Origin: a virus
Taxonomy: Duplodnaviria; Heunggongvirae; Uroviricota; Caudoviricetes
IMG/VR virus record: IMGVR_UViG_3300015214_000024
Location: 265,787-329,786 of that record
Direction: 5' to 3' (one strand)
Length of the DNA stretch: 64,000 nt
In this document: positions 1 through 64,000 of the stretch, one piece after another
How positions within the stretch are numbered: the stretch's first letter is position 1
Layout of the letters: each line of letters opens with the position of its first letter
Notes under the pieces: model-generated
Told to the model about the DNA's origin: nothing
What the model saw: only the letters and a program-made list of their open reading frames with translations
The model's database searches: none
Program-made: the position numbers and the translations under genes

Positions 1-421
1 TTTCCATACAGCCACAGATCATAATGAACTTCGTGGCGAAAAGGGCTATCTTTTTACCATTGGTGATGAAGAAGTGCCGCCAACTTTGGAAGCTGCACAA
101 CTTGCACGTATCGGAATCACTGCTCAGAAGGACTATACGACTGAAGAGCTTTATGAAATGGTTAGCGAAAAGTATCACACTTTCCACATTATTGTTGAAC
201 AGGGTAACCATATGCATTATCGTCCGACACAAGTTCGTGAAAGCTGGAAAGCTTTGATGGGCGATCACGCAATTTTGTTGAGTGATTACACTAAGCTTTC
301 AGAAGTGGTAGTTTCTGTAATTCAGATTAATGAAGGCGCGGATCGTCATACTGTTATCAATTCTTGGGATGCTGCTACTCAACCGGTAGTTGCTCGAGCA
401 GTTAATGGAATCCAGCTCTAA
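1..421 (+). CDS. 5'-truncated VWA-like protein of the type found next to purA
   Basis: Frame is open from nt 2 (FHTATDHNELRGEKGYLFTIGDEEVPP...), so the gene starts before the window; KGYLFTIGDE resembles a vWA MIDAS-distal motif. Confidence 0.5.
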   Translation, partial: FHTATDHNELRGEKGYLFTIGDEEVPPTLEAAQLARIGITAQKDYTTEELYEMVSEKYHTFHIIVEQGNHMHYRPTQVRESWKALMGDHAILLSDYTKLSEVVVSVIQINEGADRHTVINSWDAATQPVVARAVNGIQL

Positions 422-436
422 GCGGGAGATTGAAAA

Positions 437-949
437 ATGAAAGCATCAGTGGTCATTGGTTCGCCATTCAGTCATCCGATCAGTGTATATCAAGATTTAA
501 TTCATTTCCAAACCAAGTTGATCGAAACTATTCAACTTGGTTTGGATGACCAAACTTTTAACTCTTATAGAGTATTGGTTTCATCTGGAAATAATGATGA
601 TTTTTATAAACAACATCATAAAAACGTTGATTGGACTAAACTCGAGCATTATAGTAATTTATTAGTTGATTGTATATTAGATAGCTTTGCTATTGAAAAG
701 GAAATAAACGCAAATAGAAATCTAATTACAGATGAAATTTCTAAATCTATTTTGAACAAATCCTATCTCAATGTTTTAGATGCTAATTGGCTTTCAGCTC
801 AATTTGATTCTGTAATAGCTCACGCTATTATTAGATTTATGGGTAAACAAAAATATATTCAGTTAGCCGTTCATAGTAAAAGATTTCCTGAGCTTGCTAC
901 CATATTAATTGATGTTATAAAAGAAAGCAACAAAAAAGCTGGTCTATAA
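437..949 (+). CDS. hypothetical protein; first residues (MKASVVIG) mimic the PurA N-terminus
   Basis: GGAG RBS, 170-aa ORF. Confidence 0.6.
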   Translation: MKASVVIGSPFSHPISVYQDLIHFQTKLIETIQLGLDDQTFNSYRVLVSSGNNDDFYKQHHKNVDWTKLEHYSNLLVDCILDSFAIEKEINANRNLITDEISKSILNKSYLNVLDANWLSAQFDSVIAHAIIRFMGKQKYIQLAVHSKRFPELATILIDVIKESNKKAGL

Positions 950-1924
950 TTTTCTACCAATAATCCATCCGTTAGATTGATAGATATCAACCTGGTCTAA
1001 TAAAATTTGCCGAGTTTCCTTAGTACCAATACGTGTCATCCATCTAACAGATGGGCGTTTCTTTTTATTTTTTCTACCTGGAAGCCTGCCACTAACCCAT
1101 CCTAAATCAATATAATGTTGAATTTCATTTTCTGGAAGAGCTTTGGATTTACCGTCCGATGGATTATGATACCATTTCCTTCCAGATATTTTATCAGAAA
1201 TTTTCTTCCTAATTTCAGGATTTTCCATAACTTTTTTCTGTGTTTCAGACATTGCTTTTATATAGTCCGGTTTTTCCTGTATCATTTTCTTTCGACCAAT
1301 AGACATATTTTTACGAGCATTAATTGACCGTTTAACGCCAGTTTTTTTATCACGGTATTCTTGGCGTTGCCAAACTTCTTTACCTTTTTCACTTTTTTGC
1401 TTGCGTTTTTCTTCCGAACGTTCAACTTCAGCAATTTTAGCAGTTTGGCTTTCACGATATTCTGGATCTTGCCATTTCTTTCTCATTTCTTCAGAACGTT
1501 GGGTCTTTAATTCATCAGTCCAAGAATTTTTAACAATAGTTGACAGCTTTTGCTTAGTTTCTTGACTCAAGCAATCTGATTCAAATGACGATGTATAGCG
1601 TGTATTAGTTAGTGGTCCTCTTGGCAAGACATCAATTTCAACTATAGTTCCAATTTTTTTCATTATTTCAGCTTCAAGCTTTTTAGCTTCATATTCAGAA
1701 ATATTTTCTTTTATTTTTACAATTATAGGGTCAAACCCCTCACTGATAATTTTTCTGATTTTTGTAGCTTTGATGGTTTGTGTTTTATCTTTTAGATGTT
1801 TAAGATACCGATTTCCTTGACCCTTGCCAACATAGATAGGCTCAAAGTTAAAAATCAAATCTTCATACATATATGACCCAGGTTTTCTTGGATCAAAATA
1901 TATATATGTATAAAAATTTTCCAT
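944..1924 (-). mobile_element. free-standing GIY-YIG-like homing endonuclease with NUMOD3-like basic repeats
   Basis: FYTYIY...PIYVGKGQGNRY nuclease motif, K/R-rich repeats, GW..GR modules; GGAG RBS before ATG 1924; antisense to neighbours. Confidence 0.75.
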
Positions 1925-2019
1925 AAACATCTCCAAAATTTCAACCAATTACTACACTATTTAGTATTGACTGTCAATATTTGATATGTTATGAATGGGT
2001 TGTTAAAAGGAGATATATC

Positions 2020-3234
2020 GTGAAAGCAAGTGTAGTGGTGGGTGCGAATTTTGGCGACTGTGGCAAGGGGCTAGTTACTAATTGGTTATCTGATGATGAT
2101 ACTACGGTAATTAGGTTCAATGGCGGCGCACAGGCTGGTCATACAGTTCAGTCCGAAGATGGCCACCGACACGTTTTCAGTCACATTGGTGCTGGTTCGT
2201 TTAAGGGTGCTAAAACTTGGTTGGGTGAGGAATTTGTCATCAATCCAGTAATTTTTCGCAAAGAAATGGATGAATATTCAAAATTGCCCTTTGGTAAGCC
2301 TGATATTTGGTATGATTACAGATGTAGGTTTACCACCCCTTGGGATATGGTAATAAACCAAGAATTAGAAATGAAACGAGCAGATAGCCGCCACGGCTCA
2401 GTTGGCCTTGGCTTTGGAGAGACTATTGAGCGATATGAACAGCTCGGTCTAACCTTAGCTATCGACAAAGTCCAAGAATGTAAAGACGATTTCGTTAAAT
2501 TTATGGTAGACAAATGGGTACCGGCTCGGGCTAAAGATCTTGGTATTGAGAGCAGGATTGATTACATACAAGATACGTTTTCAAATAAGCGATTTGTTGA
2601 CAAATATTTTGAAGATATTGATTTCTTTTTGCAAAATGCAAAGTCATCTGGAGTTAGAAATCCAACAAACGATTTGACTTTTATGGTTGGTAAGCGATCT
2701 AAAAATATTGTTTTTGAAGGGGCACAAGGCCTTTTACTTGATCAACATTATGGCAAATTTCCACACGTCACTCGGTCAAATACTGGGTTGATGAATATTG
2801 ATAAGCTTGCCAAACTTAACCATATCACATCGCTCAATATGTATTATGTTACCCGCTGTTATTTGACTCGTCACGGTGCTGGCCCACTGGAAAATGAACT
2901 TGATCAAGCACCTGTTGAGCATTTTTCAGACAAGACTAACCGTCCTAATCCATTCCAGGGATCTTTGCGTTTTGCACCCTTGAACTTGAATAAATTACGC
3001 GAGCGTATTGATCGAGATTTGCGGTTCTCCAATTTGACAAAGCAACTTAATCTTGTTATTACTTGTATGGATCAGATTGGTGACGATAACCGAATACCAG
3101 TCATAATCAATGGAGAAATCCAGGAACTATTGAATTATGAATTGATGGGTGAACTTATGTGTTTCTTCCCAGAATTTAATTTAATGATTTGCTCAGATCC
3201 AACTGGAAAAACTATAAGGGATTGGTTTTCGTGA
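2020..3234 (+). CDS. purA: adenylosuccinate synthetase
   Basis: GANFGDCGKG, RFNGGAQAGHT, FEGAQGLLLD, PHVTRS, TRHGAGP; AGGAG RBS before GTG 2020; Asp (not the PurZ Ser) in the GDxGKG motif. Confidence 0.92.
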   Translation: MKASVVVGANFGDCGKGLVTNWLSDDDTTVIRFNGGAQAGHTVQSEDGHRHVFSHIGAGSFKGAKTWLGEEFVINPVIFRKEMDEYSKLPFGKPDIWYDYRCRFTTPWDMVINQELEMKRADSRHGSVGLGFGETIERYEQLGLTLAIDKVQECKDDFVKFMVDKWVPARAKDLGIESRIDYIQDTFSNKRFVDKYFEDIDFFLQNAKSSGVRNPTNDLTFMVGKRSKNIVFEGAQGLLLDQHYGKFPHVTRSNTGLMNIDKLAKLNHITSLNMYYVTRCYLTRHGAGPLENELDQAPVEHFSDKTNRPNPFQGSLRFAPLNLNKLRERIDRDLRFSNLTKQLNLVITCMDQIGDDNRIPVIINGEIQELLNYELMGELMCFFPEFNLMICSDPTGKTIRDWFS

Positions 3235-3509
3235 AATTTGAAATTACACCAGAGCAATATGCTCGAGCTATGAAATGGATTTCTGAAGAAATTTATCCAG
3301 AGATAGTAGCTCTTCAGAAAGAAACTATTAAGGATCCAACATCAATTCATACCGCGTGTTGGGAGGCTGGTTATCCTTATGAAGGAGCGATCGGCGGCGG
3401 AATCACTTATGAGTTCACGCCTACCAGCTTAGGGATTGTAGAAAAAGTAAAATATACTACTTATAGCAAGGTTTTTGAGTTGGATTTGACTAACTATTCT
3501 GATTGGTAA
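3231..3509 (+). CDS. conserved phage hypothetical protein
   Basis: GTG overlaps the purA stop; GAIGGGITYEFTPTSLG motif. Confidence 0.6.
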   Translation: MKFEITPEQYARAMKWISEEIYPEIVALQKETIKDPTSIHTACWEAGYPYEGAIGGGITYEFTPTSLGIVEKVKYTTYSKVFELDLTNYSDW

Positions 3510-4282
3510 TCTTTAATCCAAATCCAGCCTTGTGGGATCACATCTGAAGCTTTGAAATATTTTCTAACTAACGTTTCTGTATTGATATACAGTTTAGTGT
3601 TTTTCCGAGCTTCAGAATTCTTTTTATTCCATTCATCAGTCTTTTCGATTTTTTTCATTTTATTAATAAACTCTTTGGATCTTTTTAATCCAGTATTTGC
3701 TTTAGAGATTTTTTCACGTTGCTCTTTTGAAATGATTTTTCCTTTATGAGTTGATGATATTTTCTGTCTTGCTTCTTCTGTATGAGTTTTTCCATACATT
3801 ATATTTTTATTACCGGATCCAAAGACACCATTAGTTCTGCCAAGTTGATATCCATCAGGAATGGATTGTGGTTCTATATATAAATCTTGGATACCATTAG
3901 TAACCCATCGTTTACCTTTCTTTGTGTCAGATATTTTAATTTTCGTTTCATCTGAATGAGTTAAATTCCATTCTAAATGATGATTATAGCCATTTGATTT
4001 ATTAAGGAAATTTTTACTATTGGCAGCATCAATTCTTGATAAAAATTTATGCTCCCATAACAGAGCACTTTTAGGATCATTGAAAATTTTTCTAATGCTA
4101 ATGAAGTCGGGTTCCCCATTCAATAATCTAAATTGTTCTACTTCTTTAGATGATGTGAAATAACTGGTCCATAAATTTGACGGATGTGCTTTCTTCGTCA
4201 ATTGACCAATTTCAACACCATAATACCAAATATTATGAGCAGTCCATCCTATCATATAACAATATGGTTTATAATCGTTCAT
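3494..4282 (-). mobile_element. GIY-YIG-like/NUMOD3 homing endonuclease
   Basis: PYCYMI...WYYGV, YFTSSK, repeated HSDETKIKIS/HTEEARQKIS NUMOD3 motifs; AGGAG RBS. Confidence 0.75.
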
Positions 4283-4369
4283 TTTTATTTCTCCTTTGTA
4301 TTTATACACAGATTATAAATCCTGGTAAGGTGCTTGACAGCCGTCTCATTGTGTTATATACAGTCTGGT

Positions 4370-4786
4370 ATGACGACATCATTCATATCCATAGAACTTG
4401 GTGATAGCCACTATTATTTCATTAGTGACGTTGTGGCTATACGACTTGGTGATTATGAGTCAATGTCAGCCGATCAAAAAAATAATATTTGTACGGCTAC
4501 CACTAAATTTGGTGAACCGGTTCCAGAATGCCTAATCACAAGATTTGATAAGACGCCTAACCAAAATTATTTTTATGGAAGGCTGAAAATATTCCCCAGC
4601 CAAAATTCTCCTTATAAGCGAAGCCTTACTAGGATTGTACCAGAGCTTGAACCATTTTACAGAAAAATACGACACCTGTGTGATCTTATTGACGTTAATG
4701 GGAAGGCATATATTACTATCAATCCATCAAATATTGATAATGAAGACCTTCAAACATTCATTTCTTATGTGCAGCTTACAAAATGA
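4370..4786 (+). CDS. hypothetical protein (paralog of next gene)
   Basis: Shares LG.xH.Y and EDxQxFxxYxxLT with 4783..5235; TTGACA promoter at ~4335. Confidence 0.6.
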   Translation: MTTSFISIELGDSHYYFISDVVAIRLGDYESMSADQKNNICTATTKFGEPVPECLITRFDKTPNQNYFYGRLKIFPSQNSPYKRSLTRIVPELEPFYRKIRHLCDLIDVNGKAYITINPSNIDNEDLQTFISYVQLTK

Positions 4787-5235
4787 TGGACACTGGTGAA
4801 AAAAAGCATTTGCCATTAGGCGAAAATCACTTTTATTATTTGGATGACAAGAGTGAAATTGATCTCAATTTTTACTTAACTTGGTCTGACCAAATGAAAT
4901 CAGATGTGAAAGTGGCAAAATTTGGTGCTAAATGGGGTGCAGCCCCAACCCCTATTGATCTAATACATCATCCATCCGGGCACAAGACTTTTCAAGCAAT
5001 ACGCCGTGCTTGGCCGGATGGCAGAGAAGACGGATTTAAATTTATTGAATCTAGCTACAAGACAACTCAGTTGACTGACGATCTGGCCCAAATGATACGA
5101 GGTAAAAACTTCTTATATTACATTAAAGTTTTCGCCAATAAAAAAGATCATAGAGCATTTGTCATTTATCCGCCAGAATTGGAAGAAGACGAAGATTTTC
5201 AAGCCTTTATGACTTATATTAACTTGACGAGGTGA
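4783..5235 (+). CDS. hypothetical protein (paralog of previous gene)
   Basis: ATGA overlap, shared motifs. Confidence 0.6.
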   Translation: MMDTGEKKHLPLGENHFYYLDDKSEIDLNFYLTWSDQMKSDVKVAKFGAKWGAAPTPIDLIHHPSGHKTFQAIRRAWPDGREDGFKFIESSYKTTQLTDDLAQMIRGKNFLYYIKVFANKKDHRAFVIYPPELEEDEDFQAFMTYINLTR

Positions 5236-5238
5236 ACT

Positions 5239-5607
5239 ATGGAAAAGTTTATTGTTCTTTTGAATAACACTGGCGATGTCTGCATTTCGTGGGACAAAGA
5301 TCAAGATCTTGAGTTGCTAACATATATTCAGAAAAAAATCGACGCAGGATATATTTTCTTTGTTACTGATCGTACTTTTTTTAATTTGGTAAAACGCAAA
5401 AAAGCAATTAAATCAGTGAATGAAATCGGTAAAGATCGAAAAGTTTATCTGGATGATGCTGACGCAGAACAATTAGCAGCTGATAATAAGATCACTATTT
5501 CAAAAATTGAAACTGACCAGGTGAACACTATCAGCAAAGCAAAGACTGCACAAGATGTCGTCAGTGCTGGCGCTGCCGTGGCAGTAAGGCCTGCCAAGGG
5601 AGGATAA
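5239..5607 (+). CDS. small protein ending in di-glycine (AVRPAKGG), ubiquitin/sulfur-carrier-like C-terminus
   Basis: GAGG RBS; C-terminal hydrophobic strand followed by PAKGG. Confidence 0.5.
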   Translation: MEKFIVLLNNTGDVCISWDKDQDLELLTYIQKKIDAGYIFFVTDRTFFNLVKRKKAIKSVNEIGKDRKVYLDDADAEQLAADNKITISKIETDQVNTISKAKTAQDVVSAGAAVAVRPAKGG

Positions 5608-5608
5608 C

Positions 5609-7015
5609 TTGCCCGGTTGTGCCGAAACTCAATATATTTTTGATTCAAGTTTTGAATTAGGCTATATTACTGCTGATGTGTACGATTGGCTATACGATCT
5701 TGATTTCAATTTAGATCGATTAGTTGATTATAGTAATGGTGATATCACTATGGAAGAACTTCGAGCAGAAATTCGCGAAGCGAATATTCGAGACTTCTAT
5801 TATGACAATAATCAGCAAGTTGATTTACAGACAATCGTTACTGACCATTTCGATGAAAACTACAATCATCTTAGCTTAGTTGAACAATGCTTCTATGATC
5901 TTCAGATTATGTTTGGTAGCAATGATCAGCCTGAAAGTATGAAGCACGCTCTTGCTCGTAGAATATCAGACTGTTATTTTGGTAATAGATTTCATCCACC
6001 AATCAAACGTATCACCAATGAGAACGATTTGAGTGATCGATCTTTCCATTTGGAAATTATGCGCAACGATTTGACCATTTCAAAATGGACCAAGCGTATG
6101 AAAGATCGCCGCCATCAGTCTATCAGAAATCTATCCAAAGTTGACGTTGGTGAACTTCGCGAATTTATGATGATGAAACTACAACAGCGCGAAGAGCGTT
6201 TTCGAGCACACGCGCAAATGATGGCGAATTTACGCTTTGATGGAGATCAAGTAGTATTAGAAACTGGCGACAGTGATTATAGTCTATTCCCTGACCGCGC
6301 AGGCCAGGTAAAAAAGCAATATAGGAATAAATTTAGCAAGAAAAATAAAAAGAATGCTAGAAAGGCTATATCTAGGGCAGTTGAATTATTTGGTAAATTC
6401 TTTGATAAAAAAGATATTGAAGGATTTATTAAAGGATATGAATATATCGTAGAGGGCGATAAATTTAATTATCGTTTGACTAAAACTGATAGGACCAATT
6501 TGCTGTTGAATACTATCAATCCTTATAATGTTCATATTCCATATGATTTGGAAATTACTGATAAAAATAATATTGTCTTGGCCAAAGCTTGCTATTTGTT
6601 TGAAGACACGCCAATTATTGACCAAATCATTGCATTTACTATGATGATTAAGAGTGGTAATGAAAATGATTTTATTCAAAAGGCTAATTTGTTTTCCACA
6701 ACTGGTTCATATAAAGGATCAGAGTTACAGCAGGTTAAACAATCCCTAACTCCGACTCGGTTTGGTGATGATATGGATATCCTAAGTCTTGCAATGGAAA
6801 ATCACGCATTAACCGCATTAGGTGATACCCGAGAGCATCAAATTTGGACCAATAGAATCAATGATTCATTAGATCCTGTTTTTGCTGAGCAGATTGGGAT
6901 GAATATTGAAGAATGGAACCTTCTTTGTTATCCTAATGAAAATTTTGGAGCAATGATGGATCATCCATCATTGATAGCACCGCAGATTAGGTTATTGACA
7001 AATAAGTCATCCTAA
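5609..7015 (+). CDS. hypothetical protein, coupled to the GG-ending protein
   Basis: 468-aa ORF starting 1 nt after the previous stop; C..F.DTP..DQ...E..F...AN motif. Confidence 0.6.
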   Translation: MPGCAETQYIFDSSFELGYITADVYDWLYDLDFNLDRLVDYSNGDITMEELRAEIREANIRDFYYDNNQQVDLQTIVTDHFDENYNHLSLVEQCFYDLQIMFGSNDQPESMKHALARRISDCYFGNRFHPPIKRITNENDLSDRSFHLEIMRNDLTISKWTKRMKDRRHQSIRNLSKVDVGELREFMMMKLQQREERFRAHAQMMANLRFDGDQVVLETGDSDYSLFPDRAGQVKKQYRNKFSKKNKKNARKAISRAVELFGKFFDKKDIEGFIKGYEYIVEGDKFNYRLTKTDRTNLLLNTINPYNVHIPYDLEITDKNNIVLAKACYLFEDTPIIDQIIAFTMMIKSGNENDFIQKANLFSTTGSYKGSELQQVKQSLTPTRFGDDMDILSLAMENHALTALGDTREHQIWTNRINDSLDPVFAEQIGMNIEEWNLLCYPNENFGAMMDHPSLIAPQIRLLTNKSS

Positions 7016-7029
7016 TTTATAGTGTGATT

Positions 7030-7260
7030 ATGACAAATAAGATATATCCTTTTGAGACTACAATAACAAAAGAACAACATCCTAATTTAGCCAAGGTGAA
7101 AATCAAAGGCGACAAATGGTGCCGATACCATTGTGCTGATTTGCATTCCAGTAAGATGGTTTATGATGACCTTGATGGTACAGATTATGTCATTTTCCAA
7201 TTCCGTGAAAGTTCAGATTTAACAGCTTTCAAAATTGGGTTTGATGTTTACGATTTTTGA
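7030..7260 (+). CDS. small hypothetical protein (F.x.x.x.DLTAF paralog family)
   Basis: ORF downstream of a TTGACA promoter. Confidence 0.55.
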   Translation: MTNKIYPFETTITKEQHPNLAKVKIKGDKWCRYHCADLHSSKMVYDDLDGTDYVIFQFRESSDLTAFKIGFDVYDF

Positions 7261-7264
7261 AAGA

Positions 7265-7930
7265 ATGGAAAATATGAATTACGAAGAAATTTACTTATCA
7301 CTTGATATTGAAGCTGATGGACGAGTTCCAGGAATTAGCTCAATGTTGAGCTTTGGTTTGGCTGCCTATGATATGGACAAGAACTATTTGGGTTCGTTTG
7401 AACGCAATTTAGATCTCTTACCAAATGCAAAGCCCCATCCTGAAACTGAAAAGTTTTGGGAAGATAACCAAGAAGCATATGATATCACAAGAATTAATAT
7501 GGTTAAACCTTATGATGCTATGATGGATTGTAGCAAATGGATTAATGATATTAGACAAACGTTTAAGGGCAAACCAACTGTTGTTGGCTATCCAGCTACA
7601 TTTGATTATATGTTTTATAATTGGTATATGTGTGCTTTTCTTGGGAATAATGCAATGGGATTTGGTGCGCTAGATGTCAAATCCTATGCTATGGCGATGC
7701 TTAAGAAAACATTTAGAAACACTACTAAGCGGGCAATGCCTAGGGAGTGGTTTGATGCGTTTCCACACACTCACGTCGCTATTGAGGATAGTTTGGAACA
7801 AGGTGCATTGACCATCAATATGATTCGTGCCAATCTGGGACTAGAACGAATCATAGGTGTCAAAGCTCATTCTAAGGCTATCGAAGACATAAATCCTGGA
7901 ACTAAAATTCAACTTCCGGCACGCCGATAG
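7265..7930 (+). CDS. DEDDh 3'-5' exonuclease/exoribonuclease
   Basis: LDIEADG, PATFDY, LDVKSY, HTHVAIEDS. Confidence 0.8.
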   Translation: MENMNYEEIYLSLDIEADGRVPGISSMLSFGLAAYDMDKNYLGSFERNLDLLPNAKPHPETEKFWEDNQEAYDITRINMVKPYDAMMDCSKWINDIRQTFKGKPTVVGYPATFDYMFYNWYMCAFLGNNAMGFGALDVKSYAMAMLKKTFRNTTKRAMPREWFDAFPHTHVAIEDSLEQGALTINMIRANLGLERIIGVKAHSKAIEDINPGTKIQLPARR

Positions 7931-8809
7931 TTTAATATTATTTTTTTCTTTATCAAGAGTGAATGTATATTTTGATTTAACTTCAATTATCATATTTTCA
8001 CTTTTGATAAAGATATCAGGGTAATATCTTCTTTTCTTCCCATCAAATTCATACCAAATTTCTGGTTTCTCTATATCAGATACGATAATATCGTTTTCTT
8101 CATATCCTTGCGATAATAACCAATCAATCATTTGCGGCTCATACCCTTGGCAATATTCTATCTTGCCGGACGGAAAGACATACTCCTTTTTCTTGTATGA
8201 ATTCTTTAACGCTTTATCTCTAAATTCTGAAACTTGACTTGGGTTAGATACACCATATCGTTCTATCATAGTATTTTGAAAGTTTTGTGTTTGGATTATA
8301 TAATCGGTGTTTTCAGCCATCTTTTTCGAAAACTCTTTAACATTCATAGGATTTTCAACATTATAGCGTTTTAAATTAGTTTGACGCTTTTTCTCCTTAA
8401 TATCTTCAGATTGGCTCGGATTCGATACCCCGTAGTTTTCTAGACACGTCTCAATTTTTCTTTTCTTGATTGCCTCAGCCTGTGATATATGTTGAACCCC
8501 GTATTCTTCTAAAATAGATTGCTTTATTTTTTCACGAATTCCGTGCGACGATAGTGCATACTCAACGCCATAACGCTCTAAACAGGTTTCCTTCATTTTT
8601 TCTTTGACGTCTTCCAATTGTGCTGGATTTTCAACTCCATATTTTTCAATACAAGTCTTTTTAGCTTTTTCTAAAGATTCTTTAGTGCGTGGTTTTTGAC
8701 GTTTTTTCTTCTGAGCCGGGCACTGACTTGGAAATTGTTCACAACGCCACCTCTTTGTTCCTTTTGAATAGAATTTAGCTTCATTACCACATCCGTTGTC
8801 ACATTTCAT
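7841..8809 (-). mobile_element. homing endonuclease with CLERYGVEN repeats and a C-terminal PD-(D/E)xK domain
   Basis: N-terminal Cys cluster, five to six TCxExYGVxNP repeats, YYPDIFI...IIEVKS; 3' end overlaps the exonuclease by 90 nt. Confidence 0.7.
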
Positions 8810-8892
8810 TTTAGTGTCCTTTTATTTTATTTATGATATTCATATTGCATTTAATGATGATTTTTGTTATTTTATTTAAAAAGGAAAATCTA

Positions 8893-9312
8893 ATGACAAT
8901 AAAAGATATTTTAATCGAAATAGAATGGTTATTATTCGTAAAAAGCAATAAAAAAATATACTATGAAATACTGGTGGATGGTAATAAAATAACTACTGGT
9001 AATCCCTTCAATAAAGAATATGCTCAGGATTTTGTTGATCAAATCACACGGTTTCGTCATTCTAATAAACACATTACGTTGAAAGTTAAAAATTTAATTG
9101 CAAAAACTATCCCTAAAATTTTCGAAACCTTCAGTGAGCGAACTCCAGATCAAAATACAATGCTAAATTTAATTGACATATGCAATAATATTTTAACTGA
9201 AGATCAATTTTTAGAAATAATTGATAAAATTGATGACCTAACCTTAATATCAATTTTCAAAAAAAATATTACTAGACCAGTCGTCGTTTCAGCAATAGTG
9301 CTGAGAGAATGA
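8893..9312 (+). CDS. hypothetical protein
   Basis: AAGGA RBS before ATG 8893. Confidence 0.5.
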   Translation: MTIKDILIEIEWLLFVKSNKKIYYEILVDGNKITTGNPFNKEYAQDFVDQITRFRHSNKHITLKVKNLIAKTIPKIFETFSERTPDQNTMLNLIDICNNILTEDQFLEIIDKIDDLTLISIFKKNITRPVVVSAIVLRE

Positions 9313-9388
9313 CCAATGTAATTCATTAAGGGTTGACATTCCTGCGGAATCTGCTAAATTGCACACATAACGCAATTTAGGAGGTTTT

Positions 9389-9856
9389 ATGAAAGGGCAA
9401 GCTACTGTTGTTTACGATCCAGCTCGTCCTGGATTGAAGACTCGAAACACTGGATGGGCAGTTGCGAATGTGCGCGGTGGTGCAGAATTGCATCGTTACT
9501 TTCAGTATTGGCTTAACAAGGAAATGAATCCTTTGGCTATTGAAGTCCAAGGTTCTTTGAAAAAGTATCCTTTCGTTAAGCTTTGTCAGCCATCTTGGGG
9601 TACTCACATCTCCATCGTTCGTGGCGAGCGACTCCGTCCGGAAGTTCGTGGACTATGGAAGAAGTACCAAGGCAAGACTTTTGAGTTTGAATATGATCTT
9701 GATTCCCACCAGGTTTTCAGTGGTTATAATAAGGACGATGAAGGATGCTTTTTCATCACTGATATTAAGAGCGATGATTTACTTAATATCCGTGCTGAAC
9801 TTGGTCTTAAGACTGACTGGCCGCTTCATATGACTGTCGCTCGGGTTTATCGCTAA
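9389..9856 (+). CDS. 2H phosphoesterase-family protein
   Basis: Two Hx(S/T)h motifs: THISIV and LHMTVA; AGGAGG RBS and own promoter. Confidence 0.65.
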   Translation: MKGQATVVYDPARPGLKTRNTGWAVANVRGGAELHRYFQYWLNKEMNPLAIEVQGSLKKYPFVKLCQPSWGTHISIVRGERLRPEVRGLWKKYQGKTFEFEYDLDSHQVFSGYNKDDEGCFFITDIKSDDLLNIRAELGLKTDWPLHMTVARVYR

Positions 9857-9912
9857 CCCGGGCGATTTTTCTTGATTTTTGAAATGTTGTATGTTATATT
9901 CTGAAAAAGAAA

Positions 9913-10104
9913 GTGGATAATATGCAAATTTCAAATAAAGTAGCTGAACTGTTGGAAAGTGGTTGGGAAATACACGAATATTATGATGTTTCGTTAACTA
10001 CAAATGGTGCAGAAGTTAAGATACCAATCGGTCTCCAACCAGGGCAAATTTGTAGAGAAATTGACGGCATCTTTTTAGTCTATGTTGGAGAAAAAGATGA
10101 CTGA
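9913..10104 (+). CDS. hypothetical protein
   Basis: ORF track. Confidence 0.4.
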   Translation: MDNMQISNKVAELLESGWEIHEYYDVSLTTNGAEVKIPIGLQPGQICREIDGIFLVYVGEKDD

Positions 10105-10354
10105 TAATGTAATTAACTTTCCCAAAAATAAAAGCACAGAGCCTATGGCTGATGTTGCTCGTGAGATGATTAAAGTTTCAATCAAAGAAGCTGGTAAATA
10201 TGGTTATAATTTAACCAAACATCCAGAAGCCTTGTTGGATTTTGAAATCATTTATAAGATGCTTGTCAGTACATTGGCTAGATCCAAAGGAATTGATCAT
10301 CCGTGGCAACCAGTTATGGATGAACTTACTGGAATAAATCAGGAAACAGACTAA
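10097..10354 (+). CDS. hypothetical protein (DNVINFP motif)
   Basis: GGAG RBS; NVIxFP motif common in phage proteins. Confidence 0.6.
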   Translation: MTDNVINFPKNKSTEPMADVAREMIKVSIKEAGKYGYNLTKHPEALLDFEIIYKMLVSTLARSKGIDHPWQPVMDELTGINQETD

Positions 10355-10788
10355 TGACCATATTTCCACGATTGCCAGAATATGCTTCGTATATTACAAG
10401 CCCGACATTGATTGGTAGTTACGAGCTACTGCAAAGCCGAACTAATGTTCATCCCATTACAGTCAATGAAGGCCAAATGTGGAAACTTAGCTTTTTAGTA
10501 AACCCAAACACAGAACAACTTATTGTCAGGATGACTTTTAGCGACAAACCATTAGAATATCCACTTTTGGGATGGTATAAGTCGTTGCCGCCGGGAGGTA
10601 TTACGGTTTACTTATTTGATGAAAATGGCGACTTCCCGCCACCTCCTGAAATGATAATACAAAATAGAATGGCGGGCTCATCAAAAATCTCACCATTTCA
10701 AATACCAGTATCTCCTGGTCAATATTTCATTAATATGCAAAATTTGTCAAATGTTAAAACGACTTATACAATCAACATCAAAAATTGA
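10354..10788 (+). CDS. hypothetical protein
   Basis: TAATG coupling. Confidence 0.55.
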   Translation: MTIFPRLPEYASYITSPTLIGSYELLQSRTNVHPITVNEGQMWKLSFLVNPNTEQLIVRMTFSDKPLEYPLLGWYKSLPPGGITVYLFDENGDFPPPPEMIIQNRMAGSSKISPFQIPVSPGQYFINMQNLSNVKTTYTINIKN

Positions 10789-10999
10789 TTTAATAGAATG
10801 GGCAGGTAGTTTGCTCGCCATTATTGGCGCTCTACTGATTGCTGCAAATGTCCATCTTGAAGTATTGGCATTCTCGATTTATTTGGTTTCTAACCTTCTT
10901 TTGATTATCTTTTCGTGGCAAAAGAAACATTATGGAATATTGATTATGACTGTGGTTTTTGTTATAATCAACTTTGTAGGTATAATTAGGTGGTTTTAG
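10751..10999 (+). CDS. small membrane protein (PnuC-like three-helix type)
   Basis: Three hydrophobic segments. Confidence 0.5.
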   Translation: MLKRLIQSTSKIDLIEWAGSLLAIIGALLIAANVHLEVLAFSIYLVSNLLLIIFSWQKKHYGILIMTVVFVIINFVGIIRWF

Positions 11000-11000
11000 A

Positions 11001-11453
11001 ATGGTAACGATAAAGATGATTGAAATCCAAGAAAATAATTGGATGATTTCACGTAAAAATTCAATTGTAGGATTCGTCTTCAAGACGGACAAATTAAATG
11101 TTTTAAGTGATGATTATGCAGGTCAATACGCAGATTTTGACGATTTTTCTGCCAATCATAAAGTTAAATTAACATTTGAACAGATTGAGACTAAGGATCG
11201 AGTCCAGCAAGAACTTGAAGGTTTCCCAGTAAAGCATTCCAATGTGTTTAATGTTGAACACGACCCAGTATTATCTTATACTAAATTAGAGCATAGCCAG
11301 GATCGTTACGCTGCTGGATATTATGGCATTAAATTTAAAGAAACGTTTCAGCCATCGTTTTGTCCACGAATGTCAACAATTACTAGTTACGATTATGTAG
11401 GTCCTTTTAAAACTACATTAGAACTACAACACGCTATGAGGACAGGCGTATGA
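11001..11453 (+). CDS. conserved jumbo-phage hypothetical protein
   Basis: YAAGYY...FCP...Y.GPFKT motif. Confidence 0.6.
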   Translation: MVTIKMIEIQENNWMISRKNSIVGFVFKTDKLNVLSDDYAGQYADFDDFSANHKVKLTFEQIETKDRVQQELEGFPVKHSNVFNVEHDPVLSYTKLEHSQDRYAAGYYGIKFKETFQPSFCPRMSTITSYDYVGPFKTTLELQHAMRTGV

Positions 11454-11722
11454 ATGCAATATTGAACCAGTTTATCACGCGAGTTCAGACCGCAGCTAAA
11501 TCTAGATCCAAAAACGTTAGCTTGACTATCGATGAAGCACAATCTATTGTGGCTGAGATAACCAAGTTAGTATCAAGGGATAGTTCAATATTGGATCAAA
11601 TTAATACAATAATTAACACAAGCCAGACTGCAAGATTTGCAAAAGCTGACATTCCGACATCGGATTCAGATATAGTTATTTTAAGTGGTGGCAAATTTAC
11701 TGATGAACAAAACCAAAATTAA
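11450..11722 (+). CDS. hypothetical protein
   Basis: ATGA coupling; ends with a GGKF motif. Confidence 0.55.
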   Translation: MNAILNQFITRVQTAAKSRSKNVSLTIDEAQSIVAEITKLVSRDSSILDQINTIINTSQTARFAKADIPTSDSDIVILSGGKFTDEQNQN

Positions 11723-11981
11723 AAAATTTCGACATCAAAAAAGAATGAAAGAAGTTGCTAAAGAAAAAGAGCAGCGGATTTTGGATGAACGAAAAGCAAT
11801 ATTAGTTCTAAAGAGAAAAAAGAGAAAAGCTGAAACTAAAGAACGCGCTGCCAAGTTCTTTGATGACTGGTCTTCAAACTGGAAGAGTCAAAGATCACAG
11901 GAAAACTTAGCAATTCCAAGTCTAATAACTGATGAATGGGGTAAGTGTACTAAGAAAAAGTCACCTTTAGACGATTACTAA
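11703..11981 (+). CDS. basic hypothetical protein
   Basis: ORF track, K/R-rich. Confidence 0.45.
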   Translation: MNKTKIKKFRHQKRMKEVAKEKEQRILDERKAILVLKRKKRKAETKERAAKFFDDWSSNWKSQRSQENLAIPSLITDEWGKCTKKKSPLDDY

Positions 11982-12079
11982 ACTTTTTTCTTGACTTATA
12001 TGTTATATACGTATATAACAAGAGTGTAGTTGATTAAGTTATCAACTACTTTTTTATCTAACAAAGATGGAGTAAAAAT

Positions 12080-12589
12080 ATGAAGAAAACATTGTTCGGT
12101 GCCGTTGCTGCACTTCTTACTGTCGCTGCTGCACCAGCTATGGCTCAGGATTTCACTGGTCCACGTATTGGCGTTGTCGGCGGTTATGATAACGTCCAGG
12201 CCCGTGAAGGCTTCACCTATGGTGTGGTTGCTGGCGTTGATGCTCCAGTTGCTAATGGCGTTATTGTTGGCGTTGAAGCAACTTTTGAAGATTCGACCAC
12301 CAATGGTGCTGGTATTGACGCTTCCCGTGAACTTGGTGTAGCTGCTCGTGCAGGCGTCGTTGTTCTTCCAAAGGTTCTTGCTTTTGGTAAGGTTGGTTAT
12401 ACCAATGCTCGCGCTGACTTCGCTGGCAGCGCTGCTTCCATTACTCTTGAAGGTCTCCGTTATGGCGGCGGACTTGAGTATGCAGTATCCAAGCACACCT
12501 ACGCAACTGTTGAATATCGTCGTTCAGAATATGAAGACGGTGTTGGCGGTCGTGACGGCGTCCTCGTTGGATTGGGTATCCGTTTCTAA
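12080..12589 (+). CDS. outer-membrane beta-barrel protein (Omp25/OmpA-membrane-domain-like) with signal peptide
   Basis: MKKTLF...APAMA/QD signal peptide, alternating beta strands, C-terminal GLGIRF; GC-richer, biased codon usage. Confidence 0.85.
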   Translation: MKKTLFGAVAALLTVAAAPAMAQDFTGPRIGVVGGYDNVQAREGFTYGVVAGVDAPVANGVIVGVEATFEDSTTNGAGIDASRELGVAARAGVVVLPKVLAFGKVGYTNARADFAGSAASITLEGLRYGGGLEYAVSKHTYATVEYRRSEYEDGVGGRDGVLVGLGIRF

Positions 12590-12612
12590 TCCATATCAAA
12601 ACCAAAAGATTG

Positions 12613-12640
12613 AGTGGGCCATTGTGCCCACTTTTTCTTT
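12613..12640 (+). terminator. intrinsic terminator after the OMP gene
   Basis: AGTGGGC-CATTGT-GCCCACT followed by a T-run. Confidence 0.75.
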
Positions 12641-12657
12641 GATTACTAAATATCTTT

Positions 12658-13410
12658 ATGATACTGAATGAATTAGAATCAAAACCGGAAATAACTTTTG
12701 AATTCCATCCAGAAGCCGAACATTTAAAGGCTGGGATGGTTTGTGATCATTTGTATGCTTACGAAAATGGTAACAAAGTTGGCTATTTGAAAATTGATCG
12801 AATTGATAAAGAGTTATTCAATAAAGAGTGTCCTGATGTTTGGGCATTTATGCAAGAATACCAAGGTAAGCACCTGTTTAGCAATCCAGAAACACCTATA
12901 GCAGACAAGCCCTTCGATGAGCTTGTAAAAGCACTTCGTAGCGGTTTTATGCATCGATATACCAATTATTGGTGTAAGCAAATGAAATGGAATGAAGAGG
13001 ATTCAAAAATAATTGATTCGATTTCAAACGACTATCGCTCTTCTCCCGATGAATGGGCGAAATATAAAGATGTGGTGGTTAGATTTTTTACCGAATGGCC
13101 TAAGAAAACACAAGATGGTAGAAAAGTAGTCAAAGATATGAAAAATAAAGTTGAGTACTTTTCAAAGCCATTTGTTGCTTATATTAATACAAAAGAAAAT
13201 AAACACCAAGGTCTTGTATCTGATAATAGTAAGCGTGGTATCGGCGCTATGTTATATTTGACTGGTGCAAAATGGATCAAGGATAGGGGATTGGCCGCCG
13301 GGCTGTACGCATCATCATTACAATCAGACGACGCTAAAGCTGTTTGGAAAAAATTTGAAAGAGATGGAAGAGTAGTTCAGGATGGTGATAGGAAATACCT
13401 CAATCCTTAG
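12658..13410 (+). CDS. GNAT-like protein, probably late/virion-associated
   Basis: RGIGAMLY...LYASSLQSDDAKAVW; TAAATA just upstream; MILNEL N-terminus. Confidence 0.5.
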   Translation: MILNELESKPEITFEFHPEAEHLKAGMVCDHLYAYENGNKVGYLKIDRIDKELFNKECPDVWAFMQEYQGKHLFSNPETPIADKPFDELVKALRSGFMHRYTNYWCKQMKWNEEDSKIIDSISNDYRSSPDEWAKYKDVVVRFFTEWPKKTQDGRKVVKDMKNKVEYFSKPFVAYINTKENKHQGLVSDNSKRGIGAMLYLTGAKWIKDRGLAAGLYASSLQSDDAKAVWKKFERDGRVVQDGDRKYLNP

Positions 13411-13705
13411 ATTGATTCTCAAACATAATTCTAAATGCTGTCAAATCTGATTGTTCAGTAAAACCAATTATAGTCGATGCATAATCAGCTTTTTCAGCAA
13501 AGCCATTCTGTCTACCAAAATGATCTACATTGTGTATTGGCTTGGTATATCCTTTGATATTGATACTACTGGAATTACCACCAATAATTATCATTTGGCC
13601 AGTTAAATTTTCTCTACACCAACTCATAACTTCTTCGCGTTCTTTAGCGCTCAAATTAGAGAAGAAAATTGTATATAATGGATCTGTTGAACTAAAATAT
13701 TGCAT
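13400..13705 (-). CDS. small hypothetical protein (DLTAF family)
   Basis: AAGGA RBS; FTEQSDLTAFRI. Confidence 0.55.
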   Translation of the reverse strand: MQYFSSTDPLYTIFFSNLSAKEREEVMSWCRENLTGQMIIIGGNSSSINIKGYTKPIHNVDHFGRQNGFAEKADYASTIIGFTEQSDLTAFRIMFENQSKD

Positions 13706-13845
13706 AAATGAGTCCTTATTTGCTTCTTTCGTTTTACGCTAATAAAAAAATAAAGTCAATCAGATTTAAATTGACTAATTAGTGTAGAAATAATAGTATG
13801 ATGATACAGCAACATTTTCGTCAACAACAAACAAAGGAAAAATAA

Positions 13846-14208
13846 ATGTCTGTAGAAACATTCCTAAAAGAATGGGAACAAATTTCATCCGTTGGTACTC
13901 GTAAGGGTGGCCGTGTCTATAACAATGTCGAAGTTCGATTTGCCCGCACCGGATGGGATAATACAGTCAAGCTTCAGCTTTGCATCAGCGCGATGCCAAA
14001 GCAAGGTAACGGCACTTCACTGCTTAGGAAAGCAGTTGAAATGGCCAAGACCCACGGGGTGACCATTCGAGCAACTGCTCAGAATCTTACTCCTTGGAAG
14101 CAAGGTTCAATGAACAAGAACGATATCACCAATTGGATGAAAAAGAACGGCTTTAAGCCAATGTTCACGTGGCCAGATGGTTTTGGCGTTGAAATGGTGA
14201 CTCGATGA
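13846..14208 (+). CDS. GNAT-fold protein
   Basis: PKQGNGTSLL acetyl-CoA motif, W.KKNGF. Confidence 0.6.
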   Translation: MSVETFLKEWEQISSVGTRKGGRVYNNVEVRFARTGWDNTVKLQLCISAMPKQGNGTSLLRKAVEMAKTHGVTIRATAQNLTPWKQGSMNKNDITNWMKKNGFKPMFTWPDGFGVEMVTR

Positions 14209-14402
14209 GCTTATATAAATTTGAGCCATCGGAAGACATAACTGTTCAAGAATTGGCATTGATTGTCAAAACTTTCTTGTTGGCGATTCATCAAGAAGGC
14301 CCAACAAAAAATCTTGAAGTTATGGAAGATTTGGTTGAATTTTTCATTTCAAAAAACCCATCAATAATCAGACACTTCCAAGAAGTGTCTGATTACGATT
14401 AA
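14205..14402 (+). CDS. hypothetical protein
   Basis: ATGA coupling. Confidence 0.5.
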   Translation: MSLYKFEPSEDITVQELALIVKTFLLAIHQEGPTKNLEVMEDLVEFFISKNPSIIRHFQEVSDYD

Positions 14403-15148
14403 TCAGCTAAGCACGTAACTGTTGCTACTTCTTGCCAGCCTGGGCCCATCTTGCTTAGGCTGGCAAGCTTTTTTACCATTCTAAGACTCAATTCGTTTAG
14501 GCTATCCTGATTTGTAATCATAAAAGCCATTAGATCCTGCCGATCTTCATCAGAAAGATCATCCAAAATTGGGGTTTCGTTAATAGTTTTAACAATCCAA
14601 GCCATCATTTCCGCAGGACTACGTAAACCCAAATCAATATAATGAGATCTACTAAGCAAAGCTGATAGGTGTGGCTTTAGTGATTTAGGACCATCCTTGA
14701 AGTCAATGTTAGTCAAGAAAATCACACTTCCTTGAAAGATGAATTCATTAGGGATATGTTCTCGATTCAGAACGTGGCTTTCGGAAAAATAACCAATAGA
14801 TTTGTTGTCATTTAAATCCAATGCCGCCTTCAACAAATTTAGACTGGCTTCGTTGGAGAAGACTGAATCCATATCATCAAGGATTAGCACCGCGCCCTTA
14901 TGGCGATTGGTATAGAGCTTCTTGTATAGATTAATGGGGGTCATAGTGCCTGACAGGCTGTCATATCTAACATCTGTCCCCAAAAGTGGAGCAATGGATG
15001 ACATATAATGTTGCAGCGCCTTTAGCACTGTGAAGGTCTTTCCAACTCCAGCTGGACCTGAAATAATCAATGATGGGCAATTGCTGGCCGCAACTTCGTG
15101 GACCATTCGCTCGATCACTTCAAATTTTGACATTATGCTATTAGACAT
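14399..15148 (-). CDS. AAA+ ATPase
   Basis: Walker A GPAGVGKT, Walker B LILDD, sensor TN, ALLSR arginine finger. Confidence 0.85.
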   Translation of the reverse strand: MSNSIMSKFEVIERMVHEVAASNCPSLIISGPAGVGKTFTVLKALQHYMSSIAPLLGTDVRYDSLSGTMTPINLYKKLYTNRHKGAVLILDDMDSVFSNEASLNLLKAALDLNDNKSIGYFSESHVLNREHIPNEFIFQGSVIFLTNIDFKDGPKSLKPHLSALLSRSHYIDLGLRSPAEMMAWIVKTINETPILDDLSDEDRQDLMAFMITNQDSLNELSLRMVKKLASLSKMGPGWQEVATVTCLAD

Positions 15149-15203
15149 AAAACCTCCTTAGGTAATGTCTAATAGCACTTTTAAATTACGAAGTCAATAC
15201 CCT

Positions 15204-15383
15204 TTAGTCGAGAAGGAAATTTTGAAGATTCGATTTTAAAGCTTGACGAATGCTTCGTCTAATTTGACGATTCGCCATTCTACGCAACTCTGCTCTATCT
15301 TCTGGGTCAGCTGATTGGAAATCGATCTTTGATCTATAGTCTTTTTCAAAGTCGTGGACGTATTTCATATTAATCTGTGTCAT
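15204..15383 (-). CDS. small basic hypothetical protein
   Basis: AGGAG RBS before ATG 15383. Confidence 0.5.
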   Translation of the reverse strand: MTQINMKYVHDFEKDYRSKIDFQSADPEDRAELRRMANRQIRRSIRQALKSNLQNFLLD

Positions 15384-15510
15384 TGCTGTATCTCCTAAGA
15401 AGCAGAAAGGCTCCTGTCCTGAAACAGAAGCCTTAATCTTTTTAAAACAAAGTAGCATATTCAGTTTCCTGAAAATGAAATTAGTAGATCGTTGGATCCA
15501 CTAATATTTA

Positions 15511-15999
15511 TTATAGAACTCCAAGTTCCTCCAACATTTTGATGGAATTTTTTGCACTGGTATGGTGAACAAAACGACCACCATTATCAATCCAAACTTG
15601 GCTGTGTTTTAGTAAATCATCGATCAAAATGTCACCTGGGTTGATCATATGCTTCCATTTATCTCTGGATGGGCAAACTACAATCATTTCAGTACCTGGT
15701 AATTTTTGATCCCTCCACCCTAGCTTCTGTGGCTTGGCCCAATTACCAAACGGGGCACCAGTTAGGATCGTATGATCTAAATGTCTGACAGCATTGTAAA
15801 GTTCCATAGCATCAGCCATCAGTTCTAAATTTAAGAAAAATTGATCATCATTCCTGATTTGGCGCCAAAATTCCTTAGTGCCATACTGATCTTCAAAATC
15901 TTGACCTGGCATACCAAAAATTTCCTCGGCGCGGCGGTCAAAATCTGCTAAAACTCCATCACAATCTAAAAATATGTGTACCATACTGCCTTCTTTCAT
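15511..15999 (-). CDS. HAD-family 5'(3')-deoxyribonucleotidase
   Basis: FLDCDGVLADF, ILT, K, ILIDD. Confidence 0.85.
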   Translation of the reverse strand: MKEGSMVHIFLDCDGVLADFDRRAEEIFGMPGQDFEDQYGTKEFWRQIRNDDQFFLNLELMADAMELYNAVRHLDHTILTGAPFGNWAKPQKLGWRDQKLPGTEMIVVCPSRDKWKHMINPGDILIDDLLKHSQVWIDNGGRFVHHTSAKNSIKMLEELGVL

Positions 16000-16061
16000 T
16001 TACTAAAATCATAATAGTGTATTACTGTGTCAATGTCAACAAACTAACTTCGTACTTACTT

Positions 16062-16586
16062 TTAAATCCTAAGGTTAGACACTATCAATTTAGTTGCTTT
16101 TTCCAAATGCTTGCGCTTAATCTTGAAAGACGTGGATTCAGTACCGCCAAACATTTGTGAATTTGCGTGAATTTCACTCCAAGCAGTGAGAAGTAGATTG
16201 ATTGCTCTTGGATCTTGTATAAGTTGTTCAAGCTCGTCTATTTTTAAAATATGGAAATCCATATCGTGTAAAATATACCAAGCTGTTTCCTCATCGCCCC
16301 CTGCCTCGATCCAAACATTATAGCTCATTTGTGCGTGATTTGGGAAATGCTGCCTGCCTTGTTCATCAACCGATCGACAGCGAGGTTTACCACAATCGTG
16401 ATAAATGTGATATAGGCGTAAGTCTTCAGGCGGCGATGCTAAGCTAATGAGCTTTTTGATTAAATCACCAACCTTACCAAAATCCCATTCGCTGGTTTGA
16501 TTATTATAAAGTTGAACGTAATACTCGTGAACCATATTTCCGTGGTCCATCATATTAACATTCTCAAACTGGTAGCAATTTTTCAT
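16062..16586 (-). CDS. HD-domain phosphohydrolase
   Basis: DHG...YHDCGKP...HFPNHA...HDMDFH. Confidence 0.7.
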   Translation of the reverse strand: MKNCYQFENVNMMDHGNMVHEYYVQLYNNQTSEWDFGKVGDLIKKLISLASPPEDLRLYHIYHDCGKPRCRSVDEQGRQHFPNHAQMSYNVWIEAGGDEETAWYILHDMDFHILKIDELEQLIQDPRAINLLLTAWSEIHANSQMFGGTESTSFKIKRKHLEKATKLIVSNLRI

Positions 16587-16671
16587 TTCTTCTTCAAGCT
16601 GTTTAAAATTCTAACACATTATTATTACTCCTTCAATTGGGTGGATGTCACCATCCACCCAGTGATTAGAT

Positions 16672-17343
16672 TTAATTCAAAAGTTCAAAATTTGCAAAAA
16701 AGTTTCGCAAATATCGATTAGTTATTGGTGAAGTAGCAATAGCCGTAAAACCAATATCATTATCAGATTCAAAGAAGGTGTGATATTTGATCACTCTATT
16801 GTATCTTCTTAACGAATCTTGGACAGCTTTCAAATGATCTTCGTTCTCAACTTGTAATACTATCATATGAGTATTATTGTAAGCTTCAGGGTTCTTCATC
16901 GTGACTTCCTGGATGGCGTGGCAACTTTGCACTACCCTTTGAGCGTGACTAAGATCCTTTCTCACAAGAACATATGAATACGGCTTGCTATATTTTGGAT
17001 TAACATTTTTGCTAATTTCGTTTAGAAATTCAGTAAGCTCTTCAGAATCGTCAATGTCAAAAATTTCCTTCAATTGAGACTTTAATCGATTATGACTATA
17101 CTTCAGTGTCCATTCATATAGCGAACTGTGGCCAACTACATTTGCCAATGATGAATATGGATCTTCACCATTTAGAAGTCGGACTTTCTTTTTAATTGGG
17201 CTAAAACCAGAATGTAGCAAATAAAGTGCTTTGCTTAATGCATCGTCAGAACCGATGCTTCTGGCAATTGCGTAAGCCGCCATATCAACAGCAGTAGGCT
17301 TAGCAGTTTCAAGATACTTTTTCCATTGTGTATAAACGTTCAT
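16672..17343 (-). CDS. peptidyl-tRNA hydrolase (Pth2-like C-terminal domain)
   Basis: YVLVRKDL...VVQSCHA...IVLQV.NE..L...F.E.D...TAIA..PI...LL pattern typical of PTH2. Confidence 0.7.
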   Translation of the reverse strand: MNVYTQWKKYLETAKPTAVDMAAYAIARSIGSDDALSKALYLLHSGFSPIKKKVRLLNGEDPYSSLANVVGHSSLYEWTLKYSHNRLKSQLKEIFDIDDSEELTEFLNEISKNVNPKYSKPYSYVLVRKDLSHAQRVVQSCHAIQEVTMKNPEAYNNTHMIVLQVENEDHLKAVQDSLRRYNRVIKYHTFFESDNDIGFTAIATSPITNRYLRNFFANFELLN

Positions 17344-17344
17344 T

Positions 17345-17445
17345 TTAAATTCTCCTAAATAATCATAAATTTGTGTAAAAGTGTAAAAAGCAAATTTACA
17401 TCATTTAGGGCGGGCTATAATTCTACATCATTTTGTAAACTCCTG
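17345..17445 (-). promoter_or_regulatory. minigene/anti-SD leader of the Pth2-like gene
   Basis: AGGAG-N9-ATG ATG TAG AAT TAT AGC CCG CCC TAA ATG ATG TAA; CCTAAATGAT pairs with ATTATTTAGG over the SD; TTGACA-N17-TATATT promoter at ~17464-17492. Confidence 0.65.
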
Positions 17446-17499
17446 TTTGTTTGTTACCTTACCAATATAGTATGCCAGGCATTAATTGTCAATCATATT

Positions 17500-17715
17500 T
17501 TATAATTTATTTACCTTTTTTCGCTGGTTATAATATGCGAAAAGGCCAACAGAGACAAATGTTATTCCATATAATAGAAAATACGGCCAAATTGCAATCA
17601 CTACCAAATCTTCTTTAATCGGCTTCCGGCGGAAAATGATTAAACCAATGGTAATTAATATCGCAGTAATAGCCATACCAATTAACCATATTGTTTTAAA
17701 CATTATTTCCTCCAC
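17500..17715 (-). CDS. small membrane protein
   Basis: Two hydrophobic segments. Confidence 0.5.
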   Translation of the reverse strand: MEEIMFKTIWLIGMAITAILITIGLIIFRRKPIKEDLVVIAIWPYFLLYGITFVSVGLFAYYNQRKKVNKL

Positions 17716-17757
17716 TATTTAGAAATAGGGCGACGTTGCCGCCGCCCTATGTTCTTA

Positions 17758-18336
17758 TTACTTTGCCGGAGTAAGCTGAATTGGACCAGCTTCGCGACCA
17801 GTTGTGCGAGCACCAGCAGCGCGATCAGTAACGATAACTTTGTAATCATCTGGACCGCCGTGGTAACCAACCTTAATTGTTGGATAACCAGCAATGCTCA
17901 TCATCCATCCCCCAGGGAGAGTGTCGAGAGCAGTAAGATATACGCGCTTAGAATCAATCAAGCGAGTCTGCGCAGCAGTAAAGTCATTTCGTCCAGCTTC
18001 GATAATTTGCTGGATCTGACGGTAAAGCTGCGGATCAACTTGACCTGGATAATTTTCTTGAATCCATTGGAAAGTAGCCTGGCTGCCATCTGGGCCATAT
18101 CGTCCTTCAAAGGCAGCCTTCATTACCTTTTCAAGTGCCTCGGTTTGCATATTTGGGACTTGTGCAGCCTCCTGAACCTTCTGACCATAATTAGACAGAA
18201 TATTATCAACATTGCTGGCCTGTGCAACAATGTCATTTTGCATTCGGTTAGCTGAGTTATTGGCGCTAAAATACATACCAACAAAAATAAGAATTGGTGC
18301 GCCAAGTGCCACCAACGCGATAATCAAACCTTTCAC
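17758..18336 (-). CDS. LemA-like membrane-anchored protein
   Basis: N-terminal TM, helical body, ENYP...LYRQIQQIIEAGRNDF. Confidence 0.65.
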   Translation of the reverse strand: MKGLIIALVALGAPILIFVGMYFSANNSANRMQNDIVAQASNVDNILSNYGQKVQEAAQVPNMQTEALEKVMKAAFEGRYGPDGSQATFQWIQENYPGQVDPQLYRQIQQIIEAGRNDFTAAQTRLIDSKRVYLTALDTLPGGWMMSIAGYPTIKVGYHGGPDDYKVIVTDRAAGARTTGREAGPIQLTPAK

Positions 18337-18402
18337 GTCACGTACTCCTTCTAAAGTTAATACCGATTAACTGACTAGTTATATACTGAATGATATGTAT
18401 TG

Positions 18403-19488
18403 TCAATATCGATAGCGATATGAACCATTGTTCTCAAGTTGGCGGATAATAATGATCATACCGCCAATATTAATAACGAGCATAAAAATAGCAATTATTA
18501 CACCAGCAACTGGTGTAATGGTCTGTACTTCATTACTAAGATATTCAAATTCTTTCATCGGCTTGCGTTCAAATTTTGAGTAGGAGATCGAAACTGATGT
18601 ATCAATTACTTTCTTCATATCAAAGGTCTTTAAATCGAGCAAAGCATCGCGAAGTGTTACTTGAAAAATATCAAATTTTGACCAAGCTTTGACTGATGCC
18701 CATTTAATTTCACCATTTTGTGCTACACCAAGGAATACTACAATATCATTCTTTTCAGCACCATTCCAGCTCGCATATACTGCGTCAGCATAAGTTGGAT
18801 TAAGATTCTTTGTGATAACAAAAATCATATTAGCTTGACGCTTTGGTCCCAACGTTTCAAGCTGCTCACTTAAATAATGTTCATATGAATCGATATTTGG
18901 GATTTTATAATCCGAAACGATTCGATCAATTTTATAATAATCATAAATTCGACCAGGATATTTTGGAAGTTTATCCTTATATTGGGTTAGGTCAATGTGA
19001 CTTACATTAAACAACGAACTACCAGCTGGCTTGATCCAATTAGTGTAGGTATGGGTTGTAGATACTGGATCCCCATTGCGCACGATTGACCAACGCTGCG
19101 GCTCATCTACGCCTTGACGGTCGACGCGGTCAATAGTAAATGTGCCAACGGTAGTATAAACGTCCCAATCATAATCGTGCGAATGCTCATAACAAGTATC
19201 GCATACGGTTGTGGTAGTTTGATTTTGTCCAGATCCAGTCGTAACTGTTCGGCAGTTGCACTGATATGAATGCGAACAGGATACTGTATTTTGTTCCTTA
19301 CCAGTCACCTGGCCGTTCAAAATTTCAGTGCTTGAAGTGCTGACATACATAGCTGCCTGGCAGGCTAAAAATACAGCCAATAAACTACCAATCCCCAATC
19401 CGCCAGATGCAAGTAGGGTTGGTGGCTTGAACCAAAAATGACAAGCAAGTGTAACAACTACACTTAGAATCAAAAATAAACCAGTCAA
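18403..19488 (-). CDS. membrane protein (TPM-like periplasmic domain, Cys-rich insert), partner of the LemA-like gene
   Basis: N- and C-terminal TMs, CSHSYQCNC...CDTC, W.G.EKNDIVV; GGAGG RBS before TTG. Confidence 0.6.
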   Translation of the reverse strand: MTGLFLILSVVVTLACHFWFKPPTLLASGGLGIGSLLAVFLACQAAMYVSTSSTEILNGQVTGKEQNTVSCSHSYQCNCRTVTTGSGQNQTTTTVCDTCYEHSHDYDWDVYTTVGTFTIDRVDRQGVDEPQRWSIVRNGDPVSTTHTYTNWIKPAGSSLFNVSHIDLTQYKDKLPKYPGRIYDYYKIDRIVSDYKIPNIDSYEHYLSEQLETLGPKRQANMIFVITKNLNPTYADAVYASWNGAEKNDIVVFLGVAQNGEIKWASVKAWSKFDIFQVTLRDALLDLKTFDMKKVIDTSVSISYSKFERKPMKEFEYLSNEVQTITPVAGVIIAIFMLVINIGGMIIIIRQLENNGSYRYRY

Positions 19489-19571
19489 ATCGACCTCCTG
19501 TTCGAACTTTCAACTGGTTTATATGAAACAGTAGTAAATGTCAATCAATAGATAAACTATTTGGGATCACA

Positions 19572-19603
19572 AAAATGCCAGGGATTGAGCCCTGGCATTT
19601 AAT
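19572..19603. terminator. intrinsic terminator hairpin
   Basis: AAAAATGCCAGGG-ATTGAG-CCCTGGCATTT. Confidence 0.7.
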
Positions 19604-19615
19604 TTCTAATGATAT

Positions 19616-19873
19616 TTAGATGTTTGCCCGCCAATGAGCCCCTGGCACAATCTTTTCCAAAGTAGTATTTTCTTTAGCCATAGTAGTTTCTAGAAAAATC
19701 TGTAACATAGTTACAACAAAATCCGATCCCAAGGATGAATATATGACTTTGTCCAAAACTTCCAAAATTTGCAAACTTGTTGGTTCGTCATCCCATACCA
19801 TAATTAACTCTCTCATTGATTGGTCAAGTTGACTATCTGGTGCGGAAAGGAGCATATCCTTAAATGGCGGCAT
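19616..19873 (-). CDS. hypothetical protein
   Basis: AAGGA RBS. Confidence 0.55.
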   Translation of the reverse strand: MPPFKDMLLSAPDSQLDQSMRELIMVWDDEPTSLQILEVLDKVIYSSLGSDFVVTMLQIFLETTMAKENTTLEKIVPGAHWRANI

Positions 19874-19886
19874 TCATAATATCCTT

Positions 19887-20384
19887 TTAGTTAAGTAAGT
19901 CTTCATTCCATTCACGATGACCTTCTCTGAAGGCCATATTTGCTTGAGTTTCTCGAACCTCGACTCTATAGCACCAAAGACGCTCAGCTTCGCCTTGACC
20001 CCAATAGTCTGGAATATAAACTCCGTTAACAAATTTATAAAGCATATCTGATAATCCTTCACAACCAAGCTTAGGAAGGATTGTTAATTGTGCCAATTTT
20101 CGAGCTTCCATTTCTTTATAAAACTCAAGTTCTGGATCATCTTCTGCCACAAGCAATGTGTGATCAAATTGATCTTCAAGAATCTTCTTTAAGTCTTTAA
20201 GGCCGCCGTAATCTGCTGCCCAATTTCGAACATCAAGATCATCAGTTCCAAAATAAAACTTCATAGAAAAACTGTAACCGTGAATCAGATTACAATGTGA
20301 ATCAGCCCGCCATTGGCGATAGGCACAAGGAAATGCATCAATATATTCTTTTGTACTAGTATATTTGTAAACTCTAGGTTCCAT
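19887..20384 (-). CDS. queD: 6-carboxy-tetrahydropterin synthase (QueD/PTPS family)
   Basis: C..IHGYS, D(Y)GGLK, FDHTLL, VEVRET..N.A. Confidence 0.85.
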   Translation of the reverse strand: MEPRVYKYTSTKEYIDAFPCAYRQWRADSHCNLIHGYSFSMKFYFGTDDLDVRNWAADYGGLKDLKKILEDQFDHTLLVAEDDPELEFYKEMEARKLAQLTILPKLGCEGLSDMLYKFVNGVYIPDYWGQGEAERLWCYRVEVRETQANMAFREGHREWNEDLLN

Positions 20385-20395
20385 TTTTATTATTT

Positions 20396-20443
20396 TCCTG
20401 CTTGAGCCAGAATATTTTAAGAGGGATGAGCAGGCGGCCTCTG
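20396..20443 (-). promoter_or_regulatory. preQ1-I-like riboswitch/pseudoknot candidate
   Basis: AGAGG-CCGCCTGCTCATC-CCTCT stem-loop, A-rich tail, loop CCTGCT complementary to AGCAGG overlapping the queD SD. Confidence 0.55.
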
Positions 20444-20455
20444 ATAGTAATTTAT

Positions 20456-20737
20456 TTAGTCAACCAACCGTGCTATTACTGAATCTGAATCGATCACCAT
20501 ATAGCTATCAGTAGGAGTTTTAAGTTCGTCGTGCTTGACCCATTTTGTTAATAAAACTCGATCACCGATGGACAATGGTGACAGATCTTCCTTAAAGCCA
20601 GTGCCAATATTTGTCACAATAGCTTCATATACGTCTTGATTTTGTTTTGTAGTAATAATTAAGCCACCAACAGATTTTTCTGGTGCTTTAATTTGTTTAA
20701 CAAGAAATCTTTTGCCTACTGGCGTAAAGTTAATCAT
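20456..20737 (-). CDS. groES: co-chaperonin GroES
   Basis: P.GKRFLVK...GGLII...IGDRVL...SVIA. Confidence 0.8.
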   Translation of the reverse strand: MINFTPVGKRFLVKQIKAPEKSVGGLIITTKQNQDVYEAIVTNIGTGFKEDLSPLSIGDRVLLTKWVKHDELKTPTDSYMVIDSDSVIARLVD

Positions 20738-20806
20738 TCTTCCTACCTATTATTGTTTTGTTTATCTTTTATCAATATAATAATAGGCAGGAAGAATGTC
20801 AATATT

Positions 20807-22066
20807 TTAAACGCTTGCTCTAAGACGTTTGACCACTTCATCCTTACCAAGGATGATCATAATTTCACCAATACCTGGAGAAATTGTGGAACCTGTCAGC
20901 GCAATTCTAACTGGCTGGACAATATTTGCAAATTTATCTTCACGGGCAACTGCCAGGCCGAGCAAATATCCGTGAATTCCATCAATCGTCCAATCAACTG
21001 AATCAATGTTTGCCAAAACATCGTTAATCACATCTGGATTAAATTTGTTTTTGGCTTTATCATTCCATTCAATATCATCTTTGAATAAGAAGATTGCCCC
21101 GTCGATCATTTCATTCAGAGTTTTGGAGCGCGGCTGTAGCTCAGGAATCAAAGCCTGAAGTTGATTGATCTGAACATCATCCAGCATAAAGCCATATTTC
21201 TTTTCAATAGGCAAATACACCATATTAAAAAGTGTTTTAGTATCAAGTGCCATCATAGTTTGGAAATTGACATTATACAGTTTTTTCATATCAAGACGGG
21301 CAGGATTGCGATTAACATCCTTTATATCAAACCACTGAAGAGCTTGATCTTTTGAAATGATATCAACATCACCGTGACCCCAACCTAATTTAGTCAAATA
21401 ACTGAATAGCCCATCCGGAACAATACCAAGATTTTGATAGAAATCAATACCTGCTGCCCCGTGGCGCTTGGAAAGTTTCTTACCATCCTCACCGTGAATC
21501 AATGGAATATGCGCGTATGTTGGAACTTTCCAGCCCATAGCTTTGTAAATTGTCATTTGACGGAATGCGTTATTCAAATGATCATCACCACGAATGACGT
21601 GAGTCACACCCATATCATAATCATCCACAACCACAGCCAGCATATAAGTTGGTGACCCATCGGAACGTAGGATCACGAAATCGTCAATATCCTGTGGCCA
21701 AGTTACTGTGCCTTGGACAAGATCATCAATGGTTTGTCCACCTTTAATGCCTTTGATTCGAATTGCTCCATTATCATAATATGCATCTTGCGAATGAAGC
21801 AACTCCATAGCGACTTCAATATGACGATCTGATCGATTACTTTGATAAACAGCATCACCATCATAATCCAATCCAATCCATTTCATACTATCGAAAATGT
21901 GATTGATTGAATCGGAAGTTGAGCGTTGCTTATCAGTATCCTCAATTCTAAGCTTAAATTGACCGCCATTACGGCGAGCATAAAGCCAATTGAAAATTGC
22001 TGTGCGAACACCTCCAATATGGAGGTCCCCAGTCGGGCTTGGCGCGAACCTGGTTACGACGCTCAT
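20807..22066 (-). CDS. gltX: glutamyl-tRNA synthetase (compact)
   Basis: TRFAPSPTGDLHIGG, LRIEDTD, VIRGDDH, KLSKR. Confidence 0.95.
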   Translation of the reverse strand: MSVVTRFAPSPTGDLHIGGVRTAIFNWLYARRNGGQFKLRIEDTDKQRSTSDSINHIFDSMKWIGLDYDGDAVYQSNRSDRHIEVAMELLHSQDAYYDNGAIRIKGIKGGQTIDDLVQGTVTWPQDIDDFVILRSDGSPTYMLAVVVDDYDMGVTHVIRGDDHLNNAFRQMTIYKAMGWKVPTYAHIPLIHGEDGKKLSKRHGAAGIDFYQNLGIVPDGLFSYLTKLGWGHGDVDIISKDQALQWFDIKDVNRNPARLDMKKLYNVNFQTMMALDTKTLFNMVYLPIEKKYGFMLDDVQINQLQALIPELQPRSKTLNEMIDGAIFLFKDDIEWNDKAKNKFNPDVINDVLANIDSVDWTIDGIHGYLLGLAVAREDKFANIVQPVRIALTGSTISPGIGEIMIILGKDEVVKRLRASV

Positions 22067-22077
22067 TTTAAACTCCC

Positions 22078-22554
22078 TTATTCGTAAATAATTTCCAAAA
22101 TAGTAAAATATTTGTCAGACTTTGGTGTGATTACTGTTACTGAATCACCAACCTTTCGATTTATCAATGATCTACCAACAGGACTCACAACACTGATCAA
22201 ACCGTTCTTTACATCAGACTCGTATTCACTCACTAATTGATAAGTCAATTCTTGTTCAGTGTCTTCATCAATCATTTTGACTTTAGCGCCAAACACAATT
22301 CTGTCAAGTCCAGCCAACGATTCCGGATCGACAATTTTTAAATCAGACAAAATACCTTCCAAGTTTTGAATTTTGCCTTCTATAAAAGCTTGCTGATTTT
22401 GCGCATCAGTAAATTCAGCATTTTCAAGCAATTCTTCACCACCATTAGTCCTGATGTGTTCAATTCTCGATATTATTTCCTGCCTATCGACAGACTTCAA
22501 TTTTTTCAACTCTGAAACTAATTTTTCATATCCATTTCTGGTTACTGTAATCAT
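22078..22554 (-). CDS. greA: transcription elongation factor GreA
   Basis: T..GY.KL..EL..LK, ENAEF, FGAKV, ISVVSPVGRSL. Confidence 0.9.
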   Translation of the reverse strand: MITVTRNGYEKLVSELKKLKSVDRQEIISRIEHIRTNGGEELLENAEFTDAQNQQAFIEGKIQNLEGILSDLKIVDPESLAGLDRIVFGAKVKMIDEDTEQELTYQLVSEYESDVKNGLISVVSPVGRSLINRKVGDSVTVITPKSDKYFTILEIIYE

Positions 22555-22570
22555 TTGCGACCTTTTATTC

Positions 22571-22601
22571 AAAAGATAGCCAGACACAAGTGCCTGGCTA
22601 C
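22571..22601 (-). terminator. terminator hairpin directly upstream of greA (leader attenuator candidate)
   Basis: GTAGCCAGGCAC-TT-GTGTCTGGCTATCTTTT, a few nt before the greA SD. Confidence 0.65.
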
Positions 22602-22925
22602 CGTGTTTAAACCATTTAAAAACTAATCAAAATATTTAGGTTATTGGGACTTGAGTCTTTTATTCCTAATTACCATTCAACTTGGTTGATGGAGCGATTT
22701 AACTCTTTAAAGGGCAAAACCGCCGTACAATACTATAATAATTTACTTACTTTAATTTAATATAAACTACCAGATTTTACGACATTAGTCCTTTGTATTC
22801 TGATAAGGAAATGGATTAATCCATCCCGCCGGTAATAAAATTTTAAAATCTTATTTCCGACATAGTTTCTTTATTAGCATCAACAATGTAGGTTATTTAT
22901 AATATATCGCGTGTTCGATGTCAAT

Positions 22926-23795
22926 TTATAATTGTGTAGGTGTTAGGGAAATCTTAACAGGTTGGGCTAATTTTTCCCATCCTTGTGCTATTAAATTGTT
23001 AGAATTGACTGGTTTATATTTCTCAGGATCTAATGACCAAGTTATATGATAAGTTCCACCATCTGGTCTTTCTGTTGATCCATCAATAGCCACAACAGCG
23101 GCTTCAAGTCCATCACCAGAATCAGCCCATCCAACAATTTCTGCAGAATTGATATCTGGCGGCGGCATCTTATCCTTATTCTTCATACTATAAGTTACGT
23201 GATGTGCGTAAATTTTAGGATATTTTGGTTTAAACATTTGCAATAATTCCTTTCGTTCCATTGCATCTGGAACGTAGGCCTTATATGCTTCGTGGACAGT
23301 GTTGCGAGGTATTGCACCATTCTTTAAAAACATCTCTAAGCGGCGGCCGGAAAGAGTATAATGCGCGCCAGCGACATCTAAAACGACAGTTTTATGATCA
23401 TCACCGAGAATTCGCAATGCTTTAACTGCTTGGCGTAAAGTTTCGGCAGCAACCGATGTTTCATCATAATTACCATTCTGGCGTGAATCGTGATAAATTA
23501 CGCGAACCCATCCTCGGTCATTCATAAATTGAATAGGCCCTGGTTCACCATCAACAAGATCAGTTATTTCATCATTATCATCTGTTATGTGATCCATCTG
23601 ATCAATTTTATCAGCATATTCTTCAGTTCTCGGATCATTCAATAAATCTTTAAAAGAAACACCAAACAAATCTGGATGAAGAAATAATAATGAACTGTGT
23701 GAAGAATGAATGTCAACAGGAATAATTTCCTTAGTATTCACATTTACCCAAGCCGGTCCACGAACATCAGATGCTAAGAATTCATTTAAGCGCAT
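22926..23795 (-). CDS. two-domain protein with C-terminal 2H phosphoesterase-like domain
   Basis: AHHVTY and YHITWS HxT motifs; MRLNEF N-terminus. Confidence 0.55.
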   Translation of the reverse strand: MRLNEFLASDVRGPAWVNVNTKEIIPVDIHSSHSSLLFLHPDLFGVSFKDLLNDPRTEEYADKIDQMDHITDDNDEITDLVDGEPGPIQFMNDRGWVRVIYHDSRQNGNYDETSVAAETLRQAVKALRILGDDHKTVVLDVAGAHYTLSGRRLEMFLKNGAIPRNTVHEAYKAYVPDAMERKELLQMFKPKYPKIYAHHVTYSMKNKDKMPPPDINSAEIVGWADSGDGLEAAVVAIDGSTERPDGGTYHITWSLDPEKYKPVNSNNLIAQGWEKLAQPVKISLTPTQL

Positions 23796-23803
23796 TTTAC
23801 TTC

Positions 23804-24343
23804 CTATGTATTAATTGAGCCAGCAGTCATCAATAAACGAACGTATTTTTCAACTGGCGGCCAGGCCTTCTCTAATTCAGAATCTGAATCAATTTTAGTC
23901 CATTCTTGCTCTTCTCGTTCATTCCAAAACAGACCATAACAGTTATATTTCTTAAATAAACTTCTCCAGATTCTTTTTGAATCTTCTGTTTGCTCAAAAT
24001 CACTGACGATTGCACCATATTTTTTAATGAACATTTCATACATCGCTTTGGCCAATCCCTTGCCACGATGGGAAGGGGCCACCCAAACATATGCAGCCAC
24101 CCAATAATTTTTGTCAATTAGTTTACGATTTAGAAATTTGAAGAGGCCAACGACTTTGTCGTCTTCAACAATAAACCATCTTTTTGTATCGTTTAGACTA
24201 TCATCTTCATAAATGGTATAACCACTACTTTGAGCAATAATGGATGAAGAGTCTTTTACTTTATCGAAATTGAATTGGTTACGATTTACGACAATATCAT
24301 CATCCGGAAGAGCATCCAAAGTCCTCAATTCAAACATTCTCAT
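23804..24343 (-). CDS. GNAT acetyltransferase
   Basis: VWVAPSHRGKGLAKAMY...SD..QT.DS.RIW. Confidence 0.75.
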   Translation of the reverse strand: MRMFELRTLDALPDDDIVVNRNQFNFDKVKDSSSIIAQSSGYTIYEDDSLNDTKRWFIVEDDKVVGLFKFLNRKLIDKNYWVAAYVWVAPSHRGKGLAKAMYEMFIKKYGAIVSDFEQTEDSKRIWRSLFKKYNCYGLFWNEREEQEWTKIDSDSELEKAWPPVEKYVRLLMTAGSINT

Positions 24344-24364
24344 ACTTGATTATTCCGAAAAAAG

Positions 24365-24480
24365 TGGTGCGGCCGGTAGGGATCGAACCTACAAACCGGG
24401 GAACATTACACGAAATGTATCAACCCGGGGCTGTTCAAACAAGTTTGACAGTCGTGTCTGCCTTATTTCACCACGGCCGC
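24365..24480 (-). ncRNA. tRNA-Leu-like RNA with 13-nt anticodon loop and hyper-extended variable arm
   Basis: GCGGCCG/CGGCCGC-A-CCA acceptor, Leu-type D arm, GTAGG-TTCGATC-CCTAC T arm; own TTGACT-N17-TATATT promoter. Confidence 0.75.
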
Positions 24481-24534
24481 ATAGTTAATTAATATATGAT
24501 ATTTATTTTTCTAAGTCAAGTATGAAAAGTAGTT

Positions 24535-24786
24535 TTAGGTTTCAGTGATGATGAAGGCGCTATGCATATGGTCTTCCATTTTCATTATGAATGAAGCAGG
24601 CACGGAACGATTTTCAGCATAGTCATAGACCCACTGGATTTCAAAATCACAATTATATTTCTTAGCTAAATCATTAAGTTCATCTACCGTCAGTAAACGA
24701 TTGGTATATTTACAAATACCGTACCGGGTTTTATCCATAGTTACGATATCAGTATAATCTTTTATTTCAAAAGAAAGTTCTTTCAC
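24535..24786 (-). CDS. small hypothetical protein (paralog pair)
   Basis: E.HM..AF.I.ET shared with the next ORF. Confidence 0.55.
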   Translation of the reverse strand: MKELSFEIKDYTDIVTMDKTRYGICKYTNRLLTVDELNDLAKKYNCDFEIQWVYDYAENRSVPASFIMKMEDHMHSAFIITET

Positions 24787-25025
24787 GTTTCTGCTATCAT
24801 AAAAGCTGTGTACATATGTTCTTCAAATTCCAATTCAAAATGACTGACCATTGGACGCTCATCTGAAGTAAAATTTGGCTCACATTTCACAGTATAGGTT
24901 TCTACTATATGATTTAATTCCTTCATAGAATATTGCTTACCATCAGGTGAACATATCGCTATCGATTGATAAGGTCCGCCAACTATTTCTTTTCTAAAAA
25001 TGTAAAAATTTAATTTTACGTTCAT
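24783..25025 (-). CDS. small hypothetical protein (paralog pair)
   Basis: Coupled to map. Confidence 0.55.
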   Translation of the reverse strand: MNVKLNFYIFRKEIVGGPYQSIAICSPDGKQYSMKELNHIVETYTVKCEPNFTSDERPMVSHFELEFEEHMYTAFMIAET

Positions 25026-25777
25026 AGAGTCATAATCTCAAAACCATTATTAGTTACAGCTATAGTGTGTTCCCATTGGGCTGCTGGTTCACGATCACAA
25101 GTAACAATAGTCCAACCATCCGGCATTAGTTTAACACGGCCTTTTCCAGTGGTTAAAATTGGTTCAATGGTTAAAAAATCGCCTTCTTGGAAAACGTGAT
25201 TCCAGTCAGGTAACGTTTCATCTATGAAATTTACAACAGAAGGTGCTTGATGGAAAATAGTTCCGATACCGTGCCCGCAAAATTGATCCAAAACTTTCAA
25301 ATTGTATTTCTTGGAAATTTCGTAACCTAAACGGCCAATATCAGCAACAGTAGTACCTGGCTTCAAAATCTCAATCGACCGCATCATTATCTCATAAGTA
25401 ACATCGCTGAGTCGTTTATGCTTAATTGAAGGTTTATCAACAAAGAACATTCTACTCGTATCACCGTGATGACCATCAACGATAACTGTTACGTCGATAT
25501 TCAAACTGTCACCTTTCTTTAACACCTTATCACCAGGTATTCCGTGGCAAACTACGTGATTCACACTTATGCAAGTATGCTTTGGATAAGGCGGCATAGT
25601 ACCCTTACTTGTATATTGATAACAGGCGCTTATTGCACCATTATCGTGTATAAAGTCGTATGCTTTCTGATCTAAAAAGTCAGTGGTTACTCCAGCCTGG
25701 ATGAAATTGGATAAATGATCCAATGTTCGAGCGGCCAAATGTCCTGCAATTCGCATTTTCTCCAATGATGGAGCCAT
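25022..25777 (-). CDS. map: methionine aminopeptidase type I
   Basis: CISVNHVVCHGIP, NIDVT, GDTSRMF, GHGIG..FH, TIEP, AQWEHT. Confidence 0.95.
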   Translation of the reverse strand: MAPSLEKMRIAGHLAARTLDHLSNFIQAGVTTDFLDQKAYDFIHDNGAISACYQYTSKGTMPPYPKHTCISVNHVVCHGIPGDKVLKKGDSLNIDVTVIVDGHHGDTSRMFFVDKPSIKHKRLSDVTYEIMMRSIEILKPGTTVADIGRLGYEISKKYNLKVLDQFCGHGIGTIFHQAPSVVNFIDETLPDWNHVFQEGDFLTIEPILTTGKGRVKLMPDGWTIVTCDREPAAQWEHTIAVTNNGFEIMTL

Positions 25778-25879
25778 ATTCAATATCCCACATAATGTTA
25801 CGATTAACATTATTAACATACCGCAACAAATAAGTCAATGCAAAAGTGTAGATCTGCACACTTCTGCCAATCTAATATT

Positions 25880-26896
25880 TTAAATTGATTTATTTTGAAT
25901 ATCATATAGTTGTTGGCTGGCTAAATTTTTGTTTTTAGCTTCAACCATAATATCAGCCATTGGTGAAAAAGAAAGAGCCCATTCATTAAGCGCATTGTTC
26001 CAGCATAAATCAGAATGCTTGCGCAATTTGGTTTTTGTGAAACCATTCTCAAATAACATTTTCATATCAGGAAGATCAGTTGCACCAACGTGTTCAATTA
26101 ACATATCGATACTTGAACTAAAGTGTATCTTTGGACGTTGACCTCGCCAAGAACCAAAAATGATATCTAACCGCTTATCGTCAGGCATTATATAATCGCC
26201 ACTATTAATTAGATGGTGATGTATGTCTAATACGATTGAAAATTTGTCGGCTATTTTGATCACATCATCAACACCAAAAGAAAATTCATCATTTTCGACA
26301 GTTAGGAAATTTTTACAAGCCTGACTTAATCGACGGCTATTATTAACGAAACCATCAGTTCCGCCCTCCTTACCACCAACGTGTATATTAATAGCAAAAT
26401 TGTGATCGTGGAATTTACTTCCATCATAGCCCATCATTTCAGCACAATAAGTATGATATTCAAGTTCAATAATAGTCTTATCAACTACATCACTTTTAAT
26501 TGAATTCAAAATACAAAACTGGCCTGGGTGAAAAGAAAGACGGATATTGTGATTTCGAGCGAACGTCCCGCATTCGCCAAGCTTTAAATCAATCATCTTT
26601 TTGATTGATGGCAAGTTGTAAAACCACATAAACTCAGGATGCGTATAAAGTGGTAATAAGTCTGATCCAATTCTCATCATTCTCATACCAACAGGCATCT
26701 GGCTGACGAACAGTAGCATATTACCAAAAGTTCGCAAGTTGTGCTTAAGAAGAGAAATGAGTTTCTTTTCCTGATCAGCGCGACTGTTCCTATTCATAAA
26801 AGCAACAGTTGTGGATTTTAGATTATGATCTTCAATCCATTCTTTTGTTTTAGTAGGATTCATAATTTTACAAGCAAAGCCAATTTTGGCAATCAT
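25880..26896 (-). CDS. uvsE: UV-damage endonuclease
   Basis: IGFACK, RIGSDLLP, RLSFHPGQF, TVENDE, LDIHHH, PKIHFS, MVEAK.K. Confidence 0.9.
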   Translation of the reverse strand: MIAKIGFACKIMNPTKTKEWIEDHNLKSTTVAFMNRNSRADQEKKLISLLKHNLRTFGNMLLFVSQMPVGMRMMRIGSDLLPLYTHPEFMWFYNLPSIKKMIDLKLGECGTFARNHNIRLSFHPGQFCILNSIKSDVVDKTIIELEYHTYCAEMMGYDGSKFHDHNFAINIHVGGKEGGTDGFVNNSRRLSQACKNFLTVENDEFSFGVDDVIKIADKFSIVLDIHHHLINSGDYIMPDDKRLDIIFGSWRGQRPKIHFSSSIDMLIEHVGATDLPDMKMLFENGFTKTKLRKHSDLCWNNALNEWALSFSPMADIMVEAKNKNLASQQLYDIQNKSI

Positions 26897-27600
26897 AATT
26901 TAAATTTGCTCCAAGTGTTTTTATGTTCTAAACATCGATTTAATATAATCCTTAAGGATTCTGGATCATATACAAAACCAAAATGGGTAGTGTCAACCTC
27001 AATATTCTCACTTATGTCAGTTTCAGTCTCTAAGCAATCCTGATATGGTGCAATAATATCAGCTTTGGAATAGAGAGACGAGAATGGGACCACTGGAATT
27101 TCACCCATATAGTTAGTATATTGATCACAAATTGGATGATCATCGATATCAATACCAATTTTTGTATATTTCTTTCGCATTTCTTCAATGTCAATTTTTT
27201 GCTTGAACGGCGTGCCGAGGGTGATAACTGAATTGACTAGTTCTGGCGACATTTTAGCCAGGCAGCGAGCATAAAAGCCTCCCATACTCCATCCAATTAT
27301 AGTAACGGGGGTTTTATGCTCATCATAAATCCTTACTAATTCTTTATGAATAGTATTAATTAATGAATCACTTGCAATAATATTGGTTCCCTGATTCCAA
27401 GTATAGGGCTTGAATCCACAGGAAAGTAAAGCCGATCTTAGCAATAATGTGGCGTGATCATTAGTTAAAAAGCCAGGAATTACTAAAACTGGCCGGCCGT
27501 CAGCCTCTTCCTTGTATGAGAATGATTCTGCCGAGTCGAGCAAAAAATCAGCTATAAAATTAGGAGTCCTCTTTTTCAATAGATTAAAGAATTCGTCCAT
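26893..27600 (-). CDS. alpha/beta-hydrolase (lipase/esterase)
   Basis: PGFL oxyanion motif, GWSMGG nucleophile elbow, D and H triad. Confidence 0.85.
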   Translation of the reverse strand: MDEFFNLLKKRTPNFIADFLLDSAESFSYKEEADGRPVLVIPGFLTNDHATLLLRSALLSCGFKPYTWNQGTNIIASDSLINTIHKELVRIYDEHKTPVTIIGWSMGGFYARCLAKMSPELVNSVITLGTPFKQKIDIEEMRKKYTKIGIDIDDHPICDQYTNYMGEIPVVPFSSLYSKADIIAPYQDCLETETDISENIEVDTTHFGFVYDPESLRIILNRCLEHKNTWSKFKL

Positions 27601-29210
27601 TAAACTTGTATCCTTTCTTCAACCATCTGAATAAATTGGTCTAAACCAACCATTTCAGCAAATGTACCTACTCTGGGCCCTTGTTCTGAACCAAACACGA
27701 TTTCGTAGATGGCCTTGAACCATTCTTGAAGCTTCTCATAATTAGCTGACTTCCCAATTTCGTAAACAATACTTTGAATTGATTCAGCTGTTGGATTATC
27801 CAACGTCCTAAATTCATCGAGCATTGACGATAGTAGGCCATATTCATATTCAGTTGGTGACCGAAATGAAATCGATCCCGAAAGATGATCATTAAAATAA
27901 TTACCAGCTAACGGAATAATTGAACTGACTTGGTTATTGCCACAATATTGCTCAACAATCTTTCCTACTACTTCTGAATCCGTAATACCTGTTGATCCAA
28001 TCAAGTTCAGCAATAGGCTATAAGATACCTCATTATGTGAAGAATTTACATCGCCATTATGCACGTGGTAAACTGGATTACCAAGCTGTTGGCTGGCCGT
28101 CTGAGTCGCATATAGCTTTAAACTGTTATTATAATCATCCATAGCAATAGGAACAACACCAGCGTGAAGATTCTTCGCTCTAGTTGGCTCGCGATACAAA
28201 TAATATGCGAGACTTTCTTGAGTTCCATATTGAAGCCATTCTTCAATAGTGAAACCATTGCCCTTTGACTTTGAAATCTTTGCTCCATTCTTGTCAAGAA
28301 ATAGTTCATAAGTCAAATTAATTGGTGGGATGCCACCAAGAACTCGACAGATTTGTCCTGAAAGACGGACACTGTCAGTCAAATCCTTACCAGACATTTC
28401 ATAATCAACATCAAAATAGACCCAGCGCATTGCCCAGTCGACCTTCCACTGAAGCTTAGTACGGCCGTTGTGGATATCGACAACGCACGGAGTAGATCCG
28501 AGATTGAACTCCAAAAACCTCTTCCCATTTTCTGTTGAGAGAACAACCGGCACTTGGTTAACGTGTGGGGTCTTGTTTAAACTGACCGAATCGTGGAAAA
28601 CTGGCATAAACGGACTATATGTTTGGCGGCGGTCCTCTCCTAAGGTAGGAAGGATGATATCCAAAATAGCCTGATTGCTATCGAATACTCTGTCCAGCAT
28701 ATTGTTAAACTTGCCAAAACTATAATAATCTGAAGAGCTTACAAAACTCACTCGGCTCCGATTCGGCGAAGAGCCAACAACACTATTATTATAAGTAGCC
28801 AGGATGGCATCAACAAATTCTACCAATCGAGTGTTATTTGCATCAGCAAAGCTGCCGTCTTCTGTTCCATAAGGATTTGGGACCATCGATAGAGGCTCAC
28901 CCAAATGGTCATTCATCCATTCAGGCATTCCATCAGGCACCTTGCGGAAACCATCATAATCGTCACTAAACATAATAAGGCGAGTCTGGTAGGCATTCTG
29001 AGTTAGATCATCAAATGCCTTCATTACCCAAAGTGTACGAACTACTTCAGCAAATGTACCAATGTGGGGAGCGCCAGACGGGCCGTAACCTGATTCGAAG
29101 GTCACAACATCACCTGGCTTCTTGCCCTTACGCTCAATGTGCTTTAGAAGCCTCTTGGCCTCGACGAATGGCCAGGCCTTTGACTCTTCATACACTTGAA
29201 CCATATTCAT
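27600..29210 (-). CDS. lysS: class I lysyl-tRNA synthetase
   Basis: SGYGPSGAPHIGT, DDYDGFRKVP, KLQWKVDWAMRW, KISKSKGN, GPRVG. Confidence 0.95.
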   Translation of the reverse strand: MNMVQVYEESKAWPFVEAKRLLKHIERKGKKPGDVVTFESGYGPSGAPHIGTFAEVVRTLWVMKAFDDLTQNAYQTRLIMFSDDYDGFRKVPDGMPEWMNDHLGEPLSMVPNPYGTEDGSFADANNTRLVEFVDAILATYNNSVVGSSPNRSRVSFVSSSDYYSFGKFNNMLDRVFDSNQAILDIILPTLGEDRRQTYSPFMPVFHDSVSLNKTPHVNQVPVVLSTENGKRFLEFNLGSTPCVVDIHNGRTKLQWKVDWAMRWVYFDVDYEMSGKDLTDSVRLSGQICRVLGGIPPINLTYELFLDKNGAKISKSKGNGFTIEEWLQYGTQESLAYYLYREPTRAKNLHAGVVPIAMDDYNNSLKLYATQTASQQLGNPVYHVHNGDVNSSHNEVSYSLLLNLIGSTGITDSEVVGKIVEQYCGNNQVSSIIPLAGNYFNDHLSGSISFRSPTEYEYGLLSSMLDEFRTLDNPTAESIQSIVYEIGKSANYEKLQEWFKAIYEIVFGSEQGPRVGTFAEMVGLDQFIQMVEERIQV

Positions 29211-31743
29211 TTTCTACGTCCTCGCATCGTTGACACATATCTTTGTCGTTCACCTTAGCATAGTATGTCCTACAACGCAAGCACTTTTCACCATTATAAA
29301 CTTCAAAATGAACCGTTCGGGTTCCGACTTGCTCATTTTTATATTGAGCACAACCTAAAACTTCTTTCCAATCAACAGGGAGCGGAGATTTGAAACATAC
29401 TACCATCTGCTCCATCTGCCATTTTTGTTCGCTACGTTGATCTTCGAAAGCTTTCAATACTTCATCGCGTTCATTTTCGACGAATTCCCAGTACCCTAAA
29501 TTTTCACAGTCTAAATCATTCAAGCAATAGCTTGGATCAAATCCATATTGTGAAACTTCTGCCACCAAAAATGGTGTAGTTGGTTCCATTACATAAAGTA
29601 ACGTTCTGACTAGGCGATCCAACGTGTATAATACTGCCTGCCTGCGATTGCTTCCCTTTGAATCACAATACAAAGAATCTTTGACTTGAGTGAAATAAAA
29701 TTCACTGACCCAGCGCACATATGCCAATGCCTTTCTTACTGTCGGGAAAGTACCACCACATTGACTCTGTACCAATTCTTTAGCTTTATATAATACATAA
29801 CGGTCAACTGGAAGCAGTTCTGCACTTTGATTAACCACTTCGCCATTGAGGTTTGCTAAGCAGAACCTCACCGTGTTACGGACTTTGTCATAATTTGCCT
29901 GTGTTTGCTTGAGCTTTTCTTCATCAAACTCAACATCTGAATCAGCAAACCCGCTCAACAGCCACAGTCTCATAACATCGGCGCCATATTTTTCAAGAAG
30001 ATCTGGTAGCCCGCCACCATTACCAACACTCTTTGACATTTTCTGGCGGCGCTGGAGCACAAATCCGTGAGTGAACACGTTTTTAAAAGGTAATTTGCCA
30101 TAAAGAGCATAATGGACAAGTGCGCTGGACTGGAACCAACCCCGATGCTGATCAGTACCTTCTAAGTACATATCGGCCCGATCTACGTCAGGATATACAG
30201 CTTTTAAACTTGATCCAGAATCAAACCACACATCAAGAACATCCATCACTTTTTGGTATTGGCCGTGATATTTTTCAGGCAAGAAAAAGTCAGCGTCGTG
30301 TTCATACCAAACATCACTACTATGTTCTTTAAACATTTTTACAACATTAGTATTGACCTCAGGATCAACGAGCATTTCTCCAGTTTCATTGTGGAGAAAC
30401 AGGGCCATAGGCACACCCCAAAGACGTTGACGACTTAAACACCATTCAGATCGGTCGCCAAACATAAATTTGAATCGATTAGCATAGCCAGTAGAATTCC
30501 AATTGACTTCGTCAACTTCTTCGAGCAATTTATCCTTGAAAGAATCAAAATTGAAGAACCAATTTTTCTTGGTTTTCACAACTACTGGTTTTTTAGATCG
30601 CCAGGAGACTTGACGTTCCGACACTCGGTGCAACTCATAATAATAAACTAAATCTGGTCGACTTTCGAGGTATTCCTTTACGGCCTGATTTGCTTTATAG
30701 ACGTGGACTTTTACGCCATTGACTTCCATCATAGCGTCATCATCAACCAGCCCTTCAAGATTTAGGTTATACTTTACACCAAGCTTAAAATCGTCAAATC
30801 CGTGTCCAGGTACAACGTGTAAAAAGCCAGACCCAGCGTGTTCATTAACCGAATCATTTTCTTCCAACAGCGGTGACCTACCCCCAAAAGGAGGATTGAC
30901 AAATTTACCTTTTAGTTCATTTGGATCAAAATTTCTAACAAATTCCAAACCAAGCTCTTGGTTGAGCATAAAGCCAGCACTTTCATTCATCACAACATAC
31001 TTGCCAGATGGTGTTTTGCCCATTTTATAGGTTGCATCAGAATTATAAGCTACCGCTTTATTACCAGGCAATGTCCAAGGTGTAGTGGTCCACACTAAAA
31101 CGCTATAATTTTCACCTTCAACTGGAAATTCAACAAATAATGAATCGAGCGGTAAACTTACAGATTCAAGTTCAGCTTCAGCCAATGTAGTCTTTTCTAC
31201 TGGTGACCAATGAACCGGGCGGAATCGCTGTTCCAAAAGGCCACGCTCTTGAAGTCCATAAAGATTCTTCAAAGTTTCAGCTTCGTATTCATAGTCGTGA
31301 GTTTTATAGCATTTATCCCATTCGGCTCTTACACCAAATGATTTAAATTCTTCTTTTTGAACGTCTACCCACGAATCAGCATATGCTCGGCAATCCTTTC
31401 GGAACTGCACCACGTCAGCATCTTTACTCTTTCCAGCTTTAGTGTATTGTTCTTCAACTTTAACTTCGATCGGTAAGCCGTGACAATCCCATCCTGGACG
31501 GAACGATACGGTTTTTCCATTAAAGCGTTCTTGATGACGATTTACAGAATCTTTCAACACTTTGTTCAAAAAGTGTCCAAGGTGTAAATTACCATTTGCA
31601 TAAGGGGGGCCGTCGTGCAACAAAAAATCAAATCCATCAGATTGTGGATGAGTAGTTACTACTTTAGTGAATGTTGTGTCTGACCCAGCCTGCCGTTTAA
31701 GTGGGAAAGAAGTTGATGGTAGAAAAAGATTAAATTTAGACAT
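29188..31743 (-). CDS. ileS: isoleucyl-tRNA synthetase (IleRS1-like, C-terminal Zn finger)
   Basis: HDGPPYANG.LHLGH, WTTTPWTLP, WCLSRQRLWG, EGTDQHRGWF, KMSKS, CxxC..CxxC. Confidence 0.95.
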   Translation of the reverse strand: MSKFNLFLPSTSFPLKRQAGSDTTFTKVVTTHPQSDGFDFLLHDGPPYANGNLHLGHFLNKVLKDSVNRHQERFNGKTVSFRPGWDCHGLPIEVKVEEQYTKAGKSKDADVVQFRKDCRAYADSWVDVQKEEFKSFGVRAEWDKCYKTHDYEYEAETLKNLYGLQERGLLEQRFRPVHWSPVEKTTLAEAELESVSLPLDSLFVEFPVEGENYSVLVWTTTPWTLPGNKAVAYNSDATYKMGKTPSGKYVVMNESAGFMLNQELGLEFVRNFDPNELKGKFVNPPFGGRSPLLEENDSVNEHAGSGFLHVVPGHGFDDFKLGVKYNLNLEGLVDDDAMMEVNGVKVHVYKANQAVKEYLESRPDLVYYYELHRVSERQVSWRSKKPVVVKTKKNWFFNFDSFKDKLLEEVDEVNWNSTGYANRFKFMFGDRSEWCLSRQRLWGVPMALFLHNETGEMLVDPEVNTNVVKMFKEHSSDVWYEHDADFFLPEKYHGQYQKVMDVLDVWFDSGSSLKAVYPDVDRADMYLEGTDQHRGWFQSSALVHYALYGKLPFKNVFTHGFVLQRRQKMSKSVGNGGGLPDLLEKYGADVMRLWLLSGFADSDVEFDEEKLKQTQANYDKVRNTVRFCLANLNGEVVNQSAELLPVDRYVLYKAKELVQSQCGGTFPTVRKALAYVRWVSEFYFTQVKDSLYCDSKGSNRRQAVLYTLDRLVRTLLYVMEPTTPFLVAEVSQYGFDPSYCLNDLDCENLGYWEFVENERDEVLKAFEDQRSEQKWQMEQMVVCFKSPLPVDWKEVLGCAQYKNEQVGTRTVHFEVYNGEKCLRCRTYYAKVNDKDMCQRCEDVENEYGSSV

Positions 31744-31797
31744 TTTAAAAACTCCTATTGAATAAAAATCACAAATTAACTTGGACCAGATAACGTA

Positions 31798-31848
31798 TTA
31801 CCTGGCCTTTATAATTCGTATATTTTTAATCAAATTAAGAGTTTTCAT
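31798..31848 (-). promoter_or_regulatory. Ile-rich leader peptide MKTLNLIKNIRIIKAR (translational attenuator of ileS-lysS)
   Basis: Four Ile codons (ATT, ATA, ATT, ATA); leader nt AAAACTCTTA..TTGATTAAAAAT complementary to ATTTTTATTCAA-TAGGAGTTTT over the ileS SD. Confidence 0.75.
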
Positions 31849-32351
31849 TCCTGTTCTTCTTTAATAACTTCTTTCAAAGCGAGTTCTACAAATTGATCGA
31901 TTGAAATTCCACGAAGTGCAGCAGCAGCTTCGAGCATTTCCTTAACATCGTCATCAAGTTCCAAAGTTAAAACAACCCTCGGGTCATATTCTTCACCTTT
32001 AGGTATTTTCGTAACTTTGTCAATAATGTCGTCAAAATCATCAGTCATATGCCAATTGAGATCTTCACTAAATTCATCCCATTTGATATTACGCTGTTTT
32101 GCTTCTTCCTTATAAGCATCTAAATAGTCCAAGTCAATCCACCTGTAGCGGAGTTCACCTTCATAAGTTTCGCTGATTGAAATTTCATATATTTGCTGTG
32201 TTTGAGTATCAAAAACTGCGCTAATATGAAAATTATCATCTGAACTATCAAGGAATCGTGCATTTGGACCAAAACATTTCCAAAGGAATTCACTTCCGTC
32301 AGTAATTTTGAAATCAATTGCTTTTGTGAAAGCTTCCATTTGTTTTGACAT
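31845..32351 (-). CDS. hypothetical protein with C-terminal ribbon-helix-helix-like segment
   Basis: GGAGG RBS; LELDDDV...AA.RGISIDQFV. Confidence 0.6.
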   Translation of the reverse strand: MSKQMEAFTKAIDFKITDGSEFLWKCFGPNARFLDSSDDNFHISAVFDTQTQQIYEISISETYEGELRYRWIDLDYLDAYKEEAKQRNIKWDEFSEDLNWHMTDDFDDIIDKVTKIPKGEEYDPRVVLTLELDDDVKEMLEAAAALRGISIDQFVELALKEVIKEEQE

Positions 32352-32554
32352 TAGATTGCCTCCAAACAATGCTCAGTGATTGAAACAGCCTTCCAGCCAT
32401 CGCCATATCCATTGTTATATGGCGTATCCAGTTCTACGATGAACACTGTCATACCAGGAGCGTCAAATGCCACTCCGATTGTGGAACCTTTAATACCATC
32501 CATGTCACCGCCAGTACGAACAAGCTTAACACGCTGATTAGGTGAGAATTTCAT
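32351..32554 (-). CDS. small SH3/KOW-like hypothetical protein
   Basis: AAGGA RBS; F.PNQRVK...G..G. Confidence 0.5.
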   Translation of the reverse strand: MKFSPNQRVKLVRTGGDMDGIKGSTIGVAFDAPGMTVFIVELDTPYNNGYGDGWKAVSITEHCLEAI

Positions 32555-32577
32555 TTTCAGTCCTTTCGATTATGTTG

Positions 32578-32661
32578 CGGAGTAGTGGGGATTCGAACCC
32601 CATACCTTGCGGTACCCTCTGTTTTCGAGGCAGTGTTAGAACCTATCTAATTACGTACTCC
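32578..32661 (-). tRNA. tRNA-Ser(CGA), 8/4-type with bulged acceptor stem
   Basis: GGAGTA(C)GT/ACTACTCC-G, 5-bp D stem TTAGA/TCTAA, loop CT-CGA-AA, long V arm, 4-bp T stem GGGG/CCCC; CCA not encoded. Confidence 0.7.
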
Positions 32662-32892
32662 AAAATTGTCAACCAGTTTTACTAATTCTTTTTCAGCCAA
32701 ATACATTTCAACTTTAGTATTGTAAAACCTTAATATTTCTTTATTAAAATTATCAATTCCATATTTTTCAATAGCATATCTTATTCTTTTACCAGAACCC
32801 ATATAACCATCATCGAGATTTTTAGTCGAATGGGCACCAATGTAAAACTTACCATTTATTTGGTTTGTTATTTTATAAACATAGTAAAACAT
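32647..32892 (-). pseudogene. truncated Seg-like GIY-YIG homing endonuclease
   Basis: YYVYKITN..NGKFYIG.H...DDGYMGSG; only 81 aa, runs into the tRNA. Confidence 0.7.
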
Positions 32893-32930
32893 ATTTTCAA
32901 ATCCGGCGCGCTTGTCCGGTCAATCTTCCA

Positions 32931-33122
32931 TTAGTGTGAATATCTACATTCACTTATGCTATCACATTCAAATCCTGGAGCACCACAAATTGAACAGTCA
33001 AGCTTGGTTTGTCTAAACCATTCCTTTTTGCCGTTATGTGGATTGATTTCACAATAAAGTTCATTAATCCTGCCTGGTGACTTGAATGATCCAAACAACC
33101 AACTTAGCACTTTACCAAACAT
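32931..33122 (-). CDS. small Cys-containing hypothetical protein
   Basis: AAGGAG RBS, own promoter. Confidence 0.45.
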   Translation of the reverse strand: MFGKVLSWLFGSFKSPGRINELYCEINPHNGKKEWFRQTKLDCSICGAPGFECDSISECRYSH

Positions 33123-33171
33123 AGCATCTCCTTTCCTTTCTGTCTATAAAGGAAGAAATGAAATATGTCAA

Positions 33172-33263
33172 TGGCGGACAGTGAGGGATTTGAACCCTCG
33201 GAACCCCTTACGAGGTTCGGCACATTAGCAGTGTGCTGGTTTTAGCCACTCACCCAACTGTCC
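33172..33263 (-). tRNA. tRNA-Ser(GCT), canonical 7/5
   Basis: GGACAGT/ACTGTCC-G-CCA; GCACA-CTGCTAA-TGTGC; long V arm. Confidence 0.95.
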
Positions 33264-33271
33264 ATAAAATT

Positions 33272-33361
33272 TGGAGGAAGACGGGATAATCGAAATCCAC
33301 ACCATATTTCAGGTGCCCACTCCTTAGCAGGGAGGTCCAGAACCTTTCTGGTTCATCTTCC
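33272..33361 (-). tRNA. tRNA-Ser(GCT), 8/4-type, U73
   Basis: 8-bp GGAAGATG/CGTCTTCC, T-CCA, D stem CCAGA/TCTGG, CTCC-CTGCTAA-GGAG, 4-bp T stem GGAT/ATCC. Confidence 0.85.
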
Positions 33362-33368
33362 ATATATA

Positions 33369-33484
33369 CAACAAAGACAGGATTCGAACCTACGTGGTCC
33401 CAGGGCGTCAAATTAATTTGTCCGGATCCTAAGACCATCCCGCTTCTGGGCGGGCTACCTTAAACCTATCTCAGCCACTTCATT
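33369..33484 (-). ncRNA. tRNA-Ser-like RNA with 6-nt anticodon loop and hyper-extended variable arm
   Basis: AATGAAG/CTTTGTT-G, Ser-type D loop, CCCGC-CCAGAA-GCGGG, 10-bp TGGTCTTAGG/CCTGGGACCA V stem, GGTTCGAATCC. Confidence 0.6.
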
Positions 33485-33488
33485 GTAT

Positions 33489-33579
33489 TGGAGGAGCCGT
33501 GGGTACTCGAAACCCATACCGTTTTTTAGGTATCAACCGCTTTCCAGGCGGTGGTTGCGCCCTGGCAACTAACGACTCC
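33489..33579 (-). tRNA. tRNA-Ser(GGA), 8/4-type, U73
   Basis: GGAGTCGT/ACGGCTCC-T-CCA, D stem GTTGC/GCAAC, ACCGC-CTGGAAA-GCGGT, T stem GGGT/ACCC. Confidence 0.85.
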
Positions 33580-33585
33580 GCAAAT

Positions 33586-34257
33586 TTAAACTACTGTTCT
33601 TCCTTTATACCATCCTATTGGAATTACCATATCCTTTTTAATTTTCTGGTTTTTAGATCCGTCAGTAATCCACATAGTTCCGAATTGTGAATTTTTCCTT
33701 CCAGTTTGGAAGCCATCATTTTTTTCTTTCCATTTTTTAATAGCACTATCAGATTTAGATAATTTACTAAATTCTTTAGCTTTTTCTGGATTCAAGCTAT
33801 GGAATTCTTTCATAGCTTCAGAACCTTTAACCCATCCTTTACATTCCACAAACCGCAATCTTGCTTTTTCAAGTATCCATTCATAACCTGGTTTACCAAA
33901 TGGTGAAATAAATTTATTCCATTCTGCCTTAGTTTCAAATCCTCGATCTTTGTAATAAGAGCCTTCTAAGTTGTATATTGTAAAGCCACCAGTTCCGCCA
34001 AGCATTAAATTATAAGTATTGTTATCTTTTACAAAATCTTCGTTAACTATTTCACGTTCTTTATTATTCATATCATTTTCATTATCAAAAATATATAATG
34101 TTTCTTTATCAAAGTTTTTTATTCCATATTTTTCTATAGCAGATTTTATTAATTTTCCTGAACCCATATAGCCATCATCTAAATCATCAGTAATATGCTT
34201 GCCAATATAGATCTTACCATTTAGTTTGTTTGTTATTTTGTAAATTATATTAAACAT
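33586..34257 (-). mobile_element. Seg-like GIY-YIG homing endonuclease inside the tRNA array
   Basis: IIYKITNKLNGKIYIGKH...DDGYMGSG...YNL..GG; true start ATG 34257 (the upstream in-frame part is tRNA). Confidence 0.85.
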
Positions 34258-34277
34258 AAAAATCCATTCAATTTTTG

Positions 34278-34364
34278 AGGACAGTGTGGGATTCGAACCC
34301 ACGGGACCCTCGCAGGTCCTCCGGTTTTCAAGACCAGTGCAATCGGCCACTCTGCCAACTGTCC
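34278..34364 (-). tRNA. tRNA-Ser(TGA), canonical 7/5, U73
   Basis: GGACAGT/ACTGTCC-T; CTGGT-CTTGAAA-ACCGG; long V arm. Confidence 0.92.
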
Positions 34365-34372
34365 ATATATTT

Positions 34373-34461
34373 TGGCGGAGGGTAGGCGGAATCGAACCCC
34401 TGACCTTACGGTTCCACTAGTTTTCAAAACTAGGTGTGCATCCCCGGCACAATTACTCTCC
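34373..34461 (-). tRNA. tRNA-Ser(TGA), 8/4-like
   Basis: GGAGAGTA/TACCCTCC-G-CCA (one mismatch), D stem TGTGC/GCACA, CTAGT-TTTGAAA-ACTAG, bulged T stem. Confidence 0.8.
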
Positions 34462-34464
34462 AAT

Positions 34465-34490
34465 AAAAAACCCCCTAGTTTCCTAGGGGG
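34465..34490 (-). terminator. attenuator terminator immediately 5' of the tRNA-Ser array
   Basis: CCCCCTAG-GAAA-CTAGGGGG-TTTTTT ending 3 nt before the first tRNA. Confidence 0.9.
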
Positions 34491-34524
34491 TGTAACAGCA
34501 AACCTATCATTCAATAGATACTGT

Positions 34525-34572
34525 TCACCCCATTGGGATGGACGAACTACTGGATGATGAAATAATGAACAT
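34525..34572 (-). promoter_or_regulatory. serine leader peptide MFIISSSSSSSIPMG (transcription attenuator)
   Basis: AGGA RBS; TCA TCA TCC AGT AGT TCG TCC; alternative 1:2, 2:3 and 3:4 helices; TTGACA promoter at 34631-34636. Confidence 0.9.
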
Positions 34573-34665
34573 TCGTTTAATCTTTCCTGTTTGCTTTAAC
34601 TTTGTTCAGCTTATATTCTATTTAGTATTCTGTCAATAGTAAAATAATAAAAATTCTGATTTATT

Positions 34666-35304
34666 TTATGACCAATATTCATATAAACCAGACTGCATAG
34701 TATCCAGATATTCATCCCGGACACCGAAAAACTTAGCCAAATATCTTACCAACAAAGGTGTTGGAGGGGCGAATCGATCGATCAAATCCTCTTTGGAAAA
34801 ATCAATTATATCACCATTTTCCATTGTGATTGATTGCTTAACGTCACGAAACAGCCTAATTGCTTCTGATTTAACCTTTTGTCCATTTGGTATGTATGTC
34901 ATTTTACCGTGCTCATATGGATAAATCCCATATGGAATATATTTGAATGACGGTTCCATACCATAATCATTATTCAAAACTGAATTATAGTAATCCATTG
35001 AATCATTATATCGGTGCCAATCAGGCATACCAATATGGGTAAAAAGCATTATATTAGATAAGCCAGTTTCAGTTTGGTAACTCACAAACTGACTCATATA
35101 TGCTGATAAATTTTGTTTGTGCCCATCGCGCCAATAAAGTCTCATTTCAATATCTGAATCATCTTCAATCAGACGCAGAAAGGTATTAAAGTCAGAAATT
35201 TGGGTTTCAAGAGCATATTCGTACTGGTCCCAATCAACTCTCGGGTCGCGATCCACGATATTATGAAAACCGTAACCTAATACTTTATGAATCTTAAAGC
35301 CCAC
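34666..35304 (-). CDS. hypothetical protein
   Basis: GGGGGA RBS before GTG; 212 aa. Confidence 0.6.
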   Translation of the reverse strand: MGFKIHKVLGYGFHNIVDRDPRVDWDQYEYALETQISDFNTFLRLIEDDSDIEMRLYWRDGHKQNLSAYMSQFVSYQTETGLSNIMLFTHIGMPDWHRYNDSMDYYNSVLNNDYGMEPSFKYIPYGIYPYEHGKMTYIPNGQKVKSEAIRLFRDVKQSITMENGDIIDFSKEDLIDRFAPPTPLLVRYLAKFFGVRDEYLDTMQSGLYEYWS

Positions 35305-35353
35305 AAACTTCCCCCATTTTCTTATCCTCTAATAGCAGCTTTGTATTTTAATG

Positions 35354-36598
35354 TCAAAGGATAATTCGATCTGGAAAATATGGTTGAAGTATTTCAGGTA
35401 TTGCCACCCAGCCATCTGGCTGTTGATAATTTTCCAAAATAGCTACAAGAGTCCGACCAACAGCCAATCCGCTACCATTTAATGTATGGACCAAAGTAGT
35501 CTTTTTATCTCCTGGCAGCTTTACTCGTGCGGCCATACGTCGGGCCTGAAAATCGCCACAATTGCTGATCGAGCTAATTTCACGCCAAGCCTTTTGGCCC
35601 GGAAGCCAAACTTCCAAATCGTAAGTTTTTCTGGCGCCAAATCCCATATCACCCGCTGCTAATAAAACTCGCCTAAATGGTAAATCAAGTTTCTTAAGAA
35701 TCATTTCCGCAGCATTCAGCATATGCTGATGTTCATATCCGCTTTGGTCTGGAGTAGAAATGGTTACCATTTCTACTTTATGGAATTGATGTTGGCGTAT
35801 GAGCCCGTGAGTGTCTCTACCAGCACTGCCTGCTTCGGCCCTAAAGCACGGTGTTAGTCCAACCATACGCAATGGTAAATCACCATAATCCAAAATTTGA
35901 TTGGCAACCAAATTTGTCATTGGCACTTCGCCAGTTGGGATCAAATATCGACCATCTACGGTTTTAAACAAGTCCTCTTCAAATTTTGGAAGCTGACCGG
36001 TACCAAACATCGTTTGCTGATTCACCAAATAAGGAACATCTACTTCAGTAAAACCATATTCCTCAACGTGATGGTCAATCATAAACTGACCAATCACTCG
36101 GTGCAATTTAGCCAATGTGCCAGTCATCACATTAAAGCGAGTCCCTGCGATTTTTGTTGCTTGTTCAAAGTTAAATCCTGGAAGAAGGTGATGCTCTTTG
36201 ATTTCAAAATCAAATTCAGGAATGTCATCCTGATGTACTACAAGATTATTTTCCTCACCACCTTCTGGAACATCGTAGTGTGGAATATTTGGTACCTTAG
36301 CCCAAATGCTATCACGAACATCTTTCAACAAATCAACATTTTTCTTATAATGATCAATTTGCTCATTAGTTGCTTTTGCTTGTTCTTTCAGATCTTCAGC
36401 AGGTAATTTAAGCCTGTATGCATCACCAATTGCTTTATTAAGGTTGTTTCGTTCATTTTCAGCAGCTTGCAACTTTGTTGTATAAAGACGAAATTGCTCA
36501 TCAGCCCAAAACAAATCGTCAATTGCTCCTCCGCCGCGCCCCTTTAATGCACGTTTTACGGCTTCGCGATCAGTTCTGACATCATCAATATTAATCAT
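35354..36598 (-). CDS. serS: seryl-tRNA synthetase
   Basis: N-terminal coiled coil, GTGQLPKFEEDLF, LIPTGEVP, FRAEAGSAGRDT.GLIRQHQF.KVE, EISS.SNC.DFQARR, TLNGSGLAVGR. Confidence 0.97.
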   Translation of the reverse strand: MINIDDVRTDREAVKRALKGRGGGAIDDLFWADEQFRLYTTKLQAAENERNNLNKAIGDAYRLKLPAEDLKEQAKATNEQIDHYKKNVDLLKDVRDSIWAKVPNIPHYDVPEGGEENNLVVHQDDIPEFDFEIKEHHLLPGFNFEQATKIAGTRFNVMTGTLAKLHRVIGQFMIDHHVEEYGFTEVDVPYLVNQQTMFGTGQLPKFEEDLFKTVDGRYLIPTGEVPMTNLVANQILDYGDLPLRMVGLTPCFRAEAGSAGRDTHGLIRQHQFHKVEMVTISTPDQSGYEHQHMLNAAEMILKKLDLPFRRVLLAAGDMGFGARKTYDLEVWLPGQKAWREISSISNCGDFQARRMAARVKLPGDKKTTLVHTLNGSGLAVGRTLVAILENYQQPDGWVAIPEILQPYFPDRIIL

Positions 36599-37244
36599 TC
36601 CAAAAATCCTTCATTCCACCGTTCATATACGACTTGGCTGTAATAATTTTTCCCGTTCTTTCATCCCAAGCCTGATTATCCTGAAAACGAATTGTGCGAA
36701 TTTTATCACCACGCTGGCCAGAGCCACTTTCCTTATACTGTTCAGTCTTTAGACTAGAAAGAACAGCATTATCCATTGATTGTAACTTATTTGCTAGGGC
36801 CTGTCGAGCCTCTTGGTAATTAGATTCTCTAGAACGGCTTTGGCGTACTTCCACCAAACCTGTTGGAATATGGATCAATCTGCAGGAACATTGGTGCTTA
36901 TTTCGGTGTTGGCCGCCTTTACCTGTCCCAGAAAACCATTCTACCCGTAAATCGCTATCGCGTATTTCAGTTTTTTCCATTTTGGCGTCAATTAAAGCGA
37001 CCTTTACTGACGAAGTATGGACTCTGCCCCTGCGCTCAGTTGGAGGTACACGCTGGAAACGATGGCCGCCAACTTCTTTCTTAAGATTGTCGTTTGGTTT
37101 TTTTAGCTCAATAAAATAGCCTTGACCCTCTGGGCCGTGGCGGTGCAGTCAGCCATCAAGAGCTTTGAGGTATGAGTGATACAAATCTTTCGCTAATAAT
37201 TGAGCGTCTTTTCCGCCTTCACCAGGCATAATAACTAATTTCAT
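36591..37244 (-). CDS. RF1-like class I peptide chain release factor (lacks domain 1) with in-frame UGA at codon 32
   Basis: AAGGA RBS and ATG 37244; PGEGG.DA.L, then TGA (37149-37151), then E.GGHRFQRVPPTERRGRVHTS (PxT motif), GKGGQH.NK, R.DKIRT; 218 codons in one frame. Confidence 0.85.
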
Positions 37245-37319
37245 ATTTTTATTCCTTTTTAAAACAATAGAGTATTATCGTGTGAAATGTTAAATCACAA
37301 CGTCAATTTTCTTTAAGTT

Positions 37320-37340
37320 CTAAAAAAGAGTAAAACACAT
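37320..37340 (-). promoter_or_regulatory. UAG-terminated leader MCFTLF* occluding the release-factor SD
   Basis: AAGGA RBS; TTTTACTCTTTTTTAGAAC pairs with GTTTTAAAAAGGAATAAAA (RF SD); next in-frame stop TAA at 37290. Confidence 0.7.
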
Positions 37341-37374
37341 TAATCAGTCCTTTTTGATTTCTACCAATATTTAG

Positions 37375-37815
37375 TCAATTCTGTTCCCAGTTTTTTAAAA
37401 TATCTGAACTTGAATTTGCTTTGTTTTCACCACCAACACCAAAAACTAACTGAACATCATACCGGAGAGCAGTTTCTGATTCTGGAATATTATCTTTAGT
37501 CCTATCGCCCCCATTCATAAATAAAATTTCATCACGTGGAAACATAGTTCGTGCCTTAACAATTGCCCAATCAGCAGATCCAGTAAGATCATCCTGTTCA
37601 GTCATCGGAACAACTAAATTAACACTTCGCATATTGCTTAAAATAGCACATCGAGTGGCCTGTGTCATAAATGGCTTGCCTTTCTTTCGAGTGAGCCAAG
37701 CATCAGAATTCGGAAACACTAACAGTATATCGCACATAGCTTTTGCAGCATTAATGTAGTCAATGTGACCTTCGTGTAAAGGATCAAAGCCACCAGTTAC
37801 TATGCCAATTTTCAT
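37375..37815 (-). CDS. HxGH-family cytidylyl/adenylyltransferase
   Basis: TGGFDPLHEGH, NSD.WL.RKKG.PF, NGGDR, K.NSSS. Confidence 0.85.
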   Translation of the reverse strand: MKIGIVTGGFDPLHEGHIDYINAAKAMCDILLVFPNSDAWLTRKKGKPFMTQATRCAILSNMRSVNLVVPMTEQDDLTGSADWAIVKARTMFPRDEILFMNGGDRTKDNIPESETALRYDVQLVFGVGGENKANSSSDILKNWEQN

Positions 37816-37933
37816 TTGTTATTCCTCTAAAAATTTCTTCAACCTTAACAGGTTTTTACTAATTTGTCAAATCATATTAACAGCTATTGACGAGCAAGTC
37901 ATTATATTATATAAGATCATCATAACTTAGGAG

Positions 37934-38605
37934 ATGTTTATGACGGCTTGGCGATCAATTCGAAACGAAATTGAAGAAATGGATGCTACATTCGTTCTAG
38001 CCATTTCGGGCGGTGTTGATAGTATGGTCCTGTTGGATTTCTTCACGCGAACTGACGCTAATTTCGTTGTAGCACATTTTAACCACAATTTGCAACCTAT
38101 CAATGTAGAAATGCAAAAGCACGTTATTGATTATTGTATTAAGAACAATATCGAACATTACGTCGGCCAGGGGGTGAGTATTAAACTCAATTCTAAGCTT
38201 AATCATACATCAATTGAGGCTGAGGCACGTAAACAACGATATGATTTTCTTGAAGCTGTTGCTAAATCAGTCTCTAACGGTCGCCAGGCGGTTATTGTAA
38301 CTGGCCATCACCAAGATGATCAAGTCGAAACTGTTATGCTTAACTTATTCCGTGGCGTCGGGCTTCAGTCAGTGTTTATGGAAAAGAATAATGGTAGGCA
38401 ATATAGACCATTTTTAGACATTCCAAAATCGGAATTGTTAGAATGTGCTAGAAAGCGTGGCCTTGCTTGGATTGACGATCCAACCAATGCTGAAAACGAT
38501 GCAGAACGTAACTGGCTCCGCAACGAAATTATTCCACAAATTATGGAACGTAGAAACATCAGTAAAACGATTCCACTTTCTATTGAGAAATACCTCAAGA
38601 GTTGA
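37934..38605 (+). CDS. tilS: tRNA(Ile)-lysidine synthetase (catalytic domain only)
   Basis: AISGGVDS, HFNH, EAEARKQRY, TGHHQDDQVET, RPFL, DPTN...RNWLR. Confidence 0.9.
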   Translation: MFMTAWRSIRNEIEEMDATFVLAISGGVDSMVLLDFFTRTDANFVVAHFNHNLQPINVEMQKHVIDYCIKNNIEHYVGQGVSIKLNSKLNHTSIEAEARKQRYDFLEAVAKSVSNGRQAVIVTGHHQDDQVETVMLNLFRGVGLQSVFMEKNNGRQYRPFLDIPKSELLECARKRGLAWIDDPTNAENDAERNWLRNEIIPQIMERRNISKTIPLSIEKYLKS

Positions 38606-38636
38606 CTTGTCCTGTTTCTTCTGCTAAGATGGATCT

Positions 38637-39773
38637 ATGAAAAACAAATTCAATCCTGATATGGACCTGATCCGAATTGCATTCGAGAATGCCAACGTTC
38701 CTGTGCGACTAGTTGGCGGCTGTGTCCGGGATATGCTGTTGGGCATTAATCCTAAGGATTGGGATATGACCACGCCGGCATTGCCTGATGATATTATCAG
38801 CATCTTGAGAGCAGCTAATATCGAATGCTTTGATATGAGCAACGGTCACGGCACTATTACTGCGGTGATTAACAGTGAGCCTTATGAAATCACTACATTA
38901 CGGCAGGATTTGGAAACTGATGGCCGTCACGCGGTTGTGGGTTTTACTGATGATTGGAAAGTTGACGCTGAACGTCGAGATTTCACGTTTAACGCAATGA
39001 GTATGGATTTTGACGGAGTCATTTATGACTACTTTGGTGGTATTGCTGATCTAAAAGCTGGCCTGGTACGTTTTGTTGGTGATGCTGAAAAGCGCATCCA
39101 AGAAGACTATTTGCGTATTCTGCGTTATTTTAGGTTTTTGGGCCGAATGCCCAAGCCAGAAGCAGACGTAGAAACACTGGCTATTATTTCAGCAAATCGC
39201 CAAGGACTGGCTAATATTTCTGGCGAACGTATTTGGTCTGAAATGAAGAAAATCTTCTCTGGTGAACACGTTGATTTCATTATGGATTTGATGGATCATT
39301 CAAAAATCACCGGTGCTATTGATTTGATGATTAATAAGCCGGCGGTTCCAGCATCTAGGGATCCAGTGACAATTTTGGCAGCGTATATTGATTTTGCGTT
39401 CGTTGAAATTGTGTGCGATCGTTGGAAGCTGTCCAGTAAAGAAGAAAGCCAGTTGGTGTATTTGACCAATTTTCGAAACATAATTGACGATGTCAAGGTA
39501 CTGAAAGAAGCTATTTTTGAAGGTACTGATCGTTATTATGTTTTGGAGTTGATGAAAATTCAACATCGAAAAGACGATTACGAGATTTTGAAAAATTGGA
39601 TCATTCCAACTTTTCCAGTATCTGGTAAGGATTTGATCGAAATTGGTGTAAAGCCAGGCCCAAATATGGGCTTCATCATTAAAGTATTGCGTAAATCATT
39701 TGTAGAATCAAACTATCAAATGACTAAAGAACAATTTCTTTCAATGGTTGATATAGATAAAAGCCCGGAGTAA
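38637..39773 (+). CDS. cca: CCA-adding tRNA nucleotidyltransferase
   Basis: VGGCVRD, DWD, EITTLR, RRDFTFNAM, EDYLRILRYFRF, SGERIW.E. Confidence 0.92.
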   Translation: MKNKFNPDMDLIRIAFENANVPVRLVGGCVRDMLLGINPKDWDMTTPALPDDIISILRAANIECFDMSNGHGTITAVINSEPYEITTLRQDLETDGRHAVVGFTDDWKVDAERRDFTFNAMSMDFDGVIYDYFGGIADLKAGLVRFVGDAEKRIQEDYLRILRYFRFLGRMPKPEADVETLAIISANRQGLANISGERIWSEMKKIFSGEHVDFIMDLMDHSKITGAIDLMINKPAVPASRDPVTILAAYIDFAFVEIVCDRWKLSSKEESQLVYLTNFRNIIDDVKVLKEAIFEGTDRYYVLELMKIQHRKDDYEILKNWIIPTFPVSGKDLIEIGVKPGPNMGFIIKVLRKSFVESNYQMTKEQFLSMVDIDKSPE

Positions 39774-39785
39774 TCCGGGCTTTTT
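39761..39785. terminator. bidirectional terminator
   Basis: AAGCCCGGA-GTAA-TCCGGGCTTTTT between convergent genes. Confidence 0.8.
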
Positions 39786-40015
39786 CATTTCTTCCAAAAC
39801 ATTAAGCTTGATAGAGAAAATGTCTTCTCGACTACTTTTGGGTACTTTTTATTCAAGCGGTTAATTACAAAGCGCTCAAACAAGACTGGCGTCGCCAAAA
39901 TAGTCCTAGCATTCGCTACCATCTTAGCATCTTTATTGTGAATGATCACATTCTTCAAAATAAGCTTTGAGAATTGAACTTCTTTTTCAAATTGTTCACG
40001 AGTATAATTTGCCAT
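39785..40015 (-). CDS. small hypothetical protein with structured leader
   Basis: AGGAG RBS. Confidence 0.6.
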   Translation of the reverse strand: MANYTREQFEKEVQFSKLILKNVIIHNKDAKMVANARTILATPVLFERFVINRLNKKYPKVVEKTFSLSSLMFWKK

Positions 40016-40239
40016 TTTAAAATCTCCTAAATAAGATTCTAAAATAACTTTTAGAATCCAGTGTCAGTTAAACCTTAGTCCTAACACCGGTTAATAATGG
40101 TGTTAGGACACAATTTTCGGAGGTTCACTACTTCGAGTAGGTTCCATTTGTGCTTGCATCCTTTTATGATTTAATGTATCGTAAATATATAACAAATGAC
40201 AGCAGTGTGTCAACGGTATTTATAGGTTGTGAGTAGTTT

Positions 40240-40617
40240 ATGCGAAAATTGACTGAGAGTGAACAAAAATTATGGAATGCAGTATGCCAATCTGTAATCA
40301 ATAGCCCACGAGTTCGCGTCAAGACATTAGTAAATGATAATATCATCCGCGCTTGCCCTTCGAAATATCTCGATCTCCACGGAATGACACAGGACCAGGC
40401 TTACCACAATATATCCTGCTTCATCCAACAGAACTATGATGCTAATCAGCGCGAAATTGTTATCATAACTGGCAAAGGTTCTAATGGAACTGGAAGCTTG
40501 AAAAGACTAGTTCCATATTGGTTGTCATCTACACTCAGTGATAAAGTTAGGTCTCATCGAATCGATCCTAAAAATACAGGCCAAGTATTAATATCTCTTA
40601 ATAAAAAAGTCGGTTAA
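40240..40617 (+). CDS. Smr-domain endonuclease
   Basis: LDLHGMT..QA, IITGKG...G.LK..VP.WL. Confidence 0.85.
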   Translation: MRKLTESEQKLWNAVCQSVINSPRVRVKTLVNDNIIRACPSKYLDLHGMTQDQAYHNISCFIQQNYDANQREIVIITGKGSNGTGSLKRLVPYWLSSTLSDKVRSHRIDPKNTGQVLISLNKKVG

Positions 40618-41501
40618 AGCAAAGCTCTAACCGACTCTTCAATTTCATCCTTGTTCTTAGTACTCTTTAAACCACTTCGCTGTAAAGCTTCAATTAGTCG
40701 AGTAGTCATTTGTTCTTTTTGATCGCTATAGATTTCCATAGCAACCTTAAAGCCAACTTCAAAGCTCACTAAATCATCCTTAGTGAGCTTTCCTTTGAAC
40801 AGGATATCAACAACTGTTTCTGGGTCATCAATGTAACCAACTCTTGAAAATCTAGGAGTTGGACCAGCAGGAATTACACCCCTGTCCATCAAATAACCCA
40901 ATTGGCTTTCCCACCTATCAGCATCAACTTCGCAATAGATGTCACGATCATCTAAAATCATCCACCTACGTCGAAGACCGCGCTCAAGGTCGTATGCCCA
41001 AGAAACTTTAGCAATAGCGTTAATTGAATCTTCGCCAGCCAAATAACCAATATCCATCTTAGCCATCACGCCCAAAAGTGTTGACAAATAAACACCCTTG
41101 AATGCTGATGCAGCACCTGGAGAATAATGAGTAAATTTGAGCCATTCAGGGTTACCAGTGATTAAATCAATCTGGCAATAACCATTTTCCGGCTTCCCTT
41201 GAATTGGGATGGCAAAGTTTACCTGCAATGTATTCTTACCATTACCAGCCCGTTGAGCTTCAGGAAATGATAACAATGCGTGACTTTTAAATTTCTTCCA
41301 AGGAAATTTAATATCATCGACTGCGATATCAATGTCGCCACTGTCAGGTTGTTTACCCACAGACCCTAAAAGATTATCGTAGATATAATCTAGGTCGAAA
41401 CCAGGATATTGAATTGTCGATTGGAAATAATCAAGAGTGTCACGAATTTCTTCAAGCTTGATTCGTCTCACAGGGATATTTTTAAAAGCTGTACCACCCA
41501 T
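40614..41501 (-). CDS. Pol-beta-type nucleotidyltransferase-like protein
   Basis: LGSVGK...SGDIDIAVD ... QIDLI. Confidence 0.6.
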   Translation of the reverse strand: MGGTAFKNIPVRRIKLEEIRDTLDYFQSTIQYPGFDLDYIYDNLLGSVGKQPDSGDIDIAVDDIKFPWKKFKSHALLSFPEAQRAGNGKNTLQVNFAIPIQGKPENGYCQIDLITGNPEWLKFTHYSPGAASAFKGVYLSTLLGVMAKMDIGYLAGEDSINAIAKVSWAYDLERGLRRRWMILDDRDIYCEVDADRWESQLGYLMDRGVIPAGPTPRFSRVGYIDDPETVVDILFKGKLTKDDLVSFEVGFKVAMEIYSDQKEQMTTRLIEALQRSGLKSTKNKDEIEESVRALL

Positions 41502-41561
41502 CGATTTTCTCCTTTCAAGTAGAGAATACGATATTAGTGATTAAATGTCAATACTGGGCGA

Positions 41562-42077
41562 TCATTCTCCGCCACCGTCTCCGCCTACATCACCATTTAC
41601 TAAATCTAATTCACCAGTACCCAAATCATTATCTGAATCTTGATCAAGATTGTCATTATCAGTGCCACCATACCACCATCTGCCATAAAAAGGAACTACA
41701 GGCGTGTGAGTTGATGAATTGCTACTTTTCTTTTTCTTTTTAGCTTCAGTCAATTCTTCATTATCGCCATCAGCTACAAATAGTAAAGTTTTGCTGAATC
41801 CTTCATTGATTGCATCCATAATGTGACCGTGGCCATCTAATAAATGATAATAGCCATCCAACAATACTGCGAAAGGTAAAGCATCGTGACGGCTGAATTC
41901 TCTATCATCGTGTGCTTTTTCGATCGGATGGGTGAAAAGAATTTTGGATATTGGAACTTGGCGCACGTCGACCACGTCACTATCAACTGAATCCCTGGCT
42001 TCGTTCACCAATAATGGCATATTATTTAAATATGGCGACATCTTTGGCTGATATGATGTAAAGTCGGCTGATTTCAT
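41562..42077 (-). CDS. ParB/Srx-like protein with acidic tail
   Basis: P.AV...YHLLDGHGH. Confidence 0.4.
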   Translation of the reverse strand: MKSADFTSYQPKMSPYLNNMPLLVNEARDSVDSDVVDVRQVPISKILFTHPIEKAHDDREFSRHDALPFAVLLDGYYHLLDGHGHIMDAINEGFSKTLLFVADGDNEELTEAKKKKKSSNSSTHTPVVPFYGRWWYGGTDNDNLDQDSDNDLGTGELDLVNGDVGGDGGGE

Positions 42078-42119
42078 TTTATTAACCCTAGCTTATAAAC
42101 TATAGGGTATTTATTTGAT

Positions 42120-42665
42120 TTAACCATTAAACAGATAATCGATAGCCAACTTACCATTTAAATTTATATCCCGGGTCCCAATTCCAGTCCAAACTCCTAT
42201 TTCTGGCTTTGGTGGTAACCGAATTTCACGACAAAGACCTGAAATATCCATTTCATACCATTTATTTCGATCTTGATGGAAAAAATAGAAAGGCTTATTA
42301 TGGATCAAGCAATACATAGCGGTAGCCCAAGCAGTACCACCATCCACTACCATTGTGCTTGGATTGAAAGTGCCGATAGCATACACTGCATCAGTTTCCT
42401 TCACTTGATAATAGTTCCGTCTTAGCAAATTATTAACATATTTGCTCTTAGAAGGATAATGCCTGTTAAGATATGATTTAGCTTTTTTGAGCCACGGATC
42501 AGCAATAACTAAATTATTATATGGCAGTCGAACTATCTGCCCATTTGGGCAAGTGGTTTTATGTTCGTCAAATGAAAAATGAATAACCTCGTGGCCGTGA
42601 AGTGAAGCAACTTCACCCCATTCTGTATCCGCTCCTTCAGCGCCGCCAGATAACATTGTAACCAT
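42120..42665 (-). CDS. SLOG-like (YspA/DprA-type) nucleotide-binding protein
   Basis: SGGAEGAD, RRN, GGTAWA. Confidence 0.6.
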   Translation of the reverse strand: MVTMLSGGAEGADTEWGEVASLHGHEVIHFSFDEHKTTCPNGQIVRLPYNNLVIADPWLKKAKSYLNRHYPSKSKYVNNLLRRNYYQVKETDAVYAIGTFNPSTMVVDGGTAWATAMYCLIHNKPFYFFHQDRNKWYEMDISGLCREIRLPPKPEIGVWTGIGTRDINLNGKLAIDYLFNG

Positions 42666-42701
42666 AAAACAATTATAAAAAATATCAGTCTTCCAGTCAA
42701 G

Positions 42702-42734
42702 AAAATACCGGTGATTTTCATCACCGGTATTTTG
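42702..42734. terminator. intrinsic terminator
   Basis: AAAATACCGGTGA-TTTTCA-TCACCGGTATTTT. Confidence 0.75.
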
Positions 42735-42736
42735 TA

Positions 42737-43576
42737 TTACTTACGCCATCCTGGGGGCGGTGCAGCATAAGTTGTAGTGTTTGAATAGCTTGGGAAAGCC
42801 TGTGGTGACGAATTCCTGTAAGGAAGAATAATACCACGAGCTTCAAGACCATTTGCATCATCATAATAAATGCAAACTAGCGCATCAGGGTAATTTGGAT
42901 CGCGCTTTTCAAAAGTAGTCGTAGTGGTTTGAAAAGTTTGCGCATCGCCATATTCAGTACCAAGATTTTGGCTGCTGAATGATTTCATCACGGCGTTATT
43001 ACCAGATGTTAATGTAGTATTCAAAGTGGCAGCACTTCTCGTTCCTCCTGAAGGAGCAGCCATAGCCACACTATCCAAGCCTGATCCTACTACATTGTTA
43101 CATACACTTGATCCTAATGGAGTATTCCAAAGTGGATCACTTGCGGTGCTTGTAAAAGTATAGCTAGGAAATGTATTAATCGGCGGAACATATTTTGGTC
43201 TAAATACCATCATACCTATGACACCAACGTTTTTCTTACCGCGTCCTGTTCGATTAGAATATGATCCTGAGGATGAACCAAATTGAAATTTCGCAGCAGT
43301 GTCTGCATCAACTTTCCAACCAGGAATGTTAAGTGTTTGCCAAGGTTCCAAAACATATCCTTGACTGTCAGCACCGGCAGGCTTTCCATCAATAACGCTC
43401 AAACCATCAACACTTGGAATGGCTAAAATGCGCTCTGGTGAATTGTTTTTAATTCTCAATTCATAATTTGAATTTGTTCGGCCTTCAACAAAGACCAAAC
43501 CCTGATGCTGATATTCAGTCAACGGCTGACCGTTAATAACTAGACTTAGTTCATATTGATTAGTATTATCAAACAT
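42737..43576 (-). CDS. conserved hypothetical protein
   Basis: SVDGLSVIDGKPA...GYVL.P...IPGW; AGGAGG RBS. Confidence 0.65.
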   Translation of the reverse strand: MFDNTNQYELSLVINGQPLTEYQHQGLVFVEGRTNSNYELRIKNNSPERILAIPSVDGLSVIDGKPAGADSQGYVLEPWQTLNIPGWKVDADTAAKFQFGSSSGSYSNRTGRGKKNVGVIGMMVFRPKYVPPINTFPSYTFTSTASDPLWNTPLGSSVCNNVVGSGLDSVAMAAPSGGTRSAATLNTTLTSGNNAVMKSFSSQNLGTEYGDAQTFQTTTTTFEKRDPNYPDALVCIYYDDANGLEARGIILPYRNSSPQAFPSYSNTTTYAAPPPGWRK

Positions 43577-43593
43577 TGTCGTGTCCTCCTTTA

Positions 43594-44364
43594 TTACAAA
43601 GATTGATCGCGCTCTGCTTGGGTATATGTTGCCGAAGCACGAAGTGCGTCGCCAGCAAACCCTTTCGCATAAGCGGTTCTAGTTCTTGTTGTAATAGAGG
43701 ACAATGCTGCCATTGAGCCAGCCATATTTGAAGTATTGTATTGAACTGTATTATTGGTACCAAAGCCCATTGCACTACCTTCGTGGAAAGCGTCAATGTT
43801 TGCACCCATAAACAAGAACGTCCAATCCTTGCCTTCTGCCTTTTCAACTAAAGCCTTAATAGCTGTTTTATTGAAACGATTAGAGCAATTTTCTTCACCA
43901 TCAGTTAAGATAACGACGATAACGCCAGGACGTTCCGCTTTTTTCTTTGATGAAATTACTGCATTAGCTTTAGTGATATTATCACCAATCGCATCTAGAA
44001 GATTGGTTGATCCGCTTGGTCGATAAGTGCTTGTGGTTAGCGGTTCTACGGTTTTGATGTCTTTGTTTTCGAAAATGTACTTGACTTGTGAGCCGTTAAA
44101 TTTACTTAACGTGAGTAAGCATTCACCATCACCAATTTGCTGTTCTTTTAGCCAAGAATTGAATGAATCGATAGTTTGCTGAGTTACACTAGACATACTT
44201 GAAGATTCGTCCAAAACAACGTGTATCAAAACACCATTTGAACCGGCTTTTTTAATTTTTTCATTGGTGGAAACATTTACTGTTGAAGTAGCAATTGTTT
44301 GTGCTTTTGGAGTGAATTGTGGGAAAGCGTTAGGCATCCCAGATGGAGTACGAATATTTCGCAT
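43594..44364 (-). CDS. von Willebrand factor A domain protein
   Basis: VLDESSSM MIDAS, T.LLDAIG, ILTDGEEN. Confidence 0.85.
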   Translation of the reverse strand: MRNIRTPSGMPNAFPQFTPKAQTIATSTVNVSTNEKIKKAGSNGVLIHVVLDESSSMSSVTQQTIDSFNSWLKEQQIGDGECLLTLSKFNGSQVKYIFENKDIKTVEPLTTSTYRPSGSTNLLDAIGDNITKANAVISSKKKAERPGVIVVILTDGEENCSNRFNKTAIKALVEKAEGKDWTFLFMGANIDAFHEGSAMGFGTNNTVQYNTSNMAGSMAALSSITTRTRTAYAKGFAGDALRASATYTQAERDQSL

Positions 44365-44471
44365 TATTTGTTTTCCTTTACGTTGGGTCTTACGGTATCC
44401 TTAACGTGGATAATAACTTGCCCGATTAAATGAAGCATTTACTAGCTTCATTTCTATTTATACTAAAATGA

Positions 44472-44993
44472 TCACTTTTTGTCAATATTTCTTAGAATTA
44501 TTTCAGAAGCTTGATTAATATCCTCAATAATAGTAAATGGAATGTTATGGCGATCCAATAATTCCATTAATCGCATATCAATATCAATTGCACCTTGTTC
44601 GTCTTGATAGCGGCCAACAGGATCATATTTTGTCATACGCTTTAAGAAATAATTTTCGTTGTTATATGTTTTAAAGATCTCAACTACTAAAGGCTCGAAC
44701 CCAGTGAAATATTCGTGTGGTTTATACATTAGTCCTTGAACTAGTGGCGCATCAGTGATCACAAAATCAACCTTATCAGCAATACGATGCAGTTTACGAG
44801 CCTGCTTTGCTAAAATATAAAGTTGATCCTCTAGAAGTACATTCATACGATCTTCCCAAACAAGATCCTTTGCATATTCTGTAACTAACTCAACGTTTAA
44901 ATTTTTCTTTTTTAAATCAGCAAAAACTTGTGCAGTTGTGGTTGATTTGCCCGCGCCTGGGCCAGCAAAAAAATTTAAAATTGTGGCTTTCAT
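44472..44993 (-). CDS. NadR/Ttd14-like P-loop kinase
   Basis: GPGAGKST, ELVTEYAK, ITDAP, GR.Q. Confidence 0.75.
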   Translation of the reverse strand: MKATILNFFAGPGAGKSTTTAQVFADLKKKNLNVELVTEYAKDLVWEDRMNVLLEDQLYILAKQARKLHRIADKVDFVITDAPLVQGLMYKPHEYFTGFEPLVVEIFKTYNNENYFLKRMTKYDPVGRYQDEQGAIDIDMRLMELLDRHNIPFTIIEDINQASEIILRNIDKK

Positions 44994-45502
44994 TTCAAAA
45001 TCCTATCCATTACGATGTTCATTGACACTACATTAGTGCCACTCATTGGGTAATATGGTATTCCGTGCTTTTCTAATATAGAAATGATGTTAATGTCGAT
45101 ATTCTTCGACGTTGCTTCATCGTGTGCTCGACCACTTTCTTCAAAGCCATAATTTCGAGTTAGCATAAAATTGATATTATTATATGAATTGAATACATCA
45201 ACTACGAGTGGTTCAAAGGTTGGATAATAATTTGGGATTTGGTATGCAAGTGCTAATATTCCTGGTGAATCAGTTACGACATAATCTACCTTTCCACGAA
45301 GACGTTCCATTCTTCGATTTTGCTTAGCAAATACGTACAATTGGTCTTTTAGAATTTTTAACTGTTCTTCATAAACAATGTCCTTAGCAACTTCTGTCAC
45401 CAATTCGACATTCAGGCCGCGTTCTTTTAATGTATAGAAAACCTTGGCGGCGGCGGTACTTTTACCAATACCTGGGCCACCCAAAATGTTTATAACTTTC
45501 AT
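44990..45502 (-). CDS. NadR/Ttd14-like P-loop kinase (tandem paralog)
   Basis: GPGIGKST, ELVTEVAK, VTDSP. Confidence 0.75.
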   Translation of the reverse strand: MKVINILGGPGIGKSTAAAKVFYTLKERGLNVELVTEVAKDIVYEEQLKILKDQLYVFAKQNRRMERLRGKVDYVVTDSPGILALAYQIPNYYPTFEPLVVDVFNSYNNINFMLTRNYGFEESGRAHDEATSKNIDINIISILEKHGIPYYPMSGTNVVSMNIVMDRILK

Positions 45503-45572
45503 TATTATCTACCTCTTGAATTTCATTCAAATTAGCAGATATTGGAATAAAAATCAAATTAATAATAAAGCT

Positions 45573-46352
45573 TTAAGCCAGGACGGTAATCATTTCTATC
45601 ATAGTTAAAACTTGACCCCGTTGCGGACCACCACGTTTAAATGAAACGTGAATCCAAATTGATCTACCGTGTTCCATAATTAGTTGATCAAACGGTAAAT
45701 GATCTCGGATCCATTGCGCCCGTGTTAAATATTCACTATTGGCTAACCCTGCCCATTGGATATCGGCGGCCATTCCTCGATAATGTTGGGACCTACCACT
45801 ACCTCTCCTAAATCCACTGTTAATTCTGAATCCATTTGGATATCGTGCCTTTAATGGTTCTAATACATTGGTGCATAATGCTTTCAAATTACAGACGACC
45901 TCTGGCAATGAAAGTCCACACTGCGATGCAACTCGGTAAGGAAAAATGCATTTTGACGAAAGTTGGCCTAAATTGAAATTAGGAGAAAGTTGATAATTGT
46001 CAGCAGGATATGATGGAACATTTCCGCAAATTACATTACTGCCTTGGCCACCGGATCCTTGTGTAGTATCTGATGGAGCACCAGTATCTACGCCGCCAGC
46101 AGCAGCAAATTCTGCATCAACCTGCGCTTGTTGTTCTGGTGATAAAGTTGGCTTATCATCAACATCATCACTATCTGCTAATATACCATTGAAAGATGCA
46201 TTTGCTGAACCAATCCCGCCACTATCACCAACATACACATTAATTCCTTGTGCAATAACTTTATTCTTTTGAGTGTGTGCTGATAGATTTGACGTAGACC
46301 TTTGATCGTGATCGTCATTGTCTTGATCTTTAACAACCATCCATTTACCCAT
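45573..46352 (-). CDS. peptidase M15 (Zn D,D-peptidase) endolysin/tail-associated lysin
   Basis: LSPNF.L, INSGFR, SQH..G.AAD, WIHVS. Confidence 0.8.
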   Translation of the reverse strand: MGKWMVVKDQDNDDHDQRSTSNLSAHTQKNKVIAQGINVYVGDSGGIGSANASFNGILADSDDVDDKPTLSPEQQAQVDAEFAAAGGVDTGAPSDTTQGSGGQGSNVICGNVPSYPADNYQLSPNFNLGQLSSKCIFPYRVASQCGLSLPEVVCNLKALCTNVLEPLKARYPNGFRINSGFRRGSGRSQHYRGMAADIQWAGLANSEYLTRAQWIRDHLPFDQLIMEHGRSIWIHVSFKRGGPQRGQVLTMIEMITVLA

Positions 46353-46393
46353 AGTGAATTTTCCTATTATATTGTCAGGTATTTATTCAAGAC

Positions 46394-46416
46394 AAAAGGC
46401 GCACTAGGCGCCTTTT
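46394..46416 (-). terminator. intrinsic terminator closing the ncRNA/tRNA-Ala unit
   Basis: AAAAGGCGC-CTAGT-GCGCCTTTT. Confidence 0.75.
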
Positions 46417-46419
46417 GGT

Positions 46420-46750
46420 ACCCTTTAAGAGAGAAGGACTAGAGATGATAAATCATTTCTAGAGTTATACTCCGGAGCGCTCGTCGCATCCGCCCCCCTG
46501 TGTGTGATTTATAGAGCCCTTCAGGTCTGACTCTTTTTGAAGGCTCAAATTTGACTTCCCGGACCATTAATGGTGCCAAGTGGAAGGTAATTCCAGTGTC
46601 GGCTTTCAGTGACTCGAGCCGTATTTCAAAAGCAACTTAACATACCTGCCCGGTGGTATGATCTCTCCAGTTTGTAAAATATTTACAGTGACCGTCTACT
46701 CGTTTGAAACAAGTGTGTGAGGAGGCTGTTCTCACCTTTAAGTTGCGAGC
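46420..46750 (-). ncRNA. unclassified structured ncRNA candidate
   Basis: GC-elevated, no credible ORF, many stems (GAGCCTTCA/TGAAGGGCTC, CGGCTC/AAGCCG, CATACC/GGTATG, CTAGA/TCTAG). Confidence 0.5.
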
Positions 46751-46780
46751 ATCCAATATTATATAATAATATTGTATGTG

Positions 46781-46853
46781 TGGAGAATATCGGGCTCGAA
46801 CCGATCACCTCTTGAATGCAAATCAAGTGCTCTCCCAGATGAGCTAATTCCCC
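46781..46853 (-). tRNA. tRNA-Ala(TGC)
   Basis: GGGGAAT/ATTCTCC-A with G3:U70; CTTGA-TTTGCAT-TCAAG. Confidence 0.95.
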
Positions 46854-46859
46854 ATAAAG

Positions 46860-47250
46860 GTCCGCTTCAACAATAAACGAGACCAATACCATTATATTTA
46901 ATATAATGTAACATTAATACAAATGAATTTGTATTAATGGCTGTACAGGTTTGGTAAGCCTGTATGAATGTTTGGCAGATCAAGTTCTTACCTAACTTTT
47001 GCGCCGATCTGCTTCACAGTAAGTATCTCTCTTAGTTTATCACCAACTTTTTCCGGCTTCTAGCTAAGTAAGCATTTAAATGCTTGGATACTATAAATTT
47101 CGAAATTTATATAACGCTTGTAAGAATTACGATTGCATTGTACACTGCAACCAACTTGCTTTCACATTAAGCTTTTCGGCCATCTCCATATCTCATTTCA
47201 TTAGATGGGCCTATGATTAATCCAGGCTTAATGCTTCCACGCATTAATAT
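46860..47250 (-). ncRNA. hairpin-dense ncRNA candidate
   Basis: At least 8 inverted repeats; TTGACA-N17-TATATT promoter at ~47255-47283. Confidence 0.5.
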
Positions 47251-47292
47251 ATTCAATATAGTAAACATCTATTACAATGTCAACTATAATTG

Positions 47293-47388
47293 TGCAGGAA
47301 AGGTGGAATCGAACCACCTTTTATTACGCGCACTGTTAACCTGACGCCTACCCAATAAAAGGTCTGGCGCTACCACCGAGGCCCTGCA
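47293..47388 (-). ncRNA. tRNA-like element (acceptor and T arm, no canonical anticodon arm)
   Basis: GCAGGG/TCCTGC-A, AGGTGG-TTCGATT-CCACCT. Confidence 0.4.
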
Positions 47389-47395
47389 AGTTAAA

Positions 47396-47779
47396 TTATG
47401 GCTTCCTTGAAGAAATAATTTTAACTATGTCATTAGCACCTTTGGAAACACCAATAGATCCTAATATAATAAAAATAACAGTCCAAAATGATTCCGGAAA
47501 CGCTGCCAATGCTTGGGCAAAGGCCAACAACGTTGCTGGATGAAACCACCCAACACAGAACATAATGACTATCATAAAAAATGCAACCGGACGCGGCCAG
47601 CGCATTATACCATCAGCAGCTTTTTCATTACTTATCACGTCACTAATTCCAGAAGTCAAATTCCCAAATTTAGTTTTGACAGATCTGAACCAGCCCCGAA
47701 TTTTTCCTACTTTTTTTGTAGTTTCAGTTACCACAGTTTCTGCGGTAGCTTCAATACTGGTTTCTTGTTCTTTATCCAT
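47396..47779 (-). CDS. holin-like membrane protein
   Basis: Two TMs, RWPRP, P..FW..I...G..G; GGAGG RBS. Confidence 0.6.
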   Translation of the reverse strand: MDKEQETSIEATAETVVTETTKKVGKIRGWFRSVKTKFGNLTSGISDVISNEKAADGIMRWPRPVAFFMIVIMFCVGWFHPATLLAFAQALAAFPESFWTVIFIILGSIGVSKGANDIVKIISSRKP

Positions 47780-47834
47780 TCTTGGATACCTCCATCTGCA
47801 CCATTATTTATGGTTTTGGAGATATCTGGCAAGA

Positions 47835-48416
47835 TTACTTATAAAGAGTTATGATTGATTCAGGCTGATCTAAAAGTGCTGCCACCAATCTAAGTAGTTC
47901 AGATGGATTATATGACAATCCAAGCTGATATGCATTCTCCACGTAGCCTTGTTGCGATGACATAACTGACATAATTTCAGCCTTATCACGCTCATCCATT
48001 TGATTGAGGTGTAATCTAAATATTTCCATCATTGCAACTAACGATGTAGTGAGGCGGCCATCATTGAGACGATCAAAATGATCTTTCATCCTCCTAACAA
48101 CGTCTGATAGTTTTTCAGACGATCGTCCACCCCAGGATTCTTTCAAATATACATCATCTTCCAGCATATTAATTCTAGTGTCAAAATTAGTTTGCTTTGA
48201 CTCCAATCTATATTTTTCATTTATTAGCATTTGGACATCATTTGATAATCTTTGAACTTCTTTTGTTAAATTTTCATTAGCTTCAACTTGTTTATTCATT
48301 AAACTAACCATTTGAAATATTTGGTCGTGCAATTGGAGCACTGATTCACCAAATAAGCTAAGCTGTTCTTCCGTAGAAGGAAGAAGGGGATGAGCATTAT
48401 TATCAACTAAATCCAT
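47835..48416 (-). CDS. coiled-coil hypothetical protein
   Basis: Heptad pattern. Confidence 0.55.
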   Translation of the reverse strand: MDLVDNNAHPLLPSTEEQLSLFGESVLQLHDQIFQMVSLMNKQVEANENLTKEVQRLSNDVQMLINEKYRLESKQTNFDTRINMLEDDVYLKESWGGRSSEKLSDVVRRMKDHFDRLNDGRLTTSLVAMMEIFRLHLNQMDERDKAEIMSVMSSQQGYVENAYQLGLSYNPSELLRLVAALLDQPESIITLYK

Positions 48417-48419
48417 ATT

Positions 48420-48710
48420 TTACCACTCCATCAAATCTGCTGGAGATTTATTAAGGGCAGTATCTATGACTTCATCATATCCAATCTGACGTCTTATACC
48501 GCGGATATTTTTACTTTTATCTTTAGCTTGTTTAAGGGCAGATTTGATGGACTCAGGATCATTATCGATAGTTTTCATCCTGATACCAAACATAATAGCT
48601 TGAAGCTCAGCCAGGGCATCCAGTTTGCCTGACAGATAATTTATATCACCATCGCCTACCATAGTTATCTCCTTATATGCCAAGCTAACATAGAAAAGTT
48701 TTTCAGTCAA
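48420..48710 (-). CDS. hypothetical protein
   Basis: ORF track; start uncertain. Confidence 0.45.
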   Translation of the reverse strand: MTEKLFYVSLAYKEITMVGDGDINYLSGKLDALAELQAIMFGIRMKTIDNDPESIKSALKQAKDKSKNIRGIRRQIGYDEVIDTALNKSPADLMEW

Positions 48711-48739
48711 AGAAAAAGCAGCCTAAGCCGCCTTTTCTG

Positions 48740-48965
48740 TTAAATTCTGTTGCTAGGTTTTAACTACCCCGGCAGGCTGCTTACGCAGCAAGAGCCATAA
48801 CTGTATTATCATTGTCAGTTATTTTATTTAGTAACTTGTCTCGAGATTCTTACTTCTTGCACGTCGATCCTGGTTCAGGCCCTAAAAAGGTTTCCAGTAT
48901 TGCCACCGGTTGGTGGACCTGCCGGGTTCCGCCCCCGGGTCCGCTACAGCGTTCATTCACTGTCA
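48740..48965 (-). ncRNA. ssrA: two-piece (permuted) tmRNA, tag (A)DNDNTVMALAA
   Basis: Acceptor piece ...CCGGGGGCGGAACCCGGCAGGTCCACCA (ends 48911), intervening segment, coding piece GGGCCTGAACCAGGATCGAC from 48882 (G3:U), tag ORF 48816-48781, terminator 48712-48737. Confidence 0.93.
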
Positions 48966-49126
48966 TCAACTTGTTACAACATATTTATACAACATATCTA
49001 AATATGCTGTCAAGAACTATCTTCACATTAAGCTTACCTCGCCGGCAAGATTAATCTCAGCAAACAAAGGATTGTCACCCAATGCTAATGTATAAAAATA
49101 GTTCTTGACAGAATATTTAATATGAT

Positions 49127-49332
49127 TGGGCTATAAAGGGATCGTTCGAGGATCCGAATACTAAATGCCCAACCATAATGGTTTATGATAAGCTTACGTT
49201 TCGCCAGTATTTCTACTAACAGTGGCTGAAAGAACACAATTCTCCATACCTAACCTGCTATCAATAAACTGTTAATTTTAGATCCGAAAACATATTAAAG
49301 CCAGGGTTCCGGAAAATAGCTTTATATGCCCA
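49127..49332. ncRNA. ~205-nt closed-stem ncRNA candidate (6S-like rod)
   Basis: TGGGCTATAAAG/CTTTATATGCCCA closing stem; TAATGGTTTATGATAAGC/GCTATCAATAAACTGTTA inner stem. Confidence 0.4.
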
Positions 49333-49450
49333 CACATTATGAATAATAGATTTACCGTAGGACGGAATCACACCCAACAAAATCGCTTGCAAGCCGATTT
49401 TTGTCCCCTACTCGGTGACGCTTCTGAGGCGCACGATCTAAAATTAGCAT

Positions 49451-50134
49451 TTAATTAATATAAACATCCTTACTAGGAATGTCAACCGGTATTATCTCAT
49501 TGACTATTCCATATTTGGCTGCAAGTGGGGCAGGTACAAAATAGTCAATAGCCATATCATTTGTGCGAAGCAGTAAACGATCGTCAATACCGTACAGCAT
49601 CAAATAGGCCCAATATACTGCCGTAGCTGCTTGATCTGGTTTTTCTTCACCAGTTTTCTCATTTACAAATTTGGCCGAATGATACATAAACATAGAATCT
49701 GAATATGCCATCCGATATATTCCGGCTTGGAATATCATAGTACACGCTGAATAGCACATTGCACGTTTGGGCACTAACGTGGCCATCTGGCGCGTCGCCA
49801 CCAAATTTGCGATTTTGGCAGATGGTTCAAGCTCGCCTCCGGGTGACGCAATAATAACCACTTCAGTTTGCGGCTTCAACGCTGCTTTAAATTTCACATA
49901 AGTGTCTTCACTTATTGGCCCAGAAACAACTATAGCGTGATCGCCATCAACCAATTTAATAATGCTTTGTTCTGTAGAAACGTAATCAAAAGGATTGTAG
50001 TTAACTAACTTCTGTCCACTTTCAGTCAATTCTACTCTACTGGTTTTAAAAAATGGATGGGTTAATCGAAGTTCTCGAATATACATCGTAACAACTGATA
50101 TACACAATAAAGTAATTACGATGTTTTTAAACAT
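49451..50134 (-). CDS. ClpP/crotonase-like periplasmic protein
   Basis: N-terminal TM, SGPI, SPGG, CYSAC, MYH, A.KYGIV. Confidence 0.65.
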   Translation of the reverse strand: MFKNIVITLLCISVVTMYIRELRLTHPFFKTSRVELTESGQKLVNYNPFDYVSTEQSIIKLVDGDHAIVVSGPISEDTYVKFKAALKPQTEVVIIASPGGELEPSAKIANLVATRQMATLVPKRAMCYSACTMIFQAGIYRMAYSDSMFMYHSAKFVNEKTGEEKPDQAATAVYWAYLMLYGIDDRLLLRTNDMAIDYFVPAPLAAKYGIVNEIIPVDIPSKDVYIN

Positions 50135-50138
50135 AACC

Positions 50139-50300
50139 CTACCATTTCCTCATTGGGCAGCCTGCGGCTTTAATTTTAACTTTGAATGGCATTAAACAAC
50201 CGCAGTGTCTACACATTTTTGGTAGCTTTAAATACCATTCACACTTCTCACAAATAGCCAGCCGATCGGCAGCCATCTGAATATCTTTTTTAGTCACCAT
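50139..50300 (-). CDS. 53-aa Cys-rich (Zn-binding) protein missing from the ORF track
   Basis: MVTKKDIQMAADRLAICEKCEWYLKLPKMCRHCGCLMPFKVKIKAAGCPMRKW. Confidence 0.7.
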   Translation of the reverse strand: MVTKKDIQMAADRLAICEKCEWYLKLPKMCRHCGCLMPFKVKIKAAGCPMRKW

Positions 50301-50309
50301 CAGATATTA

Positions 50310-50645
50310 TTATCCTTTGGTGAACATTCCGCCTGCTGGTGCTGCGGATGCAGGAACAATTCCTGTAGTGATTTGCGTATAAGCATCTGATATTTCTTTG
50401 CGTGGAGTGGTGCGTGAAATAATTGCAGATCCTGAAAACGTAATAGTCGGCTTATCGTCAGCAGTAACCATAAATGGTGCAGGCATTACACCTTGCTGAG
50501 TCAACATCCAACCAACCGGTGATTTCAATGTAAGACTACCAGCATCGGATGATTGATTGTCTTCAATACGGCCAACAATTTCTTCACCAGTCACAAGCTT
50601 GATGGCTATAAGGTCGCCAGCGCTAGGTTGTTTTTGAATAAGCAT
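50310..50645 (-). CDS. Sm-like-fold conserved myophage protein
   Basis: IKLVTGEEIVG...L.LK.P...Y.Q.TTGIV. Confidence 0.6.
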   Translation of the reverse strand: MLIQKQPSAGDLIAIKLVTGEEIVGRIEDNQSSDAGSLTLKSPVGWMLTQQGVMPAPFMVTADDKPTITFSGSAIISRTTPRKEISDAYTQITTGIVPASAAPAGGMFTKG

Positions 50646-50656
50646 ACATTTTTCCT

Positions 50657-51586
50657 TCAAATAGCTAAGGTTAGGTCTAATGGCCTAAATATGGTTTTAG
50701 TATCGTCAATCGATGATTTAATCCAATACTGGCCTTTTTCATTCTTTATAGTTAACACATCCGATCCAATTTGTAAATCAGTTTGTTGTGAATCGGCCAA
50801 TTTATTAGCTGTTCTTTTGATTGTTCGATTCCAACAAGTCTTAGACAAAATGATGCACGTATTTCCTGCTGACAAATGAGGGCGAGTGTCTATCGTACCA
50901 CCTTTATTGTAATATAAACTTTTCTGGTCAGCAGGCAATCCTAAATATTTCCTAAAGTCAAATCCAAATATTTGGTTAAATTCTTCATCTTTAGATAAAA
51001 GCTCATTCGCAAATGCAGTAGTGGCATATTTTGTAACTAAAGGTCTGTTAATATAAAGGAGTTTAAAATTGGATCCAAACGATCCCCACGTTTTATTAAC
51101 TTTTGCTCCTGAATATTTCTCGCGTGAATCAAGTATGGTAGTGTTATTAACGTCCTCAACCATCAAAATATAAGCAATTTTACCATCAACCATACCACTC
51201 ATAATTAATGACATATCATCTTTAATTAAATTGAGTCGGCCTTTATCACTGTTAATGCTCCAGAGCATATTCGCACATAGGTTATGAACTTCTGGTCGTT
51301 CACGTTTGAATTCAATATTTCGCATTCTACCAAGAATTTTTCCAATTGCGTCTTGGCGCTTTCTTCCTCGGTTATATTCCCAACCTACTATTTCACAAAA
51401 AATATGCTCAAAGCTTTCACCATTTTCATTGCTGGCCCGAAAGTGTGACTGATTTGGTTTATTTCTTGGCCGATATTTTGAACATTGTAGACTTTCATCA
51501 ATCCAGCCCAGCATCTGTTCTTTTAAATATTTCTTTGAAGGTTTAAATGTCGTCTTCTTCATTCTCTTTTTTATTTTTTGTTTCAT
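50657..51586 (-). CDS. hypothetical protein, possible PD-(D/E)xK nuclease
   Basis: GESFE...DA...IEFK. Confidence 0.45.
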   Translation of the reverse strand: MKQKIKKRMKKTTFKPSKKYLKEQMLGWIDESLQCSKYRPRNKPNQSHFRASNENGESFEHIFCEIVGWEYNRGRKRQDAIGKILGRMRNIEFKRERPEVHNLCANMLWSINSDKGRLNLIKDDMSLIMSGMVDGKIAYILMVEDVNNTTILDSREKYSGAKVNKTWGSFGSNFKLLYINRPLVTKYATTAFANELLSKDEEFNQIFGFDFRKYLGLPADQKSLYYNKGGTIDTRPHLSAGNTCIILSKTCWNRTIKRTANKLADSQQTDLQIGSDVLTIKNEKGQYWIKSSIDDTKTIFRPLDLTLAI

Positions 51587-52154
51587 CGTAATTTACTTTA
51601 CATATTGGGCAGAGTAGTTTACGCGAATCGTCGTGGTGGCTATCTCTGAGTTTCTTTATTCTATCAACTTCCAACTCATCCATAAACCGATACTGTCCAT
51701 CGTTTATAAGTTGCAGTTGTGTCTTATCCACTTCGTTTCTAAAGCGGATTGAAACGTAACTTATGACACATTTCACAGGAAGTCGAATTAATTTTCCATC
51801 TTCATCTTTTTTAAAGAAATCTTCCCACTTTGGATCCCACGATTTTCTGTAATCCCCCTCGGGAAAATAATATTCTACTCTATTTTGGGTGATAAAAATA
51901 TCATCAACCATATTGGTGCGAAGATATTCGCCCAAAGATGGAAAATCCTTAAAATAGTCCTCAGACCTGTTATTAGAATACTCAGCACAATAGTGAAACC
52001 ATTCACTTTCGTGCTTTGTCAAAATATGAAGCTGTTCTGGGAAACTTTCCTCCAAACTGTTACCAAAAATCAACCTATGCATAAACGATGCACTTTGATA
52101 CCGCCCATCACCTGGACTATAATATGGATGTGATTCATTATAAATTTCTGGCAT
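51543..52154 (-). CDS. hypothetical protein
   Basis: ORF track. Confidence 0.55.
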   Translation of the reverse strand: MPEIYNESHPYYSPGDGRYQSASFMHRLIFGNSLEESFPEQLHILTKHESEWFHYCAEYSNNRSEDYFKDFPSLGEYLRTNMVDDIFITQNRVEYYFPEGDYRKSWDPKWEDFFKKDEDGKLIRLPVKCVISYVSIRFRNEVDKTQLQLINDGQYRFMDELEVDRIKKLRDSHHDDSRKLLCPICKVNYDETKNKKENEEDDI

Positions 52155-52160
52155 ATTTCC

Positions 52161-52418
52161 TCACTTCATAAGTGTTGTAAGCGTTTGTGCGTGTTCACGA
52201 ACAGTTTTGGATCTAAATCTAATTGTAAAATCCTTATTGTGACCGAGGTGAACAAACGAATAGTCATCAAAATCAGTATGTTCAACAAAACAGTCAATTT
52301 GATTATCCATCAATACTGACCAAAGATTTTCCCATTGGTCACAAGTTATATTTTTAACTGACCAGCAAATAGCATATTGGGTTAAGCTATCGTGATTTAT
52401 GCGGTTTTCAGTAGCCAT
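52161..52418 (-). CDS. small hypothetical protein (paralog pair)
   Basis: W..LMD..(I/V)DC shared with the next ORF. Confidence 0.55.
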   Translation of the reverse strand: MATENRINHDSLTQYAICWSVKNITCDQWENLWSVLMDNQIDCFVEHTDFDDYSFVHLGHNKDFTIRFRSKTVREHAQTLTTLMK

Positions 52419-52427
52419 CCGGATTCT

Positions 52428-52649
52428 TTACTTGACTATGTTGATCATTGTTTTAACCAACTCTCGTTCGTGGGTAGTTTTAAAAAATATTGAATGGATG
52501 CCATATTGGGTATCAGATAATGATTGAACATAATCCAAATCAGTCACACAGTCAACATTGGCATCCATTAGCATTGTCCAAAAATCTTCAAAAGAAGCCT
52601 TCGGTTGCTGTTGGAGTTGAAGTTCAACAATGTAAGGTGTCAAATTCAT
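52428..52649 (-). CDS. small hypothetical protein (paralog pair)
   Basis: See previous entry. Confidence 0.55.
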   Translation of the reverse strand: MNLTPYIVELQLQQQPKASFEDFWTMLMDANVDCVTDLDYVQSLSDTQYGIHSIFFKTTHERELVKTMINIVK

Positions 52650-52702
52650 ATAAGATTAATCCCGATACAAGAAAAACTTGTACCGAGATTAGCTTAAATG
52701 AA

Positions 52703-52975
52703 TTATAAAGTCAAGCCGCCGAGATCGCGTCGAATCAAGGATTTTGCAAAATCACTAGCAATCAAATCAGTATATCCACCAATTAATTCACCGTCAATGA
52801 AAATTTGTGGCACCGTCTTTGGCTTATGACCAAGTCGATTTTCAAGATCTTCTAAGACGCCATCAGTGTTAATGTCATAATTTGTATAAAGTAAATTGTT
52901 TGCTTGGAGCCATTTTTTTGCATTTACGCAATACGGGCAGAATGGCTGCTCTCTTGTAAAAATTTCTATTTTCAT
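52703..52975 (-). CDS. glutaredoxin
   Basis: CPYC, TVPQIFIDG..IGGY. Confidence 0.92.
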   Translation of the reverse strand: MKIEIFTREQPFCPYCVNAKKWLQANNLLYTNYDINTDGVLEDLENRLGHKPKTVPQIFIDGELIGGYTDLIASDFAKSLIRRDLGGLTL

Positions 52976-52983
52976 ATCTAACC

Positions 52984-53205
52984 TCATTGGTAAAATTTAT
53001 GTAAATGTTCGTGGTGTATAATTTCACATTCAATCGATTTTAAGTATTCTTCAGAAAATTTACACCATTTATCAAAATCAGTCTTGTTTAAATCATAAAA
53101 AACGTGTTCTCTTGTAGCATCGTCATATCCACGATATTCAAACAGCAAAGAATTATTTTCATTGAAACATACTGGTATTTCATAAATGTGTTTATGAATA
53201 AACAT
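52984..53205 (-). CDS. hypothetical protein
   Basis: ORF in the nrd operon. Confidence 0.5.
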   Translation of the reverse strand: MFIHKHIYEIPVCFNENNSLLFEYRGYDDATREHVFYDLNKTDFDKWCKFSEEYLKSIECEIIHHEHLHKFYQ

Positions 53206-53206
53206 T

Positions 53207-53725
53207 CTAATACCTACTACTTAGGTAATCTATATTATAATAATTAAAATATTCCTGCTTTGTCATTTCCTTGAATACATTACTATTATTTAAAACCCGA
53301 GTCATTTCGGAAATAGTCAAATTTAGGAAATCTCCAGACAAAACAATTGTTTGACTATCTTGTATCAAGAATGGCTCACCGTGCTTAATTTCAATATAAG
53401 ATTTAATTGTGGTCCCAGGATATTGTGCAAATATTTGATCATTTTGGTTGTTCCAAGTTCTGACCGTAAACCGATCACTGCGAATTCGGTCTTCAGCAGC
53501 CACTTGTTCGTTGGCTTGCACAATCAAATCATTCAAATATTCTTTTTGATCCTTACCGCCACGGATCTTCAAAATCCCCAATGCTTGTTTAATCCAAGGC
53601 TGTACGCTTAGTGAATTAATATCTTCGTCACTCATTTCAGGCAACTTATCAATTAATTCTTGCAAACGTGGTTTTTTCTTAGCAGTTGCCAAAAGTAAAA
53701 CATCAGGAGTATATTTCGATCTCAT
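53207..53725 (-). CDS. hypothetical protein
   Basis: ORF in the nrd operon. Confidence 0.55.
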   Translation of the reverse strand: MRSKYTPDVLLLATAKKKPRLQELIDKLPEMSDEDINSLSVQPWIKQALGILKIRGGKDQKEYLNDLIVQANEQVAAEDRIRSDRFTVRTWNNQNDQIFAQYPGTTIKSYIEIKHGEPFLIQDSQTIVLSGDFLNLTISEMTRVLNNSNVFKEMTKQEYFNYYNIDYLSSRY

Positions 53726-53726
53726 A

Positions 53727-53930
53727 TCAAGCCATCATCGCATTTAAAACCTGATCGTCAATGATCTTATATAAACCACTATCGATTAAATCCTGTGTAA
53801 TGATGATCGTTTCCTTATCTCCATCCAGAAATTCAAATTTTGAAGTGCCCCAGGATGCTTGAACACATAAGGCATTCTCCATTTTTCCATTTCTAAATAT
53901 TTTATAGTAACGATCTTTATCACAATTCAC
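53727..53930 (-). CDS. hypothetical protein
   Basis: GTGA coupling to nrdB. Confidence 0.5.
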   Translation of the reverse strand: MNCDKDRYYKIFRNGKMENALCVQASWGTSKFEFLDGDKETIIITQDLIDSGLYKIIDDQVLNAMMA

Positions 53931-55057
53931 AAGCTAAGACCTTTAAACGTGTCGTCAGTGACATCCTTTTTAATAGCACCAGTTAGGTAGCTGGAGATTT
54001 CAGTTTCCTGCGGAGCAACCTGAACTTCCACATTTCCGCCACCAATCCATTTTACAGTCCATCCTAATGGGTTGTCCACCACATCTTTAAACATTTTCTG
54101 ATATCCAATATTGATCAATCGACGGTTAGTGATATATTCCACATATTCGCAAAGAATTTCATAAGTCAAACCAATCATTGATCCATCTTTAAACAGATAT
54201 TTGGCCCAATTCTTTTCTTGATCAGCTACTTGTCTGAATATCTCAATAACAAGTGGTTCACATTCCTTTTGTATCTTGGCAAAATCTGGATCTTCCTTTG
54301 GGAGCAATTTTAATATTTGCTGAGTAGAAGCTAAGTGAACATTTTCATCGCGAGCAATGAATTTAATTATCTTAGCATTGCCCTCCATTTTCTTTAATTC
54401 AGCAAACGCCCAAGAGCAAGCAAAACTTACATAAAATCGAACACCTTCTAATGCATTGACTGAATTTAAGCACATCCAAAGAGCTTTCTTTAAGTCATAC
54501 ATATTAATATCAATTTCCTGGCCATTAATCATATGCTTACCACAACCAAGCAAATTGTAATAACCAGATAGCCGATTTAATTCATCATAATATTTGGTGA
54601 TGTCTTTAGCGCAGTCGACAATTTCCTGAATATCCAAAATACCATCAAATACTTCACTTGGATTCGGATATAAATTGCGAATAATGTGAGTATATGACCT
54701 TGAATGGATTGATTCAAAGAAACTCCAAACCAAAAACCAATTCTCTAATTCAGGTAGACTGGTTATTGGTAAAAATGACAATACTGGTGCGCGGCCCTGA
54801 ACCGAATCGAGTAAAATTTGTCGACGGATGTTTGAGATGAAAATATGCTTTTCGTGCTCGGAAAGCAGCTTGAAATCTTTTGAGTCTTTGGAGAGATCAA
54901 TTTCGGTCTCTCTCCAAAAGAACCCCATTTGTTTTTCAACCAGCTTCTCAATTTGTGAATATTTTTGAATATCGTAACGAGCAATATTAACTGGCTCTCC
55001 GAAAAAAGAGCTTGAATTCAAATAATTAATCGTTTCAGTCCCAAATGTATGACTCAT
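53927..55057 (-). CDS. nrdB: ribonucleotide reductase class Ia beta subunit
   Basis: FFW...EIDL, LDSVQGR, ESIHSRSY, LEGVRFYVSFACS, RDENVH, APQETE. Confidence 0.97.
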   Translation of the reverse strand: MSHTFGTETINYLNSSSFFGEPVNIARYDIQKYSQIEKLVEKQMGFFWRETEIDLSKDSKDFKLLSEHEKHIFISNIRRQILLDSVQGRAPVLSFLPITSLPELENWFLVWSFFESIHSRSYTHIIRNLYPNPSEVFDGILDIQEIVDCAKDITKYYDELNRLSGYYNLLGCGKHMINGQEIDINMYDLKKALWMCLNSVNALEGVRFYVSFACSWAFAELKKMEGNAKIIKFIARDENVHLASTQQILKLLPKEDPDFAKIQKECEPLVIEIFRQVADQEKNWAKYLFKDGSMIGLTYEILCEYVEYITNRRLINIGYQKMFKDVVDNPLGWTVKWIGGGNVEVQVAPQETEISSYLTGAIKKDVTDDTFKGLSL

Positions 55058-55117
55058 TTAATATACCTTATTACTTAAAAAAACATTATAATACAAAATT
55101 ATTTCACAAATCAATTT

Positions 55118-57412
55118 TTAAATTGCACACGCTTCACAATCCTCAGAATCATCTACATCAGATTGCAGCAATTCCGGAAGTGATTCATCATCTTCAATCT
55201 CACCAGCCATATCATTAGTATTATTATAATAGAAAGTCTTAATACCCCATTTATAAGCATTGACCATCATTTTCAAATGCTCACTCATTGGTACTTTATG
55301 CTCTGGATAGAATTTTGGATTGTAGCTTGTATTTGCAGAAATGGTTTGGTCAATATAACGCTGCAAAATAGCAACAATCTTCAAATATCCTTCTGGTGAC
55401 TTTTGATCCCAAAGCAAATCGTATTTGTTCTTCAAACGTTTGATTTCCGGAACCACTTGCTTCAAAACACCGTCCTTGGACTGTTTAATTGAAACCAATG
55501 ATCGTGGTGGCTCGATGCCATTTGTAGCATTGGAGATCTGGCTCGAACTTTCACTTGGCATAAGTGCCATCAAAGTTGAATTGCGAATGCCAACATTTAC
55601 CAAACGATCACGAAGTTCTTCCCAATCCATTTTATTTGAAGGAGCGACAAGTTCGTCGACTTCCTTCTTATAAGTATCAATTGGTAAAATTCCCTTTGAA
55701 TATTTGGTGTCTTTGTATTTGTCACACGGACCAAATTCTTCAGCCAAATCAACAGAAGCCTTAATCAAGTAATATGACCAAGCTTCTACATATTCATCAA
55801 TCAAAGCCAAGCCAGTAGCATCAATGTCTTGATAGTTCAAGTCGTGCTTTGCAAGCCAATATGCAAAGTTGATAATACCAACACCAAGGTTTCTACGGGC
55901 CTTTGTTGCAATCTCAGCAGCCAATACTGGATAATTTTGATATGAGATCAAGGCATCAAGACCTCTTACAGCCAAATTACAAACTGATTCAAAATCACTC
56001 GGCTTTCTAATGTTACCCCAGTTGATTGCGCTCAAAATACAAGTTGATATTTCACCAGCAGCATCATTCAAGTCATTGAGTGGATTGGTTGGCAATGTGA
56101 TCTCTGTGCAAAGGTTGGACATATAAACCGTAGCTTTTTCAGGAATGAAAGAACTATGAGTATTGCAGTGATCAACATTCATCAAATATATACGACCAGT
56201 ATCCTGGCGTTCCTGAACAAATGCACTGAACAAATCAATTGCCTTAATTTTATCCTTCTTAATCTTTGGATTGCGCTCTGCCCTCTCATAAAGAGTCTTG
56301 AAATGGTCTTGATCATTGAAGAATGCTTCATAGAGTCCAGGAACATCGTGTGGCGAGAATAATGTAATATCACCGCCGGTTAACAAACGCTCATACATAA
56401 GCTTATTAAATTGAACACCATAATCTACGTGACGTGCTCGACTTTCTTCCGTTCCCTTATTGTTCTTCAAAACAAGCAAGTTTTCAACTTCCAAATGCCA
56501 AATTGGATAGTAGAAGGTCGCCGCGCCGCCGCGAATGCCACCCTGTGAGCAACTTTTAACGGCCGCTTGAAACATCTTAATAAAAGGAATCAATCCAGTA
56601 TGCTTGGCTTCGCCGCCGCGAATTGGACTACCTTCGGCGCGGAGGCGACCAACGTTCAAACCAATACCCGCTTTCTGGCTGATATATTTTACGATTGCAG
56701 ATGTTGATGCATTGATAGAATCAAGTGAGTCATCACAATCAATCAAGACACACGATGCATATTGGCGGCTCGGTGTTCTGACGCCAGCCATAATCGGTGT
56801 TGGCAAGCTAATATCAAACTTACTAATCGCATCATAATATTTTTTAACATATTTCATACGAGTTTCTTTTGGATAATTAGCAAACAACGTTGCTGAAACC
56901 AAAATGTAACACATTTGCGGTGTTTCATAAATTTCGCCAGAAACTCTGTTCTTAACCAAATACTTACCACGAAATTGTTCCATTGCGGCAAAAGTTAGCA
57001 AGTCATCACGAGTGTGATCAATCATTGCATTAAGTTCGTCAAACTCTTCCTTAGTGTAAAGCTCTAGGATTTGCTTATCATAATATTTTTTATCAATAAC
57101 ATTCTTGACGTGGTCATAAAGATGAATTGGTGTATATTGACCATATACTTCTTTACGCAAGTGGTAGTTGATTAGACGACCCGCAACATATTGATAATTT
57201 GGTGTGTCTTGTGTGATTAATTCTGCGGCTGCTTTGATTAAAATTTCTTGTATTTCGCTCGTCTTCATTTTATTTTTGAATTGAATTTGAGATTTGATTT
57301 CAATGTCGGAGGCCGAGACTCCGGTAATTCCTTCACAGGAATTTAAAACAACTCTGTGAAATTTGGATAAATCCAATGGTGCGGTTGTGCCATCACGCTT
57401 AGTTACGAGCAT
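55118..57412 (-). CDS. nrdA: ribonucleotide reductase class Ia alpha subunit with ATP cone
   Basis: VTKRDG, SCVLI, SQGG.RGG, SNLCTEI, PSESSSQI, KTFYY, CEAC. Confidence 0.97.
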   Translation of the reverse strand: MLVTKRDGTTAPLDLSKFHRVVLNSCEGITGVSASDIEIKSQIQFKNKMKTSEIQEILIKAAAELITQDTPNYQYVAGRLINYHLRKEVYGQYTPIHLYDHVKNVIDKKYYDKQILELYTKEEFDELNAMIDHTRDDLLTFAAMEQFRGKYLVKNRVSGEIYETPQMCYILVSATLFANYPKETRMKYVKKYYDAISKFDISLPTPIMAGVRTPSRQYASCVLIDCDDSLDSINASTSAIVKYISQKAGIGLNVGRLRAEGSPIRGGEAKHTGLIPFIKMFQAAVKSCSQGGIRGGAATFYYPIWHLEVENLLVLKNNKGTEESRARHVDYGVQFNKLMYERLLTGGDITLFSPHDVPGLYEAFFNDQDHFKTLYERAERNPKIKKDKIKAIDLFSAFVQERQDTGRIYLMNVDHCNTHSSFIPEKATVYMSNLCTEITLPTNPLNDLNDAAGEISTCILSAINWGNIRKPSDFESVCNLAVRGLDALISYQNYPVLAAEIATKARRNLGVGIINFAYWLAKHDLNYQDIDATGLALIDEYVEAWSYYLIKASVDLAEEFGPCDKYKDTKYSKGILPIDTYKKEVDELVAPSNKMDWEELRDRLVNVGIRNSTLMALMPSESSSQISNATNGIEPPRSLVSIKQSKDGVLKQVVPEIKRLKNKYDLLWDQKSPEGYLKIVAILQRYIDQTISANTSYNPKFYPEHKVPMSEHLKMMVNAYKWGIKTFYYNNTNDMAGEIEDDESLPELLQSDVDDSEDCEACAI

Positions 57413-57517
57413 AATTACTATAATCCTTATTTTTATCTTTTCGTTGGGTTCTATATTTAACTAATCGTGAACCGATATTTTCTACAAATTTAATTAAAAA
57501 TCGCAGAAAAGTCTATA

Positions 57518-57955
57518 TTATAAGATTGTATATGAACCTTTTTTATTTGATTTGAATTTGTTTTGAATATTCAATGATGGTAGAACTTCATCAAAGTCTA
57601 CAATATCCATTCCGTAGTTCAATGCCTTGCCATTGATCACCGCAATCATTACATCGCGTTGTTTTTCTGAATCAATAGCATATACTAGATATGAATCGTC
57701 AATACCATCAATCATCATTAATGCCGTTTGATGCATCATAATGCCTCTTGAATATTCACAAATTTCATCGTGATAAACCATATCCCAAGGATTCATCCAA
57801 TTTTCCGGATTGTCTGGATCAACGGTTCTTTTAGAAAATGGATAGAGCATCCAAAATTTATTGATAGAATCTAATTTCTGATCAGTGTCTAAATCAGCAA
57901 TACTATCTCTAAATTGTCTCCAGGAACGGAGACGTAATTCTTTTCCTCTAGACAT
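57518..57955 (-). CDS. hypothetical protein
   Basis: W..FR...DPD.PE.W.NPW. Confidence 0.55.
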   Translation of the reverse strand: MSRGKELRLRSWRQFRDSIADLDTDQKLDSINKFWMLYPFSKRTVDPDNPENWMNPWDMVYHDEICEYSRGIMMHQTALMMIDGIDDSYLVYAIDSEKQRDVMIAVINGKALNYGMDIVDFDEVLPSLNIQNKFKSNKKGSYTIL

Positions 57956-57970
57956 TAATTGCCTTTCTTT

Positions 57971-59815
57971 TTATATAATCATAGAACTTATAATAGTTTT
58001 GGTAGTCGGTGTCCCAAGTGAAGAGACTGCATTAATTTTAATGTTTTGGGCTGAATTATCAGGTACTACAGTTAAAACTAAGCCAGAACCTGATCCACCG
58101 ATTTCAACAAAATCGTCTGAAAAACTAATGTTCGCAGCGCTTACATTGTTTGGCGTAGTTTCAAAATATATAATTTTAATAGTTCCTGTTCTTAAAATAT
58201 TAGTCCCACCATTTGGTATTCTCATAGCGTAATTTACAATTACTGAGTTGCCTTTATATGCATTTGGCTGTGCCACGGTTGCACTAGGATATGCAATAGT
58301 AGCCAAGGTCAAATTTGTCGACGAGGCTGGATTGTACAAGACTGAACCAATTACAGTTAAATCTCCACAAACAGTCAAATCTTTAATACCTAAGGATATT
58401 ACGGTGAAATCTTGAGCATTAAGAATAGTTGTAGTAGCAGAAAAATTATCTATTCTTGGGTTTGCGGTACCACATACTGCCGATGTCTGATTAGCAAACC
58501 AATCAGACATTGAACTACAAAATGTAGTTGAGGCGCCAAACCTTATTGATTTTCCAGTTGTATTATTGTACCTATTGCGGAAACTTATTACTGATGTAGC
58601 ATTTCCGAATACATCCAATGCATAAGCAGTATAGTTATTAAAAATTGAATTTGAAATGGTAATATTGCTTATTTTATAAGATGATGCAGTGTGGCGGTAT
58701 TGGGTGTCAAAATCATATGTTACATCAGTACCGATTTTTACATTCAATAAGCCACCATTGAATTGGTGGCGATCAATTATAACATCATTCGCCCCATCAA
58801 TAATATTAAAATCGTGGGCAGCGCCTGAAGTTGAACACTGTATAAATTTAATTCTACCAACTTCCGCTGTAGCATTATTAAAAGATGATATTAGGACCGA
58901 GCTGGAAGCATCGATTATACTATCACCCGTCTGCCAGTTGTTATCACTAACGAAATCAAAAGTGCATTTTTCAAAAATAGTATCAGTGAGTCTATTAAGT
59001 CTCACTACCTGACGTTTTTTAACACTCGATACATCACTGACTTGATTTGATTGGAACGATATACCATAAAAGTACATTTTATTACAATCAACTACAGAAG
59101 GCGTTAAGTTTCCATCACCAAAATCAGTACCCATATCAAAATCGACTTGACCATATGAGTCACCTGATATTAAAACAGCATCGTCATTGTCATCAATTGA
59201 CAGTTCAACATCGAGATAAATTATCGTTTTTCCTGGATCACCAATCAAGGTCATACCTGGATAACCAACCAAATTTTGTCTAATTCTATATACGCCAGCT
59301 GGTAAATACAACGCCACATTTCGTCTTACTGCGGCCGTCGATGACCCAACCTCACCAAATTCTTCACTGAAAAGGTTCTTAGTAGCTCTAATTAAAGCAC
59401 CAGTGTCGTCAGTATTAAAATCACCGACGGCTTTATAATCTTTAACACTAACAAATTCATCAAATTTTTCTTGATAGCTTCGGATAGTAGCGTTAAATGT
59501 CGTCGGATCTAGATCCGTATTATTGGCATCTTCCACATAACCAGTGCTGGCAGTAAAATAATCCAAGCCCAATGGAGCACCTTTCTGCATCAACTGCTGG
59601 TATGCCATCGGACTCTTGTATGAATAGTTGAAACTGCTGGCCGGTGTATATTGGGTAATGATTTCAGTATTGCCCGGATGAATAGGACCGTTACCGATAA
59701 AAAGCTGGCGAGAATCTAAAGCCCATCCTAATTCTGCTTCATTCAATGCAGACGGAAGTTCACGATACAAACCTGTTCTATGTTGTATTCTACTGATTTG
59801 TGTAATCGCAGCCAT
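57971..59815 (-). CDS. virion structural protein (tail/baseplate) with beta-helix, pectate-lyase-like region
   Basis: ISRIQHR.G...ELGWALD.RQLFIGNG, VSVKDY.AVGD..TDDT, LYLPAGVY. Confidence 0.7.
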   Translation of the reverse strand: MAAITQISRIQHRTGLYRELPSALNEAELGWALDSRQLFIGNGPIHPGNTEIITQYTPASSFNYSYKSPMAYQQLMQKGAPLGLDYFTASTGYVEDANNTDLDPTTFNATIRSYQEKFDEFVSVKDYKAVGDFNTDDTGALIRATKNLFSEEFGEVGSSTAAVRRNVALYLPAGVYRIRQNLVGYPGMTLIGDPGKTIIYLDVELSIDDNDDAVLISGDSYGQVDFDMGTDFGDGNLTPSVVDCNKMYFYGISFQSNQVSDVSSVKKRQVVRLNRLTDTIFEKCTFDFVSDNNWQTGDSIIDASSSVLISSFNNATAEVGRIKFIQCSTSGAAHDFNIIDGANDVIIDRHQFNGGLLNVKIGTDVTYDFDTQYRHTASSYKISNITISNSIFNNYTAYALDVFGNATSVISFRNRYNNTTGKSIRFGASTTFCSSMSDWFANQTSAVCGTANPRIDNFSATTTILNAQDFTVISLGIKDLTVCGDLTVIGSVLYNPASSTNLTLATIAYPSATVAQPNAYKGNSVIVNYAMRIPNGGTNILRTGTIKIIYFETTPNNVSAANISFSDDFVEIGGSGSGLVLTVVPDNSAQNIKINAVSSLGTPTTKTIISSMII

Positions 59816-59853
59816 TTGTTTTAACTCACTTTATCCCTATCCATATTGTATAT

Positions 59854-60537
59854 TTATTGTCCTGCTTGGTTATAGAATTTTTGCACCATCTCCAGCCATC
59901 GATCAGTGTATTCTTCAAATTCGCGGCCTTCGAGATAGAATTCTTTATAATCGTCATCCCTCGATGCCATAAAGATTACACCAAATTGAATATCAGTATT
60001 GAACATATGATTATGAGCCATAGCATATGCTACTAGCTGAAAGAAATAACTTTCAATCCATTCACGCTTCTTTATCTTTTTGGCATTTTTATGGTCCATT
60101 ATCGCAGGGGTCCCATTAAATTCCCCAACTAAATCAGTCGTGCCAGCATAAAGTGATGGATAAAATAGCTTTACTTCATATCCATATACTTCATTTACTT
60201 TAGTCAACCCCCTACCAATGATAGTATCTGCCATTTTTCGGGCTTGCTTATATATAAAATTGGATTTTTCTACTCTAGGCTTGCCAGCAATGTGGTCTTC
60301 CACATATCCGTGCATTATGGTACCGACATCAGTGGCGTGCTTGACTTGACGATGGGCTTCTTCTTCACCGATGCGCTGTTTCCAAGCCTCAATGGCTGAT
60401 TTGTCTGTCATCGCTGACAAGATAGTAGTAACACTTGGTAATTTATTACCATTTTCAGGTTCTAAATAATGGCGGCGGCCATCGTCATAAGTCACAGATT
60501 CTAATATAGGATAATCATATTTTTGTCGTATAAACAT
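59854..60537 (-). CDS. PD-(D/E)xK (Cas4/RecB-like) exonuclease
   Basis: LPSVTTIL, GT.MH, YAGTTD, IMDHK, QLVAYA. Confidence 0.8.
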   Translation of the reverse strand: MFIRQKYDYPILESVTYDDGRRHYLEPENGNKLPSVTTILSAMTDKSAIEAWKQRIGEEEAHRQVKHATDVGTIMHGYVEDHIAGKPRVEKSNFIYKQARKMADTIIGRGLTKVNEVYGYEVKLFYPSLYAGTTDLVGEFNGTPAIMDHKNAKKIKKREWIESYFFQLVAYAMAHNHMFNTDIQFGVIFMASRDDDYKEFYLEGREFEEYTDRWLEMVQKFYNQAGQ

Positions 60538-60545
60538 TAATTATT

Positions 60546-61448
60546 TCATTTCTTATAAATTATTGATTCAATTAATGCAATATTCTTTTCAGTTAATGGC
60601 ATACCAAGCTGTTCAATTACATATCCAACCATAATACCATTATCTAAAATATTAGAATTTGCACTAATATCCATAACTTTATTATACAACGTTTGCTTAT
60701 CTTTATCAATATTTTCAGAAACTATATGACTTCCGAGATCGGTTTCACTTTCTGAAACTTTTGATGTTACTTGGGCTACGAACTGCTGTGGATCAATATC
60801 AGGAAATGGTGAAAATCCCATTGATTCGATCACATCTTGATGGGATTGTGCCCATTTAGCAAAGTTCAAAGCATATGCTTTTTCATAAACTGGGCCAAGT
60901 TTTAATTCGTCATTATAGCTATATTCATAGTCTCGGCCGTCATTCCATTCAAAGTTGAAATGGATACCACCAGCTTCACCCAAAAGCTCATCCTCAAAAC
61001 TTTCCCATCCGGATTGGAAATTTAAAACCCAATCTTCTAAAGTTTCAGTTTCTTTCTTTGCATCTACCATACCATCGTGCATATGTTGTAATAATTTTGG
61101 AAATATTTCATTTGCACCTTTTTCAGTCTTAATATAATCTGGAGCAAAATATTCGTCAAAATGATCAACGGCATATTGCCAACGTGCATCTTCAGCAGCT
61201 TCGTCGTACCACTCATCGCCAGCTTCATCAATTGGTTTTTTTCTTAAAGATTTCAAAAAACTAAAACCTTCGCCACCAGAATCTTTTAGACTGCTTGATA
61301 AAAGACCATTAAAATCTGGAGATTCCTCATTTTCAGTAGTGCGCTCAAGCTCAGCCTTTTTAAGTTCTGCGCCTAACGTGTCACTTTCAGTTAATCCTGC
61401 TAATCGTTTAAGTCTTTCAAATTCCATTTTAGTATCCTCAGGAAACAT
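60546..61448 (-). CDS. acidic probable head/virion protein
   Basis: RLKRLAGL.E motif. Confidence 0.5.
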   Translation of the reverse strand: MFPEDTKMEFERLKRLAGLTESDTLGAELKKAELERTTENEESPDFNGLLSSSLKDSGGEGFSFLKSLRKKPIDEAGDEWYDEAAEDARWQYAVDHFDEYFAPDYIKTEKGANEIFPKLLQHMHDGMVDAKKETETLEDWVLNFQSGWESFEDELLGEAGGIHFNFEWNDGRDYEYSYNDELKLGPVYEKAYALNFAKWAQSHQDVIESMGFSPFPDIDPQQFVAQVTSKVSESETDLGSHIVSENIDKDKQTLYNKVMDISANSNILDNGIMVGYVIEQLGMPLTEKNIALIESIIYKK

Positions 61449-61776
61449 TATCTTTTACATTTTTCATAGCAATTTTCTGGGTGTGAGTTTCACCCGGGCC
61501 TTCAGGCGCTTGATAATCCATAATTACATATTCGCCCTTAATATCTGCTTTTCCAGTATTTGAAATTAACTGTTTAATATTATTGACTTCTTCAGTATTA
61601 TCTTTATCAATCATATTGTTAGACATATTGTTTAATTCGTCAATAAATCTATCAATTTTAATCTGTTTAATCTGACTAGCATCAAGTCTGAGTAAGAGCG
61701 ACTCAACGTCAGATGACAACGGCGTCTCAATTTCTTGTTCTTGGCCTTGTTGTTCGTCAAACTCAAATAGTCTCAT
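61438..61776 (-). CDS. probable virion protein
   Basis: MRLFEF N-terminus. Confidence 0.5.
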   Translation of the reverse strand: MRLFEFDEQQGQEQEIETPLSSDVESLLLRLDASQIKQIKIDRFIDELNNMSNNMIDKDNTEEVNNIKQLISNTGKADIKGEYVIMDYQAPEGPGETHTQKIAMKNVKDNVS

Positions 61777-63149
61777 TACTTGCCACCTTTTAAAATTTTA
61801 GCAGCAATCTTTAACTGCTTCTTTTCTGATTCACTTAAAAGATACATTGGCATTGGTGATTCATTGTATTTTTTAGCAAACTTAATTGCTGCCATCTGTG
61901 ATTCATCCAATTTAACAGTCTTACCACCAATAACGATTGATTCTCCCATCAAAGCTTCTTCAGGATCCTTCTTTTCGTAATCTTCTGCTTCAGCTGATTC
62001 TTCGCCATCTGGTGCAATTGGGGCAATCGGCGCTGGGACTTCATCGTCAAGTGATAAATCGTTTGGTGTTGATCCGTCACCAATATGCTTTTCCAAAGCA
62101 CGAGCATAACTGTCAAATAAGTCACGCAATTCTTGCACACTATCTGATGCTTTTTGTAGTGCATCTTCAGCTTTACGTGCAAACCCGTTAGCTGTTGGAG
62201 CACCAAAGTTTTCTTTCATTCCGTCCACAAGAGGCAAAACGTCATCAGTGGCCATACTTGAAATGTCTTCAATTTGCTTTTGCAATCTTGAGACAATATC
62301 TTTGGTTGCTAAGACGATTTCTGCTCGTTGTAGCTCGGCTTCTTCAAGCATAACGCTTTCAGTGAGTTTAGTCATTTTTTCAATCTTACTCATTTCGCCT
62401 TCCTTTAAATTACCAATGTTAAAATTTATATTAACTCCTGGGATATTTAATATTTCTTGTTCTTCTTCTTGATCATCACCAATAGTGTATATTGATGTAT
62501 CAGATGGTTCAATTTCTTGTTCTGCTGGTGCAGGCACTGGCATAGCGCCTGGCTTTGAAGCGGCATTAACTGGTGCGATACTTTCTTGATCAGATGGATT
62601 TGAAATCTTTAATACGTCACCATCTAACCCATTGATCTTGTCTGGGTTCAATACCGATACGTAAATATTATTTTCGTTTGATGGGGCATCAATTGGATTT
62701 GCGTCCCTTGGATCAAATTTAATATAATCTTCAGGTGTAGAATTTGGATTTTGCAATCGTTGAGTTAACATTTTTTCTAAATTATATTGGTCTTCCCTCC
62801 AATATAAATCCGGTCTATTTGTGCCATCCCCGGATATAGCAGCCCCGTTATTTGGGTCAATTTTATATTCCAAATCTTCTTTAAACTTTACCTTTTTTTG
62901 TGGGTAAATTTCTTTCAAATATACTCTAAGTGCTTCATTTAACAAAGATATTGGCGATGAGATATTACCAATAACTAATGATTCGAGAAATATTTTCGAA
63001 CGCATTTCACCAGTTCTAATTAATAATTTTTCTAGTAATGGGATAGGTAACGATTCGAAAAATGTCATATCAACGAAATATGACTCTTTCAGATCTTTCT
63101 TAAGCATAGAATAATGCTTGTCTGAAAAATTTATATCATCAAGATTCAT
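61776..63149 (-). CDS. probable head/scaffold-associated structural protein
   Basis: Acidic; AEIVLA.KDIV..LQ..IEDI; TAAATA upstream. Confidence 0.55.
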   Translation of the reverse strand: MNLDDINFSDKHYSMLKKDLKESYFVDMTFFESLPIPLLEKLLIRTGEMRSKIFLESLVIGNISSPISLLNEALRVYLKEIYPQKKVKFKEDLEYKIDPNNGAAISGDGTNRPDLYWREDQYNLEKMLTQRLQNPNSTPEDYIKFDPRDANPIDAPSNENNIYVSVLNPDKINGLDGDVLKISNPSDQESIAPVNAASKPGAMPVPAPAEQEIEPSDTSIYTIGDDQEEEQEILNIPGVNINFNIGNLKEGEMSKIEKMTKLTESVMLEEAELQRAEIVLATKDIVSRLQKQIEDISSMATDDVLPLVDGMKENFGAPTANGFARKAEDALQKASDSVQELRDLFDSYARALEKHIGDGSTPNDLSLDDEVPAPIAPIAPDGEESAEAEDYEKKDPEEALMGESIVIGGKTVKLDESQMAAIKFAKKYNESPMPMYLLSESEKKQLKIAAKILKGGK

Positions 63150-63214
63150 ACATTGAGCCCAAAGTAAGTGAATTCACCTGATATTTATTAAATATGGCTT
63201 CTTAAAATACAAAT

Positions 63215-63838
63215 TTAATGAACAGTTGGATTCGACAAATATTCCACTTCAAGTCCAGAATTTTCATTAATTGCTTTGAAATATTCAATATAACGTTCTA
63301 ATTGTTCAATATGTTCTTCAATCTCATCTAATGAACTCGAGGATTGCATATCCCACAACATAACAAAAGACGCGACCACTTCTGAGGGATAATGATCATA
63401 TCCCTCACTTATCACATCGTGAACATTTAAAGTCATCTCATCAACAATTCTTGTTAATGCATTTACCTTACCAAATAATTCACCAATTTGACCACTGTAT
63501 TTTATCATTAAGTCTTGATCATACTGCAAATAATTATGAATTACATTAATATCCACAATTCTAGCTTGCAGATCATCAACTTTATCATTAATATGATCAA
63601 TTACAGCTTTGGCACTTTCTTTTAATTCTTCCAAAGTTAAAAATAGAAATTCAGGTACATCCTCATTTGAGGAGGTAGTTTTTGATTCTTTCCTTAATAT
63701 AAAGTGCTTGATATTGCGAAGAATTGAATTTGCTTTCATATAGTTGCTGCTTCCACTCAATGTTATTATTTTTGGCTCGTTGCCAAACTGCCTTTTCCTG
63801 CAGAGCTTTGTCTCGTAGACGTTGATACTCTTCATCAA
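63215..63838 (-). CDS. hypothetical protein (true start probably near 63635-63660)
   Basis: ORF track; 5' part overlaps the next gene. Confidence 0.45.
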   Translation of the reverse strand: MMKSINVYETKLCRKRQFGNEPKIITLSGSSNYMKANSILRNIKHFILRKESKTTSSNEDVPEFLFLTLEELKESAKAVIDHINDKVDDLQARIVDINVIHNYLQYDQDLMIKYSGQIGELFGKVNALTRIVDEMTLNVHDVISEGYDHYPSEVVASFVMLWDMQSSSSLDEIEEHIEQLERYIEYFKAINENSGLEVEYLSNPTVH

Positions 63839-64000
63839 GTTCCATTATAGCATCAATTTCCTTGTCGTGCAAATTATGACCTTGATTTAAAATCTTAAGA
63901 ATGGCTTGAGCAGCTTCATACACAAACACTGGTTCAAGTTTTTGCTTTGTTACAACATTTGAAATATGATAATTTGGTTCTTTTTTACCATTAACTGATT
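63663..64000 (-). CDS. 5'-truncated hypothetical protein
   Basis: Frame continues to the window edge. Confidence 0.5.
   Translation of the reverse strand, partial: SVNGKKEPNYHISNVVTKQKLEPVFVYEAAQAILKILNQGHNLHDKEIDAIMELDEEYQRLRDKALQEKAVWQRAKNNNIEWKQQLYESKFNSSQYQALYIKERIKNYLLK

Follow-up and report, generated by a model that had tools for sequence, protein, structure and literature searches.

A conserved hairpin that pairs the Shine-Dalgarno of a phage ileS gene, and a 16-codon reading frame that may relay ribosomes through it

Translation of a gene can be coupled to that of its upstream neighbour by a structure that occludes the ribosome-binding site (RBS), as in the MS2 coat-replicase pair and in E. 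coli rpmI-rplT. Short leaders act by translational attenuation in cat-86/cmlA and ermC, the last being a four-segment switch, and the aminoacyl-tRNA synthetase (aaRS) operon pheM-pheST of E. coli is controlled at transcription through a terminator/antiterminator pair. Phage T4 places hairpins that hide the Shine-Dalgarno (SD) sequence on the early transcripts of e, soc and I-TevI, and a late promoter inside the hairpin relieves the block. Huge phages possess many tRNA and aaRS genes. Leaders, attenuators and T-boxes are not mentioned in a survey of huge phages (PMC7162821), and our literature search turned up no publication in which a leader controls phage aaRS genes. Here, we describe a conserved and well-defined RNA switch ahead of a phage IleRS-LysRS operon. 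The window analysed is a stretch of 64,000 nucleotides (positions 265,787 to 329,786 of the IMG/VR record IMGVR_UViG_3300015214_000024), and positions are those of the window unless another sequence is named.

The ileS spacer and its hairpin

The phage record is 455,147 bp long, with 39% GC and 69 predicted tRNAs. On the minus strand the genes run in the order 67-aa ORF, 168-aa ORF, a 101-nt spacer, ileS, lysS, an alpha/beta hydrolase gene and uvdE. The ileS gene (29188..31743, minus) encodes an 851-aa isoleucyl-tRNA synthetase (TIGR00392, 601 bits) and is followed by a class I lysS (27600..29210, minus). The upstream ORF, 168 aa when counted from its ATG (31845..32351, minus; the ORF listing prolongs its 5′ end to a TTG at 32369), gave no Pfam match at threshold, and its C-terminal 35 residues were found to be ribbon-helix-helix-like (RHH-like) below threshold (several RHH Pfam families, residues 134-167, E ~0.004). 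A Glu/Lys-rich tail follows this RHH-like motif. Among the junctions checked, from the 67-aa ORF to uvdE, the one between the 168-aa ORF and ileS is the only one without an overlap; the others overlap by 1 nt (67-aa ORF/168-aa ORF), 23 nt (ileS/lysS, an overlap already recorded in the original prediction), 1 nt (lysS/hydrolase) and 4 nt (hydrolase/uvdE).

Elsewhere in the window, an 81-aa ORF (32647-32892, minus) resembles, at the DNA level, the homing-endonuclease genes of T4-type phages of Klebsiella and Acinetobacter (72% identity, ~217 nt). A SegE-like GIY-YIG ORF (33586-34350, minus) lies within the tRNA-Ser array, and a 129-aa protein (36591-36980, minus) consists of the RF-1 (GGQ) domain alone; its gene and the beginning of serS overlap by 8 nt. 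The phage genome also contains two tRNAs whose anticodon is CUA (of the amber-suppressor kind; the label 'Pyl' comes from ARAGORN) and two tRNA-like genes with abnormal anticodon loops, carrying 4-base and 2-base 'anticodons' (G000:C1:15281-15358, 165512-165586, 183179-183254 and 183417-183491); these may point to stop-codon recoding or frameshift suppression. A polyadenylation signal of the kind described by the giant-virus 'hairpin rule' was dropped as a reading of the ileS spacer because the genome is phage-type, as judged from its T4-type homing-endonuclease similarity, its bacterial-type SDs and its large tRNA set.

It is clear from folding that the spacer is filled by one long hairpin of ~42 bp (31746..31847, minus), which extends from the upstream stop codon to the ileS SD. 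At the base of the hairpin the segment UGAAAACUCUUA (31836..31847, minus), which corresponds to nt 2-13 of a short leader ORF, pairs with UAGGAGUUUUUA, and the ileS SD itself, AGGAG (31752..31756, minus; 8 nt 5′ of the ATG), lies inside the latter and is fully paired. Above this basal pairing three further helical segments, near-unbroken, lead up to an apical 10-bp stem closed by a UACG (UNCG-type) tetraloop (31784..31807, minus). Both structural claims of the original prediction, that the coding sequence of the leader is the anti-SD of ileS and that a UACG-capped hairpin tops the structure, were thereby reproduced.

The hairpin had a minimum free energy (MFE) of -38 to -40.5 kcal/mol, whereas dinucleotide shuffles gave -15 to -18.5 kcal/mol and none of 200 was as low; a 113-nt fold gave -38 kcal/mol against -14.8 ± 2.6 (z = -8.84), and a 141-nt fold gave z = -7.35, again with dinucleotide shuffles. 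By raw MFE the region ranked 9th of the 454 regions upstream of genes in this phage, at a GC content of only 25%, compared with 31-54% in the rest of the top 15. The mean probability that the ileS SD is unpaired in the free RNA was 0.006. When the same-strand gene pairs of the genome with 40-220-nt gaps were compared (109 pairs), all 12 bases of the SD zone were paired with the first 15 nt past the upstream stop in just two, and the ileS spacer is far the stabler of these (-38 kcal/mol over a 101-nt gap vs -13.7 kcal/mol over a 40-nt gap). Folding gave the single hairpin only, and no alternative fold was seen. BLAST and nhmmer searches of the 455-kb genome found no second copy of the element, and this single-copy status ruled out a repeated or mobile palindrome. 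A known RNA family, T-boxes included, was likewise rejected, as an Rfam cmscan at E <= 1 returned only a chance-level hit to sau-63 (19.6 bits vs a gathering score of 100). Neither an intrinsic terminator nor a conserved internal sigma-70 promoter was found in the element; the sequence TATAAAG within the stem was considered as a promoter and set aside, since it is not kept in the relatives L004, L010 and L013.

A search with IleRS returned eleven relatives of 53-78% identity, all metagenomic. The same layout, a 164-168-aa ORF, a 92-106-nt spacer and ileS, is present in seven of them (L002, L003, L004, L005, L006, L010/L011 and L013), the upstream ORF being 52-82% identical. The hairpin was adopted in 6 of 6 foldable relatives (z from -5.4 to -10.0), L006 being left out of the folding owing to an assembly gap in the apex. 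In the alignment 93.8% of cells were standard pairs, compared with 34-56% when partners were slid by 1-3 columns; four pairs had changed on both sides in a compensatory way, and the covariation score of 0.156 exceeded that of shuffled alignments (0.124 ± 0.012), being reached by 3 of 500. The apical helix was 100% paired across the relatives, with G-C to A-U and G-U to G-C or A-U changes, and its loop was always of the UNCG type (UACG, or UCCG in L013). The conservation that the original prediction had looked for in related phages was found, and the hairpin that sequesters the SD is a functional RNA that has been conserved.

In the IleRS tree the hairpin carriers form two well-supported clades within an unresolved polytomy that also holds hairpin-less phages. 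In the spacer-less relatives (L008/L009, L012, L014/L015 and L016) a different ORF lies upstream and runs 4-8 nt into ileS. Comparison with L002 and L003 also revealed a recombination breakpoint at the apical stem (31784-31807, minus): L003 is identical to the window over the last part of the 168-aa ORF and all of the 5′ arm, whereas its 3′ arm is nearly identical to that of L002 (48 of 49 positions). No further relatives were obtained from a single-protein scan of IMG/VR, DNA-pattern scans gave only chance-level matches (56 in IMG/VR and 23 in JGI metagenomes), and no similar leader was found in GenBank phages.

The 16-codon frame in the 5′ arm

The 5′ arm of the hairpin is occupied by a 16-codon short ORF (sORF), MKTLNLIKNIRIIKAR followed by TAA (31798..31848, minus). 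Its ATG (31848..31846) shares the bases TG with the TGA stop of the 168-aa ORF, so that on the minus strand the junction reads ATGA, and the leader does begin within the upstream stop as had been claimed. Its own TAA (31800..31798) falls in the apical stem, on the 5′ side. Start codon (ATG), stop codon (TAA) and open frame were all kept in 7 of 7 relatives, also across a 3-nt indel; the peptides of relatives include MKTFNLIKNIRIIKTR, MKTTNLIKNIRIIQTR, MKTFNLKIIRITKAK and MKTLNLNIIFRITKTK. The form of the upstream stop varies around the constant ATG, being ATGA, TAATG, TGA-T-ATG (L010) or, in L013, a stop that lies 11 nt into the sORF, and it is placed -4 to +14 nt from the sORF AUG in 8 of 8 sequences. 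The leader has no independent SD, its AUG being within the base of the helix and overlapping the upstream stop; a well-spaced AAGGA was seen in L010 only.

The two arms were found to differ in how they change. Codon 3 is ACT, ACG or ACC, all Thr, across the relatives, and two of these forms break a base pair; the only indel in the 5′ arm is one of 3 nt, compared with indels of 1-3 nt in the 3′ arm; and the mean identity is 0.84 in the 5′ arm vs 0.75 in the 3′ arm. Part of this asymmetry is due to the recombination breakpoint, which lies at the apex; as the window and L003 have the same 5′ arm through recombination, the difference in identity was given little weight. The synonymy at codon 3 and the 3-nt indel hint at constraint on the peptide or the codons themselves, and these features suggest, from few events, that the sORF is translated. 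Joining of the upstream ORF to the sORF, by bypass in the style of T4 gene 60 or by read-through or frameshifting into one fused product, was also considered and rejected, no landing-codon match and no slippery site being present. The last sense codon of the upstream ORF varies among GAA, AAG, GGA and TCT.

Coupling, isoleucine sensing and other readings

The effect of a ribosome on the hairpin was modelled by constraint folding, in which a 27-nt ribosome footprint was forced single-stranded and the cost of opening the ileS RBS was computed for the window and its relatives. In the window this cost was 13.7 kcal/mol for free RNA, 3.3-4.5 kcal/mol with the A site at codons 0-9, 8-10 kcal/mol at codons 10-16 and 13.2 kcal/mol with the ribosome at the sORF stop codon. 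The relatives behaved in the same manner, with a return to the free value at the sORF stop; in them the free RNA gave 9-16.5 kcal/mol, codons 0-9 mostly 2.3-5.5 kcal/mol (up to 9.2 in L004 and 7.8 in L002 at the edges) and codons 10-13 4-11 kcal/mol. A ribosome terminating at the upstream stop falls within the range of codons 0-9, at a modelled cost of ~4.3 kcal/mol, and the anti-SD, nt 2-13 from the sORF AUG, is within the footprint of this ribosome. The model predicts that the terminating ribosome would open the SD as well as one stalled in the leader.

In the reading that we prefer, and for which we consider the chances about even, the ileS spacer couples translation of ileS to that of the upstream ORF through its structure, the sORF serving as a relay for re-initiating ribosomes. 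On the free mRNA, the hairpin would pair the ileS SD with the 13 nt that follow or overlap the upstream stop, and new 30S subunits would be unable to load because the SD is paired. The ribosome that ends the 168-aa ORF would melt exactly the basal segment and expose the SD; the same ribosome would probably re-initiate at the overlapping AUG (AUGA) and translate the sORF up the 5′ arm, keeping the SD free over the first ~9 codons, and its termination in the apical stem would let the hairpin close again. With its RBS hidden by the hairpin, IleRS would probably be made only when ribosomes arrive from the upstream gene, and we infer that ileS output would track upstream translation; on this reading the amino acids that the sORF encodes would not be what counts. 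In favour of coupling are also the overlaps at the other junctions checked in this run of genes, the direct overlap of ileS in the spacer-less relatives and the position of the upstream stop close to the sORF AUG in every sequence. In our view, coupling is the simpler mechanism for the same anatomy, and even if the element is a coupling device only, the output of a phage aaRS would be tied to the translation of a neighbouring gene.

Similar pairing was observed in three or four other short spacers of the genome, of 40-55 nt, where the stop-adjacent bases pair with the next SD and no sORF is present (G000:C1 about 188476-189140, 263580-264083 and 356203-357266; window 47396-48416). From their predicted folds these are likely to be further coupling hairpins, and their presence speaks for coupling at ileS. 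By their shorter span they also weigh against coupling as the whole explanation at ileS, where a 100-nt spacer with a conserved ORF exceeds the need of simple coupling.

The original prediction read the leader as an Ile-sensing attenuator: a shortage of charged tRNA-Ile, or of lysidine-modified tRNA-Ile2 in the case of AUA, would stall ribosomes at the Ile codons of a translated sORF, and the stalled ribosomes would hold the hairpin open and raise IleRS synthesis. Such sensing would add to coupling and would not exclude it, and we regard it as possible but doubtful. The leader as anti-SD within a stable and conserved hairpin has stood; the isoleucine and lysine content has fared less well. Ile is encoded at codons 7, 10, 12 and 13 of MKTLNLIKNIRIIKAR, all within 7 consecutive codons, with ATA at codons 10 and 13. 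Four Ile in 15 leader codons has P = 0.019 against the amino-acid frequency of the genome (Ile 7.2% of codons) and P = 0.12 against the base composition of the leader. This Ile fraction was reached by 2.8% of 727 noncoding sORFs of 12-25 codons in this genome and by 9% of those with GC <= 0.30 (n = 78), and 4 Ile in a 7-codon window were found in 1.1-1.3% of the noncoding sORFs. The enrichment is marginal against an AT-rich background; the excess over such a background, on which the original prediction had staked the idea, exists on the genome-wide measure and is not significant on those matched for composition, which comes close to what that prediction had named as refuting it. On the other side, the counts were held at 3-4 Ile and 2 ATA in all 7 relatives despite shifting positions, including a tandem ATA-ATA at codons 8-9 in L010 and L013, although these relatives amount to essentially two deep lineages.

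The two ATA codons are indeed present, but they cannot be called rare, since ATA makes up 20.5% of the Ile codons of this phage, and two ATA among four Ile is unremarkable (P ~0.19, hand binomial calculation). The phage does carry tilS, as had been stated: a gene for the catalytic N-domain of TilS lies at 37934..38605 on the plus strand (TIGR02432, 167.5 bits vs a cut-off of 93.6). Together with a phage CAU tRNA whose nearest match is the phage's own tRNA-Ile(GAU), it speaks for the sensor. The suggestion that the leader may also sense Lys was rejected: Lys codons number 3-4 with or without lysS after ileS, and they persist in L010 (four) and L013 (three), where ileS is directly followed by the hydrolase gene with no lysS between. 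The direct-overlap relatives have no Ile-rich stretch ahead of ileS, which also counts against sensing.

Footprint modelling divided the claim that a ribosome stalled at any of the four Ile codons would cover the anti-SD. A stall at the first Ile codon gave an opening cost of 3-5 kcal/mol, and in every sequence this codon stands where a stall lowers the cost; the position predicted to free the SD is Ile7 (ATA8 and ATA9 in L010 and L013). Stalls at the later Ile codons lowered the cost by ~4-5 kcal/mol. They would give partial relief only, because the anti-SD is left free to re-pair behind the stalled ribosome, and in the clade of the window this applies to three of the four Ile codons (modelled cost 8-10 kcal/mol); Ile10 would free the SD only in some relatives, and Ile12 and Ile13 would not unless ribosomes queue.

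The prior for an Ile sensor is raised by striking cognate leaders elsewhere in the same genome, which also argues against coupling alone. Directly 5′ of the first of four tRNA-Ser genes (34465-34636, minus), a 15-codon leader, MFIISSSSSSSIPMG (34572..34525, minus), has an unbroken run of seven Ser codons, of both the TCN and the AGY box, with a TTGACA-17-TAAGCT promoter and an AGGAAAG SD ahead and a GC-rich terminator with a T-tract behind (34490..34465). From its sequence it is a textbook-looking leader-peptide attenuator, much stronger than the ileS leader, and would be unusual in controlling tRNA genes. A His/Tyr/Glu leader, MSHSVYHYEYEREYLRPGESW, precedes Glu and Tyr tRNAs (G000:180103; region 180030-180168), and a Leu/Asn/Pro leader, MLNLVLNPVNLLGLNPNQLPVGDSGTAF, precedes Leu, Pro and Asn tRNAs and a leuS-like gene (G000:191195; region 191121-191281). 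A 34-codon mixed leader was seen ahead of a large mixed tRNA block (G000:C1:209646-209830). These sites share one cassette, consisting of a TTGACA..ACTAAATA or TTGACA..(G)GACTAAATA promoter with an (A)GGAAAG SD, a cognate leader and a terminator (G000 180030, 191121, 209646 and 300422, the last on the minus strand). The cassette is absent before the 168-aa ORF, the sORF and ileS, and the ileS leader is not of the same build because it lacks the cassette and its enrichment is much lower, which tells against the sensor.

A wider version of the idea takes the element for an Ile-tRNA sensor that acts at translation initiation and not at transcription termination, is fed by ribosomes that re-initiate after the upstream gene and belongs to a set of cognate leaders spread over the genome (Ser, His/Tyr/Glu, Leu/Asn/Pro and Ile) that would switch on phage tRNAs and aaRSs when host charged-tRNA pools fail. 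We put this forward tentatively and would sooner expect it to be wrong than right. If the Ile-tRNA sensor were true, the element would be a translation-level viral counterpart of the pheM-pheST attenuator and, together with the other leaders, would point to phages monitoring the charged-tRNA pools of their hosts.

An RNA-processing or stability element, with the sORF incidental, appears unlikely to us. The near-perfect ~42-bp duplex, uninterrupted over more than two helical turns and with a very stable UNCG-capped apex, would be a substrate of host RNase III, and the hairpin lies downstream of a tRNA array whose transcript needs processing anyway. Phages T7 and lambda use intergenic RNase III sites, and at some of these the cut activates translation; cleavage here would part the ileS-lysS transcript from that of the gene upstream and could expose the SD or stabilise the end so formed. 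Processing, however, does not account for the constant placement of the helix base at the upstream stop and the SD, for the retention of the ATG and the open frame, or for the direct gene overlap that replaces the element in relatives. A protein-binding operator is very improbable. In its favour, the stem-loop at the apex is conserved, and the ligand could be the product of the upstream ORF, with its RHH-like C-terminus, or IleRS itself in a feedback like that of ThrRS on E. coli thrS mRNA, an established case of aaRS autoregulation through an mRNA operator, but RHH proteins are DNA binders and the 4-nt UACG/UCCG loop is unlike the 7-nt anticodon loop of tRNA-Ile.

Comparison with known systems

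As in T4 e, soc and I-TevI, a phage hairpin hides an SD on read-through transcripts; unlike those genes, the ileS hairpin has no conserved promoter-like motif inside it. The actinobacterial translational ileS T-box riboswitches, which respond to tRNA-Ile charging, likewise sequester the ileS SD in an upstream RNA structure, whereas the phage element shows no T-box match (Rfam, E <= 1), no specifier loop and no tRNA platform, and any sensing would have to go through the ribosome. With pheM-pheST it shares the position of an aaRS gene behind a leader of ~14-16 codons with several cognate codons, although these are fewer (4 of 16 vs 5 of 14 in pheM). The terminator/antiterminator pair with a U-tract that marks classical transcriptional attenuators is not present at the ileS leader, which has no terminator, and control would act at translation initiation.

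The translational attenuation leaders of cat-86/cmlA and ermC are nearer in design, in that a short leader ORF enters the 5′ arm of an SD-sequestering hairpin and a ribosome held there is predicted to free the SD. The ileS leader differs in having no SD or promoter of its own and relying on the upstream ORF, and in forming a single hairpin; the proposed signal would be the supply of Ile-tRNA, and a drug-dependent arrest peptide is not known for it. Similar to MS2 coat-replicase and rpmI-rplT, the SD of the second gene pairs with sequence where the first frame ends and, according to the modelling, would be opened only by a ribosome translating or terminating upstream. The ileS arrangement departs from both in that the cistrons are 100 nt apart and bridged by one long hairpin, the whole 5′ arm is a conserved, stop-overlapping 16-codon sORF, and the regulated gene is a phage aaRS.

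Follow-up and report, generated by a model that had tools for sequence, protein, structure and literature searches.

Why would a phage that encodes at least 69 tRNA genes hold its serine tRNAs in a block of their own, in two different shapes and close to a serS gene? Huge and jumbo phages are known to carry large tRNA sets together with aminoacyl-tRNA synthetases, and the 455-kb genome studied here resembles them. Its window (the whole 64,000-nucleotide stretch of DNA that was analyzed) encodes a SerRS, an IleRS, a release-factor-domain protein and a tmRNA, and syntenic relatives carry TilS-family and CCA-adding-enzyme genes adjoining serS. It differs in that the serine tRNAs lie outside the main tRNA island and on the opposite strand, in a putatively separately regulated block (32577-34461, minus strand), with no further tRNA-Ser in the entire 455-kb genome. 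We propose, with a probability of about 0.68, that this block is a phage serine-decoding operon, attenuated through a leader and encoding six ordinary serine acceptors, of which serS is not the private partner.

Six serine tRNA genes on two scaffolds

The block contains six tRNA-Ser genes, with anticodons UGA (two), GGA, GCU (two) and CGA, and one tRNA-like element:

34373..34461, minus strand: tRNA-Ser(UGA), 8/4-like; G73, CCA encoded; ARAGORN default; 8/4 model 79 bits
34277..34364, minus strand: tRNA-Ser(UGA), canonical 7/5; U73, no encoded CCA; ARAGORN and Rfam tRNA, 55.2 bits
33489..33579, minus strand: tRNA-Ser(GGA), clean 8/4; U73, CCA encoded; ARAGORN default; 8/4 model 99 bits
33369..33484, minus strand: tRNA-like element of 116 nt, not an intact tRNA; Rfam tRNA 21 bits, under the cut-off; fold prediction
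33272..33361, minus strand: tRNA-Ser(GCU), clean 8/4; U73, CCA encoded; folded by hand; 8/4 model 88.8 bits
33172..33263, minus strand: tRNA-Ser(GCU), canonical 7/5; G73, CCA encoded; ARAGORN and Rfam tRNA, 55.7 bits
32577..32661, minus strand: tRNA-Ser(CGA), 8/4 with an acceptor bulge; G73, no CCA; ARAGORN at lowered threshold; 8/4 model 81 bits

A previous sequence-only reading had described an all-serine array of six intact tRNAs, four of them with an 8-bp acceptor stem, a 4-bp T stem and a 5-bp D stem and three with U73. This array, with both its 8/4 and 7/5 shapes, is confirmed. U73 falls on the 7/5 UGA, 8/4 GGA and 8/4 GCU genes, and the D stem is 5 bp in all four 8/4 genes. That reading had also expected the 8/4 genes to score poorly with tRNA finders or to look like tRNA-Sec, which holds in part. 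At its default threshold ARAGORN called UGA at 34461-34373 and 34364-34277, GGA at 33579-33489 and GCU at 33263-33172, hence two of the 8/4 genes; CGA was added at the lowered threshold, and the 8/4 GCU gene was missed at both thresholds and by Rfam. Rfam tRNA calls in the array were confined to the two 7/5 genes. On the Rfam tRNA-Sec model the UGA and CGA 8/4 genes scored weakly (36 and 31 bits, cut-off 47), and neither 8/4 GGA nor 8/4 GCU drew any Rfam report.

The 8/4 fold has support within the array. ARAGORN draws the GGA tRNA with eight acceptor pairs and four T pairs; in the 8/4 GCU gene U faces C, which rules out a fifth T pair, and the eighth acceptor pair is G-C. This eighth pair is U-A in two of the four genes, A-U in one and G-C in one. 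A covariance model built from the GGA gene alone scored the other three 8/4 genes at 55, 45 and 34 bits and the two 7/5 genes at about 19 bits, and across the four genes 94% of stem cells are paired, with both sides changed in 17 of 27 pairs. UGA and CGA are each bulged, UGA by a G in the T stem and CGA by a C in the acceptor stem. UGA also has an A.C mismatch among its acceptor pairs, and the anticodon stem of CGA contains C.A and A.A mismatches. The irregularity of these two genes, the missing CCA of 7/5 UGA and 8/4 CGA, and the odd T loop of one CGA ortholog (in phage L125, without the usual UUCGA motif) were counted against the operon reading. In the tRNA-like element the anticodon loop has 6 nt and the variable arm is very long.

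The 8/4 and 7/5 genes belong to separate lineages

We gathered 35 genes of the 8/4 family from 12 phage loci. In their alignment 94.7% of stem cells are paired and 25 of 27 pairs are changed on both sides; none of 500 shuffles reached the observed values, and slid controls paired at 39-46%. The eighth acceptor pair forms in 33/35 genes, whereas the competing fifth T pair is possible in just 13/35. All 35 have G1-C72, G2-C71, a long variable arm, G73 or U73 and a serine anticodon, and 33 have A3-U70, in agreement with the serine identity read from the long variable arm and G73 or U73 in the published work (PMC5389517).

The 8/4 GCU gene matched none of 401 alphaproteobacterial genomes, and the 8/4 model matched none of 151 at an E value of 1e-8 or better. 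The 7/5 GCU gene had matches in 36 of the 401, at a full-length identity of up to 82%. The 7/5 copies thus resemble alphaproteobacterial tRNA-Ser and the 8/4 copies were not found in the sampled Alphaproteobacteria, which makes them two separate lineages. Both shapes also occur together in L067, which has 7/5 UGA and GCU genes alongside 8/4 GGA and CGA genes; this mixture was counted against the need for a private synthetase.

The 8/4 shape itself is already published for phage tRNA-Ser, including phages of Alphaproteobacteria, as the sequence-only reading had stated. There, (8/4) tRNA-Ser is the serine-anticodon subgroup of the (8/4) allo-tRNAs (Mukai et al. 2017, Nucleic Acids Res 45:2776; PMC5389517). 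Our genes share with it the 12-bp acceptor branch split 8/4, the long variable arm, the long D stem, G73 or U73, serine anticodons, a place in phage tRNA clusters, and the poor performance of standard tRNA finders, with covariance models seeing them as Sec-like. They differ in three ways: all four isoacceptors are conserved in an unchanging order, with two canonical 7/5 serine tRNAs set among them; the array follows an attenuator with a serine-codon leader; and a phage serS is close by. None of these was found in the searched main-text parts of PMC5389517.

Gene order is maintained around a homing endonuclease insertion

Three related phages (L124, L125 and L127), whose SerRS proteins are 69-81% identical to the one here, keep the order 8/4 UGA, 7/5 UGA, 8/4 GGA, 8/4 GCU, 7/5 GCU, 8/4 CGA. 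In all three, stem changes are compensated in both scaffolds, 7/5 UGA included. U73, which is unusual for bacterial tRNA-Ser, is invariant at three of the six genes in all four phages. Three relatives also retain the combination noted beforehand: a complete set for serine decoding in two scaffolds, an attenuator and a nearby serS. Between the tRNA genes lie further ORFs:

33586..34257, minus strand: GIY-YIG (Seg-like) homing endonuclease gene inside the array; PHROG 314, E 2.5e-36; Pfam SegE_GIY-YIG
32931..33122, minus strand: 63-aa ORF between the GCU and CGA genes; similar-sized ORFs at the same place in relatives
32647..32892, minus strand: 81-aa GIY-YIG catalytic-domain remnant; PHROG 314, E 1.8e-30; Pfam SegE_GIY-YIG, 36 bits

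The full-length GIY-YIG gene is an insertion, since L124 has about 125 bases at that site and L125 and L127 about as little. The final 15 bases of the remnant overlap the CGA tRNA. The 63-aa ORF matched no family, and in relatives the GGA-GCU spacing of 8-10 bases leaves no space for the 116-nt tRNA-like element. T4 SegB is a GIY-YIG homing endonuclease of the T4 tRNA gene region. Here too a Seg-like gene lies between phage tRNA genes and varies in presence among close relatives; the difference is that a second copy is cut down to its catalytic domain.

A serine-codon leader precedes the array

Ahead of the first tRNA lie the elements of a putative attenuator:

34608..34636, minus strand: promoter-like site, TTGACA, 17 nt, TAAGCT; from sequence
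34525..34572, minus strand: leader ORF MFIISSSSSSSIPMG, 15 codons; seven consecutive serine codons TCA TCA TCC AGT AGT TCG TCC
34486..34540, minus strand: alternative pairings; 1:2 hairpin CAUCCC/GGGGUG, 2:3 antiterminator GGGGUGAACAG/CUGUUACACCCC
34462..34491, minus strand: intrinsic terminator immediately before the first tRNA; stem CCCCCUAG/CUAGGGGG (9 pairs, 6 G-C) and U run

The -35 box, the seven-serine-codon leader, the antiterminator and the terminator all stand ahead of the array in L124, L125 and L127. TTGACA keeps the same place; the leaders read MFIISSSSSSSIPLG, ..IIISSSSSSSIPQG and MFILSSSSISSSIPWG, with UCN and AGY codons mixed in every one; the attenuator segments are conserved; and the terminator stem has compensated changes. 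The leader is the only convincing short ORF of its kind genome-wide, and the terminator is the sole convincing minus-strand call in 32300-35400. ViennaRNA gave -7.7 kcal/mol for the 1:2 hairpin, -23.0 for the 2:3 antiterminator and -16.2 for the terminator, and the 3' strand of the antiterminator overlaps the 5' strand of the terminator. Two features were counted against this reading: the -10 box is weak (3/6 matches), and the Shine-Dalgarno spacing is long (10-12 bases from the ATG). A consensus promoter scan listed only an overlapping weaker pair at the promoter-like site.

Transcription would run from the promoter through the 15-codon leader, which ends inside the four-segment attenuator just before the first tRNA. 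With plentiful charged tRNA-Ser, a ribosome would reach the leader stop and cover segment 2, the terminator would form and little tRNA would be made. A ribosome stalled on the serine codons would leave segment 2 free to pair with segment 3, so that no terminator forms and the tRNA-Ser genes are transcribed. On this model the block appears to be turned on by the serine-codon leader whenever the decoding of serine falls short. It may govern only five of the genes, since CGA is set apart by ORFs and a possible second promoter.

Ribosome-mediated transcription attenuators are known from the trp, his, leu, pheA and pheST leaders (PMC1183508, PMC3082878). The element here has in common with them a short leader ORF with consecutive regulatory codons and a stop that lies within segment 2, antiterminator and terminator hairpins that exclude each other, and a U run; unlike them it is phage-borne, and its putative targets are tRNAs cognate to the regulatory codons rather than biosynthetic or synthetase genes. 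In a limited literature search, we found no published attenuator whose regulatory codons control cognate tRNA genes in a phage. What seems new is the fixed 8/4 and 7/5 gene order in three relatives together with the promoter, leader and attenuator switch.

Defense evasion and other explanations

The sequence-only reading had suggested that the diversified copies escape a nuclease or modifier directed at tRNA-Ser. A host- or phage-made enzyme attacking canonical tRNA-Ser would be unable to act on the 8/4 acceptor, T and D geometry, and the phage would decode serine on while the cell-type pool is destroyed. This is the most probable of the alternatives, though still improbable, and we found no support for it here. 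Four phages, with SerRS differences of up to 31%, keep the two scaffolds together, which plain dosage does not require, and the 8/4 family was not found in the 151 and 401 sampled Alphaproteobacteria. We know of no tRNA-Ser-specific defense in the likely hosts, however. Both GCU copies have the same anticodon loop (CUGCUAA), so a loop-reading nuclease would cut both, and a complete phage with a 41-gene tRNA cluster has exclusively 8/4 serine tRNAs, which are therefore no back-up there. Phage tRNAs that resist tRNA-targeting defenses are documented for other amino acids (PMC10264068, PMC11464382 and PMC11555353), but the escapes described in PMC10264068 are anticodon-loop changes, not changes of body shape.

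Somewhat less probable still is that the array is partly non-translational, with GGA, GCU and the 7/5 pair translating and the irregular 8/4 UGA and CGA genes being decaying copies or regulatory or decoy RNAs. Their mismatches and bulges, the absence of CCA from CGA and its overlap with the endonuclease remnant, and the odd T loop of the L125 ortholog would fit, as would the inactivity of many allo-tRNA(UAU) species in E. coli (PMC5389517). Yet the six genes are kept in the same order in 4/4 phages, and the L127 orthologs of both show compensated changes: UGA, with an identical T arm, in the D, anticodon and variable stems, and CGA in the acceptor stem among others, where the last pair goes from U-A to C-G. 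The same paper describes single-base bulges in minor 8/4 species of tRNA-Sec and tRNA-Cys, and a phage-encoded CCA-adding enzyme lies nearby, with homologs in relatives.

A further suggestion of the earlier reading concerned the neighboring synthetase:

35354..36598, minus strand: serS, 414-aa bacterial-type seryl-tRNA synthetase; Pfam Seryl_tRNA_N 56.7 bits, tRNA-synt_2b 134.8 bits
34666..35304, minus strand: conserved 212-aa ORF separating serS and the leader; follows serS in every relative

The 212-aa ORF has no Pfam or PHROG family, and its AF2 model (pLDDT 77) found no fold match above Z 3.6. As that reading had placed it (about 0.9 kb upstream), serS ends 893 bases from the first tRNA. 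If the phage SerRS preferred 8/4 or U73 tRNAs, or both, and the host SerRS preferred host tRNA-Ser, charging could run through a channel private to the phage. The adjoining serS, the fixed U73 and a motif-2 loop that reads RDTHG in the nearest SerRS relatives versus RDTRG in bacteria would fit such a semi-orthogonal pair, but the evidence does not support it and we consider it quite unlikely. The R-to-H change is missing from the relatives P0009 and P0011, of which P0009 belongs to L125 with the same U73 array, and no motif-2 change is common to the phage clade. In relatives hisS separates serS from the array; the closest relative found has a His/Glu/Tyr tRNA block after serS instead, and in L123 no serine array follows serS within 7 kb. 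Five other phage records have 8/4 serine sets, some with U73, and no class II synthetase core, one being a complete 166-kb genome with all four 8/4 isoacceptors. SerRS is moreover reported to recognize 7/5, 8/5, 9/4, 8/4 and 9/3 tRNAs, and allo-tRNAs insert serine in E. coli (PMC5389517). The phage SerRS, with conserved catalytic motifs and retained alphaproteobacterial motifs, is of the ordinary alphaproteobacterial type. It shares 50-57% identity with alphaproteobacterial SerRS and 64-89% with metagenomic relatives from phages.

Recoding, in which some of these tRNAs would be charged with another amino acid, is very improbable: the Sec-like shape, the two weak Sec-model scores and two CUA-anticodon tRNAs in the same genome stand against serine anticodons in 35/35 family members (UCA in none), the invariant G1-C72, G2-C71 and long variable arm, an acceptor branch of 12 bp versus 13 bp in tRNA-Sec, and scores of 31-36 bits below a cut-off of 47.

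A proposed serine-decoding operon

Under the operon reading, four products, one per anticodon, would be members of the phage-borne 8/4 tRNA-Ser family, and two would be cell-type 7/5 tRNAs that double UGA and GCU, where demand from serine codons is heaviest. Of the serine codons, 34% are TCA and 31% AGT plus AGC; these are the codons of the doubled anticodons and the two largest demands. The dosage argument leaves unexplained why the extra copies are not plain duplicates but have a different shape. Because SerRS recognizes its tRNAs by the long variable arm and the first pairs of the acceptor stem, and not by 7/5 versus 8/4, any bacterial-type SerRS, whether from host or phage, would charge both shapes, and the nearby serS would add charging capacity. 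We infer that the tRNAs are expressed and serylated, that the leader regulates in the direction set out above and that the phage benefits. With a switch dependent on charged tRNA, we propose, the efficiency of serine-codon reading would determine how much serine tRNA is supplied.

All serine tRNA genes of the phage lie in one minus-strand block

ARAGORN reports 69 tRNA genes in the whole genome (a record of 455,147 bases, rated complete by CheckV, of which the window is 265787-329786), and Rfam gives 76 tRNA matches, of which 72 pass the cut-off of the family. Nearly all of these genes are on the plus strand at 180-262 kb of the genome, a region where ARAGORN, Rfam and a genome scan with the 8/4 model described below found no tRNA-Ser. 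All tRNA-Ser genes of the genome form a single minus-strand block at 32577-34461 of the window, with anticodons UGA (two copies), GGA, GCU (two copies) and CGA. Among the serine codons of 217 long ORFs of the phage, TCA makes up 34% and AGT plus AGC 31%; the doubled anticodons are therefore those in greatest demand. Other features of the window are as follows.

36598-35354, minus strand, seryl-tRNA synthetase (SerRS) gene, serS
34666-35304, minus strand, 212-aa ORF (ORF212), directly after serS in every relative; pLDDT 77
36980-36591, ORF with a release-factor domain, near the Ser block
31743-29188, isoleucyl-tRNA synthetase gene, near the Ser block
46780-46853, minus strand, isolated tRNA-Ala(UGC); the Ser array shares this strand
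48736-49017, minus strand, permuted tmRNA of the alphaproteobacterial type, 91 bits

In syntenic relatives, genes for a TilS-family protein and a CCA-adding enzyme adjoin serS. Elsewhere in the genome (G000:C1, the numbering of the whole phage genome) are two amber-reading tRNAs with a CUA anticodon, at G000:C1:15281-15358 (+) and 165512-165586 (+), both called 'Pyl' by ARAGORN, and one may ask whether part of the phage recodes TAG or has it read through. The genome also encodes, outside the window, three U73 tRNAs of 85-88 nt that combine a long variable arm with a non-serine anticodon.

G000:C1:212426-212513, plus strand, CUU (Lys) anticodon; starts GGAC, as the 7/5 Ser genes do
G000:C1:212846-212930, plus strand, GCG (Arg) anticodon, U73
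G000:C1:223905-223989, plus strand, UUG (Gln) anticodon, U73

These three could be substrates of SerRS, and hence missense tRNAs of the allo-tRNA kind; allo-tRNAs put serine into proteins in E. coli according to Mukai et al. (PMC5389517).

Four of the six genes have the 8/4 shape

The sequence-only reading had described six Ser tRNAs, four of them with 8 bp in the acceptor stem and 4 bp in the T stem (8/4) in place of the usual 7/5, and had predicted that the 8/4 genes would score poorly or as tRNA-Sec. We recovered all six and the 8/4 fold was upheld, with irregularities in the UGA and CGA genes; U73 occurs in three genes, as that reading stated, and the database scores fell as it anticipated. 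With default settings ARAGORN reports both UGA genes, GGA and one GCU, and CGA is added at a lowered threshold. In Rfam, the tRNA model recovers just the two 7/5 genes; two 8/4 genes match tRNA-Sec (RF01852) weakly, at 36.2 and 31.4 bits where the cut-off is 47, and the remaining two go unreported. The GCU gene at 33361-33272, reported by neither program, folds by hand into a clean cloverleaf whose stems measure 8 bp (acceptor), 5 bp (D), 5 bp (variable) and 4 bp (T), with 2 linker bases between the acceptor and D stems.

Because MAFFT alignments placed their gap within the 8/4 acceptor stem, we seeded a covariance model, with the 8/4 structure, from the GGA gene alone and then realigned. This model gave the other three 8/4 genes 55, 45 and 34 bits, and the two canonical genes only about 19 bits. 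In the four 8/4 genes of the window, 94% of stem cells are paired, both sides have changed in 17 of 27 pairs and the eighth acceptor pair covaries. The 12-bp branch formed by the acceptor and T stems is clean in GGA and GCU and carries one bulged base each in UGA and CGA. The UGA gene has an A.C mismatch besides its bulged G; the CGA gene, in addition to its bulged C, lacks CCA and has two mismatches in the anticodon stem. All four have variable stems of 4-5 bp, the discriminators are U, U, G and G, and the fully paired 5-bp D stem with a loop of 5-7 nt makes a Sec-like D arm, although in the GGA orthologs of relatives the D stem is only 3 bp. Both 7/5 genes have GGACAGU/ACUGUCC as their acceptor stem.

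Reading these genes as tRNA-Sec was ruled out, since the branch is 12 bp and not 13 bp (8/5 in bacteria), the anticodons (UGA, GGA, GCU and CGA) are all Ser and not UCA, and the scores fall below the cut-off. The genes are alike, in their 12-bp 8/4 branch, long variable arm, G73 or U73, Sec-like D arm and Ser anticodons, to the (8/4) tRNA-Ser described by Mukai et al. (PMC5389517), who give G73 or U73 for them; because the shape is published there, the odd fold is of a known kind. The same source describes SerRS as accepting 7/5, 8/5, 9/4, 8/4 and even 9/3 shapes.

An 8/4 tRNA-Ser family is found across phages

We scanned IMG/VR with a pattern for the 3' half and scored matches with a model built on the four window genes, and so recovered additional tRNA-Ser genes of the 8/4 type from eight more phage contigs. 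Together with orthologs from relatives, the family set comprises 35 genes from 12 loci, all 35 with Ser anticodons, the feature that sets tRNA-Ser apart from missense allo-tRNAs. Here 94.7% of cells are paired and 25 of 27 pairs have changed on both sides; none of 500 shuffles reached the observed values, and sliding the partners by 1-3 columns as a control lowered pairing to 39-46%. The eighth acceptor pair forms in 33/35 genes, while a competing fifth T pair is possible in only 13/35. Every gene has G1-C72 and G2-C71, 33/35 have A3-U70, and the GG of the D loop and the UUCGA of the T loop are retained, features that point indirectly to charging by SerRS and to use on the ribosome. The discriminator is U73 in 17 genes and G73 in 18. 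In the alignment of these 35 genes, the top anticodon-stem pair (27-43) is non-standard in 18, and the CGA lineage retains C.A or U.U beside the anticodon loop (31-39); these irregular pairs may be a family trait and not decay.

The 7/5 and 8/4 genes form two lineages, which differ in their matches to bacterial genomes. Of 401 sampled Alphaproteobacteria, 36 have tRNA-Ser genes that the 7/5 GCU gene matches, over its full length and at up to 82% identity, and none has a match to the 8/4 GCU gene; a search of 151 sampled genomes with the 8/4 model gave no hit with an E value of 1e-8 or lower. As these surveys are samples, the result is that 8/4 genes were not found in the genomes searched.

Gene order is conserved among relatives, with local insertions

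Metagenomic relatives of the SerRS are 64-89% identical, and its nearest cellular homologs, which are alphaproteobacterial, 50-57%. Against GenBank phages, blastn with the region and with single tRNAs returned only homing-endonuclease matches and short tRNA pieces. Three related phages (L124, L125/L126 and L127; SerRS 81%, 71% and 69% identical) are syntenic with the window, and all three share one order downstream of serS: 8/4 UGA, 7/5 UGA, 8/4 GGA, 8/4 GCU, 7/5 GCU, one or two small ORFs and 8/4 CGA. Many stem positions vary between orthologs, and the changes are compensated in 8/4 and 7/5 scaffolds alike; the last acceptor pair of CGA, for example, is U-A in the window and C-G in L127. The window GGA gene has the anticodon and variable arms of its relatives and a different acceptor stem and D arm, and on such sequence comparison some array genes look mosaic. 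Two other IMG/VR relatives (L001 and L002; SerRS 46-49% identical) have no Ser array near serS, and a 7/5 UGA is the only tRNA-Ser gene of the L002 genome.

Compared with L124, L125 and L127, the array of this phage carries two insertions, the first of which has a GIY-YIG domain and occupies a place where the related loci have no room for such a gene.

34257-33586, minus strand, putative Seg-like homing-endonuclease gene, this phage only
33369-33484, minus strand, tRNA-like element of 116 nt inside the Ser array, absent from the three related phages
24368-24480, minus strand, outside the Ser array, second tRNA-like element of the 113-116-nt class

In both tRNA-like elements the acceptor stem and T arm are intact, the anticodon region is abnormal and the extra arm is very long; the T-arm motif is all they have in common.

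In L125 and L127 the array is separated from the conserved ORF that follows serS by a HisRS-type gene, which L124 lacks at this place. In the closest relative found (L123; SerRS 89% identical), the HisRS-type gene is followed not by the Ser array but by His, Glu and Tyr tRNAs, and this hisS and tRNA-His module lies directly after serS. Its counterpart in this phage lies outside the window and is a second module of a synthetase with its cognate tRNAs.

G000:C1:178848-180702, plus strand, hisS and two tRNA-His genes (L123 counterpart, 8917-10771)

Both tRNA-His genes escape ARAGORN at default settings; the first can be drawn as 8/4 with A73, a drawing that resembles tRNAs in Mukai et al. (2017; PMC5389517), or as 7/5 with a G.U pair. 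Because hisS and tRNA content next to serS varies across relatives, serS and the array are only loosely linked, and synthetases with their cognate tRNAs behave in these comparisons as movable modules.

A serine-codon leader precedes the array

Upstream of the first tRNA are, in order, a TTGACA box, TAAGCT 17 nt on, a weak Shine-Dalgarno sequence, a leader ORF and a strong terminator. The leader, MFIISSSSSSSIPMG, has 15 codons, including seven consecutive serine codons (TCA TCA TCC AGT AGT TCG TCC), and its stop codon lies inside GGGGUGAACAG (segment 2). Two pairings are open to this segment, one with CAUCCC on its upstream side (-7.7 kcal/mol) and one with CUGUUACACCCC on its downstream side (-23.0 kcal/mol); CUGUUACACCCC overlaps the terminator (-16.2 kcal/mol) in its 5' strand. 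Terminator and antiterminator are thus predicted to be mutually exclusive and placed for a choice by ribosome position. L124, L125 and L127 retain the -35 box, segments 1-3 and the seven-serine-codon leader; the serine codons are uninterrupted in two of them and split by one Ile codon in L127, codon choice varies, with UCN and AGY mixed in every case, and the terminator stem varies with compensation in all three. As far as sequence can tell, the leader has every feature of a classic ribosome-mediated attenuator, in which slow reading of serine codons would lead to read-through into the serine tRNA genes. A limited literature search found no paper on control of tRNA genes by a leader-peptide attenuator.

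A second promoter-like site lies just after the 7/5 GCU gene at 33146-33118 (-), read by eye as TTGACA, 17 nt and TATAGA and listed by the scan as TAGACA..TATGTT. Because it precedes a 63-aa ORF, an endonuclease remnant and the CGA tRNA, the latter may be transcribed apart from the attenuator. A second candidate Ser leader (MISSSSSSRSSSL, genome position 445618) was set aside: no terminator follows it, and its TCT/TCA-rich stretch probably mirrors an acidic run encoded on the other strand.

The SerRS has ordinary features

The phage SerRS has an N-terminal coiled-coil arm and a class II core containing motifs 2 and 3, both Pfam domains scoring above their cut-offs, and conserves the blocks FRAEAGSAGRDT.G..RQHQF and GSGLAVGRT with Alphaproteobacteria. 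Its single motif-2 difference from the alphaproteobacterial motifs, R to H, is absent from the SerRS of L125 (P0009), a phage with the same array. ORF212 was considered as a tRNA-acting kinase of the PSTK type and rejected: it has no Pfam or PHROG family and no P-loop, its Atlas feature scores are at most 0.82, no Foldseek match fell below E 0.8, and the highest VIA-align score, for a piece of 40 residues, was Z 3.6.

Discussion

Altogether, the sequence evidence describes a real, conserved serine-decoding operon of a jumbo-phage clade, joining a published non-canonical tRNA family to two cell-type tRNAs. Its tRNAs are most likely charged with serine by an ordinary SerRS, and the operon is most likely governed by the serine-codon attenuator. 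The novelty is in arrangement and control, not in tRNA shape.

Two body plans with the same anticodons have been retained in this clade over long divergence, and therefore selection maintains both. Simple dosage does not account for this one fact, which keeps alive, at low odds, the proposal that the 8/4 copies escape a nuclease or modifier; against escape from an enzyme that reads the loop, the two GCU copies have identical anticodon loops. A broader reading is that the scaffolds are specialized, the 8/4 tRNAs forming a phage-private serine channel, immune to attack on cell-type tRNA-Ser or preferred by the phage SerRS, while the leader gauges serine-codon reading and tops up the tRNA-Ser pool on demand. 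We regard this as improbable, at about one chance in eight; were it true, a virus would decode one amino acid through a partly insulated system that regulates itself. The suggestion in the sequence-only reading of a semi-orthogonal pair with the phage SerRS is not supported, given that five other phage records have 8/4 Ser genes and no class II synthetase core and that P0009 lacks the R to H change. In one complete 166-kb genome without such a core, all four 8/4 isoacceptors are present and are the only Ser tRNAs of a 41-gene cluster, and another phage (L067) carries 7/5 UGA and GCU alongside 8/4 GGA and CGA.

As standard pipelines report only two to four of the six Ser tRNAs, they underestimate how much decoding capacity huge phages have. 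The coexistence of 8/4 and 7/5 genes offers a natural test bed for how both shapes are handled by SerRS, EF-Tu, processing enzymes and defenses, and tRNA engineering might draw parts from 8/4 bodies with U73. Should the leader prove to act as a switch, attenuation would reach beyond amino-acid and synthetase genes to the tRNA genes, and into viruses.

Follow-up and report, generated by a model that had tools for sequence, protein, structure and literature searches.

A shortened RF1-type release factor gene of huge phages with a conserved in-frame UGA, a candidate for obligatory read-through

The locus examined here raises the question of how a phage could produce a release factor from a gene that is interrupted by an in-frame TGA after only 31 sense codons, and of whether this TGA reflects decay, an altered genetic code, or read-through. 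The window, meaning the whole stretch of 64,000 nucleotides under analysis, comprises bases 265787–329786 of a single virus record of 455,147 bp that was rated complete by CheckV. This phage genome has a G+C content of 39% and contains 69 tRNA genes, some of which are unusual.

The interrupted gene and its predicted product

The release factor gene (36591..37244, minus strand) is the sole gene with an RF-1 domain in the phage genome and sits among translation genes: four tRNA-Ser genes and genes for a seryl-tRNA synthetase, a cytidylyltransferase-like protein, a PP-loop (TilS-like) enzyme, and a CCA-adding enzyme. It comprises 217 codons, including the one in-frame TGA. A Shine-Dalgarno (SD) sequence AAGGA (37253..37257, minus strand) lies 8 nt 5' of the start codon ATG (37244–37242), which is followed by 31 sense codons and then by the TGA as codon 32 (37149..37151, minus strand; context GGC TGA CTG), the proposed read-through gate. 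Beyond the TGA, one unbroken frame encodes QRVPPTE and then GKGGQ before terminating at TAA (36593–36591). Every sequence detail given in the initial annotation, namely the ATG at 37244, the SD, the TGA at codon 32, and the single frame leading to the GGQ motif, proved correct, and its remark that the ORF track contains only the 129-aa GGQ half of the gene was reproduced with table 11.

To identify the product, the 217-residue protein was analyzed with Trp written at the stop. Pfam searches matched the C-terminal end of PCRF and the RF-1 domain, each above its cut-off (RF-1, 69 bits; cut-off, 35). Among the NCBIfam profiles, prfA scored highest at 134 bits, followed by prfB (90), prfH (55), and ArfB (18). 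The prfA match covered profile positions 110–334 of 347. RF1 domain 1 is missing: the match begins at position 110, and the DNA upstream of the gene consists of an intergenic leader and another gene. The start point of the protein was identical in all homologues. The prfA score was below the NCBIfam equivalog cut-off of 400 bits; by these profile scores, the phage factor is a divergent, short prfA subfamily and no equivalog.

Alignments obtained with phmmer against solved RF1 chains cross the stop and place codon 32 on a conserved Trp (Thermotoga RF1, ...KGW...; E. coli RF1, ...RRW...), in line with the initial suggestion that the TGA occupies an RF1 Trp position. The P-P-T tripeptide (residues 67–69; 37038..37046, minus strand) lies in the stop-codon recognition loop QRVPPTE...GRVHTS, which matches the RF1 loop, aligning with QRVPVTE/QRVPATE...GRIHTS of solved RF1 chains and not with the S-P-F of RF2. 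Within this loop, P68, T69, Q64, and H76 were invariant in 41 family proteins, and P67 and T77 were kept in at least 90% of them. The GGQ catalytic motif (residues 110–112; 36909..36917, minus strand) is also conserved, with G110, G111, and Q112 invariant in the family. An AlphaFold model reached a pLDDT of 87.4, and its best Foldseek matches in the PDB were ribosome-bound RF1 chains (E-value, 5e-16; TM-score, 0.66–0.68). In this model, the N-terminal part preceding the TGA forms a strand and a helix within the same domain-2 sheet. The profile scores, the P-x-T loop, and the predicted fold thus bear out the RF1-type assignment, and the gene probably encodes a class I release factor of the RF1 type that is shortened yet functional, comprising domains 2–4 with the GGQ motif and the P-P-T loop.

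Conservation of the in-frame TGA

Contigs bridging the site kept the TGA in a source-like landfill run (X1) and in two independent runs (X3 and X5); one of the independent samples carries an organism label and one (X5) is marine. At the site, X3 and X5 differ from the window only in a synonymous GGC-to-GGT change in the codon before the TGA. The base check proposed in the initial annotation was therefore positive, with bridging contigs from independent samples confirming the TGA.

The search for relatives covered several collections. Megablast against phage records returned no match, an IMG/VR scan with the single protein found no close relative, and one metagenome scan found relatives at 42–43% identity only. 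An alignment-based IMG/VR scan gave 340 loci, and further relatives were added from scans with three diverse family proteins and from the same metagenome scan. Examination of 296 loci yielded 133 distinct gene sequences that were 40–52% identical to the window protein. All 133 distinct homologues (IMG/VR and JGI contigs) contained exactly one internal stop, which was always TGA, and in a codon alignment of 72 distinct genes the TGA fell in the same column in 71. In the homologues the gate is usually codon 36 after an SD and ATG, and nearly all have an AAGGAG-like motif followed by an ATG about 35 codons 5' of the TGA. The comparison with homologues that had been suggested thus found that TGA, and not TGG, is kept at this site.

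The occurrence of a single in-frame TGA across the homologues is far beyond chance. Eight single substitutions would turn this stop into a sense codon, yet it has persisted through a divergence of half the protein sequence, which indicates that the stop is under selection. At the level of sequence, these comparisons show that the TGA is real and is kept by selection throughout the phage family.

A pseudogene, a recent nonsense mutation (TGG to TGA), or a sequencing error would be the simplest explanation for the interruption, as TGG and TGA differ by one transition and P0002, a database protein with 95% identity that derives from a contig of 673 bp, is written with W at this position. P0002 belongs to the closest database proteins (P0002 to P0006), whose identities range from 63% to 95%. 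The TGA is, however, present in X1, X3, X5, and all of the distinct homologues, and strong purifying selection acts on both halves of the gene. The proteins written with W come mostly from contigs of about 1–2 kb, for which gene callers may have switched to a code with TGA as Trp. We therefore regard an error or recent mutation as having next to no probability.

Analysis of moderately diverged pairs of family genes gave dN/dS values of 0.09 upstream of the TGA and 0.14 in the gene body downstream of it, and these codon comparisons show purifying selection on both flanks in one frame. Amino-acid conservation reaches up to the TGA from either side. The first in-frame ATG, GTG, or TTG after the TGA in the window is that of Met89, the start of the 129-aa ORF; this residue is not conserved and comes only after the P-P-T loop. 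In the family, the next ATG follows the TGA at a median distance of more than 100 codons, and the homologues differ widely in where their next start codon of any type lies.

These data also bear on the possibility of a split gene, whose true products would be an N-terminal peptide of 31 residues and a C-terminal protein with its own initiation. Gene callers annotate C-terminal proteins of 165–190 aa for many homologues, and the window has the 129-aa ORF from Met89; but neither the late, unconserved Met89 nor the scattered start positions in the family suit such a restart, conservation extends to both sides of the TGA, and the N-terminal strand and helix belong to the same modelled domain-2 sheet as the sequence that follows. 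A split gene is accordingly very unlikely. The initial preference for read-through over decay, in turn, was upheld by the family-wide TGA, the purifying selection on both sides, the SD and ATG upstream, and the lack of a usable restart codon.

We also considered whether TGA is an ordinary sense codon in this phage or in its late genes, through a TGA=Trp code, an opal-suppressor tRNA, or selenocysteine. Phages that read TGA as Trp and carry genes for RF1, a UCA tRNA, and TrpRS have been described (bioRxiv 10.1101/2021.08.26.457843), the present genome includes unusual tRNAs among its 69, and phage suppressor tRNAs can evade detection. Simple ORF tiling with table 11, however, gave 643 ORFs covering 89.4% of the genome, with TAA ending 364, TGA 236 (37%), and TAG 43, and coverage dropped to 88.2% when TGA was treated as sense. 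In the first 80 family genes, TGG occurred 167 times and TGA occurred nowhere besides the gate, so that the other Trp sites are TGG; the terminal stops of these genes were TAA in 66, TGA in 13, and TAG in one. ARAGORN identified two tRNA-Trp genes (CCA) in the phage genome and no credible tRNA-UCA or tRNA-Sec, with relaxed thresholds yielding only spurious UCA calls, and neither tRNA was found in the flanks of 300 homologous loci. Selenocysteine at codon 32 was rejected, because no tRNA-Sec was identified and RF1 has Trp, not Cys, at the aligned position. A crude screen of this genome found no excess of same-frame coding segments joined by one TGA over those joined by TAA. Elsewhere in this phage, UGA serves as an ordinary stop, and a reading of the gate as a normal sense codon by any of these routes is quite unlikely.

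Stop context and proposed mechanism

Codon statistics over the homologues, which are inflated through shared ancestry, revealed marked preferences around the gate. The codon preceding the TGA was GGC in 91 of the 133 genes and GGT in 28 (119 together), and GGC accounts for about one third of Gly codons elsewhere in family genes. The base following the TGA was A in 88, G in 27, C in 18, and T in none; in E. coli, termination at UGA is strongest when the next base is U. All Leu codons at +1 were CTN, whereas elsewhere 42% of Leu codons are TTR. Strong synonymous skew extended from –1 to +10, and within the same sequences the codon choice at +1 to +10 was much more biased than that at –10 to –2, with CGC used for Arg +3 in 75 of 92 cases (20 expected) and CTG for Leu +4 in 51 of 72 (9 expected). 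The synonymous difference rate (pS) was 0.20 in the 24 codons after the stop and 0.42–0.47 elsewhere. The immediate context of the UGA is thus shown by codon usage to be non-random, and the synonymous constraint 3' of the stop is the pattern expected for an RNA-level signal.

A small hairpin is predicted at 37119..37141 (minus strand; GCC-AC-GGCCC-AGA-GGGUC-AA-GGC), starting 7 nt after the UGA, and is a weak candidate for a read-through element, as its z-score in the window is only –0.73 and not significant. A 4-bp helix in the same register, joining Arg/Leu codons with Gly/Glu codons, was 77% paired, against 71% in shuffles. One subgroup has an 8-bp helix with compensatory changes in two pairs. 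RNAalifold with 53 sequences (–30 to +92) found no consensus pairs. Sliding-window fold z-scores were enriched at +6 to +60, where they fell below the gene average, but this enrichment is not specific because similar values occur at two other places in the gene.

Considering this evidence, we think it probable that the shortened RF1-type factor is subject to programmed UGA read-through and that a decoding-competent product would arise only in this way. The full protein would be made solely when a ribosome passes the codon-32 UGA. In bacteria, UGA usually leaks through a near-cognate tRNA that inserts Trp, and since the site corresponds to the conserved RF1 Trp, near-cognate Trp-tRNA (anticodon CCA) would be the most natural decoder. 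With UGA recognized by RF2 only, the yield of the factor would be set by the competition between Trp-tRNA decoding and RF2 termination; it would for this reason be low, increasing whenever RF2-dependent termination slows down in relation to Trp-tRNA. The outcome would be a dose-limited, demand-responsive supply of a factor terminating at UAA and UAG, the codons that end 64% of the ORFs of this phage. Such a gate could keep the dose of the factor small, increase it under RF2 limitation, or postpone its synthesis until the phage tRNAs have accumulated.

Because the factor is of the RF1 type and the gate is UGA, the arrangement does not amount to a simple self-sensing loop. One tentative reading, which we consider possible but rather doubtful, is a cross-wired sensor of termination capacity, in which the phage UAA/UAG factor would be made only if host RF2 fails at a test UGA. 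The phage factor would then take UAA load off RF2, closing a feedback between two release-factor activities. In a more radical variant, the P-P-T factor would read UGA as well, giving a self-sensing read-through loop; a loop of that kind was proposed before release factor genes were sequenced and was called unknown in a 2016 review (PMC5009743).

With the prfB frameshift, release factor genes provide the textbook example of recoding that serves feedback, and the phage family presents the same-frame form of such an internal stop. E. coli prfB has an early in-frame UGA at codon 26 that is passed by a programmed, autoregulatory +1 frameshift (PMC5009743). The phage gene resembles prfB in that an early UGA (codon 32 here) lies in a release factor gene and its termination efficiency would set the full-length yield. 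It differs in that the phage frame stays in 0, whereas that of prfB shifts by +1, and in that the phage stop has neither the slippery CUU nor an SD-like AGGGGG, its context being GAT GGC TGA CTG with a family consensus of GGC TGA. Furthermore, the phage product is of the RF1 type by its motifs and should not read UGA, so that any feedback would run via host RF2. The continuation in frame 0 and the lack of a slippery codon agree with the view in the initial annotation that this is a different solution from the prfB frameshift.

The Qbeta coat-A1 extension and the leaky UGA in Bacillus subtilis are cases of programmed UGA read-through with Trp insertion. As is proposed for the phage, near-cognate tRNA-Trp decodes UGA there at low frequency in the same frame. 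Those events, however, extend an already functional protein at its C-terminus, whereas the phage stop lies inside the first domain and would leave a useless 31-mer, making read-through obligatory for function. If the mechanism is true, the phage genes would be among the few bacterial or phage cases where read-through is obligatory for any function.

A giant-virus gene for an eRF1-type factor, as far as it is presented in the 2016 review, involves stop-codon read-through and a separate frameshift (cited in PMC5009743). By that account it is likewise a viral release factor that needs recoding of an in-frame stop, but it is eukaryote-type, comes from an amoeba virus, requires two recoding events, and belongs to an unrelated protein family. 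In TGA-recoded (code 4) phages, RF1 is part of a code-change module written in the standard code and TGA codons occur in lysis genes (bioRxiv 10.1101/2021.08.26.457843). These phages also link a phage-encoded RF1 to altered reading of UGA, whereas the phage described here uses the standard code throughout, with a single TGA within the RF1 gene itself. PrfH, ArfB, and other GGQ proteins without domain 1 share with the phage protein the missing RF domain 1 and the GGQ catalytic domain; unlike them, the phage protein keeps the full codon-recognition superdomain with a P-x-T loop, and its prfA score far exceeds those for prfH and ArfB.

Bacterial release factor genes with an early stop followed by the same frame were unknown according to the 2016 review, both for RF2 and for the RF1/UAG counterpart (PMC5009743). 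A survey of huge phages lists RF1 and RF2 genes with no mention of an interruption (PMC7162821). Our full-text literature search, with most subscription journals outside its scope, returned no description of this gate. The family described here consists of huge-phage RF1-type genes with an early in-frame UGA that are under strong selection in an otherwise standard code, and the gate suggests a viral route to tuning termination in the infected cell. With a context of 54 nt and a protein of 217 residues, it offers an experimentally simple system. For annotation, it means that gene callers truncate these genes or, probably, translate them silently with a TGA=Trp code.

The upstream leader and the adjacent serS gene

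The initial annotation had placed the gene under double control, in which a ribosome paused at the UAG of a leader ORF would unmask the SD by opening the helix that covers it, making expression dependent on both slow UAG termination and leaky UGA termination. The short upstream ORF (uORF) MCFTLF-TAG (ATG TGT TTT ACT CTT TTT TAG; 37320..37340, minus strand) is indeed present. In the minimum-energy fold (–24.7 kcal/mol; z-score, –3.46), base pairs form between its 3' part, UAG included, and the SD region; variants X3 and X5 retain the uORF together with its TAG.

In the near-identical marine variant X5, however, the leader carries 20 substitutions and three indels, among them a C-to-A change within the paired region and one additional A next to the SD; in its fold the GG of the SD is unpaired and the z-score falls to –1.06. 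In 32 of 69 homologues the release factor start lies within 20 nt of, or overlaps, an upstream ORF, which leaves no room for a leader. The short ORFs upstream of the release factor in homologues ended with TAA in 39 cases, TGA in 21, and TAG in 14, so TAG is not preferred. The helix, moreover, is A/U-rich, and the uORF and the SD are separated by a promoter-like site. This phage thus does have the uORF and its pairing, but the second control lacks family conservation and the leader is a local feature; the uORF is probably not part of the mechanism, and double control is unlikely.

Coupling to the seryl-tRNA synthetase gene had also been suggested. None of 164 homologous loci has serS beside the release factor gene, so the adjacency is confined to this phage. 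The overlap itself stood: serS (35354..36598, minus strand) starts at ATG 36598–36596, overlapping the release factor stop by 8 nt, and it has an AAGGA SD of its own, which speaks against coupling.

Length classes of the homologues and position of the in-frame TGA

Comparison of the lengths of the database homologues of the short RF1-type release factor (proteins P0002 and P0010–P0060) revealed two classes, one of 222–233 aa and the other of 165–190 aa. The longer proteins have W written at the gate, the in-frame TGA at codon 32 (window 37149–37151), and come mostly from contigs of 1–2 kb, whereas the shorter ones start after the gate and include all of the matches on contigs longer than 20 kb. 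The W of the longer class probably stands for a TGA codon that a code 4 gene model, in which TGA is read as Trp, rendered as an amino acid.

More distant short RF1-like genes (approximately 35% identical) were found at four loci (L166–L169) in phages of 635–735 kb (accession nos. LR745206, LR756504, LR756502, and LR756501). Each contains one or two in-frame TGAs at positions other than the gate, for example in ...ASI*LQG.... In 49-kb samples from two of these genomes, table 11 tiled well, and reading TGA as sense brought little gain, with coverage changing from 85.5% to 88.8% in one and from 91.4% to 91.0% in the other. The TGA gate may have originated, or shifted its position, more than once.

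Leader hairpin and flanking tRNA genes

The inner hairpin of the leader (window 37279–37300, minus strand) is formed by UUGUGA...UCACA. In the marine variant, a near-identical contig from an independent marine sample, UAUAGG...CCUAUG pairs at the same site; because a different sequence pairs at the same place, these sequences suggest a conserved hairpin between the cytidylyltransferase-like gene and the release factor gene.

tRNA genes often adjoin the short RF1 gene in other family members. Calls within 0.6–4 kb in the flanks of the relatives' loci (L001–L301) comprised many Met, Lys, Asn, and Arg tRNAs plus 14 Trp(CCA), with no stop anticodon among them.

tRNA genes of the phage genome

In whole-record coordinates (G000:C1), the second tRNA-Trp (CCA) gene of the phage lies at 215657–215730. 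Its D stem carries the pair U11:A24 (versus C11:G24 in the first copy). The U11:A24 pair also occurs in B. subtilis tRNA-Trp and in the Hirsh UGA-suppressing tRNA-Trp, and it could be relevant to reading of the TGA gate.

The same genome encodes, together with the RF1-type factor, two tRNAs with anticodon CTA (G000:C1:15281–15358 and 165512–165586, both outside the window), which are of the amber-suppressor type and were labeled Pyl by ARAGORN. These tRNAs and the phage factor would act in opposition at UAG. TAG is the stop of only 7% of ORFs in this phage.

Further tRNA-like genes with unusual anticodon loops or a possible intron lie at G000:C1:183179–183254, 183417–183491, and 194127–194241. 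One tRNA-like gene has an 8-nt anticodon loop (ctta) and another a 6-nt loop (cc), and within the main tRNA array lies a tRNA gene (anticodon TTA) that may be interrupted by an intron. Four tRNA-Ser genes (GCT, GGA, and two TGA) adjoin the phage SerRS gene in the tRNA-Ser/GIY-YIG region (window 33172–34461 and 33586–34350), where the GIY-YIG (SegE-like) ORF, as drawn from a GTG start, overlaps two of the four.
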